A stretch of 33,325 nt of DNA from Gemmatimonadales bacterium (GTDB lineage: Bacteria; Gemmatimonadota; Gemmatimonadetes; Gemmatimonadales; GWC2-71-9). The DNA lies in the NCBI GenBank assembly GCA_039794085.1, contig JBDIWC010000043.1, positions 1 through 33,325 of the forward strand. Reading direction: 5' to 3'. The position numbers were made by a program, and so were the translations under genes. Positions 1 to 33,325 of the stretch are shown in pieces (within the stretch, counting starts at the first letter, position 1; each line of letters starts with the position of its first letter). The notes under the pieces are model-generated. The model was not told the DNA's origin. It did not search any database and was given only the letters and a program-made list of their open reading frames with translations.

Positions 1-83
1 GCGAGAGAGGTTTCTGTGCCTTTTGTGCTTCTTGTGGTTGGCTCTGGGGGCGGGGAGAGGGCTCCGGAGGGACAGGAACCCAT

Positions 84-235
84 GCCGAAGCCGGAAGAGC
101 CCAACCCTGAAGTGGATGGACCCGTCTTGTGAACCCGAGCCAACTTGCTCCATGGCCAAGCGGTTGGCGTTCCCCTGGGCGAAGGCCCCGGGGAACCCAC
201 GCGACCCCGACGCACCTCTGTGGTTCCGGCTCGGC
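84..235. ncRNA. Candidate structured non-coding RNA/element of unknown family
   Basis: 84-96 GCCGAAGCCGGAA pairs with 224-235 TTCCGGCTCGGC. Internal hairpins: GCCAAC(139-144)/GTTGGC(163-168) and GTTCCCC-T-GGGC-GAAG-GCCC-C-GGGGAAC (169-196). No convincing ORF here. Confidence 0.35.
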
Positions 236-249
236 CGGCTTGGGGAGCA

Positions 250-410
250 GGGAATAGGGAGTAGGGGGGGGACTGCATGCCGTCATCGCGAGGAGGCGGA
301 GCCGACGAAGCAATCCCGTGAGCGAAGGCCCGCTTTACGAGACGGACGGGCGGCCTTCATGCCGGAGCCAGGGCCCCCCTATCGCCTACTCCCTATTCCC
401 TATTCCCTAC
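250..410. repeat. 7-mer simple repeats (GGGAATA/CCTATTC) in inverted orientation, enclosing a REP-like element
   Basis: GGGAATAGGGAGTAGGG at 250-266 and CCTATCG-CCTACTC-CCTATTC-CCTATTC-CCTAC at 378-410. A related tract lies at 29441-29474. Confidence 0.6.
282..317 (+). repeat. REP-like palindromic element (GTCATYGCGAG...GCAATCCC family)
   Basis: GTCATCGCGAGGAGGCGGAGCCGACGAAGCAATCCC; a second 36-nt copy lies on the minus strand at 25825-25860. Confidence 0.65.
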
Positions 411-467
411 CATCCCGCCCTTGACTTACCGTCTCCTCGGGTGATTCTCCGACAAGGAGGATTGCCT

Positions 468-3197
468 GTGTCTCGTCGAAAACTCGTTGTTCCGCTGCTG
501 GTGGCACTCTTTGTCGTCGCCCTGCTGCTGTTGCCCGCCCTCTCCCGACTGATCACCGAATGGTGGTGGTTCAGGGAGGTGGGATACCAAGTCGTCTTCA
601 CCAATGAACTGGTGACGCGGTTCGGGCTCTTCCTCGGGGGTGGGTTGATCACCACGGGGGTTCTCTACCTGAATCTGCGGGCGGCCCAGAGGGGAATGGT
701 GACCCATCCGGCCCTTCGCCGCGTGGGCGAGGCCCTCCCCAACGTCAATGTCCCCGTGCTGCTGCGCAGTCTCTCCCTTCCCGTGGCCATTGGATTCGGC
801 CTGCTGGGGGGGCTGGCAGGCTCCTCCGCCTGGGACACGGTGCTGCAGGCCGCCAACACCACCTCGTTCGGTGTCACCGACCCGATCTTCGGGCGGGATG
901 TCGGCTGGTACGTGTTCACACTTCCCGCCATCGAGGCGGGCCTGGGGCTGTTGTTCGCCCTGACGATGCTGAGTCTTCTCTTCATCGTGCCGCTCTACTT
1001 TCTCCGCGGCGACATTCTTTCGCGTCCTCCGACCCTCCGGCTGCATCGGCCGGCGGGGATGCACATCGCAATTCTCCTCGCGGTGATGTTCCTGCTCACC
1101 GCCATCCGGCTCTGGGTGGTGGATGTGGCCGGGCTCCTGTACTCCACGACCGGCCCGTTGGTGGGGGCCAGCTACGCCGACATCCACGCCAGTCTCCCCA
1201 CGATCCGCTTCACCGCCGTCCTCGCCCTGCTGGCGGGTGTCATCGTGGTCGTGGGAGGTCTCAAGGGGAAGCTGCCCCGTTACGGTCTCGTGGCCCTGGG
1301 GGGGTATTTCGCGGTGGCCCTGCTCGGGCGCGGGCTCTACCCCGCCGCCATCCAGAAGTTCGTGGTGGCGCCCACCGAGCTGACCCGGGAAACGCCGTAC
1401 CTGACGCACCACATTGCCGCCACACGGCAGGCCTGGGGAATCGACAGCGTGGACACGCGGGAACTCGATGGGGAGGCGACGCTGACCCTCTCCGACATCC
1501 GGGACAACGCGCCCACGATCGAGAACGTGCGCCTCTGGGACCGTGGCCCCCTGCTCGAGACCTTCGGACAGCTGCAGGAAATTCGGACCTACTACGATTT
1601 CGTCTCGGTCGATGACGACCGCTACATGATCGATGGAAAGTACCGTCAGGTGTTGCTCTCCCCCCGGGAGCTCAACGTCGCCTCCCTCCCCACCCGCACC
1701 TTCATCAACGAGCACCTCACCTTCACCCATGGCATGGGTCTGACGCTGAGTCCGGTGAACCAGGTGACGGTCGAGGGGCTTCCGGTCCTCTTCATCCGTG
1801 ACCTCCCGCCGGTGTCCGACGTGTCGCTCCAGGTCACCCGTCCCCAGATCTACTTCGGGGAGCTGGCCAACGAGTATGTGTTCGTGGGGACGCGCCAGCG
1901 GGAGTTCGATCATCCCTCGGGCGACGCCAACGTCTACGCGGCCTACGAAGGCACGGGCGGGGTACCGGTGACGAGCCTTCTGCGCCGGCTGGTGCTCGCC
2001 GTGCGGTTCGGCTCCACCAAGATTCTCCTGTCGGGAGACATCACCAACGAGAGCCGCGTCCTCTACTACCGGAACATCCGGGCGCGGGCGTCCCGGGCCT
2101 TCCCCTTCCTGCACTTCGACCGGGATCCCTACATGGTGGTGGCGGATGACGGAAGTCTGCAGTGGATCCTCGACGCCTACACCTCCACTACCCGTTACCC
2201 CTACTCCTCACGACTCACCGACGGCACCAGTTACATGCGGAACTCCGTGAAGGTGGTACTGGATGCCTATCACGGCTCGATGCGGGCCTTCGTCAGTGAT
2301 CCGGGTGATCCCCTGGTGCGGACCTGGGGCAAAGTCTTCCCCGGGATCTTTGAGCCGCTGGACGCCATGCCCGACGACCTGCGGCGGCACATCCGCTATC
2401 CCGACGAGCTCTATCGCGTCCAGGCCACCCTTTACACCACCTATCACATGGAGGCGCCGGAGGACTTCTATCACCGGGAGGATCAGTGGCAGATCCCGGC
2501 CGTCACCCGGGCGGACGGCTCCACACCGTTCATGCGACACCTCGTGATGCGCCTCCCCGACGAGGATGAGGCAGAGTTCATCTACATGGTGCCGTTCACG
2601 CCAAGGGGCAAGGACAACCTGGCGGCCTGGATGGTGGCGCGGAACGATGGTGACGTCTACGGAACCCTCCGGGTCTATCGCCTGAGCCGGCAGAGCCTGG
2701 TGTTCGGTCCCACCCAGATCACCAATCGCATCAACCAGGACACCGAGGTCTCCCGGCAGGTCACCCTCTGGGATCAATCGGGCAGCAGGGTCATCCGGGG
2801 CGACTTGCTGGTCATCCCGATCGAGCAGAGCCTCCTCTATGTCCAGCCCCTCTATCTGCAGGCGGAAGGCGGCAAGATCCCCGAACTCAAACGGGTCGTC
2901 GTCGCCTATCAGAATCAGGTGGTGATGCGGGAGACGCTCGACGGCGCCCTGAGCGAACTGTTCGGGGGAGCTTCGGCGGCCCCGACGGATCGTCCCCGCG
3001 ATGTCACCCTTCCCGTGGCCGCCGGAACCGAGCCGCCGAGCACCGCGATCGGTGCGGAGATCCGGGCCCTGGTGGAGGAGGCCCGCCAGCGCTACGAAGC
3101 GGCCATGGAGGCGCAGCGGGCGGGAGACTGGGCCCGCTACGGCGACGAGATCAAGCGGCTCGGCGAACTCCTGGAGCGCCTGGCCCGCAACCGGTAA
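468..3197 (+). CDS. UPF0182 family integral membrane protein
   Basis: EWWWFREVGY, DPIFGRDVGWYVFTLP, NVRLWD, QLQEIRTYYDF, HLTFTHGMG and PELKRVVV motifs. GTG at 468 follows AGGAGG (455-460), so the ORF-track start at 318 is probably too long. Confidence 0.93.
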   Translation: MSRRKLVVPLLVALFVVALLLLPALSRLITEWWWFREVGYQVVFTNELVTRFGLFLGGGLITTGVLYLNLRAAQRGMVTHPALRRVGEALPNVNVPVLLRSLSLPVAIGFGLLGGLAGSSAWDTVLQAANTTSFGVTDPIFGRDVGWYVFTLPAIEAGLGLLFALTMLSLLFIVPLYFLRGDILSRPPTLRLHRPAGMHIAILLAVMFLLTAIRLWVVDVAGLLYSTTGPLVGASYADIHASLPTIRFTAVLALLAGVIVVVGGLKGKLPRYGLVALGGYFAVALLGRGLYPAAIQKFVVAPTELTRETPYLTHHIAATRQAWGIDSVDTRELDGEATLTLSDIRDNAPTIENVRLWDRGPLLETFGQLQEIRTYYDFVSVDDDRYMIDGKYRQVLLSPRELNVASLPTRTFINEHLTFTHGMGLTLSPVNQVTVEGLPVLFIRDLPPVSDVSLQVTRPQIYFGELANEYVFVGTRQREFDHPSGDANVYAAYEGTGGVPVTSLLRRLVLAVRFGSTKILLSGDITNESRVLYYRNIRARASRAFPFLHFDRDPYMVVADDGSLQWILDAYTSTTRYPYSSRLTDGTSYMRNSVKVVLDAYHGSMRAFVSDPGDPLVRTWGKVFPGIFEPLDAMPDDLRRHIRYPDELYRVQATLYTTYHMEAPEDFYHREDQWQIPAVTRADGSTPFMRHLVMRLPDEDEAEFIYMVPFTPRGKDNLAAWMVARNDGDVYGTLRVYRLSRQSLVFGPTQITNRINQDTEVSRQVTLWDQSGSRVIRGDLLVIPIEQSLLYVQPLYLQAEGGKIPELKRVVVAYQNQVVMRETLDGALSELFGGASAAPTDRPRDVTLPVAAGTEPPSTAIGAEIRALVEEARQRYEAAMEAQRAGDWARYGDEIKRLGELLERLARNR

Positions 3198-3219
3198 CCT
3201 GGGAGCGGTCGGCGGTAAC

Positions 3220-3296
3220 CCCTGGGACCGCCCCGCTCCAGCGTGGCGTGCCGGGAAGTTGGGTGCGCGCCGGGCTGGAGCCCGGCGATCCCAGGG
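3220..3296. repeat. REPIN-like element (pair of CCCTGGGA..GCCGGGCTCCAGCCCGGC REPs)
   Basis: Its reverse complement aligns closely with 12045-12122. It lies between convergent genes and has short duplicated flanks (GGTAACC, GCGATCCCAGGGG). Confidence 0.75.
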
Positions 3297-3323
3297 GTGG
3301 CGCGATCCCAGGGGTGCCGCGCC

Positions 3324-5561
3324 TCATGGGGTACCTCCGCCTCCCGATGACGCAACCGTCACACTCACCCGGGTCGGCTGGGGCGCGGGCGTGAACACCC
3401 GATCGTGGGCATCCTTCACCGGAACCACCGTCAGAGCATAGTTGCCGGGATTCGGCCAGACCAGGCTGATGACGAATTCCTGCGCAGGACTAGAAGTGCA
3501 GGTGCCATTCCCCTGCGCGGCATTCCATGAGCACGCCGACGGGCGTCCTGCCGGAGCGGGCGCGGGCGTGGCGCCGCCGGTCCAATTCACCTGGTAGGTC
3601 ACCCGGTTGGTGTAGGGGTAGCAGGTCGGCATTCTCACCTTGTGGTTGGTGGGCTGTCCCGCCACCGGCGGCCCCGTGCTCTCGACCATTGCCACCAAGG
3701 CATTGGAGCCGCCGGGCGCCACATCGCGGAACCAGAGATGCTTCTTGGCCATCAACTCTTGCCGATACGAATTGCCGACGATCTTGCCGAGCACCAGTGC
3801 CTCGGCCCGCAGCTCCACGCCCCAATCGAGGTCGGCGCTGAGGACGTGATTCTCCTGGCTGGTGGAGGCCCCACCCGCCGTCTGAGAGCCGGCGGCGGCC
3901 GCGCAACCGGAGGCCATGCCCAGCAGATACGGCTGGGGACCGACTCGGGCACTCAGCGCCTCGTAGTTGAAATCGAGCTGGAGGGCGGTATAGATAGCCG
4001 GCTTTACGGTGACGGTGCCCTCGATCTGGGCGCTCTCGTTCGTGGTGGTGGCGGCGGGCTGTCTCAGGGAGCGAGCGGTGCACCCCCTCCCGCTGCAGCC
4101 GAAGCTGAACTCCGTCGGATTGGAATTCTTGACTTGGAACTGGCCCTCGGCCTTGCCCTCCGCGCTGACCTGGATCTCGCCCTCGATGTAGGCGCTCACG
4201 TCCATTTCGGCGACGGGGACGCCGCCAATGACAATGGGAAACACCTGAATCGGAATGACCGGACCGCCGGTCGGCGGGATGGTGAAGGTCTTGTTGAAGC
4301 TTCCGGTCGCTGACACGATGGTCTTGAGTTCCTGCCCCACGGTCAGGACCCCGGATCCCCTGAGAGCCTTGGGACGAATCGCAAAGGGGAGGCAGGGGAT
4401 ATAGAACAGGTCGAGCCGGGCGGCAACGTTGGACCGCATGGGGATCCCTATGGTGGCACTCCCGGAGACCGTCCCTTGGGCCGAACCCTTCGAGCCGCTC
4501 TGGGAGAGATTCACGGTCATCGAGGGCGTGATGTCGAACTCCACCGGGATGTTGCCCGAAATGGTCCGCTCGGTGAAGCACTCCAGCGATGTCTCCCAGA
4601 CATCGGCGAGGGTCTCTTTGGCGGTTTCCCACTCATTGGAGGCGTGGTCGAACGTCCTTTTCCACTCGTCGCTCACAGCCTGCCCGGCACAATCCCAGGA
4701 ATCGTACCAGTTGCCGCACTTCTTCTCCTTGGGCTCGGTCGGCTTGACGTCGTCGGGGACCGGGTGGGCGGCAATCCACTCCCGGGCCAACTGCGTGTTG
4801 ACCATGTAATGATCGGACTGGTCCAACGGCGTCCTTCGCACCAGCATCTCGATCAGCCGCTTCGCACCTGGTGGGAGACCGGGAGCTTCCCCGACCGCCT
4901 TGAGTCCGCGCAGGTAGAGCACCGGGGCACTCACGCTTCGGCCGGCGACCTGCGTGGTCACGCTGGCGGTCTGAAAGCGGCTGGCCGCCCGGGTCCGCTG
5001 AGCGGTTCGGGCCACCGGCGGACCAAAGGTCACCGCGGGCAACACGTTCACCATGGCGGCGGTGATCGGCGCTGCGTTTACGGCTCGCGCGGCCGGCTGC
5101 CTGGGAGCCGCCGGTGGAGCCGGAGGCGGGGGCGGGGGCGGGGGAGGCGCCTGGCGCGCGGCCGGAGTGGGAGCGGGCGCTGGAGGCCGCGGTGCCGGTG
5201 CTGCTGTCGGGGCGTTCGGCCCACTGGTGATCGCACAGCACGCGGTCCGCCCGTCCAGCGACACCTGCCGGGTCCTGAAATTGGCGAACACGCCCTGTCC
5301 GACTCGGAGCGTCGCGAGCGTCCTGGCGTTGGTCACCTTGAATTGAAAGACATTCCCGTTCGCCGTGATCGTGCCGGTGACGACACCGGTTGCGGCTTCG
5401 ACCGTAGTGATGGAGCAGCAGGCGGTCGGCGTTTGGGCGCGAGCGCTCACCGGAGCCAGCGAAATCACGATTATCGCGGGGGCAAAGTACCTGTCAGCGA
5501 AGCACATCGATTTCTCCGATCTGATGGCGGCCATTCCGATCGCCGCGGTTGCCGGTGTCAC
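3324..5561 (-). CDS. Large secreted hypothetical protein (small CC-bounded beta domain, Pro-rich linker, Trp-rich helix, long beta-rich region)
   Basis: 745-aa ORF with a signal-like segment ending SARA/Q. GTGA overlap with the upstream gene stop (5558-5561). The start may be slightly downstream. Confidence 0.8.
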   Translation of the reverse strand: MTPATAAIGMAAIRSEKSMCFADRYFAPAIIVISLAPVSARAQTPTACCSITTVEAATGVVTGTITANGNVFQFKVTNARTLATLRVGQGVFANFRTRQVSLDGRTACCAITSGPNAPTAAPAPRPPAPAPTPAARQAPPPPPPPPPAPPAAPRQPAARAVNAAPITAAMVNVLPAVTFGPPVARTAQRTRAASRFQTASVTTQVAGRSVSAPVLYLRGLKAVGEAPGLPPGAKRLIEMLVRRTPLDQSDHYMVNTQLAREWIAAHPVPDDVKPTEPKEKKCGNWYDSWDCAGQAVSDEWKRTFDHASNEWETAKETLADVWETSLECFTERTISGNIPVEFDITPSMTVNLSQSGSKGSAQGTVSGSATIGIPMRSNVAARLDLFYIPCLPFAIRPKALRGSGVLTVGQELKTIVSATGSFNKTFTIPPTGGPVIPIQVFPIVIGGVPVAEMDVSAYIEGEIQVSAEGKAEGQFQVKNSNPTEFSFGCSGRGCTARSLRQPAATTTNESAQIEGTVTVKPAIYTALQLDFNYEALSARVGPQPYLLGMASGCAAAAGSQTAGGASTSQENHVLSADLDWGVELRAEALVLGKIVGNSYRQELMAKKHLWFRDVAPGGSNALVAMVESTGPPVAGQPTNHKVRMPTCYPYTNRVTYQVNWTGGATPAPAPAGRPSACSWNAAQGNGTCTSSPAQEFVISLVWPNPGNYALTVVPVKDAHDRVFTPAPQPTRVSVTVASSGGGGTP

Positions 5562-7360
5562 GGGATCTTGATCTTCTTCTTGAGCGACCCGCCCAATCCC
5601 TTCTTCGCCTTCTTCTCGGCTTCCTTTTTGAGGGGCGCCGCCGTCGAGTCGGCGAACGATCGAGCGGAATCCGCCACCATCCCGATCGCGGCCGGTGTCG
5701 CTGTGCTACCCTCCGTGTCGCCCGGGGGTTCGACCTGGGGAGGGAGCTCCTGCTGGAACGCGACCTTGGTCGTTTGGTGGAGGGATTGGGCAGCGCTGCC
5801 GAGCCGGGCCAGCGCCGTCTGCGCGCCGTCCTTGTCGGTGGCACTCGTGAATTCCCGGATGGCGCTCCGCACATCACTCAGCTGGGAGGGCATGGTGGAG
5901 ATCATCCGGAGGCCGGCCACCAGCAGGTTGGTGTTTTTGAACCGGGATACGAACTGGGGCAGGTTCTGCAGCACCGCGCCGAGGATGACATCGAGCCGGT
6001 TGAGCGGTTTGCCGCAGCAGGACGTGATGAAGGGGGAAGGCGCGAAGGTGTCCTGCGCGAAGGTGTCCTGGGCGATGCTGTCGGCTGCGGGCGGAGTGAC
6101 TGCGGGTGCCCCCCCCTCCGGGGTTGCGGAACCCGTGGTATCGGGGAGCTGATCCACCATGCGGGTGAGGTCCTGGACGAATCCGTCCAGTTCAGTCAGC
6201 TGATCTTCCAGCGGCGAGTCGAATGCCGGCATCGCGGGGGCGAGGACCGACGCCGGCGGGACCGCCTGGGCGGTGGGCACCACGCTGTAGCGGAACACCA
6301 TCCCGTGGTCGCCCACGAGATAGGCTCGATCCCGTCGTGGGAAACTCCAAGCCCGTGGCGGGGCGGGAAAGCGAAACGTACGCGAGTTCCACCGGGTTCC
6401 CCCGTCCACCGTAAAGCTCATCTTCTCGTGGTACTCCAGCGCCCAGCCGACCTCGGGGTCGGCAAAGATCAGGCTGCTGTAAGGGCTCACGCTCGCGAGA
6501 AGACCTTTCCAGGTCGCGCCGCCGTCGGTGGTGCGCGAGAGCTTTCCATCGGTGGTCCGAACGATCCCCGTGTTCTCATCGGTGAAAAACAGATCGGTCG
6601 CGCCCACCACCTCGGGATCGCCGGGGCCGACGAAAAAGTTCCAGCTCTCACCGCCGTCCTCGGTTTTTGCCAGGATCGGCGGGTATTCGCACGGACCGAC
6701 GCACCTGGTCTTGGCGACGAGGTACCCGACCGACGGTGTGACGAACTGAATCCGGCCGACGGTGCAGCCGATCTCGCGACTGAGTCCGCCCACGGTGGCT
6801 TTGACGGAGCATGCGGCGACCGGCTTCCAGGTTCTGCCGCCGTCCCGGGTCTTGAGAAGGGTCGATGGCACACTTCCCATCCCGAGGAATCCCGCCGCGA
6901 CGCCTTCGGTCGGGGAGCTCATTGCCAGGGCATGGATGTACTGGGGGGCAGCGCCAAGGTCCTCCCACGATTCCCCGTCCTCGGTGCGCAGGATCCGGGC
7001 GGAGCTGCTGCCCGCTCCCCCGATCACCGCCCAACCGTGGGTTTCATCGAGGAAACGCAGGAGTCGGACCGGAGGATCGGCGGATTGTGGATCGCCGCCC
7101 ATCTGCGCCGTCCAGGTCGCGCCGCCGTCTCCCGTGTGGATGATCGTTCCTTTGGATCCGGCGACCCAACCCTTGTCGATCGTGACGAAGAAGACTTCGC
7201 GGAAGTCGAGGTCTTCGCTGAAGCTCACCGGCTCCCAGACGCCCTTGAACCCGGGGTCGCGAGCCGGTTGCTGCGCAGCCAGCGGGACGGCGATGAGCAG
7301 GGCGAGGGCCGCTCGCCAAGCCTGGCGGTGGGTAACGCAAATGCGGGGGGAGGTCGGCAT
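5558..7360 (-). CDS. Secreted YCF48/BNR (Asp-box) repeat beta-propeller protein with helical C-terminal domain
   Basis: Signal peptide (ALALLIAVPLAA/Q). Six T-x-D-G-(G)-x-(T/S/R)-W Asp-boxes (TGDGGATW, TEDGESW, TRDGGRTW, TEDGGESW, TTDGGATW, TVDGGTRW). AGGAG RBS upstream. Confidence 0.88.
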   Translation of the reverse strand: MPTSPRICVTHRQAWRAALALLIAVPLAAQQPARDPGFKGVWEPVSFSEDLDFREVFFVTIDKGWVAGSKGTIIHTGDGGATWTAQMGGDPQSADPPVRLLRFLDETHGWAVIGGAGSSSARILRTEDGESWEDLGAAPQYIHALAMSSPTEGVAAGFLGMGSVPSTLLKTRDGGRTWKPVAACSVKATVGGLSREIGCTVGRIQFVTPSVGYLVAKTRCVGPCEYPPILAKTEDGGESWNFFVGPGDPEVVGATDLFFTDENTGIVRTTDGKLSRTTDGGATWKGLLASVSPYSSLIFADPEVGWALEYHEKMSFTVDGGTRWNSRTFRFPAPPRAWSFPRRDRAYLVGDHGMVFRYSVVPTAQAVPPASVLAPAMPAFDSPLEDQLTELDGFVQDLTRMVDQLPDTTGSATPEGGAPAVTPPAADSIAQDTFAQDTFAPSPFITSCCGKPLNRLDVILGAVLQNLPQFVSRFKNTNLLVAGLRMISTMPSQLSDVRSAIREFTSATDKDGAQTALARLGSAAQSLHQTTKVAFQQELPPQVEPPGDTEGSTATPAAIGMVADSARSFADSTAAPLKKEAEKKAKKGLGGSLKKKIKIP

Positions 7361-7417
7361 GCCAGTGGCTCCTGTGATGGATAGCTCACTGGATGGGTCC
7401 CCGATCGGCGGCGGGCG

Positions 7418-10135
7418 TTACACCGGGGGGAGGTTCGGGTCCCCGAGCAGGATGAACGGCGCCCAGTATGCCGGGTGGCTGGTGGCCGTGTCTGCTTCGA
7501 TCCAGTGCTTGCGCACCAATCGAAGCGCCTCGGCCGGAGTCCGGCCGCTGTCCAGTTTTCCGTAGAGATCGGTCATGAAACGAAGCGTTGACCGGTCGGT
7601 CACCGGCCAGAGCGTGACGAGGGTGCTCCGGGCCCCCGCCGCCAGAAACGCGTGAGACAGGCCGACCATGCCCTCACCGCGCACCTGCCGTCCCAGTGCG
7701 GTCTCACAGGCGGACAACGTCACCAGTTCGGCCCGGAGATCGAGACGCCGGATCGCGGGAAGGTCCAGCACGCCGTCGGCCAGGACGAGGTGGCTCCGGT
7801 CCGGCTCGCGGTCGTCCACCCGCGCGTGGGTCGCGAAGTGCAGGTACCGGTAGCGCCCCGGCTCGAACGCCAGCCACCGGCGCACGGTCGCTGCTCGCCC
7901 GATCAGCAGGTCTGCCCCCGTGCTGCGGTACCGGTGACGGAGGGTATTCGCCTCCTCCTCGGCGTACGGGAGATCGATCTCGTTTCGCCGGTCCGGTGAC
8001 CGTTCCGCAGACCCGGTGGCCGGGGGGCGGGGGGCGGTCGTTCCGCGTGGATTGCCCACGGCCAGCATGGTCCGCTCCCATCGATCCAGCGGTTTGGCCC
8101 GGGCCAGGGCGGTGAGTACCGAGGCCGAAGGCCCGTAGATGATGCGGTGGGTCGCACCCAGGGGGGGGGCGTCGGGAGACGGGAGCAGGACCTCGAGGGG
8201 AAGCCGGGCGAGTGGTCCGTCCATGATGGCCATCACGAGGGAGGCGCCCGCCGGAGCCAAGGGCGACAGGATCTGCTGGTAGACTCGCGTGGCCGCCGGG
8301 CGCCACGCTGCATCCCCGGGGCGCTCGATGGTCCGTCCCAGGAACTCGACGGCCGCTCGGAGCGAGTCCGCCTGGCCCAACCGTTGGGCACGGATCTCGC
8401 GGCCCGTGACCCACCAGGCGTACACCACACTATCTCCCCAAAACACCGAGAAGAGGGCCGCCTCGGGGCGATGGAGCAGCGTGGTGCGGATCTCGGCGAG
8501 CGCCGCGGGAGACGGATGCCGCATCGCGGCGCGCGGATCGTCCCCGCCAGTGACCGACTCCAGCAACTCCAGGGAGTCCCGGAGCGCTTGCAGCTCGGCT
8601 CCGACGATGCGCGTCTGGGACGAGTCCCCGCCCGCGGCGGCCTCCTCGAATCGTGCTCTGAGCCGCTGCTTGAGCTCGGCCGCCGGGGTGGCCTCGCGCG
8701 CGACGTCACGCTCCGCGATCACTTCGAGCAGCATCCGGGCGCGGGCACGTTCGGCGACCGCGAACGCGGCGGCGACCCGCCCCCGGTGGAGGAGGGTGCG
8801 AATCGCGCCCTCGTACACGTGCCACTTTGGTTCGGCGATGCCGAGCCTGAGGTCACCCATCGACAGGCGACCCCGCCACGATTCCAGCAGATCGATGCCC
8901 TCCAGGAAGAATCGCGAGGCGTCCGCCCGGCCCTCCAGTTCGGCCACGCTCCCCCGCAGGGCCAGCACCTCGAGTTCCGCGTCGGGCGCGCCGAGCGAGT
9001 CGGCCACCGTCTCCGCCACCCTCACGAGCCGCCGGGCCGCGATCAGGTCTCTCCGCCCCACCGCGAGCCGGACCTGCGCCGCGAGAATCCGAAACCGCTC
9101 AAACGCAAAGCCACCGCGCACCGCCAGTGGGAGCGCACGATCAAGTGTCGCCACCGCGGAATCGGGGTTCCCCTCCGCCATCGCAATCAACCCGAGGTCG
9201 ATCAGCGCGATGACCCGGTAGATAGCCGGGGCCGGGCCGCTCAGCGGCAGCGACCGCTCGACCTGCTCCCGCGCTGCGGTCAGGTTGTTGGCCTTGAGGA
9301 AGTACTCCGCCAGCGAGTTGTGGGCATACACCATCGACGCCGAGTCACCCAGGGCACGCGCCGAGGCGAGCGACTGAGTCATCAGGTCCACCGCCTGGTC
9401 GAGCCGGCCGGTGTAGGAGCGAAGCGCCGCCAGGTTGCTGATCAGGTATCCGCCGGTGGAGGTGTCGGAGACCTGGCGGGTGATGGCCAAGCCCTCCTCG
9501 TACGCCGCGGCGGCCTCGGTGAGCCGCCCCACCGCCGCATACTCCACGCCCATGCTGTTGAGCACCCCCGCCAGCTGGTGCGGCGACCGCCCATAGCGAC
9601 GCTCCAGCGCAAGCGCACGTTCGGTTTCCTGCACCGACCGCCGGAAAAGCCCCCGCCGGGAGTAGATGGTGCCCAGCTGGGTGTGGACCCGGGCTCTGAG
9701 TTCGCCCTCATCGAGCCGCTCGGCCAGGCCCAGTGCCCGTTCGCAGTCCTCGATGGCCTGCGCGGAGCGCCCGAGACGTGACGACAGACCGCAGCGCATC
9801 AGATAGGTCCAGGCGAGACGCGAGGAGTCCGAACCGGCCAGGAGAAAGGCGTCGCGGAGAGCCGCTTCGCTGCTGTCGGTGCGGGCCAGGCGCATCAGGG
9901 TCTCGGCCCACCAGAGCTGCGCCCGCCACCACCCGGCGGAGTCCCGCGCCAGGGCGAAGGAATCGCGCAGGCGGCGATATTCGGGATGCGCTTGGCGAAA
10001 CCGTCGTTCGTCCCGGAGGCTGTCGGCGACGAAGAAGGGGGAACTGTGATTCCCTTCATCAACACCCGCGCCGGTACCGAAGCACCCCACTGCGGTGGCG
10101 AGCGCCAGCAGAGGGAACAGGTTGCGGCGCATCAC
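7418..10135 (-). CDS. TPR-CHAT domain (caspase-like, clan CD) protease with lipoprotein-type signal peptide
   Basis: TPR-like helices (GVLNSMGVEY, YLISNLAAL, YAHNSLAEY). AERARARMLLE motif. Catalytic His (YLHFATHA) and Cys (LVTLSACETALG). C-terminal HPAYWAPF. N-terminus MRRNLFPLLALATAVG-C. Confidence 0.93.
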   Translation of the reverse strand: MMRRNLFPLLALATAVGCFGTGAGVDEGNHSSPFFVADSLRDERRFRQAHPEYRRLRDSFALARDSAGWWRAQLWWAETLMRLARTDSSEAALRDAFLLAGSDSSRLAWTYLMRCGLSSRLGRSAQAIEDCERALGLAERLDEGELRARVHTQLGTIYSRRGLFRRSVQETERALALERRYGRSPHQLAGVLNSMGVEYAAVGRLTEAAAAYEEGLAITRQVSDTSTGGYLISNLAALRSYTGRLDQAVDLMTQSLASARALGDSASMVYAHNSLAEYFLKANNLTAAREQVERSLPLSGPAPAIYRVIALIDLGLIAMAEGNPDSAVATLDRALPLAVRGGFAFERFRILAAQVRLAVGRRDLIAARRLVRVAETVADSLGAPDAELEVLALRGSVAELEGRADASRFFLEGIDLLESWRGRLSMGDLRLGIAEPKWHVYEGAIRTLLHRGRVAAAFAVAERARARMLLEVIAERDVAREATPAAELKQRLRARFEEAAAGGDSSQTRIVGAELQALRDSLELLESVTGGDDPRAAMRHPSPAALAEIRTTLLHRPEAALFSVFWGDSVVYAWWVTGREIRAQRLGQADSLRAAVEFLGRTIERPGDAAWRPAATRVYQQILSPLAPAGASLVMAIMDGPLARLPLEVLLPSPDAPPLGATHRIIYGPSASVLTALARAKPLDRWERTMLAVGNPRGTTAPRPPATGSAERSPDRRNEIDLPYAEEEANTLRHRYRSTGADLLIGRAATVRRWLAFEPGRYRYLHFATHARVDDREPDRSHLVLADGVLDLPAIRRLDLRAELVTLSACETALGRQVRGEGMVGLSHAFLAAGARSTLVTLWPVTDRSTLRFMTDLYGKLDSGRTPAEALRLVRKHWIEADTATSHPAYWAPFILLGDPNLPPV

Positions 10136-10136
10136 G

Positions 10137-10745
10137 TCAGGGCGGATCGCCCGGGGCGAAGAGACGGAGAAGGGGGGAACGAATCACCGGCCGTTGCATC
10201 AGGTCGAAGCCTTCCACGTCCAGGTAAACCGATGTGTGCCGGTCGGTGGGAGAGAGCGACGTGGCGGAGATGTCGAGGCTCGTGTCGGCCACCTCTCGCG
10301 CCAATAGCAGGCGTCCGTCCGCTGCAAAAAGCCGCACGCGATACACGGCTACCGTGGAGTCGGCCGGCCAGGCCATGTGCCACGCGCCGATTGACACTTC
10401 GATCCGGACAGCGAGGCTGTCCCCGGTCCCCCGGACCGCATCCGGCGCGGCGGTATCGCGCGGCGTCAGCGCCCGCCAAGTTCCCAGCGCGACGATGGCC
10501 AACCCCGCGGCGATGGCCAGCGGCTTCCACGATGCGCGCGCACGGCGCGCCGGGATGGCCTCACCGCCGCGCTGCGCCGCGCGCACACCGGCCCCACCCT
10601 TGACGAGCTCCCAGCATCGGTCGCAGCCGAAGTAGTGCTCTTCGAAGGCGTTCGCCTCGGCTTCGGAAAGCCGACCCTCCAGGTAGCGACGGTCGATCTC
10701 GCTCCGGTCCACCCACTCGCAGGTCATCGGTTGCTCAGCCATCAT
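10137..10745 (-). CDS. Putative membrane-anchored anti-sigma factor (zf-HC2-like)
   Basis: RYLEGRLSEAEANAFEEHYFGCDRC (HxxxCxxC). One TM segment (PLAIAAGLAIVALGTW) followed by an extracytoplasmic beta domain. Directly downstream of the ECF sigma; start revised to ATG 10745/10742. Confidence 0.85.
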   Translation of the reverse strand: MMAEQPMTCEWVDRSEIDRRYLEGRLSEAEANAFEEHYFGCDRCWELVKGGAGVRAAQRGGEAIPARRARASWKPLAIAAGLAIVALGTWRALTPRDTAAPDAVRGTGDSLAVRIEVSIGAWHMAWPADSTVAVYRVRLFAADGRLLLAREVADTSLDISATSLSPTDRHTSVYLDVEGFDLMQRPVIRSPLLRLFAPGDPP

Positions 10746-10774
10746 GGAAGAGTTCCCGGAGAGGTCGTCGCGTT

Positions 10775-11305
10775 TCACAATCGCCACCCACCGAGCAACT
10801 GGGAGAGGCGTTCCAGGGCCCGGTGCTTCCGCACCCGGAGCGCGCCAGGGGTCACTCCAAGGCGAAGCGCGGTCACGGCACAATCTTCATCATCGAAGTA
10901 AAGGCAGCGAAGCAGATCCCGGTCATCGGGCTTGAGTTTCGCAAGCGCCTGACGCACCACGGCCCGAGCTTCCTCGCTCACCAGGCCATCGAGCGGACCC
11001 GGGCCGGCACCTCCGGCGTCCATCCCCTTGAGCTGCGTGAGCGCCCGCTCCTCGCGTTCCCGGGATCGATAGTGGTGCAGACAGAGGTGGGTCGCCGTCT
11101 GGAAGACGAAGCCCGCCAGCGCGTCGAGGTTCTCGACACGTCCCTGGCGCAGAGCCTCGGTCACCCGGCGGAGCACTTCCTGGGCCAAGTCCTCGGCCAA
11201 GAACGGGTCGCCAAGTCGGCGGGTTCCAAAGACGCGAAGACGCTCCCAGAACCGTTCGGCGAGGTCCCGTTCGAGTGTCTCAAGTATCAGCTGCGGGTCG
11301 GCCAT
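10775..11305 (-). CDS. ECF-family RNA polymerase sigma factor
   Basis: Region 2 (AEDLAQEVL...GFVFQTATHL) and region 4 (ALAKLKPDDRDLL...LGVTPGALRVRKHRALERL). Start at ATG 11305 (MADPQ). Confidence 0.92.
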   Translation of the reverse strand: MADPQLILETLERDLAERFWERLRVFGTRRLGDPFLAEDLAQEVLRRVTEALRQGRVENLDALAGFVFQTATHLCLHHYRSREREERALTQLKGMDAGGAGPGPLDGLVSEEARAVVRQALAKLKPDDRDLLRCLYFDDEDCAVTALRLGVTPGALRVRKHRALERLSQLLGGWRL

Positions 11306-11366
11306 GGGCAACCCTATGGAGGTGCGCCAGAATCTCGCTTCCGGGGGGCCAGGCCGCAAGGCGTGC

Positions 11367-11906
11367 TCAGAGGATGGCGACCAGCTCCTCCACCCCAACA
11401 CAGAACGGCTGCGCCGCCCCCTCGGGATGCCACACCAGACGCGTGAGTTCGGTGGCCGGAAAGTGGACTCCCGGGGTCCAGACCTCCACCTGACCATGGT
11501 CGGGATCGACCACCCAGTACACCTTGACGCCCACGCTCTGATACAGTTTGCGCTTGAGGACCCGGTCGGCGCGGATACTGGAAGGGCTGAGAACCTCCAC
11601 CGCGAGGAGGAGGGTCTGGATCCGGTCCCACTCGTTGGTGCGGGTCTCCTCCAGGGGAGCCACGAAGAGATCGGGTTGCACCAGAACATCGGGCCGCCAG
11701 GAGATGTCGGAGGGCGAGGTAAACAATTCTCCCACCCGCTCTCGATTCAGATAGGTGCCCAATGCGACGGCAAGGTTGCTCACCACCCTCTGATGAACAA
11801 CCCGGGGGGCCGGACTCACCAGGAGTTCCCCGAAAACAGTTTCGTAACGCCGCCCGTCGTCCGGGAGGGCGCGCACCATACTGGCGGTGTAGAACGGGGC
11901 AGGCAT
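11367..11906 (-). CDS. Uma2/DUF820 family PD-(D/E)xK endonuclease-like protein
   Basis: LPDDGRRYE..GELLVSPAP..HQ, VQPDL, LAVEVLSPSS...DR..KR.LY...GV..YWVVDP. Start at ATG 11906. Confidence 0.92.
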   Translation of the reverse strand: MPAPFYTASMVRALPDDGRRYETVFGELLVSPAPRVVHQRVVSNLAVALGTYLNRERVGELFTSPSDISWRPDVLVQPDLFVAPLEETRTNEWDRIQTLLLAVEVLSPSSIRADRVLKRKLYQSVGVKVYWVVDPDHGQVEVWTPGVHFPATELTRLVWHPEGAAQPFCVGVEELVAIL

Positions 11907-12004
11907 GTACACAAGCTCGGCTCGGCGACAGGGGTTTGGCAAGTCCCCGACAGGATAGCAACCCGGCTGCCGGTTTCCCGTACCCTTTGTTCGCAGGCGG
12001 CGGC

Positions 12005-12122
12005 CCCGGAACGCCGGACTCCAGCCCGGCGCGCACCTGATGTTCCCTGGGACCGCCGGGCTCCAGCCCGGCGGCCACCTGAAGTTCGACGCACGCCACG
12101 CTCCAGCGTGGCGCTCCCAGGG
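12005..12122. repeat. REPIN-like element (one full plus one partial copy)
   Basis: GCCGGACTCCAGCCCGGC, GCCGGGCTCCAGCCCGGC and GCCACGCTCCAGCGTGGC palindromes; homologous to 3220-3296. Confidence 0.75.
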
Positions 12123-12167
12123 AACCACGTGCATCTTCCGAAGCACTATCCCACATCAGGAGCATGC

Positions 12168-13958
12168 ATGTCCCTCCCAACCCGCCCTCCCATGGCCGCG
12201 TGGATTTGCGCCCTCCTCCTCGGCACCGGATGCGGCACTCCCGCTCCCGAGGCCGACCTGATCCTGCTCAACGGCCGGGTCTGGACCGGCGACTCCGCCG
12301 CACCGTGGGCCGAGGCGCTCGCGGTACGCGACGGCCAACTGCTGAGCGTCGGCACAACGGCGGAGGTGAGACGGCATCGTACGGCCAACACCCGCGTGAT
12401 CGACGCAGCGGGACGTCTCGTCACCCCGGGCTTCATCGACAACCACACCCATTTCATCCAGGCCGGCGCGCTCCTTCTCGGCGCCCGCCTGCTCGACGTC
12501 TCCACTCCCGACTCCCTGGTGGCCCGCATCCGTGCGGCGCGCGACCGACTCCCCGAGGGGAGCTGGATCACGGGGGGCGACTGGGGCGCCTACGAGGACT
12601 GGCAGGCGGGGAGCACCGGGACGGAGACTACGGTGGCGGTGCCTGTCACCCGGTTCAGCCCCGATCGGAGTCTCATCGACTCACTCACTCCCGCCACACC
12701 GGTTCTGGTGCAGCGCTGGGACCGAAGCGCCTGGCTCGCCAACGGTGCCGCCCTTGTCGCCGCTGGTCTCGAATCCTGTGCCCCGCGCGTGGCGGGCCTC
12801 GAGTGTGTGGATGGCGTGCCAACCGGACGGGTTGGCGGGGAGGCGCTCCGGCGGCTCCGCGCCGCGATCCCGGACAAGTCGTTTGAGCAGCGGCTCCGGG
12901 AGGCGCGGACGGCCCTGGCGCATCTCAACGAGCTGGGTGTCACCAGCATCCACGACATCACGCCGCCGGCACAGTTCCCCGTCTACCACACTCTCAAGCA
13001 ACGGGGGGAGCTGACCGTGCGCGTGTACGCGCGACCCACCCTCGACAAGTGGGACGAGCTCGCCACGGTCGGCCTTCCCCACGGGTTCGGCGACGAGTGG
13101 CTTCGCCTCGGCGGACTCAAGGGATTCGTGGACGGGATCCAGGGCAACTCCACCGCACGATTCTATGAGCCCCAGCTCCATTCCGGCGAGCGCGGCTCCT
13201 GGCGGGACTCCACCAACACCGGGGCCACCTCGGGTCCGGGATCAGGCATGGAGCCCCGCGGGAACATGGAGCGCAACCTCCTCGGCGCTGACCGCGCGGG
13301 GTACTGGCCCCAGGTGCACGCCATCGGCGACCAGGCGATCGACACCCTTCTCTCCCTCTACGAGAAGGTGATGCGGGACAATCCGACCCGAGAGCGCCGG
13401 TTCCGCATCATTCACTCCCAAGTGCTGCGGGGAGCAGATGTTGCCCAACGTTATGCCCGGGCCGGCATCGTCGCCGAGGTGCAGCCCTATCATGCTATTG
13501 ACGACATGCGATGGATGGAGGAGCGAATCGGGGAGAGGGCGCGGTGGGCTTACGCCTTCCGGACCCTCGAAGCGGCCGGTGTGATGCTCACCTTCGGCTC
13601 CGACTGGCCCGGCACCAACGCCTCCTGGTACACCGCCGATCCGATGAAGGGGATCTATGCCGCGGTCACCCGCCGCACTCTCGAGGAGACTCCCCATGGA
13701 GGGTGGTTCCCCGAGGAGAGGGTGAGTCTGGAGACGGCCTTGCGGGCCTACACCGTCCACAACGCGTGGGCGGCCGGCGAAGAGCGCCTGAAGGGGTCGC
13801 TCACCGCAGGCAAGGTGGCCGATTTCGTGATCCTGAGTGACAATCTCTTCGAAATCGACCCGGTGACGATCAAGGACGTGCGCGCCATGCTGACTGTGGT
13901 GGGGGGCCGGGTGGTGCATGACGCAACCACCGCCTCCCCCCCCGCGGCACCCCGGTGA
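12168..13958 (+). CDS. Amidohydrolase_3 (YtcJ-like) metal-dependent amidohydrolase, probable lipoprotein
   Basis: PGFIDNHTH, KGFVDG, VHAIGD, RIIH, FGSDWP and GSLTAGKVADFVIL motifs. LLLGTG-C lipobox. AGGAG precedes ATG 12168; the ORF-track start at 11304 is an artefact. Confidence 0.92.
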   Translation: MSLPTRPPMAAWICALLLGTGCGTPAPEADLILLNGRVWTGDSAAPWAEALAVRDGQLLSVGTTAEVRRHRTANTRVIDAAGRLVTPGFIDNHTHFIQAGALLLGARLLDVSTPDSLVARIRAARDRLPEGSWITGGDWGAYEDWQAGSTGTETTVAVPVTRFSPDRSLIDSLTPATPVLVQRWDRSAWLANGAALVAAGLESCAPRVAGLECVDGVPTGRVGGEALRRLRAAIPDKSFEQRLREARTALAHLNELGVTSIHDITPPAQFPVYHTLKQRGELTVRVYARPTLDKWDELATVGLPHGFGDEWLRLGGLKGFVDGIQGNSTARFYEPQLHSGERGSWRDSTNTGATSGPGSGMEPRGNMERNLLGADRAGYWPQVHAIGDQAIDTLLSLYEKVMRDNPTRERRFRIIHSQVLRGADVAQRYARAGIVAEVQPYHAIDDMRWMEERIGERARWAYAFRTLEAAGVMLTFGSDWPGTNASWYTADPMKGIYAAVTRRTLEETPHGGWFPEERVSLETALRAYTVHNAWAAGEERLKGSLTAGKVADFVILSDNLFEIDPVTIKDVRAMLTVVGGRVVHDATTASPPAAPR

Positions 13959-15331
13959 CGCCGCCGTCCCACGGGGAGGCCTCCGCCGGACCGGGGGCCG
14001 TGACCTCGTACGCCCGGCGGATCGGGCTTTTCGGGGCGTCGATGGCGGTCATCGGCGGGATCATCGGAGGGGGAATCTTCCGCACTCCGGCCCCGGTGGC
14101 GGAGCGGCTCCACTCCACCGGAATGATCCACGGGGTCTGGGCTCTGGGCGGCCTCATCGCGCTGCTGGGCGCCTTGTGTTTCGGGGAACTCGCGGCCCGC
14201 CGTCCCCGGGCTGGAGGGGGGTATGTCTATCTGCGGGAGACCCTCGGTCCCCTTCCAGCCTTCCTCTACGGATGGACCCTGCTGCTGGTCATCGCCACCG
14301 GGGCCATTGCCGCCGTCGGCGTCACCCTTGCCGACTACCTGCGGGCCTTCGCCGGGCTCGGACCCGCGTGGACCGTGCCGCTCGCCATCGGCGCCATCGT
14401 GTTCCTCTCCGCCATCAATTACCGGGGTGTGCACCTGGGCGCCACGACCCAGAACCTTTTCACCGTGCTCAAGCTGGCCGGAATCGCGGCCCTGGTGGTG
14501 GCCGGTGCCTTTCTGGCCGGCTCGGGTACCCCGGCACTGGGGACCTCCACCGCGGCCCCATCCGACCAGGGCACCTGGGGCATAGTTCGCCTGATCGGGA
14601 TGGCGCTGGTGCCTGTGCTCTTCACGTATGGGGGGTGGCAGCAGACCAACTTCATCGCCGAGGAGGTCACCGATGCCGAGCGGACGCTGCCGAGGGCGCT
14701 GGTGATCGGAGTGGTGGGGGTCACGGTCACCTATCTCCTGGCCAATCTCACCTACCTTCGGGTCCTGGGTGTGGAGGGACTCAGCGTGAGCACCGCTCCC
14801 GCCGCCGATGTGATGACCCGGCTTTTCGGATCCCGTGGCGGCATCTTCATCTCGGCGGTCATCGCGATCTCGGCGTTCGGCTTCCTCAACCTGGTCATTC
14901 TCGCCACGCCGCGGGTGTTCCAGGCGATGGCGGCGGATGGTCTCTTCCTGCCGGCGCTGGCGCGGCTCCATCCCCGGTACCGGACGCCCGGGGCGGCGAT
15001 CCTCGTGCAGGGGGGGTGGGCCATCGTGTTGACCCTGTCGGGGACGTTCAGCCAGCTGGTGGACTATGTGACGTTTGGAGACTGGATCTTCTTCGGCCTC
15101 ACCGTGTCGGGGCTCTTCATCTATCGAGGGCGGGACGGGGTGAGAGAGGGGACTGTCCGCCACTCGGGCTTCCGGGTTCCCGGGTATCCGGTGACCCCGC
15201 TGCTCTTCATCGGGGCGTGTCTCTGGGTGGTGGCGGGGTCGGTGTCGGCCAATCCGGGGAATGCGCTGATCGGGGCGGGATTGATCGCGTTGGGGGTCCC
15301 GGTCTACCTCGCGCGACGCAAGGGCCCGTAG
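13955..15331 (+). CDS. APC family amino acid permease
   Basis: IIGGGIF, GALCFGELAAR.PRAGGGYVYL, FTYGGW and PRVFQAMAADG motifs. About 12 TM segments. GTGA overlap with the amidohydrolase. Confidence 0.93.
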   Translation: MTPPSHGEASAGPGAVTSYARRIGLFGASMAVIGGIIGGGIFRTPAPVAERLHSTGMIHGVWALGGLIALLGALCFGELAARRPRAGGGYVYLRETLGPLPAFLYGWTLLLVIATGAIAAVGVTLADYLRAFAGLGPAWTVPLAIGAIVFLSAINYRGVHLGATTQNLFTVLKLAGIAALVVAGAFLAGSGTPALGTSTAAPSDQGTWGIVRLIGMALVPVLFTYGGWQQTNFIAEEVTDAERTLPRALVIGVVGVTVTYLLANLTYLRVLGVEGLSVSTAPAADVMTRLFGSRGGIFISAVIAISAFGFLNLVILATPRVFQAMAADGLFLPALARLHPRYRTPGAAILVQGGWAIVLTLSGTFSQLVDYVTFGDWIFFGLTVSGLFIYRGRDGVREGTVRHSGFRVPGYPVTPLLFIGACLWVVAGSVSANPGNALIGAGLIALGVPVYLARRKGP

Positions 15332-15351
15332 GGGCGGCTCACTGCCGCCCT
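15328..15351 (+). repeat. GTAG-type REP
   Basis: GTAG-GGGCGGC-TCACT-GCCGCCC; relatives at 25895-25942, 27901-27926, 27989-28011 and 33086-33110. Confidence 0.7.
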
Positions 15352-15400
15352 TCGTTCAGGGCGACGGGTATCAGGTATCGAATGAGATCGTATACGTGCA

Positions 15401-15434
15401 CGTGTACCGCTCTGCTGGGTACGAGTACGGGGAG
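15401..15434 (+). repeat. 34-bp direct repeat, copy 1 (GTACGAGTACGGG family)
   Basis: 32/34 identical to 16593-16626. Confidence 0.8.
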
Positions 15435-15459
15435 TCCCTGCTTCGGCTCTCACCGGTAA

Positions 15460-16323
15460 TTATTGGGGACGCGCGTTCAGGCCGAAGTCCCGTTCCACCG
15501 CGGCGTACCAGGTGTCGTTGTCTGCGGCACCCCACTCCACCCACTCCTCGTCGTTCATGGCGGCGCGCCAGGCGAGAAACGGCTCCGCATCGGGACCCAC
15601 CGGGTGCCGAAGGGTCCAGGTGCCACTCTCGATGATCTCCCGAATCCGGTCCGCCACCACCATCGGCGAGGCGGGGTGCTTCAGCGAGGCGGTGAAGAGC
15701 CCGCCGAAGCGCCGCTCGTGGGGATAGGCCGACTCCTTGTGGCCGGTCGTCATGTCCCGAGCCATGTCGGTGTTGATGATTCCCGGTTGGACGATCACCA
15801 CCCGGACCCCGAACATCTTCGCCTCCTGGGCCAGCGCCTCGCTCACGGCCTCGAGCGCAAACTTGGAAGCAGCATACGGTCCCAGGGGTGACGAGGAAAT
15901 CCGTCCCGCCACGGAGGTCACGTTCACAATGCAGCCGCTCCGCCGGGCGCGCATCGCCGGCATCACCGCCTGAATGCAGCGGATGGCACCGAAGTAGTTG
16001 GTCTCCATGATGGCCCGGATGTCCGCGAGGGGGAGTTCCTCGAGGGACCCGTGCCGCTCGATCCCCGCATTGTTCACGAGAACATCGATCGGCCCCTGGA
16101 TTGCCGTCATGGCCGCGATCCCCTGGGCGACGGAGGTATCGGAGTCCACATCCATGGCGGAGACGTGAATCGGGAGGTTCTCAGCTCGCGCGGTGTCCTC
16201 CAGCTCAGGGGACGCCGCCGGATTGCGCATGGTAGCGTGGACGGTGTGCCCCGCCCGGCCCAGGGTCAGTGCGGTGGCGAGACCGATGCCTCGGCTCGTG
16301 CCGGTGACCAGAATGGTGGCCAT
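15460..16323 (-). CDS. Short-chain dehydrogenase/reductase (SDR)
   Basis: TGTSRGIG, DVLVNNAG, VNVTS and YAASK motifs. Confidence 0.95.
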   Translation of the reverse strand: MATILVTGTSRGIGLATALTLGRAGHTVHATMRNPAASPELEDTARAENLPIHVSAMDVDSDTSVAQGIAAMTAIQGPIDVLVNNAGIERHGSLEELPLADIRAIMETNYFGAIRCIQAVMPAMRARRSGCIVNVTSVAGRISSSPLGPYAASKFALEAVSEALAQEAKMFGVRVVIVQPGIINTDMARDMTTGHKESAYPHERRFGGLFTASLKHPASPMVVADRIREIIESGTWTLRHPVGPDAEPFLAWRAAMNDEEWVEWGAADNDTWYAAVERDFGLNARPQ

Positions 16324-16592
16324 AAGGGTTTCCTCGGTGGGAGCGGCGTGCCTTCGACAGTGTCGTGAAGGCGAATGTACCCCAGCCGACAGCGCAATGT
16401 AAGAGGGCAGTTTTCAGTGGCAGCTCATTGCCGCCCTTGTTCATGGTGCTGGGCAACCAGCGTCACAGGGGTCGTCATTCCCGGCGAACGCTGGAATCCA
16501 GAGTCCCCAATTCTCCCGTTCGCAGGGTCCGTACTCGTACCCGAGTCAATTCATTCCTCGACTCATTGACTCAAGAGCATCGTGTACGGGTG

Positions 16593-16626
16593 CGTGTACC
16601 GCTGCGCTGGGTACGAGTACGGGGAG
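16593..16626 (+). repeat. 34-bp direct repeat, copy 2
   Basis: CGTGTACCGCTGCGCTGGGTACGAGTACGGGGAG; an inverted partial copy CCGTACTCGTACCC lies at 16529-16542. Confidence 0.8.
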
Positions 16627-16638
16627 ACATTGCCCCGA

Positions 16639-17058
16639 CTATTGCATCGTCTGGAGGACCGCGAGTAGCTCGTTGGGCGAGTAGACGGGAAGGTCGGCGC
16701 GCTTGAAACCCTGTGCATCCCGAGTGACGATCCCCGTGCATCGAGCCACGCGGGCGGCCTCGTGAATCACGGCGTCCTCGAAGTCGGCGAACCCCAGATC
16801 CAGTGCGTTCGACAGGACTGTTTCCGTGACCGGTGCGACTTCACACAACGAGAGCAGGGTCCGAAGGTGACCCTTGGCTCGCCGCGCACCGCCCCCCTTG
16901 GTCGCCAGGTAGGCGACGGTCGTCACCGATGTCGCGCTGATGACCCCGGTGACCACTCCGGACTCGACCGCGGCGAGGATGCGGACCGCCGGCTCGGCAT
17001 GCGGTGCTCGCGCCAGCAGGACGTCGAGGAGGATGTTGGTGTCGATCAACACCCTCAC
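16639..17058 (-). CDS. PIN-domain (VapC-like) toxin
   Basis: MRVLIDTNILLD, DFEDAV and IVTRD motifs; GTGA overlap with the antitoxin. Confidence 0.93.
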   Translation of the reverse strand: MRVLIDTNILLDVLLARAPHAEPAVRILAAVESGVVTGVISATSVTTVAYLATKGGGARRAKGHLRTLLSLCEVAPVTETVLSNALDLGFADFEDAVIHEAARVARCTGIVTRDAQGFKRADLPVYSPNELLAVLQTMQ

Positions 17059-17294
17059 TGATACTTCTCCTCCAGGTGGCGAAGGTAGTCCGCCTCATCC
17101 ACCGGGGTCGTTCCGAGGGCACCGAGCAACGACTTCACCTTGGGCGGCAGGAACGCCGGATCATCGAGCGGCGCCTCGAGAGCGGCGAAATAGTCCGCGA
17201 CCACCGTGGAGACCGATTTGCCGGACCGTTTGGCGTAGCGCTTGGCCCCCTGGATGAGGCGGCTGTCGAGTCGGAGGGTGAGCTTGGTCTGCAT
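17055..17294 (-). CDS. DUF6364-like ribbon-helix-helix antitoxin
   Basis: MQTKLTLRLD..LIQGAKRYAK..GKSVS.VVADYF ... DYLRHLEEKY; start at ATG 17294. Confidence 0.88.
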   Translation of the reverse strand: MQTKLTLRLDSRLIQGAKRYAKRSGKSVSTVVADYFAALEAPLDDPAFLPPKVKSLLGALGTTPVDEADYLRHLEEKYQ

Positions 17295-17303
17295 GGCACA
17301 TCC

Positions 17304-17335
17304 TGACGTATAAAGCACGCCAGAAATATACGTCA
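17304..17335. promoter_or_regulatory. Putative TA autoregulatory operator
   Basis: Perfect inverted repeat TGACGTATA-N14-TATACGTCA immediately upstream of the antitoxin start. Confidence 0.65.
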
Positions 17336-17476
17336 CTATTTTCGTGACGCAAGAGTCGACAGCTCGATCGGGGCCGCTCAACAGGAGACTCGACACAAGA
17401 GCACAACCCGGCTATTATTTCAGAACGACCTGTCGTAAACCATGGAAGGCACGCTTCTCGATGGGAACGCGATTGC

Positions 17477-17490
17477 AGAACAAACGTTCT
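17477..17490. promoter_or_regulatory. Palindromic operator upstream of TetR
   Basis: AGAAC-AAAC-GTTCT just before the GGAGG RBS (17496-17500). Confidence 0.5.
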
Positions 17491-17504
17491 TGAATGGAGG
17501 CGCC

Positions 17505-18125
17505 GTGCCTCGACCTCGTTCACACGATCCTGAATCCGCCCTCGATCGGGCAATGCAACTCTTTTGGTCCCAAGGGTTTCGAGGTACTTCGGTCCAGGAC
17601 CTGGTGGACGGTTGCCGAGTGCAGCGGTATGGGATTTACCAGTCCTTCGGGAGCAAGGAAAAGCTCTTCCTCGCCGCGCTCGACCGGTACCAGGAAACCG
17701 TGGTCCGGCGGATGGTAGCTCCCCTTCTGCGCCCCGGTTCCGGGCTCCCCTCCATCCGGCGGGTCCTGGACGCCCTGGCCAGACTTGGCGAGGGGGAGGG
17801 GGAGGGAGATGAAGGACGGGGCGGGGCCGGAGCGAAGGGGTGTCTCGTCTGCAATACTGCCGGTGAGCTCGGCCGGGAAAGCTCCCCCATCTCCCGACAG
17901 ACCAGCCGGTACCTCCAGACACTCCGCGAAGCCTGGAGCGCCGCTCTCGAAGGAGCCCGCCGCGACGGGGACCTCCGCGCCGGGACCGATGTCAGCACCG
18001 CCGCGGAACACCTGACCGGAGTGACCGTGGCGCTCTGTATCCTGGCCCGGATGAGCGGGGGAGAGGGGATCATGCGGAGCCTGGTGACCCAGACCCTTCG
18101 CGGCGTAAGCGCCACCGGAGAGTAG
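17505..18125 (+). CDS. TetR/AcrR family transcriptional regulator (NemR/ComR-like)
   Basis: MPRPR...ALDRAMQLFWSQGFRGTSVQDL...IYQSFGSKEKLF; C-terminal GCLVCNT. GTG at 17505 after GGAGG. Confidence 0.93.
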   Translation: MPRPRSHDPESALDRAMQLFWSQGFRGTSVQDLVDGCRVQRYGIYQSFGSKEKLFLAALDRYQETVVRRMVAPLLRPGSGLPSIRRVLDALARLGEGEGEGDEGRGGAGAKGCLVCNTAGELGRESSPISRQTSRYLQTLREAWSAALEGARRDGDLRAGTDVSTAAEHLTGVTVALCILARMSGGEGIMRSLVTQTLRGVSATGE

Positions 18126-18219
18126 CCCTCCCACCCGCCACCCACTGGCCCGGCGCCCCGATTATCTTCGCCGGTTCCGTCAAGGAGTCCGACGCCCGAA
18201 GATTCCGAAGGAACCCGTC

Positions 18220-18984
18220 ATGCGCCGACCCCACTCCCCCACGCTCTCCCTCTCCACCGTTGCCCTTCTGGCCGCAACCTCGCCGGCCTTTGCCCAGGAT
18301 TCCCTGGCGCCGACTTCTCCCCCGCCGCCTCCGCCTCCCCTGGTGGCCTTCACTGGAGACTTCGGCCTGGTCAACACCAGCGGCAACACCGACGTCACGA
18401 CCCTCAACGTGGGTGAAGAGATCAAGATCAACGGTGGTCGCCTCTCCCTCACCCAGGCCTTTTCCGTGGTGTACGGCCGCACCGACGGGGAGACCACGAC
18501 GAGCCTCTGGCGCGGTAGCCTTCATGGGGACCTCGATCTGACGGCCGCGGTGGGAGTCTTCGCACTCGTGGCCTGGGAAAGGAACACCTTTGCCGGTATC
18601 ACGCGCCGCTTCGAGGAGACCCTGGGCGGCACCTTTCAGCTTCTCACTCTCCCCGGCACCACCCTGGAGGCCCAGCTCGGCCTCTCGCTCATTCAGCAGC
18701 AGACGACCGTGGGTCTGGACGACACCTTCGCGGCCGGCCGCTCGATGATCTCCTTCAAACAGACCTTTGCCAGCAAATCGTTCGTGCAGCAGCGCGTGGA
18801 GTTCCTCCCGAACCTGAAGACCTCGGACGACTATCGGATCAACTCGCAAAGTTCCCTCGTGGCCCCGCTCTCGGGGAGCATCGCCCTCAAGGCCTCCTAC
18901 GTGGTGCGATTCGACAACCAACCGGAGCCCACCTTCGAGAAAACTGACCGGCTCCTCACCACCGGACTCCAGATCACCTTCTGA
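18220..18984 (+). CDS. DUF481 (YdiY-like) outer-membrane beta-barrel protein
   Basis: Signal peptide AFA/Q; GLVNTSGNTD near the N-terminus; C-terminal KTDRLLTTGLQITF with terminal Phe. Confidence 0.88.
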   Translation: MRRPHSPTLSLSTVALLAATSPAFAQDSLAPTSPPPPPPPLVAFTGDFGLVNTSGNTDVTTLNVGEEIKINGGRLSLTQAFSVVYGRTDGETTTSLWRGSLHGDLDLTAAVGVFALVAWERNTFAGITRRFEETLGGTFQLLTLPGTTLEAQLGLSLIQQQTTVGLDDTFAAGRSMISFKQTFASKSFVQQRVEFLPNLKTSDDYRINSQSSLVAPLSGSIALKASYVVRFDNQPEPTFEKTDRLLTTGLQITF

Positions 18985-19005
18985 CCCTTCACCCGAAGGC
19001 ACCCC

Positions 19006-19359
19006 GTGTCCCCCATCCTGCGCACCGCCGGACTGCTCACCCTCTCCAACATTTTCATGACCTTCGCATGGTACGGTCATCTCCGCCACCTCCAGCACCG
19101 GACCTGGCTGGTGGCGGCTCTGCTCAGCTGGGGGATCGCGCTGTTCGAGTACCTTCTCCAGGTGCCCGCCAACCGCATGGGAGCCACCGTGCTGACGCTC
19201 GGCCAGCTCAAGATGATGCAGGAGGTCATCACGCTCACGGTCTTCGTGCCCTTCGCCGTGCTCTATATGCGACAGCCCCTGCGACTCGATTTTCTCTGGG
19301 CCGGCCTCTGCCTGCTCGGCGCGGTGTACTTTGTGTTCCGTGGGGTGGCACCGGCCTGA
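19006..19359 (+). CDS. DMT superfamily protein (DUF486)
   Basis: SNIFMTFAWYGHL, SWGIALFEYLLQVPANR and QLKMMQEVITL motifs. Confidence 0.93.
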   Translation: MSPILRTAGLLTLSNIFMTFAWYGHLRHLQHRTWLVAALLSWGIALFEYLLQVPANRMGATVLTLGQLKMMQEVITLTVFVPFAVLYMRQPLRLDFLWAGLCLLGAVYFVFRGVAPA

Positions 19360-19492
19360 CGCGTGGGCTGATCACGAGCGGACCCTGCGGTATCCGGGAT
19401 CCCCGGTTAAGATTGGGACTGTCGCCTTCGTGCGGTCCCCCCCATTTCGTGTCGAGGTCACTGGTGTATTTCCGATCGTGTGACGGTGCCGC

Positions 19493-19984
19493 ATGACCTC
19501 TCCCCTCTCCATCGTTCCGGCCACGCCGGAGGACATCCCCCTCATTCTCCGCTTCATTCAGGAACTCGCCGAGTACGAGCGGCTGGCACATGAGGTGGTG
19601 GCCACCGAGGCCCGGCTCCACACGGCGCTCTTCGGGCCGGTGCCCGCCGCGGAGGTCCTGGTCGCACGGTGGGACGGGGAGCCCGCGGGGATGGCGCTCT
19701 TCTTCCCCAACTTCAGCACCTTCCACGCCCGGCAGGGGATCTACCTCGAGGACCTCTATGTGACTGAAACCCATCGCGGCCGAGGCATCGGCCGGTCGCT
19801 CCTCGCCACCCTGGCCGCCCTTGCGGTGGAACGGGAATGTGCCCGCCTGGAGTGGGCGGTGCTGGACTGGAACGATCCCGCCATCGGTTTCTATCGCCGG
19901 CTCGGCGCCCGCCCGCAGGACGACTGGACCGTGTTCCGACTCTCCGGCGACGCCCTGGCCCGGCTTGCCATCACCGGCGGATAG
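19493..19984 (+). CDS. GNAT family N-acetyltransferase (diamine acetyltransferase-like)
   Basis: ELAEYE, IYLEDLYV...RGRGIG and LEWAVLDWNDPAIGFY motifs. Confidence 0.93.
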   Translation: MTSPLSIVPATPEDIPLILRFIQELAEYERLAHEVVATEARLHTALFGPVPAAEVLVARWDGEPAGMALFFPNFSTFHARQGIYLEDLYVTETHRGRGIGRSLLATLAALAVERECARLEWAVLDWNDPAIGFYRRLGARPQDDWTVFRLSGDALARLAITGG

Positions 19985-19988
19985 GCCC

Positions 19989-20609
19989 GTGCCCTGGATC
20001 CGGGTGATCGGCCTCGACGAGGCCACGGGTTTCCTCAAGGCGCAGTACGAGGCCGCGGTGAAGCGCGCGGGGTGGGTCTGGAACATCATTTCGATCCAGA
20101 GCCAGAACCCCCGCACCCTGAAGACGTCGATGGACTTCTACGGTGCGGTACTCTACGGACCCTCTCCCCTCTCCCGGGCCACTCGCGAGTTGCTGGCCTG
20201 TGTGGTGTCCCGGGAAAACCACTGCCGATATTGACTCCGCTCGCACGCCCACGACCTCCGTGCCGAGGTCGCCGCCGACTGGGGAGTGACGGACGAGGAG
20301 GAGGGAGACCGCCTGGTTCGGCAGATCGCCACCGACTGGCGCGCCGCGCCGCTCACTCCCGCGGACCGTGCCCTTGCCGAGTATGCCGTGAGGCTGACCC
20401 GCACGCCGCAGACGATGACTGCGGAAGACATCGAGGGTCTCCGGACACACGGCCTCGACGACCGGGCCATTCACGATGCGGTGCAGGTGATCGCCTACTT
20501 CAACTACATCAACCGGGTGGCCGACGCCCTCGGCATCGAGCACGAGACGCGGATCCGGGCGTGGGAGGAGGAAGGGGCCGGGGGAGACGGGGGTCCGGCC
20601 GGACCATGA
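19989..20609 (+). CDS. AhpD/carboxymuconolactone decarboxylase-like peroxidase-related selenoprotein (CxxU; TGA at 20232-20234 read as Sec)
   Basis: One continuous frame: ...LSRATRELLACVVSRENHCRY[TGA]LRSHAHDL...ALAEYAVRLT...IHDAVQVIAYFNYINRVADALG. The TGA occupies the second Cys position of the AhpD CxYC..H motif and is followed by a SECIS-like hairpin. Confidence 0.82.
20252..20271 (+). promoter_or_regulatory. Putative bacterial SECIS element (apical stem-loop)
   Basis: CGACCTC-CGTGCC-GAGGTCG: 7-bp stem; loop begins 24 nt after the UGA, with G at loop position 2. Confidence 0.6.
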
Positions 20610-22984
20610 GCGGAGACGCGGGGCTCGTCTTCCATCTCATCCCCCATGTCCACTGGGACCGGGAGTGGTATCGCACCGAACCCTCCTTCCGTCCGCACCT
20701 CGTGGCGATGCTCGACGACCTGATCCCCCGGCTGGAGGATCCGGGACGCGACGGGCTGCCCACCTTTCATCTCGACGGCCAGACGATCCTGCTGGAGGAC
20801 TACCTCGCCGCGCGACCCATGATGCGGGTCCGGATCGAGGGATTGGTTCGTACTGGACGATTGGTCACGGGACCCTGGTACGTCCTGGCCGACGAGCAGA
20901 TCCCCTCGGCGCACGCGCTGCGCTGGAACCTTGCGTTGGGGCAGGCAGACCAGAGTCGACTCGGTGGGTCGGGTGGCGTCTGCCACAGCCCCGACGCCTT
21001 CGGCCATCCGGCGGTTCTCCCGGACCTCGCGGCGACCGCGGGGCTGCGGCATGCGGTGGTGTGGCGCGGCGTTGCCGGGACGCGGGATCTCTACCGCTGG
21101 CGGGGACCTGCGGGAGGAGAACTCCTCGTGTATCACCTGCCCCCGGCGGGCTACGAGGTGGGAGCCGCGCTCCCGGCGGATCCCGGGGAACTGGCGCGAG
21201 CCTGGCCTCTGATCCGCGAGGTGCTCGTGGCCCGCGCCACCACGCGGCATGTTGCGGTGTTCGTCGGTGCGGATCACCACCGGGTGCATCCTGCTCTCCC
21301 GGATCTGGCCCGCTGCCTGGCCGCGCTGGAACCGGGAAGCGAGGTCGTGATCTCCAGCATCGACGGCTACTTCGAGGCCGTGGAAAGGGAGGTACCGTGG
21401 GACACCATTCCCGTCCTGCGGGGCTCACTCCGTGAGGGGGGCCACACCTGGCTCTTGCAGGGGACGTTCGGCACCCGGAGCCATCTCAAGCGGCGCAATG
21501 CCGAACTCGAGCTGGCGCTGGAACGGGTGGTGGAGCCGTGGATCGCCCGGGCCACACGGGCCGGAGGCACCGATCGGACCGACCTGTTGCACCAACTCTG
21601 GCGGATGCTCCTCCGCTGCCACTTCCACGACACCCTCTGCGGCTGTTGTGCCGATGGCGTGGCCCGAGCCATGGACCAGCGGCTGGACGACGTGGCGGAG
21701 ATGGCCACCTCCCTGGTACGGCTCTCGGTCGAGGAGGTGACCGGGCTCGACCCCGATCGGGCACGCGAGCATCCGGACCATGCATGTTCTGCCCTGGTCT
21801 GCTGGAATCCGGGGTCGCGGCTCGATCCGGGGTCGGTGATGACCGCCGAGCTGACTTTGCCTGGTCCGCGAATCGGGGTGGGGCCGGGAAGCGAGGCGAG
21901 GATGGTTCCGCCGAACTTCGATCCATCCCGGTCGGCGGTCGTCCTTTGCGATTCGGAGTCGAAGTGGATCATCCCGGTGCAGGTGCTCGACCGGCGGTGG
22001 GCCGTGGAGCGGGTCGACGCGCACCGTCACTATCCCCTGGCGCGTCATGTGGACCGGATCCGGGTGGCGTTCCGGGGCCCCTCCGTGCCGCCGGACGGCG
22101 TGCATCTGCTGCACCTGGAGACGGCGCGCACGCCTCGGATTCCTCGCGGTGCTGTGCGCACTGCCCGCAACCAGGTGGCAAACGGTGAGATCCGAATCAC
22201 GCTGGAGGAGAATGGAACCCTCACCCTCGATGACCTCCGAACCGGGATGACCACGCGCGGGCTGTTCCGCCTCACCTCGGAGGTGGACCTGGGCGACACG
22301 TACACCTACTCGCCTCCCTCCCCCGGAACCGACCGCTGGATCGCGGTGGAACGGGGCCCCCTGACGGCGCGGGTCCTGGCCTCGGGACCCCTCGCGGGGG
22401 TGCTGGAAGGCAGGTGGATGCTGCGGCTTCCCGGACATGGGGCCATCGGGTGTCGGCTGCTGGTGACGGTGCTCGATGGGGAGCCGCTGGTGCGTCTCCG
22501 GCTCGATCTCGACCATCAGGCGGTGAACCACCGGCTTCGGGCCTGGTTCCCCACCGGTCTCCCGGGTCGCGTGATCGCCGGACTCCAGGTGGGACAGGAG
22601 GAGCGCCTGCCCGGTGCCGCGGAGAGCACTGCGATCGAGATGATCGAGCCGACCTTTCCCGCCCACCGTTTCGTAGCCGCCTCACGCGGTACTCGCGGGC
22701 TCGGCGTGTTCCTGCCGGGCTTCTTCGAGGCGGAGTGGACCGAGGATGGCGAGATCGGGGTGACGGTCCTGCGGGCGGTGGGTCAGTTGAGCCGGGGAGA
22801 TCTGACGGCGAGGCCGGGGCATGCCGGGTGGCCCACGCCGACACCCGAGGCGCAATGCCTCGGACCCCAGCATCTGGCCTGCGTCGTGGCGCCGCTACGG
22901 GATCCGGAACTCCGCCCGAAGCGGCTGGACCGGATCTGGGAGCGGGCGATGCTACCGGTCCGCACGATGTGGATGCCGAGGTAG
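20606..22984 (+). CDS. Glycoside hydrolase family 38 alpha-mannosidase (MngB-like)
   Basis: HLIPHVHWDREWY, FHLDGQT.LLEDYL, GPWYVLADE, PDAFGH (nucleophile Asp) and HDTLCGC motifs. ATGA overlap with the upstream gene. Confidence 0.92.
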   Translation: MSGDAGLVFHLIPHVHWDREWYRTEPSFRPHLVAMLDDLIPRLEDPGRDGLPTFHLDGQTILLEDYLAARPMMRVRIEGLVRTGRLVTGPWYVLADEQIPSAHALRWNLALGQADQSRLGGSGGVCHSPDAFGHPAVLPDLAATAGLRHAVVWRGVAGTRDLYRWRGPAGGELLVYHLPPAGYEVGAALPADPGELARAWPLIREVLVARATTRHVAVFVGADHHRVHPALPDLARCLAALEPGSEVVISSIDGYFEAVEREVPWDTIPVLRGSLREGGHTWLLQGTFGTRSHLKRRNAELELALERVVEPWIARATRAGGTDRTDLLHQLWRMLLRCHFHDTLCGCCADGVARAMDQRLDDVAEMATSLVRLSVEEVTGLDPDRAREHPDHACSALVCWNPGSRLDPGSVMTAELTLPGPRIGVGPGSEARMVPPNFDPSRSAVVLCDSESKWIIPVQVLDRRWAVERVDAHRHYPLARHVDRIRVAFRGPSVPPDGVHLLHLETARTPRIPRGAVRTARNQVANGEIRITLEENGTLTLDDLRTGMTTRGLFRLTSEVDLGDTYTYSPPSPGTDRWIAVERGPLTARVLASGPLAGVLEGRWMLRLPGHGAIGCRLLVTVLDGEPLVRLRLDLDHQAVNHRLRAWFPTGLPGRVIAGLQVGQEERLPGAAESTAIEMIEPTFPAHRFVAASRGTRGLGVFLPGFFEAEWTEDGEIGVTVLRAVGQLSRGDLTARPGHAGWPTPTPEAQCLGPQHLACVVAPLRDPELRPKRLDRIWERAMLPVRTMWMPR
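22873..22918 (+). repeat. 46-bp direct repeat, copy 1 (inside the GH38 3' end)
   Basis: 43/46 identical to 25697-25742. Confidence 0.85.
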
Positions 22985-23007
22985 GCGGTAGGCGGTAGGA
23001 GGTAGAC
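22981..23007 (+). repeat. Tandem 7-mer (GTAGGCG)n
   Basis: GTAGGCG-GTAGGCG-GTAGGAG-GTAGAC; a similar tract lies at 27947-27977. Confidence 0.65.
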
Positions 23008-23210
23008 AAGCGATAGCGCGGGCTGAATGTCCGAGGTCACAATGCCCTGGGCGACGCCCCAAGACGGAGCCCGCCGGCGCCGTCTCCACCGGGTGCCCAG
23101 GGTCTCCCTGGCCGAAGAGATCGGTCGATGAGAGTTCACGCAACCGTCACCCATGACGGCCCAGGCATCGACCGGAGTGATTCGCAGGGCCCACCCCTTG
23201 CCGCTCCCGA

Positions 23211-23600
23211 TCACCTGATCGTCACCTCCATCCCGCCCACGAGGCGTTCATCCTGGACGCCACGAGCGACCACAACCACTCGACCGACCAGGAGTCCACG
23301 AACCCACGTCGTCGTGTCAGAATCAACTGTCAACGCAACGGCAGACGCCGGAGACGCCTCCCACCGCACAACGAAAGCCACCCCGGGAAAGCACGATGCG
23401 AAGAGAGCGAAGGGTCGCGCGGTGACGTGGGTGGAATCGCCGACCGCGATGGTATCGGTGAACGGACTCAGGACGACTGGGCTCCCGATACAGCTTTCCG
23501 ACGACGGTTGTTCCACCGACGAGTTGCCGCACGCCGAGAGCCAGGCCAGGTTCGCCAGCCAGCTCAAAGAGAGCATCTTGCGGATGCAAAATAGCATCAC
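23211..23600 (-). CDS. Small lipoprotein with Ig-like (Big_2-type) domain
   Basis: LAWLSA-C lipobox; VLSPFTDTIAVGDSTHVTA...VRWEAS pattern; GTGA overlap with the upstream gene. Confidence 0.65.
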   Translation of the reverse strand: MMLFCIRKMLSLSWLANLAWLSACGNSSVEQPSSESCIGSPVVLSPFTDTIAVGDSTHVTARPFALFASCFPGVAFVVRWEASPASAVALTVDSDTTTWVRGLLVGRVVVVARGVQDERLVGGMEVTIR

Positions 23601-25483
23601 AAGCCTCCCTGGTTGAAGAGATTAAAGAGCCAGAGCTGGCGAAACCGGGTCTTGTCCCACGTGGGAGGCAAAAACAGCGACACTGAGATCAGATCATACA
23701 AACGCCCCGTCACGAAATAACGCTGACTGGTTGCCGGATTGATGGCTGTCTGCGGATCGAACGGCGGCGACACATCCGGTGTATCGAGGCAATAAATGAC
23801 CTGGTCGATGCCATCGAGAATCGCATGCCAGATTCCGGTCGAAGCGTCCCTCAGGGAGCAGTTCTGGAACGCCTGGACAATGAGACTCCCAGGCCACGTC
23901 ACCTGGTCGTCGTCCGTCCCACTCTCGTTCTGTGGACCGTTGGGGTCAGCGGGACCATCCACCAGATCGTAGAGGAAACCCGCGACGGCGCCTTCGATTA
24001 TCGAGCCGTCGCCGAATGCTCGCTCCACATTCACCTCCGCCTGATGGTCGGTATAAGTAATCCCTTGACCCGACGTCAGGCCACTTCCCGCAACCCACGC
24101 TGAGAAGAAATCGGCGAAGCCTTCAACAAATGCACAGGAAAGCGAACTGGCCACACCAATGAAGTGCTCGCCGGAGCATGCATTGGCCCACGGTTCGATG
24201 GCGACATAGTGAAATCCGTACCCGTATTCGTGCATCACCACAAACGTCCCCTCTTCGCCAAAGGCCCTTTCCGCGTTCATTCTCACGATCTCAACCGAAG
24301 ACCCTCCTCCACAGCCCATGGGACAATAGTTGATCGGTGACTCGGGATCGCCATCAATGTCCGATGCCCAGATCAGCATGCTGGGCCGCGAGGTTCCGAA
24401 TTTGGTAAACGCCTGCGGAACGTACTCCTCCATGATCGAGAAGGAACTCGCCGCCGTGTTGTTGTTCACCAACATCAGATGCCCCGTCGTCCCGGTGAAG
24501 ACCGACAGGGAGGACCCCGCCATCGCTCCATTCTTTCCCTTCCCCTCCGACACAAACCCCTTCATTGTATACTCCCCCTCGACGTATTCGAACCCATCGG
24601 GACAGACCACCGTGAAGTCGCCGGTGCTGGAGACGCTGCTCACGCTCGGTTGCTCGGACAGATCCCACTCCAGCACCTCAGGACTGCTCCGCCCGAGACA
24701 GACGACCGACAGCTGCCCGCCGCGCACACCGCGCGTCTGCTGGGTCGAAATGTCGACGTACTTGACCGATCCCTGCACCGTTGCCTGAGACCCCATGGCC
24801 AACCCCTCTACCTTGCCTGCCGGCCGCGGCTTGGGCCGTGGAAAGCGTACCCCGTACGCTCCGTACTCGAACCGGTACGCCGAGTCTACCACGGTGCTGT
24901 CCCATCCCTCCGTGAGCCGTCCTCCCTCCGGTGTCACGAACACCCAGAGGGTCCGGCTGACCAGATTCCGTACATGGGTGCCGTCGGGCAATTTCCCGAT
25001 CGGCGCCGCCGTCGCGGTGGCCAGAAGCCGGTAGTAACCCGGGGCGTCATAGGTGATGGAGGAGCCGATGCTCGAGATGGCCGCCACTCCCAGACCCCCC
25101 TGCCAGTCCCGGAGGGTCGTATGGGTCCGACCTTGGTTGGCCGCACGGGATGCCGCCGGAAGATCCAGCCGCTCCAGCGTCAACCGCACTCCGGTGGCCT
25201 GAACCCGGCCTGTGAGGCGCACCTCGATCTGAAGGGGTTCGCCCGGGCGAATCGTCCCGGTGGACGTCAGCTCGATATCGGCGAAGGGAACTGTGGGGTG
25301 TTCGGTGAGGCGCCCGCCCCGGGCCGCCACAGACCCGCCCACCACGGGCTGGGTTCCGGTGCCAACGGGCGTCGCGGAATCAGGTGTACATCCGGCGGCC
25401 AGGAGCACGGCGAGCACCAGCCCGCCTGGGTACCGGCCGACACGAGACTTACGGCCTTCTGGCGGCGGGGCGGAAAAAGTCAC
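23597..25483 (-). CDS. Lipoprotein with gluzincin-like metallopeptidase domain (variant HEYGY motif)
   Basis: VLAVLLAAG-C lipobox; VVMHEYGYGFH followed by AFVEGFADFF; GTG at 25483 preceded by GAGG. Confidence 0.75.
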   Translation of the reverse strand: MTFSAPPPEGRKSRVGRYPGGLVLAVLLAAGCTPDSATPVGTGTQPVVGGSVAARGGRLTEHPTVPFADIELTSTGTIRPGEPLQIEVRLTGRVQATGVRLTLERLDLPAASRAANQGRTHTTLRDWQGGLGVAAISSIGSSITYDAPGYYRLLATATAAPIGKLPDGTHVRNLVSRTLWVFVTPEGGRLTEGWDSTVVDSAYRFEYGAYGVRFPRPKPRPAGKVEGLAMGSQATVQGSVKYVDISTQQTRGVRGGQLSVVCLGRSSPEVLEWDLSEQPSVSSVSSTGDFTVVCPDGFEYVEGEYTMKGFVSEGKGKNGAMAGSSLSVFTGTTGHLMLVNNNTAASSFSIMEEYVPQAFTKFGTSRPSMLIWASDIDGDPESPINYCPMGCGGGSSVEIVRMNAERAFGEEGTFVVMHEYGYGFHYVAIEPWANACSGEHFIGVASSLSCAFVEGFADFFSAWVAGSGLTSGQGITYTDHQAEVNVERAFGDGSIIEGAVAGFLYDLVDGPADPNGPQNESGTDDDQVTWPGSLIVQAFQNCSLRDASTGIWHAILDGIDQVIYCLDTPDVSPPFDPQTAINPATSQRYFVTGRLYDLISVSLFLPPTWDKTRFRQLWLFNLFNQGGL

Positions 25484-25696
25484 AGGGACCTCATTCAGGT
25501 TAGGGGTCACCCCCAGGTTACCGGTGGCCTTCTCAGTTGTCAAGCACCAACCACTTGACCAACTGTCACCTCCCAAGGACACGAGAGCGAAGCACCGGGC
25601 GTGACCCTTGGCTCAAGCTACCGGGCCTTTCCGACAGTCTCCGTGCGCCACGTCACAAGAACTTGGGTCCAGTAGCCTCGGTGGCCAAGGCCACAC

Positions 25697-25742
25697 TCTG
25701 GCCTGCGTGGTGGCGCCGCTACGGGAACCGGAACTCCGACCG
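25697..25742 (+). repeat. 46-bp direct repeat, copy 2 (orphan GH38 fragment)
   Basis: Encodes LACVVAPLREPELRP versus LACVVAPLRDPELRP in GH38. Confidence 0.85.
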
Positions 25743-25824
25743 CGGAAGTCCCGCCCCGGAATGGGATGCCGGAATGAAGCAATGAAGGCCGCCCTGATGT
25801 CGTACCAGGTCGCGATCGGATCAC

Positions 25825-25942
25825 GGGATTGCCACGGGCCCTTCGGGCCCTCGCAATGACAGCCTTCATTCAAGGGCGCCGCTGGCGGTGCACCAGGGCG
25901 GCCCACGGGCCGCCCCAAGGGCGGCCCACGGGCCGCCCCTAC
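25825..25942 (-). repeat. REP cluster: GTCATTGCGAG...GCAATCCC element plus tandem GTAG-type REPs
   Basis: 25825-25860 matches the family at 282-317; AGGGCGGCCCACGGGCCGCCCC occurs twice (25895-25916, 25918-25939). Confidence 0.75.
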
Positions 25943-25945
25943 CGC

Positions 25946-27868
25946 CTATGGTTCGTTCTCGGCGTCCTGCCACGCCGCCAAGGCCTCGTCCAGCGCCGCA
26001 CGGGCGGCGGCAAGATCCCGAGCGAGACCCGCGGCCCGGCTGGCCCCCTCGGCGTCCCCCTGGTACAGTGCGCCATCCGCCAGCGCCGTCTCCAACTCCC
26101 TCACCCGGGACTCGGCGGCAACAGCCCGTTGTTCCGCCTCCTCCCGCCGACGCCTCACCGATTCCGCACTCACGGAAACGTCCCGTCGCGGTGGAACCTG
26201 GCGCCGGGGAAAGGATCCGGATGCAGCCGCGGCCGCGGCCGTCGCCATCGCCGCCTCTCGCTCCCGTTCCGCCTGCATCGCCTCCCACTCCACGAACGTT
26301 CCGGAAAAATCCTTCACCCGCGTCCCGTCGAACCACCAGACCCGGGTGGCGAGCTCCCGGAGAAACGCGCGATCGTGACTCACCAGGAGGACGGTTCCCT
26401 CGTAGTCGTCCAGCGCATCCTCCAGCACCTCGATGCTCTCCACGTCGAGATGGTTGGTCGGTTCGTCGAGCACCAGGAGGTTGGCTCCCGAGAGGGTGAT
26501 CATCGCGAGCGCCACGCGGGCCCGTTCTCCCCCCGAGAGCGTGGTGGTGGAGCGCCGGACCTCGTCACCGCTGAAACCGAAGGCGCCGAGATGACCCTGG
26601 ATCTGCCCTCGGGTCCAGCGGGGACGCAGGTCCTGGATCACGTCGTAGATGGCGCGGTCGAGCGGGACACCGGCCAGATCCTGCCGGTACCAGGCCGGAG
26701 TGATGCTCCCCCCCATACGCACGGTACCCCGGTCGGGAGCGCGCGCGCCGAGCAGTGTGGCGAGGAGGGTGGACTTGCCGGCACCGTTGGAGCCGGTGAG
26801 GGCGATGACGTCACCGCGCATGGCAGTGAGGGTGCACTGTTCGACCAGCAGCTTGTCTCCCGCCACGACCCGCACCGACTCGGCCTGGAGTACCTGGTCG
26901 CCCCCACGCTCACCCGAATCGAGACGAAGACTCATGGCGCCGGCCTCACCGGGAGGAGCCGACAGGCGGGGAAGACGATTCAGGCGAGCCCGGCGACCCT
27001 TGGCCTGGGCGCTGTTCTGCCCCGCGATGTTCCGCCGGATGTAATCCTCCTCCTTCTCGATCTGGACCCGTTGCTTCTGGTACGCCCTCTGCGCCGTGAG
27101 CTCCCGTTCGGCCCGCTGAGTCACGAACGCCGAGTAGCCCCCGCGATAGGACGCGACGGTGCCGGCGTGGACATGGAGCACATGATCCACGGTCTCGTCC
27201 AGAAAGGCGCGGTCATGGCTCACGACGACGATGGTCTCGCCGAGATCCCGGAGATACCGGGTGAGCCAGCGCGTGGTGTCGAGATCGAGGTGATTGGTCG
27301 GCTCGTCGAGAAGGAGGAGGTCGGCGGGGGCCGCGAGCGGAGCCGCGAGGCCCACCCGTCCCCGTTCCCCGCCGCTGAGCGTGCTGAGAGGACGGGTGAG
27401 GGATTCTTCGGGATCAAAACCGAGTCCCTGCAGAACGGCGTCCACCCGGGCGTGGAAGTCCCACCCCCCGAGATGGGCCATCCGGTCCTGATCACGGCCG
27501 AAGGCGACGAGGTCGGCCTCGGTGACGCGATCTCCCAGGTCGGCCAGCCGCTCCGCCTGCCGGGCGATCGACGTCTCCAGTTCCATCGCCTCGGCGTACC
27601 CCGCCGCCGCCGCCTGCCACACGGTGGCGGCCGCTCCGAAGTCCCGGTGCTGGTCGAGGAGGGCGATGCGCAGGCCCGGCATGACGGACACCGACCCGCG
27701 CGTGGGGGCGAGTTCCCGGGTCATCAAGCGGAAGAGGGTCGTCTTCCCGGCTCCGTTTCGGCCCACGACGCCCCAACAGGCGCCCTCGGGAAGCGCAAAG
27801 GAGACACCCTGCAGGAGCGTGGTGGCTCCGAATTCGACGGCGACATCGCCCATGGTGAGTACGGTCAC
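25946..27868 (-). CDS. ABC-F family ATP-binding protein (Uup/YheS-like)
   Basis: Two NBDs (GRNGAGKTT, LSGGE, LLDEPTNHLD; GSNGAGKST, LSGGE, LDEPTNHLD), no TM segments, C-terminal coiled coil. Start probably GTG 27868. Confidence 0.94.
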   Translation of the reverse strand: MTVLTMGDVAVEFGATTLLQGVSFALPEGACWGVVGRNGAGKTTLFRLMTRELAPTRGSVSVMPGLRIALLDQHRDFGAAATVWQAAAAGYAEAMELETSIARQAERLADLGDRVTEADLVAFGRDQDRMAHLGGWDFHARVDAVLQGLGFDPEESLTRPLSTLSGGERGRVGLAAPLAAPADLLLLDEPTNHLDLDTTRWLTRYLRDLGETIVVVSHDRAFLDETVDHVLHVHAGTVASYRGGYSAFVTQRAERELTAQRAYQKQRVQIEKEEDYIRRNIAGQNSAQAKGRRARLNRLPRLSAPPGEAGAMSLRLDSGERGGDQVLQAESVRVVAGDKLLVEQCTLTAMRGDVIALTGSNGAGKSTLLATLLGARAPDRGTVRMGGSITPAWYRQDLAGVPLDRAIYDVIQDLRPRWTRGQIQGHLGAFGFSGDEVRRSTTTLSGGERARVALAMITLSGANLLVLDEPTNHLDVESIEVLEDALDDYEGTVLLVSHDRAFLRELATRVWWFDGTRVKDFSGTFVEWEAMQAEREREAAMATAAAAAASGSFPRRQVPPRRDVSVSAESVRRRREEAEQRAVAAESRVRELETALADGALYQGDAEGASRAAGLARDLAAARAALDEALAAWQDAENEP

Positions 27869-27900
27869 GGGGGGCAAGATACCGGATTGGGCGATAGGCG

Positions 27901-28011
27901 GCAGGGGCGACGCGCCAGCGTCGCCCGAGTGTCAGGTGAGAACGAAAGGCGGTAGACGGTTGGCGGTAGACGGTAGGTGACAGGTACTGTAGGGGCGACG
28001 CATGCGCCGCC
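27901..28011 (+). repeat. Intergenic repeat cluster (two GTAG-type REPs and a GGTAGAC/GGCGGTA tandem)
   Basis: GCAGGGGCGACGC..GCGTCGCCC, (AGGCGGT/AGACGGT)n and GTAGGGGCGACGCATGCGCCGCC. Confidence 0.65.
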
Positions 28012-28033
28012 GACGGGTGTTGGTATTGGGTGT

Positions 28034-29281
28034 CTATTCCCGGGAAAGCGGAAGCGACCGGAATTGCTCCGTCAGGGGATAGAGATGGATCTGTTCCACA
28101 TCGTCCTCGTCCCGCGCCACCCCCACGAGCATTCCGTTCCGGACATCATTCACAACCAAGCCTGCGGGCGTGGTCCCGAGGCCGAGCAGCTGACCCGAGG
28201 GAGCGAAGATCCACCATGCCGCGGGCTCGGTCCCGGGAGGGAGTCCATAGCGGTACACCCACTCGGACCAATTCCCCGGATACTTCTGGACCCAGAGCCG
28301 ACCATCCCCATCGACGAGGATCCGGGGGAACAGTGGCTTCACCTGAACCGTGTACTCATCCATCGGACGGAATCCGCGCCAGAAATCGAGCCCGTCCCGC
28401 TGGATCAGCATGTCGCGCGTGGCATGGTATCGCGCACGATCACCCTCGGAAATCGGCTCCGGTTCGGCGAGCCACCTCACCAGGCGCACCAGGCTTCCCC
28501 GCCGGTTGTGGGTCTGGATCTCGGGCACCTTCCCGGTGCCGATGTAAACACGGCTTCCCTGCGTCACGAAGGACGGCTTGTTGCCGAACGGCATCGTCAC
28601 GTGCCCCAGATCGGGCAACCGGAAGGTTTCCAGTCCCGGCACTGTCGACACCGAATCAAGCCGGTCCACCCCGACATCATACCAGGCCACCGTGAAGGGC
28701 ATGGATCCGATCAGTCCCGTCGGTGGTATACGCTCCTGTTTGAGCACCACAAGGGAGTTGCAGTCCTCCGCCACACCGGGGATGTCCCACGGGCGTCCGA
28801 TTCCATTCGGCAGGGCGTGGGCCTGGCGGACGAACTTTCCGTCCTGATCGAGCAGGTGCATGATGCCCCGGTTGAGTTCCACAACCACCACACCGTCCCC
28901 CGCGCAGAGAAACAGACCGTGCATCCACTCGAACTCCCCCGGACCCTGGCCCCTTCGGCCGGACAACACCGCCTGACCTGTTGCGGGATCGATGAACATG
29001 GGCTGATACAATCCCGCGTTCGCCACGACGATCGTTCCACCCGCCTGGATCCGGACCCCGGTGACCCGGTGCAGGTCCCCCCCGGGCGACAGGATCTGCC
29101 GTCGTGATTCATCCACCACGAGGCCAAGAGCGGCGGGGAGTGCTCCGTTCTCGACAATCTCTATGCCGACGCTGTCCCGCACCGTGAATCCGGTGTCACC
29201 CCGACCCGAGGTTCCCCTGCCGCATGCGGCGAGAACAAGGACCAATCCCCAGCATGCCGCATTCAAGACAATGCCCTTCAT
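28034..29281 (-). CDS. Lipoprotein, 6-bladed beta-propeller-like
   Basis: LVLVLAA-C lipobox; VRDSVGIEIVEN, GRRGQGPGEF, ILVDGDGRLWV and RDEDDVEQI motifs; AGGAGG RBS. Confidence 0.82.
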   Translation of the reverse strand: MKGIVLNAACWGLVLVLAACGRGTSGRGDTGFTVRDSVGIEIVENGALPAALGLVVDESRRQILSPGGDLHRVTGVRIQAGGTIVVANAGLYQPMFIDPATGQAVLSGRRGQGPGEFEWMHGLFLCAGDGVVVVELNRGIMHLLDQDGKFVRQAHALPNGIGRPWDIPGVAEDCNSLVVLKQERIPPTGLIGSMPFTVAWYDVGVDRLDSVSTVPGLETFRLPDLGHVTMPFGNKPSFVTQGSRVYIGTGKVPEIQTHNRRGSLVRLVRWLAEPEPISEGDRARYHATRDMLIQRDGLDFWRGFRPMDEYTVQVKPLFPRILVDGDGRLWVQKYPGNWSEWVYRYGLPPGTEPAAWWIFAPSGQLLGLGTTPAGLVVNDVRNGMLVGVARDEDDVEQIHLYPLTEQFRSLPLSRE

Positions 29282-29428
29282 GATTCCATCCTCCTGACCT
29301 CCGGGCCTCGCATCCCGGCGAACACCAAGCCCTCGCTCGAATCATCCCGTTAAAATGGCATATTGAGGAAGGTATGTCCAGAATGCGTTGTTCCTGCAAG
29401 TCGGGCAGGAGTGGGTGTCGGATGGTTG

Positions 29429-30700
29429 TCATGGGCAATGCTCCCTATTCCCTCCTCCCGACTCCCTATTCCCCGCTCCCTTCCCCGCCGCCCGCCCCGT
29501 CACCCACGCCCAGCAGAAGTTGTGACCGCCGATCGGGCCGCAGGCATCGAGGATCTCGCCGCAGAGGAAGAGCCCGGGGTGCCGGCGGCTCTCCATGGTG
29601 CGCGGGTCGATCTCGGCGAGGTCCACCCCGCCGGCCGTGACCTCCGCCTTGCGGTATCCTTCATCGCCGGTCCACGGGAGCGGATAGCGGGTGAGGAGGG
29701 TGACGAGGACCCGGCGGCGGTCGCGGGAAAGCTGGGCGAGGGGAGCCTCGGGCGGGATGGCCGCCTCCCGAAGGAGCTGTGTGGCCAGTCGCGCGGGCAT
29801 CTCCCGCGAGAGGACGGTGCCGACCTGCCGAGGTCCGGTGCGAAGGATCTCGTCCCACTCAGCCGCATCGCAAGCGGTCCACTGGACCAGAAGCTCCTGA
29901 CGCTCGGGGCCGTCGCGAGCCGATTGGACGGCGAGATGGGAGATATCCAGCACGGCGGGCCCGCTGTAGCCCCTGTGGGTGAAGAGAAAGCCGTCGGTGA
30001 CCGTGAGCGGTGGCTCGGCACCGGGTGCCCGGATGGTCACGATGAGTGAGAGGCCGGCCAGGTGGCCGTGCACCGGAGGGTCGGCCAGAAGCGGGGTGAG
30101 AGCCGGGCGCGTCTCGTGAATCTGAAGTCCCAGCCCCCGGGCGATGGCGAGGCCGATGCCATCGCTTCCGGTGGAAGGCACCGAGAGACCTCCCGTGGCC
30201 AGGATGACCGATGACGCTCGCAGAGGCGGACCGGTTTTGCGCAACACCCTCCAGATTAAGCCCCTATCGTCGGGCGGCTGGAGGCCCGTGACCAGTGTCT
30301 CTCCCCGCACTTCCACCCCCGCTTCGCGGACTCGCGCCAACAGCCGGTCGCGGACATCGCGGGCCCGATGGGTCTCGGGGAAATACTTCCCCGTCTCCTC
30401 CTCCAGCACCAGCTTCATGCCGAGTTCCCGCTCGAAGAACACCCGCTGCTCCTCCAGAGGCCAGCTCAGCAGAATGTTGCGCAGGGTGTGTCTCGACGAC
30501 CCGGTCACGAACCGGCGGGGGTCAACCTCCGCCGGGAGAATGTTGCAGCGACCACCCCCGGCGATCAGGATCTTCCGACCCCCATCCCGCATCCGTTCGA
30601 GCAGAGTCACCGTGGCGCCGGTGCGCGCCGCGAACAGGGCGGCCAGGAGCCCGGCGGCACCAGCGCCAATCACCACAACGGGAGGAGCGGGGTCCGTCAT
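29429..30700 (-). CDS. HI0933/YhiN/BaiN family flavoprotein oxidoreductase
   Basis: VIGAGAAG, GRKILIAGGGRCN, ATGGLSVP.TGSDG, LFTHRGYSGPAVL, AEVTAGGV and GEILD..GPIGGHNF motifs. ATG 30700 overlaps the upstream stop. Confidence 0.93.
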   Translation of the reverse strand: MTDPAPPVVVIGAGAAGLLAALFAARTGATVTLLERMRDGGRKILIAGGGRCNILPAEVDPRRFVTGSSRHTLRNILLSWPLEEQRVFFERELGMKLVLEEETGKYFPETHRARDVRDRLLARVREAGVEVRGETLVTGLQPPDDRGLIWRVLRKTGPPLRASSVILATGGLSVPSTGSDGIGLAIARGLGLQIHETRPALTPLLADPPVHGHLAGLSLIVTIRAPGAEPPLTVTDGFLFTHRGYSGPAVLDISHLAVQSARDGPERQELLVQWTACDAAEWDEILRTGPRQVGTVLSREMPARLATQLLREAAIPPEAPLAQLSRDRRRVLVTLLTRYPLPWTGDEGYRKAEVTAGGVDLAEIDPRTMESRRHPGLFLCGEILDACGPIGGHNFCWAWVTGRAAGKGAGNRESGGGNREHCP

Positions 30701-31722
30701 CGAATCACACGGTCGAGACGGGCGGTCAGGTCCTCGACCGTGAGGTGGGTACCCGTCTCCCGCACCTCGTGCACCAGATGAGTCAGCAGAGTGTTGACGG
30801 GCACCGGAACGCCGCACGCGCCACCCCGCCGGACCACCTCGCCGTTCAGATAATCGATCTCCGTTTCCCTCCCTCGCCGGATGCTCTGCAGCGTCGAGCC
30901 GAGCACCTCGCCTCGGCGGCTTACCTGCCGGATCTTCAGGGCCGCCAGCGCGGCAGCCCATCGAAGCGGGAGCCGCTTGATCAGCGAGATCGTCACGAGA
31001 GGGACGTCGGGAAGGCCCTCCAGACGGACCCCGCAGGCCGTGGCGACCTGAATTCCCTCCCGCATCGCGAGCACCGATGCGCGGGCGAGAGGGGGATGGG
31101 AGAAGACCTCTCGCATCGACAGGTTCAGGATTGCCGGGAGGGCATTGTTCAGGTTCACGATCAGCTTGAACCAGCGCGCGCCCACCAGATTGTGACTGAG
31201 GGAGACGGGTACGGCCCCCCGAAGGACCGCGGCCACTCGTCGCACCGTGTCGTCCACGGGGCCCGCTGGGCGGCCGAGCACGAGGGGACCGGGATAATGG
31301 AGGTCGACGATGCCCGGTTCGAGCGCGGTCGCATGGATGTCGACCACGGCGCCGACCACCCGGTCCGCTCCCACGGCGGCGGCGGCGATCCTATCGGATT
31401 GCAGGCCGTTCTGGCACATCACGAGCACACTCCCCGCAAGGCCGTCACGATGAGATGCGAGTGCTGACGCCAGATCCTGGGTCTTCACGGTGACAAACAC
31501 CACCCCCGGCGGAGGGGAGAACGCTTCCCGCACCTCGATCGTGAGGCGCGATTCCCCGGCGAGCGTCCTCACCCGGAGACCCTGATCCCGGATCGTGGCC
31601 ACCTGGGCCCCCCGGCCCACGAGGACCACTGGAACCCCGGCCCGGGACAGGAGTGACGCGAGAGCCGAGCCAATGGCGCCGGCGCCGAGAATTCCGACCG
31701 GTCCGGGTCCCCCATGCGTCAC
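30697..31722 (-). CDS. panE: 2-dehydropantoate 2-reductase (ApbA/PanE family)
   Basis: GAGAIG, TVKTQD, QNGL, WFKLIVN and STLQSIRRGRETEIDYLNG motifs. Confidence 0.88.
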   Translation of the reverse strand: MTHGGPGPVGILGAGAIGSALASLLSRAGVPVVLVGRGAQVATIRDQGLRVRTLAGESRLTIEVREAFSPPPGVVFVTVKTQDLASALASHRDGLAGSVLVMCQNGLQSDRIAAAAVGADRVVGAVVDIHATALEPGIVDLHYPGPLVLGRPAGPVDDTVRRVAAVLRGAVPVSLSHNLVGARWFKLIVNLNNALPAILNLSMREVFSHPPLARASVLAMREGIQVATACGVRLEGLPDVPLVTISLIKRLPLRWAAALAALKIRQVSRRGEVLGSTLQSIRRGRETEIDYLNGEVVRRGGACGVPVPVNTLLTHLVHEVRETGTHLTVEDLTARLDRVIR

Positions 31723-31772
31723 TTCGGCACCCCGGCGGTTATCTTTCCCCCACTCTGATTCAAGGATCTGTT

Positions 31773-33083
31773 GTGCCGTTTGCAGAATTCGGACTTGCGC
31801 CCAGCCTCTGTCGAGGCCTCACCGGACTGGGTTTCACCCGCCCGACCCCCATTCAAGCTGAAGCGATCCCGCCGGCCATGGAAGGGAAGGACCTGCTCGC
31901 CTGTGCCATGACCGGCAGTGGAAAGACCGCGGCATTCCTCCTTCCCATTCTGCACCGGCTCCTCGATGAGCAGCGCCGGACCACCCGGGCGCTGGTGTTG
32001 ACCCCGACCCGGGAACTTGCCGCCCAGATCCTGGAGGACCTGAACGCCATCGCGATTCACACTCCGCTCACGGCCGCGGCCGTGTACGGCGGCGTCGGGA
32101 TGGGACCCCAGGAACATGCCTTCCGGGCCGGCGTGGATGTGCTCATCGCGACACCGGGGCGGCTGCTCGATCACTTCAAACAACCGTATGCCAAGCTGTC
32201 CGGCCTCCAGTATCTCGTGTTCGACGAGGCGGACCGAATGCTCGACATGGGGTTCCTCCCCGACATCCGGCGCGTGCTCAAGCATCTGCCCCCTCGCAAG
32301 CAAACCCTCTTTTTCAGCGCCACGATGCCGCCCCCGATCGCCAAGCTGTCGGAGGACATCCTCCGCAAGCCGGTGATGATCAATGTACACCGGACCAGCA
32401 CGCCGGCCGTCGGGATCACCCAGGCGGTGTATCCGGTGCCCCAGGCGCGGAAGTCGGCGCTTCTGTTGGCTTTGCTCGAGCGGGACGACGTGGAGGAGGC
32501 CCTGGTGTTCACCCGCACCAAGCACCGGGCCAACCGGCTCGCGGCCTTCCTCGTCAAGAACGGGGTGAACGCCGAGCGGATCCACGGCAACCGGTCGCAG
32601 GCGCAACGGACCGAGGCCCTCTCCGGCTTCAAGGCCGGGAAGTACCGGGTCCTCGTCGCCACCGACATCGCGGCGCGGGGGATCGACATCGAGGCCCTGG
32701 GGCATGTGATGAACTTCGACGTCCCCCAGGTTCCCGAGGATTACATCCATCGGGTGGGTCGGACGGCCCGGGCCGAGCTCTCGGGTGATGCTTTCACCTT
32801 CGTGGCGCCGGAGGAGGAGAAGGAACTGCGCGACATCGAGCGCGCCATCAACAAGCGGCTTCCCCGCGTCCTGGTGCCCGATTTCGACTACGCCGCGAAG
32901 GAGGAGGCGGCGCTCGAGGTGCCCCTCGCGGAGCGGATCGCGGCGATCCGCGCGCGCAAGGCCGAGGAGAGGGCGCGGGCCAAGGCGAAGGCGGAGCGTC
33001 GGGCGGCGCAGGGGGGGGGAGGGGCGGCACAGAAGCCGTCGGGGGGCACACCCGCCCGGCGCGGTGGCCGCGGAAGACGATAG
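31773..33083 (+). CDS. rhlE: DEAD-box RNA helicase (RhlE-like)
   Basis: PTPIQ, AMTGSGKT, PTRELA, TPGRL, DEAD, SAT, ARGID and HRVGRTAR motifs. GTG at 31773 after AAGGA. Confidence 0.93.
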   Translation: MPFAEFGLAPSLCRGLTGLGFTRPTPIQAEAIPPAMEGKDLLACAMTGSGKTAAFLLPILHRLLDEQRRTTRALVLTPTRELAAQILEDLNAIAIHTPLTAAAVYGGVGMGPQEHAFRAGVDVLIATPGRLLDHFKQPYAKLSGLQYLVFDEADRMLDMGFLPDIRRVLKHLPPRKQTLFFSATMPPPIAKLSEDILRKPVMINVHRTSTPAVGITQAVYPVPQARKSALLLALLERDDVEEALVFTRTKHRANRLAAFLVKNGVNAERIHGNRSQAQRTEALSGFKAGKYRVLVATDIAARGIDIEALGHVMNFDVPQVPEDYIHRVGRTARAELSGDAFTFVAPEEEKELRDIERAINKRLPRVLVPDFDYAAKEEAALEVPLAERIAAIRARKAEERARAKAKAERRAAQGGGGAAQKPSGGTPARRGGRGRR

Positions 33084-33085
33084 TT

Positions 33086-33110
33086 GTAGGGGCGGTTCGT
33101 GAGCCGCCCT
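33086..33110 (+). repeat. GTAG-type REP downstream of the helicase
   Basis: GTAG-GGGCGGTTC-GT-GAGCCGCCC-T hairpin. Confidence 0.7.
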
Positions 33111-33210
33111 GGTTCAGGGTTCACGCCGTGATCCGCTCGTGGCGCACCGACCTACCGCGCTTCGGCCATGCCGTTTGCACGGCAATTGGAGAAGAACCCA
33201 AACTTCACAC

Positions 33211-33325
33211 TGCGGGTTCAGGGGATCGATGCAACAGCTTGGTGAAAGACTTCCGCCGGGGTGAGAAACCCCAGTGTCTTCCGGGGTCGGCCGTTGAGTT
33301 CGTCGGCGACCCGGTTGAGCGTGCG
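33211..33325 (-). mobile_element. IS30-family insertion sequence, right end (transposase C-terminus 33218-33325 plus terminal IR 33211-33236)
   Basis: The minus strand reads RTLNRVADELNGRPRKTLGFLTPAEVFHQAVASIP*, containing the IS30 LNxRPRKxLGxxTPxE motif. The 26-nt end TGCGGGTTCAGGGGATCGATGCAACA has the IS30-like TG...GCAACA form. Not in the ORF track. Confidence 0.9.

Follow-up and report, generated by a model that had tools for sequence, protein, structure and literature searches.

A split ECF sigma, zinc anti-sigma and TPR-CHAT locus in a Gemmatimonadota genome, a candidate protease-gated switch for two likely secreted proteins

The closest known system to the locus described here is DdvS/DdvA of Myxococcus xanthus (PMC11506125, PMC6061681; PDB 8rot, 8rlz), in which an ECF sigma factor is paired with an anti-sigma factor fused to a TPR-CHAT protein. 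DdvA gave rise to the proposal that the first cut in an anti-sigma factor is made by a periplasmic CHAT domain. In PMC11506125 this proposal is left open: autocleavage is unproven, dyad mutants resemble the wild type at rest, and the authors expect validation only once the signal has been found. Among other proteases, HetF, itself a CHAT protease, cleaves PatU3 after Arg117 (PMC9457339) and separase cuts after ExxR (PMC9729208), whereas in Craspase the CHAT cleaves after Met or Leu (PMC11506125), and thus Arg specificity is not general among CHATs. A search of the main texts of open-licence PMC and bioRxiv papers found no paper on a split form of such a system, with protease and anti-sigma factor encoded by separate genes.

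The window analyzed here, 33,325 nucleotides of a Gemmatimonadales contig, contains a cluster of five minus-strand open reading frames that lie where a preliminary description had placed them. They encode an ECF sigma factor (10775..11305), a zinc anti-sigma factor (10137..10745), a TPR-CHAT protease (7418..10135), a beta-propeller protein (5558..7360) and, in a last gene ending at 3324, a likely secreted protein. For the longest possible starts, the reported gaps of 29, 1 and 57 nt and the 4-nt overlap are correct. The last product had been described as a secreted protein of 745 aa and unknown kind; secretion is likely and no Pfam or NCBIfam match was found, but 745 aa is the length from the longest ORF start at 5561, and the ATG at 5507, which gives 727 aa (3324..5507), is the likelier start. 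GGAG lies just 5' of this ATG, the database call (P0001) is 727 aa, and a close relative (P0082) has the same start, which leaves a 50-nt gap after the propeller gene in place of the 4-nt overlap. The anti-sigma start may likewise be at 10742 instead of 10745. The 176-aa sigma factor has sigma2 and sigma4 domains only, as judged by domain profile search (Sigma70_r2, Sigma70 r4_2; TIGR02937, 69 bits against a cut-off of 42.9). The cluster is best read as a three-part switch with two outputs. Inverted repeats that bracket it were considered as mobile-element ends and rejected; since the genome has similar repeats at about 10 places, they are more likely REP-like. Just upstream of the cluster is a gene of the Uma2 family, for which PADLOC gave PDC-S03 matches.

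A survey of gene neighborhoods showed that this linkage is conserved and that the five genes travel together in Gemmatimonadota. Relatives of the 727-aa protein were found at 19 genome loci, some of which are near-duplicates and as kin not independent; the propeller is present in 16 of them and CHAT in 12 (12 of the 16 with at least 3 kb of upstream DNA), counts that put the linkage beyond chance. The 12 CHAT-bearing loci fall into two layouts, eight co-oriented and four divergent. A second survey, anchored on the anti-sigma factor and taking in 39 of 75 listed places, found a CHAT neighbor beside 25 of 28 distant anti-sigma factors with zinc, membrane and Fn3-like parts, and the other three sit on contigs of 2.6, 2.9 and 9.1 kb. 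Anti-sigma factors with other, non-TPR outer domains had a CHAT neighbor in none of six cases.

The 202-aa anti-sigma factor consists of a CHCC zinc domain (zf-HC2; predicted ligands C9, H37, C41 and C44), one membrane helix (a hydrophobic 19-mer from residue 76, mean 1.66), a linker and an Fn3-like outer domain. Its profile matched RslA (3hug, E 7.5e-4), an Fn3-like structure (3mpc, E 0.17) and the DdvA zinc domain (8rlz, E 0.27). Within the linker, the motif D102-A-V-R105-G106 (10428..10442, minus strand) marks a candidate cut after R105. In an alignment of 49 close relatives, D/E, R and G each occupy their columns in 49/49 sequences, while positions 91-101 are conserved in at most 27/49. 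Beyond this close family, only the Arg is retained, not the D-x-x or the G: of 28 distant relatives, 27 have an arginine in that column, although the many gaps may have drawn arginines into register, and the lone exception lacks a CHAT gene on its contig.

The 905-aa TPR-CHAT protein (minus strand) has TPRs that precede a CHAT domain (PF12770, 194.8 bits against a cut-off of 24). The intact His/Cys dyad noted at the outset corresponds to H770 (7828-7826) and C810 (7708-7706), and both residues are invariant in 12/12 aligned proteins, which argues that catalysis is under selection. A lipoprotein-type Cys18 (10084-10082) follows the leader, and a Cys after a hydrophobic leader is found in all seven relatives with an N-terminus; the protein is thus a predicted lipoprotein and likely exported. 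A separase-type S1 aspartate was considered as support for Arg specificity, as LWPVTDR against LWDVTDR looked promising, and was then set aside: by count, in a weak alignment (E 0.97) numbered from what we take to be separase C2110, the P1-Arg-binding D2151 appears to map to Leu851.

Complex modeling of protease and anti-sigma factor, suggested in the preliminary description, predicted docking with a score of 0.76, against 0.00 for the best of three controls. Of 157 solved complexes 116 reached the mark used for this score, as did 2 of the 215 mismatched pairs; these rates are a rough guide here, with alignments of our own in use. The runs share at least 50% of contacts, and partner pLDDT is at least 74. 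The predicted interface joins protease residues 245-287, 591-617 and 775 to anti-sigma residues 133-194, with 591-617 forming the predicted anti-sigma docking surface on TPR-CHAT. Arg105 and the dyad are absent from the confident contacts of the model, and the interface fits docking and a noncutting shield equally well.

The motif TG[T/A]AAC-N14-GGNRAC, a putative ECF promoter, occurs before the anti-sigma gene and before the two secreted-protein genes. No copy was found before the sigma gene itself. There, we predict a housekeeping (sigma-70-like) promoter, TTGCGG-N17-GAGATT (11331..11359, minus strand), and TTGCGG..GAGATT is found 5' of the sigma gene in the window and in four of five other co-oriented loci; in two divergent loci, visual inspection of the sigma's strand gave TTGCCG-N17-TATNAT. 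A consensus promoter and terminator scan of the window, in which no score rose above those of shuffled sequences, did not flag this candidate. Predicted ECF promoter 1, TGAAAC-N14-GGGAAC, lies over the sigma stop codon (10752..10777, minus strand) and likely drives the anti-sigma and CHAT genes. The motif was found here in 10/10 loci inspected and at the 3' end of 7/7 further cognate sigma genes. An in-frame start codon follows 9 nt past promoter 1 in 13 of 15 loci, from an analysis that located the zinc domain in 16 of 27, and the message may perhaps be leaderless. Coding constraint may contribute to the conservation of the motif, because each of the two sites in the window overlaps a stop codon and promoter 1 also shares the reading frame of the anti-sigma gene.

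Predicted ECF promoter 2, TGTAAC-N14-GGGGAC, lies over the CHAT stop codon (7397..7422, minus strand) and likely drives both output genes. It is the top-scoring site genome-wide (25.6, with the next site at 19.0) for a matrix whose training set excluded the window, and the sole match of the strict pattern in the source genome. Of the 16 genome loci with enough upstream DNA, 15 have the motif ahead of the first output gene, against a background of 14 matches per 8.3 million positions, the motif having initially been derived from the same loci later counted. The exceptions are one locus without the motif (L021) and one that lacks it before the anti-sigma gene by the pattern used (L068); one genome (G447) has the motif though the query found no cognate sigma there. 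Among the metagenome loci, 24 include 5 kb of upstream DNA; of these, the motif is present in 5/5 that have the cognate sigma and in 1/19 that do not, and this one shares its contig with a locus (L015) whose genome encodes the sigma elsewhere. Because it tracks the cognate sigma across relatives, the motif is a likely mark of the regulon, and its presence before the output pair supports the earlier suggestion that the two secreted proteins are outputs. A plain single transcript of all five genes is unlikely given two promoter-like motifs internal to the cluster.

A wider regulon in the source genome was rejected, as no convincing third site emerged and the site with the next matrix score, 19.0, falls inside a gene. 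One TGTAAC..GGAGAC site lies 92 nt upstream of a gene on contig C26. Phylum-wide enrichment of the motif was also rejected: matches occur in 83 of 301 genomes, by eye similar to the reversed control, and the motif is therefore informative only by position.

Output 1 (5558..7360, minus strand) is a likely secreted 600-aa protein with a BNR/Ycf48-like beta-propeller, as the earlier propeller call implied, and a C-terminal amphipathic helical domain. The propeller scored 54.9 bits for PSII_BNR (cut-off 27) and matched Ycf48 structures at E 1.6e-10, but it is not a Ycf48 orthologue, since it scored 66.9 against an equivalog cut-off of 326. The helical domain belongs to no known family, and its 57 relatives all carry PF14870. 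Output 2 (minus strand), the 727-aa protein, was analyzed by structure models, fold searches and relatives. It comprises, in order, a CusF/TOBE-like module flanked by Cys-Cys, a Pro-rich linker, a helical segment, a beta-core and a C-terminal Ig-like domain; the N-terminal module is mobile, and the core has long amphipathic beta-strands without a clear fold match. Its profile found nothing in the PDB below E 0.17, and the Atlas search gave no usable match for either output. The Ig-like tail matches 2w1n (Z 10.3, rmsd 2.6, 114 aligned). A pore-forming or fusogen identity was considered but gained no clear support, as Foldseek and VIA matched only the tail and found nothing clear for the core: in the pore-former comparison the best Foldseek hit had E 0.009 and TM 0.07 and the best VIA hit had Z 5.4 (rmsd 2.2, 59 aligned), and HAP2 matched through the Ig domain only.

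Taken together, we favor as the probable reading a protease-gated sigma switch with attached outputs, in which TPR-CHAT, seated on the Fn3-like domain, cuts the anti-sigma factor after Arg105 upon an outside cue and frees the ECF sigma for the two secreted proteins. The housekeeping promoter would keep the sigma, its anti-sigma and the protease at a low level. The zinc domain would hold the sigma, as known for the family and from DdvA, while the protease is predicted to dock on the outer Fn3-like domain. An outside cue would then activate the protease, and a cut at D-x-x-R/G would remove the outer domain. By analogy with DdvA, RseP would cut the remaining stub; the source genome has an RseP-like gene, recognized by motif (G000:C2:74005-75375). 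The freed sigma would read TG[T/A]AAC-N14-GGNRAC before the anti-sigma and protease genes, resetting the switch, and before the propeller and 727-aa genes, giving the output, but not before its own gene. The CRISPR-independent trans-envelope switch put forward in the preliminary description, with CHAT likely clipping the anti-sigma factor, is thus supported by conserved linkage, the invariant linker Arg and the docking model.

TPR-CHAT might instead bind the anti-sigma factor without cutting, either shielding the outer domain or being held inactive by the linker Arg as a pseudo-substrate, with release through dissociation and another protease and with the same regulon. Shielding of an anti-sigma outer domain is the role of RseB/MucB-like proteins. 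We regard this alternative as unlikely. In its favor, the model docks away from the dyad and gives Arg105 no confident contact, the P1-binding Asp of separase is apparently not kept in this CHAT, the gingipain prodomain places an Arg in the S1 pocket as an inhibitor (PMC4357240), and the TPR-CHAT of DdvA is described as sterically blocking RseP (PMC11506125). Cutting is favored by the invariance of H770 and C810 in 12/12, by the position of the Arg, which sits close to the outer face of the membrane in a linker of variable sequence, the region of site-1 cuts, and by HetF, which cuts after Arg (PMC9457339). Far less probable is a protease that mainly matures the two secreted proteins, with sigma and anti-sigma merely controlling the whole set. 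The protease and the two proteins are all likely exported and are encoded side by side in 12 of the 19 genome loci, and caspase-like domains process secreted toxins in other systems (PMC3482391), but neither 96 relatives of the 727-aa protein nor 11 propellers have a conserved acid-x-x-R-small site. Moreover, of 24 long metagenome loci, 19 encode a relative of the 727-aa protein but no CHAT, with the propeller in 11 of these, and CHAT accompanies the anti-sigma factor whatever the outputs; the maturation role proposed earlier is therefore not supported.

An antiphage early-warning switch like DdvS/DdvA, with envelope-level defense proteins as outputs, also appears improbable. In its favor, the parts are those of DdvS/DdvA, which controls a CBASS-CRISPR island, and the Uma2-family gene lies just upstream; that family, however, has at least 11 copies in the genome and lies beside only 1 of 19 related loci. 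PADLOC gave no match for sigma, anti-sigma or either output, the recurrent neighbors are envelope enzymes, and the CRISPR-cas locus of the source genome is on another contig, with no listed promoter match there. Envelope-type neighbors in 95 loci include Zn-phospholipase-C-like proteins (12), lipase-like hydrolases (9), CsgG (7) and M48 peptidase (4), and in 4 of the 50 proteins scanned the N-terminal module of the 727-aa protein is joined to a GH25 muramidase. Relatives of the outputs lie next to phospholipase C-like, lipase and muramidase domains or share a polypeptide with them, which points to envelope-acting outputs; the source genome yielded neither the phospholipase-like nor the lipase-like partner. 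Most likely, then, the outputs act on cell envelopes (lipid or wall). That they attack or scavenge foreign envelopes has a little under an even chance, repair of the cell's own envelope is somewhat less probable, and some other role is unlikely; a conflict role for the cluster is a guess. More speculatively, and with low probability, separase-like periplasmic proteases could be widespread, dedicated site-1 enzymes on docked anti-sigma factors, here unlocking a secreted envelope-attack kit in which the 727-aa protein and propeller would together make up a membrane-acting machine of two parts, accompanied by partners of phospholipase C-like, lipase and muramidase type.

The split form makes the first-cut proposal testable with point mutants and a reporter, because it separates enzyme from substrate and names Arg105, a docking surface and two promoters. 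It also links two uncharacterized families of secreted proteins, one of which has a core without a clear match among known folds, with a defined regulator in Gemmatimonadota, a phylum that has received little study.

Several described systems share parts of this design. EACC2-caspase systems, which are computer-predicted, combine a caspase-like protease, an ECF sigma and a third partner (DUF1822) in conserved neighborhoods (PMC8195603); a Pfam scan found no DUF1822 match in the window, and the window's TPRs precede CHAT, whereas EACC2-caspase has its EACC2 domain ahead of the caspase domain and variable C-terminal sensors. The preliminary description had pointed to Csx29/Csx30. In Craspase/CASP (Csx29, Csx30, CASP-sigma), a TPR-CHAT likewise cuts a sigma inhibitor and relieves inhibition, but that protease is cytoplasmic, activated by Cas7-11 and target RNA, and cuts after Met/Leu (PMC10028731, PMC9729208), while the window protease has a lipoprotein-type leader. 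The latter scored only 20.7 bits against the Csx29 family NF041237 (cut-off 300), no cas family was found among the window ORFs scanned, and the only CRISPR array found by a crude genome scan lies on contig C72; DdvS/DdvA is the closer relative. In HetF-PatU3-HetZ of Anabaena, likened here by description and not by sequence, a CHAT protease cuts a regulator-sequestering inhibitor after one Arg (PMC9457339); its role is developmental, and the available account describes no zinc membrane anti-sigma or ECF pair.

With DdvS/DdvA, of which the window represents a split form, the locus has in common the ECF sigma, a CHCC zinc anti-sigma with one membrane helix, a TPR-CHAT with a His-Cys dyad (periplasmic in DdvA; profile match to 8rot, E 8.3e-8), GTAA in the -35 element and a proposed linker site-1 cut followed by RseP. 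The TPR-CHAT fused to the anti-sigma factor in DdvA is here a separate ORF (anti-sigma stop at 10137; own leader with Cys18), as it is in related genome loci. Unlike DdvA, the window anti-sigma has its own Fn3-like domain, and a single invariant linker Arg marks the candidate site. The DdvS promoter is GTAA-n16-CGT, with one before the sigma gene, whereas the motif here is G[T/A]AAC-N14-GGNRAC, with none before sigma; the two differ in the -10 element, CGT there and GGNRAC here. Finally, DdvS/DdvA controls a CBASS-CRISPR island, while the predicted targets here are anti-sigma/CHAT and the two secreted proteins.

The five co-oriented genes of the preliminary description were borne out in position; taken from the longest starts, the intervals between them are 29, 1 and 57 nt, and the last two genes overlap by 4 nt. 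All lie on the minus strand: the first (11305-10775) belongs to the ECF sigma family, the second (10745-10137) encodes a zf-HC2 anti-sigma, the third (10135-7418) combines TPR and CHAT, and the fourth (7360-5558) encodes a BNR/Ycf48-like propeller. A family search gave no match for the fifth gene, for which a start at 5507 (5507-3324, 727 aa) is more likely than the longest ORF start; nearly all of its named relatives are from Gemmatimonadota, which makes this phylum the likely source of the window. A Uma2/DUF820 gene (11367-11930, minus strand) is located on the same strand 61 nt upstream of the sigma gene. It matches PADLOC PDC-S03, is present in at least 11 copies in the genome and adjoins only one of 19 related loci. 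The five genes and the Uma2 gene are together flanked by GC-rich palindromic repeats in inverted orientation (3218-3315 and 12008-12125); about 10 sites across the genome hold similar repeats, so these are likely REP-like.

The linkage of the secreted genes was surveyed with the 727-aa protein as the query. Among the 19 genome loci fetched, which include near-duplicates (L023 and L024 from the same genome; L020 recurring as G006, L028 as G082, and L015 as G395/G446), 16 carried the propeller and 12 carried CHAT. Eight of these 12 are co-oriented like the window, and in the four divergent loci CHAT, anti-sigma and sigma point away from the propeller and 727-aa gene. At L138:594-5903 (minus strand), two tandem TPR-CHAT genes follow a single anti-sigma, and the propeller, a 727-aa relative and phospholipase-C-like and lipase-like genes occupy the opposite strand. 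The 727-aa gene is patchy, matching in 17 of 401 phylum genomes at E 1e-10 and across most of its length in 13; the unpublished genome G219 is counted both here and in the tally of genomes with a promoter motif match (83/301), and bears on no other result. In 75 metagenome loci the propeller was found in 27 and CHAT in 5, and CHAT was absent from 19 of the 24 loci with 5 kb upstream. These counts indicate that the propeller and the 727-aa protein form a pair of their own, predicted to be controlled by the sigma switch in some lineages only.

All 15 of the regions examined upstream of the first output gene contain the motif TGTAAC-N14/15-GGNRAC, among them those of the divergent layout and of three loci lacking a nearby CHAT; L021 has none before its first output gene, and three loci were too short upstream. 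A matrix trained on 11 of the 15 regions, window excluded, ranked the window site (7422-7397) first in the whole genome, and the background of the pattern is 14 occurrences per 8.3 million positions. In a held-out set of 24 long metagenome loci, some of them near-duplicates, the motif occurred in 5/5 with the cognate sigma versus 1/19 without it. G249, G270 and G229 also have the motif, immediately ahead of the 727-aa gene. Searching 10 genome handles (9 distinct genomes) revealed the cognate sigma in 7; G332 and G033 have neither it nor the strict motif, and in G447 the motif is present and the sigma was not found by the query used. A second copy of the motif, TG[A/T]AAC-N14-GGNRAC, lies at the sigma 3' end, before the anti-sigma, in 10/10 loci and 7/7 further ones. 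In 13/15 an in-frame start codon follows 9 nt behind it (of 27 loci, 16 were located and one of these lacks the motif), a spacing suggestive of a leaderless message. No motif of this type precedes the sigma gene, where a sigma-70-like pair is found instead. We infer from these sequences that the motif is the putative promoter of the cluster's ECF sigma. At L159 (3045-10910, plus strand), a more distant sigma/anti-sigma/CHAT trio is followed by the same motif and then by an M48 peptidase, a Cys-Cys module protein and a 727-aa relative.

The anti-sigma query matched 47 of 121 related genomes, and neighborhoods were fetched for the 39 of 75 listed places with the best E-values, excluding the window itself and two half-genes. 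Among these best 39 of 75, 28 are zinc-TM-Fn3 anti-sigmas, 25 with a CHAT neighbor, which is convergent in 4 and shares the open frame in 1; the other 11 match in the zinc/TM part only, five having a TPR-type outer domain and CHAT and six having other outer domains and no CHAT. At L093:4458-8537 (G050:C74, minus strand), anti-sigma and TPR-CHAT share one frame of 1360 codons, possibly a fusion like that of Myxococcus xanthus DdvA inside the window's family. Outside the membrane, the linker of 49 close relatives is variable except for D/E102, R105 and G106 (49/49 each, two sequences requiring a one-residue gap). Arg alone is kept in the distant zinc-TM-Fn3 set (27/28), and V-R-[G/T/S] occurs within the linker of 4/5 TPR-type anti-sigmas, the remaining one not being located. 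Neither output protein contains an acid-x-x-R-small site that is conserved.

In the window and in 7/7 relatives having an N-terminus, the protease starts with a hydrophobic leader that terminates in Cys; it is therefore a likely lipoprotein, facing the same side of the membrane as the linker. Modeling protease residues 30-900 with anti-sigma residues 92-200 gave a score of 0.76 versus 0.00 for the best control; the mark was reached by 116/157 solved complexes and 2/215 mismatched pairs (a rough guide, as our own alignments were used). Runs shared at least half of their contacts, with partner pLDDT of at least 74, and the predicted complex supports a putative binding of the two; Arg105, the candidate cut site, and the H770/C810 dyad are not among its confident contacts. 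The P1-binding Asp of separase is seemingly not kept, if the residue numbering used for separase holds. Experiments show that the CHAT protease HetF cuts after Arg (PMC9457339), but craspases cleave after Met or Leu.

The model is weakest in our reading of both outputs as envelope-acting proteins. The propeller protein bears an amphipathic helical domain at its C-terminus, and each of the 57 proteins in which this domain was identified also has a BNR propeller. The 727-aa protein (predicted fold pLDDT 84.6, pTM 0.68) has an Ig-like tail and a core for which fold searches gave no clear match; in the long strands of this core, polar and apolar faces alternate. The protein's small module (window region 5417-5200, residues 31-98), with Cys-Cys pairs at both flanks and weak CusF/TOBE likeness, is a mobile domain that occurs, often in repeats, in many likely secreted proteins and is joined to a GH25 muramidase in 4 of 50 proteins scanned; module stretches alone did not exceed the Pfam cut-off. 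Recurrent neighbors across 95 loci were Zn-phospholipase-C-like proteins (12), lipase-like hydrolases (9), CsgG (7) and M48 peptidases (4); neither of the first two turned up in the window's genome.

That genome carries a second, distantly related sigma-like/anti-sigma-like/TPR-CHAT trio (G000:C23:26720-31483; L102:6721-11484, minus strand), whose CHAT is 30% identical; a gene for 287 aa comes after the trio. A different contig (G000:C72:51-10600) holds a CRISPR array, which we take to be type I-G, together with cas2, cas4/cas1 and cas3-like genes. Elsewhere in the window, a CMD/AhpD-like gene (19989-20609, plus strand) is interrupted by an in-frame TGA within C-R-Y-stop, which resembles a CxxU site; beyond it the frame stays open for 125 codons. 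With a tRNA-Sec present in the genome, the product is likely a selenoprotein. A PIN and DUF6364 toxin-antitoxin-like pair (16639-17294) and two long ORFs without a Pfam match (23597-25582 and 28034-29182) are on the minus strand.

On balance, we lean toward a protease-gated sigma switch with attached outputs; it is testable, since it specifies a candidate substrate residue, a predicted docking surface and putative promoters. By family test the switch is not a craspase (PMC10028731, PMC9729208). PMC8195603 describes related, computer-predicted caspase/ECF neighborhoods that have a different architecture. The switch would work in the manner of DdvS/DdvA (PMC11506125); the window's system is nevertheless not a member, having a protease separate from the anti-sigma, another promoter and other targets. 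GTAA is common to both promoters, whereas those of DdvS have CGT at -10 (PMC6061681).
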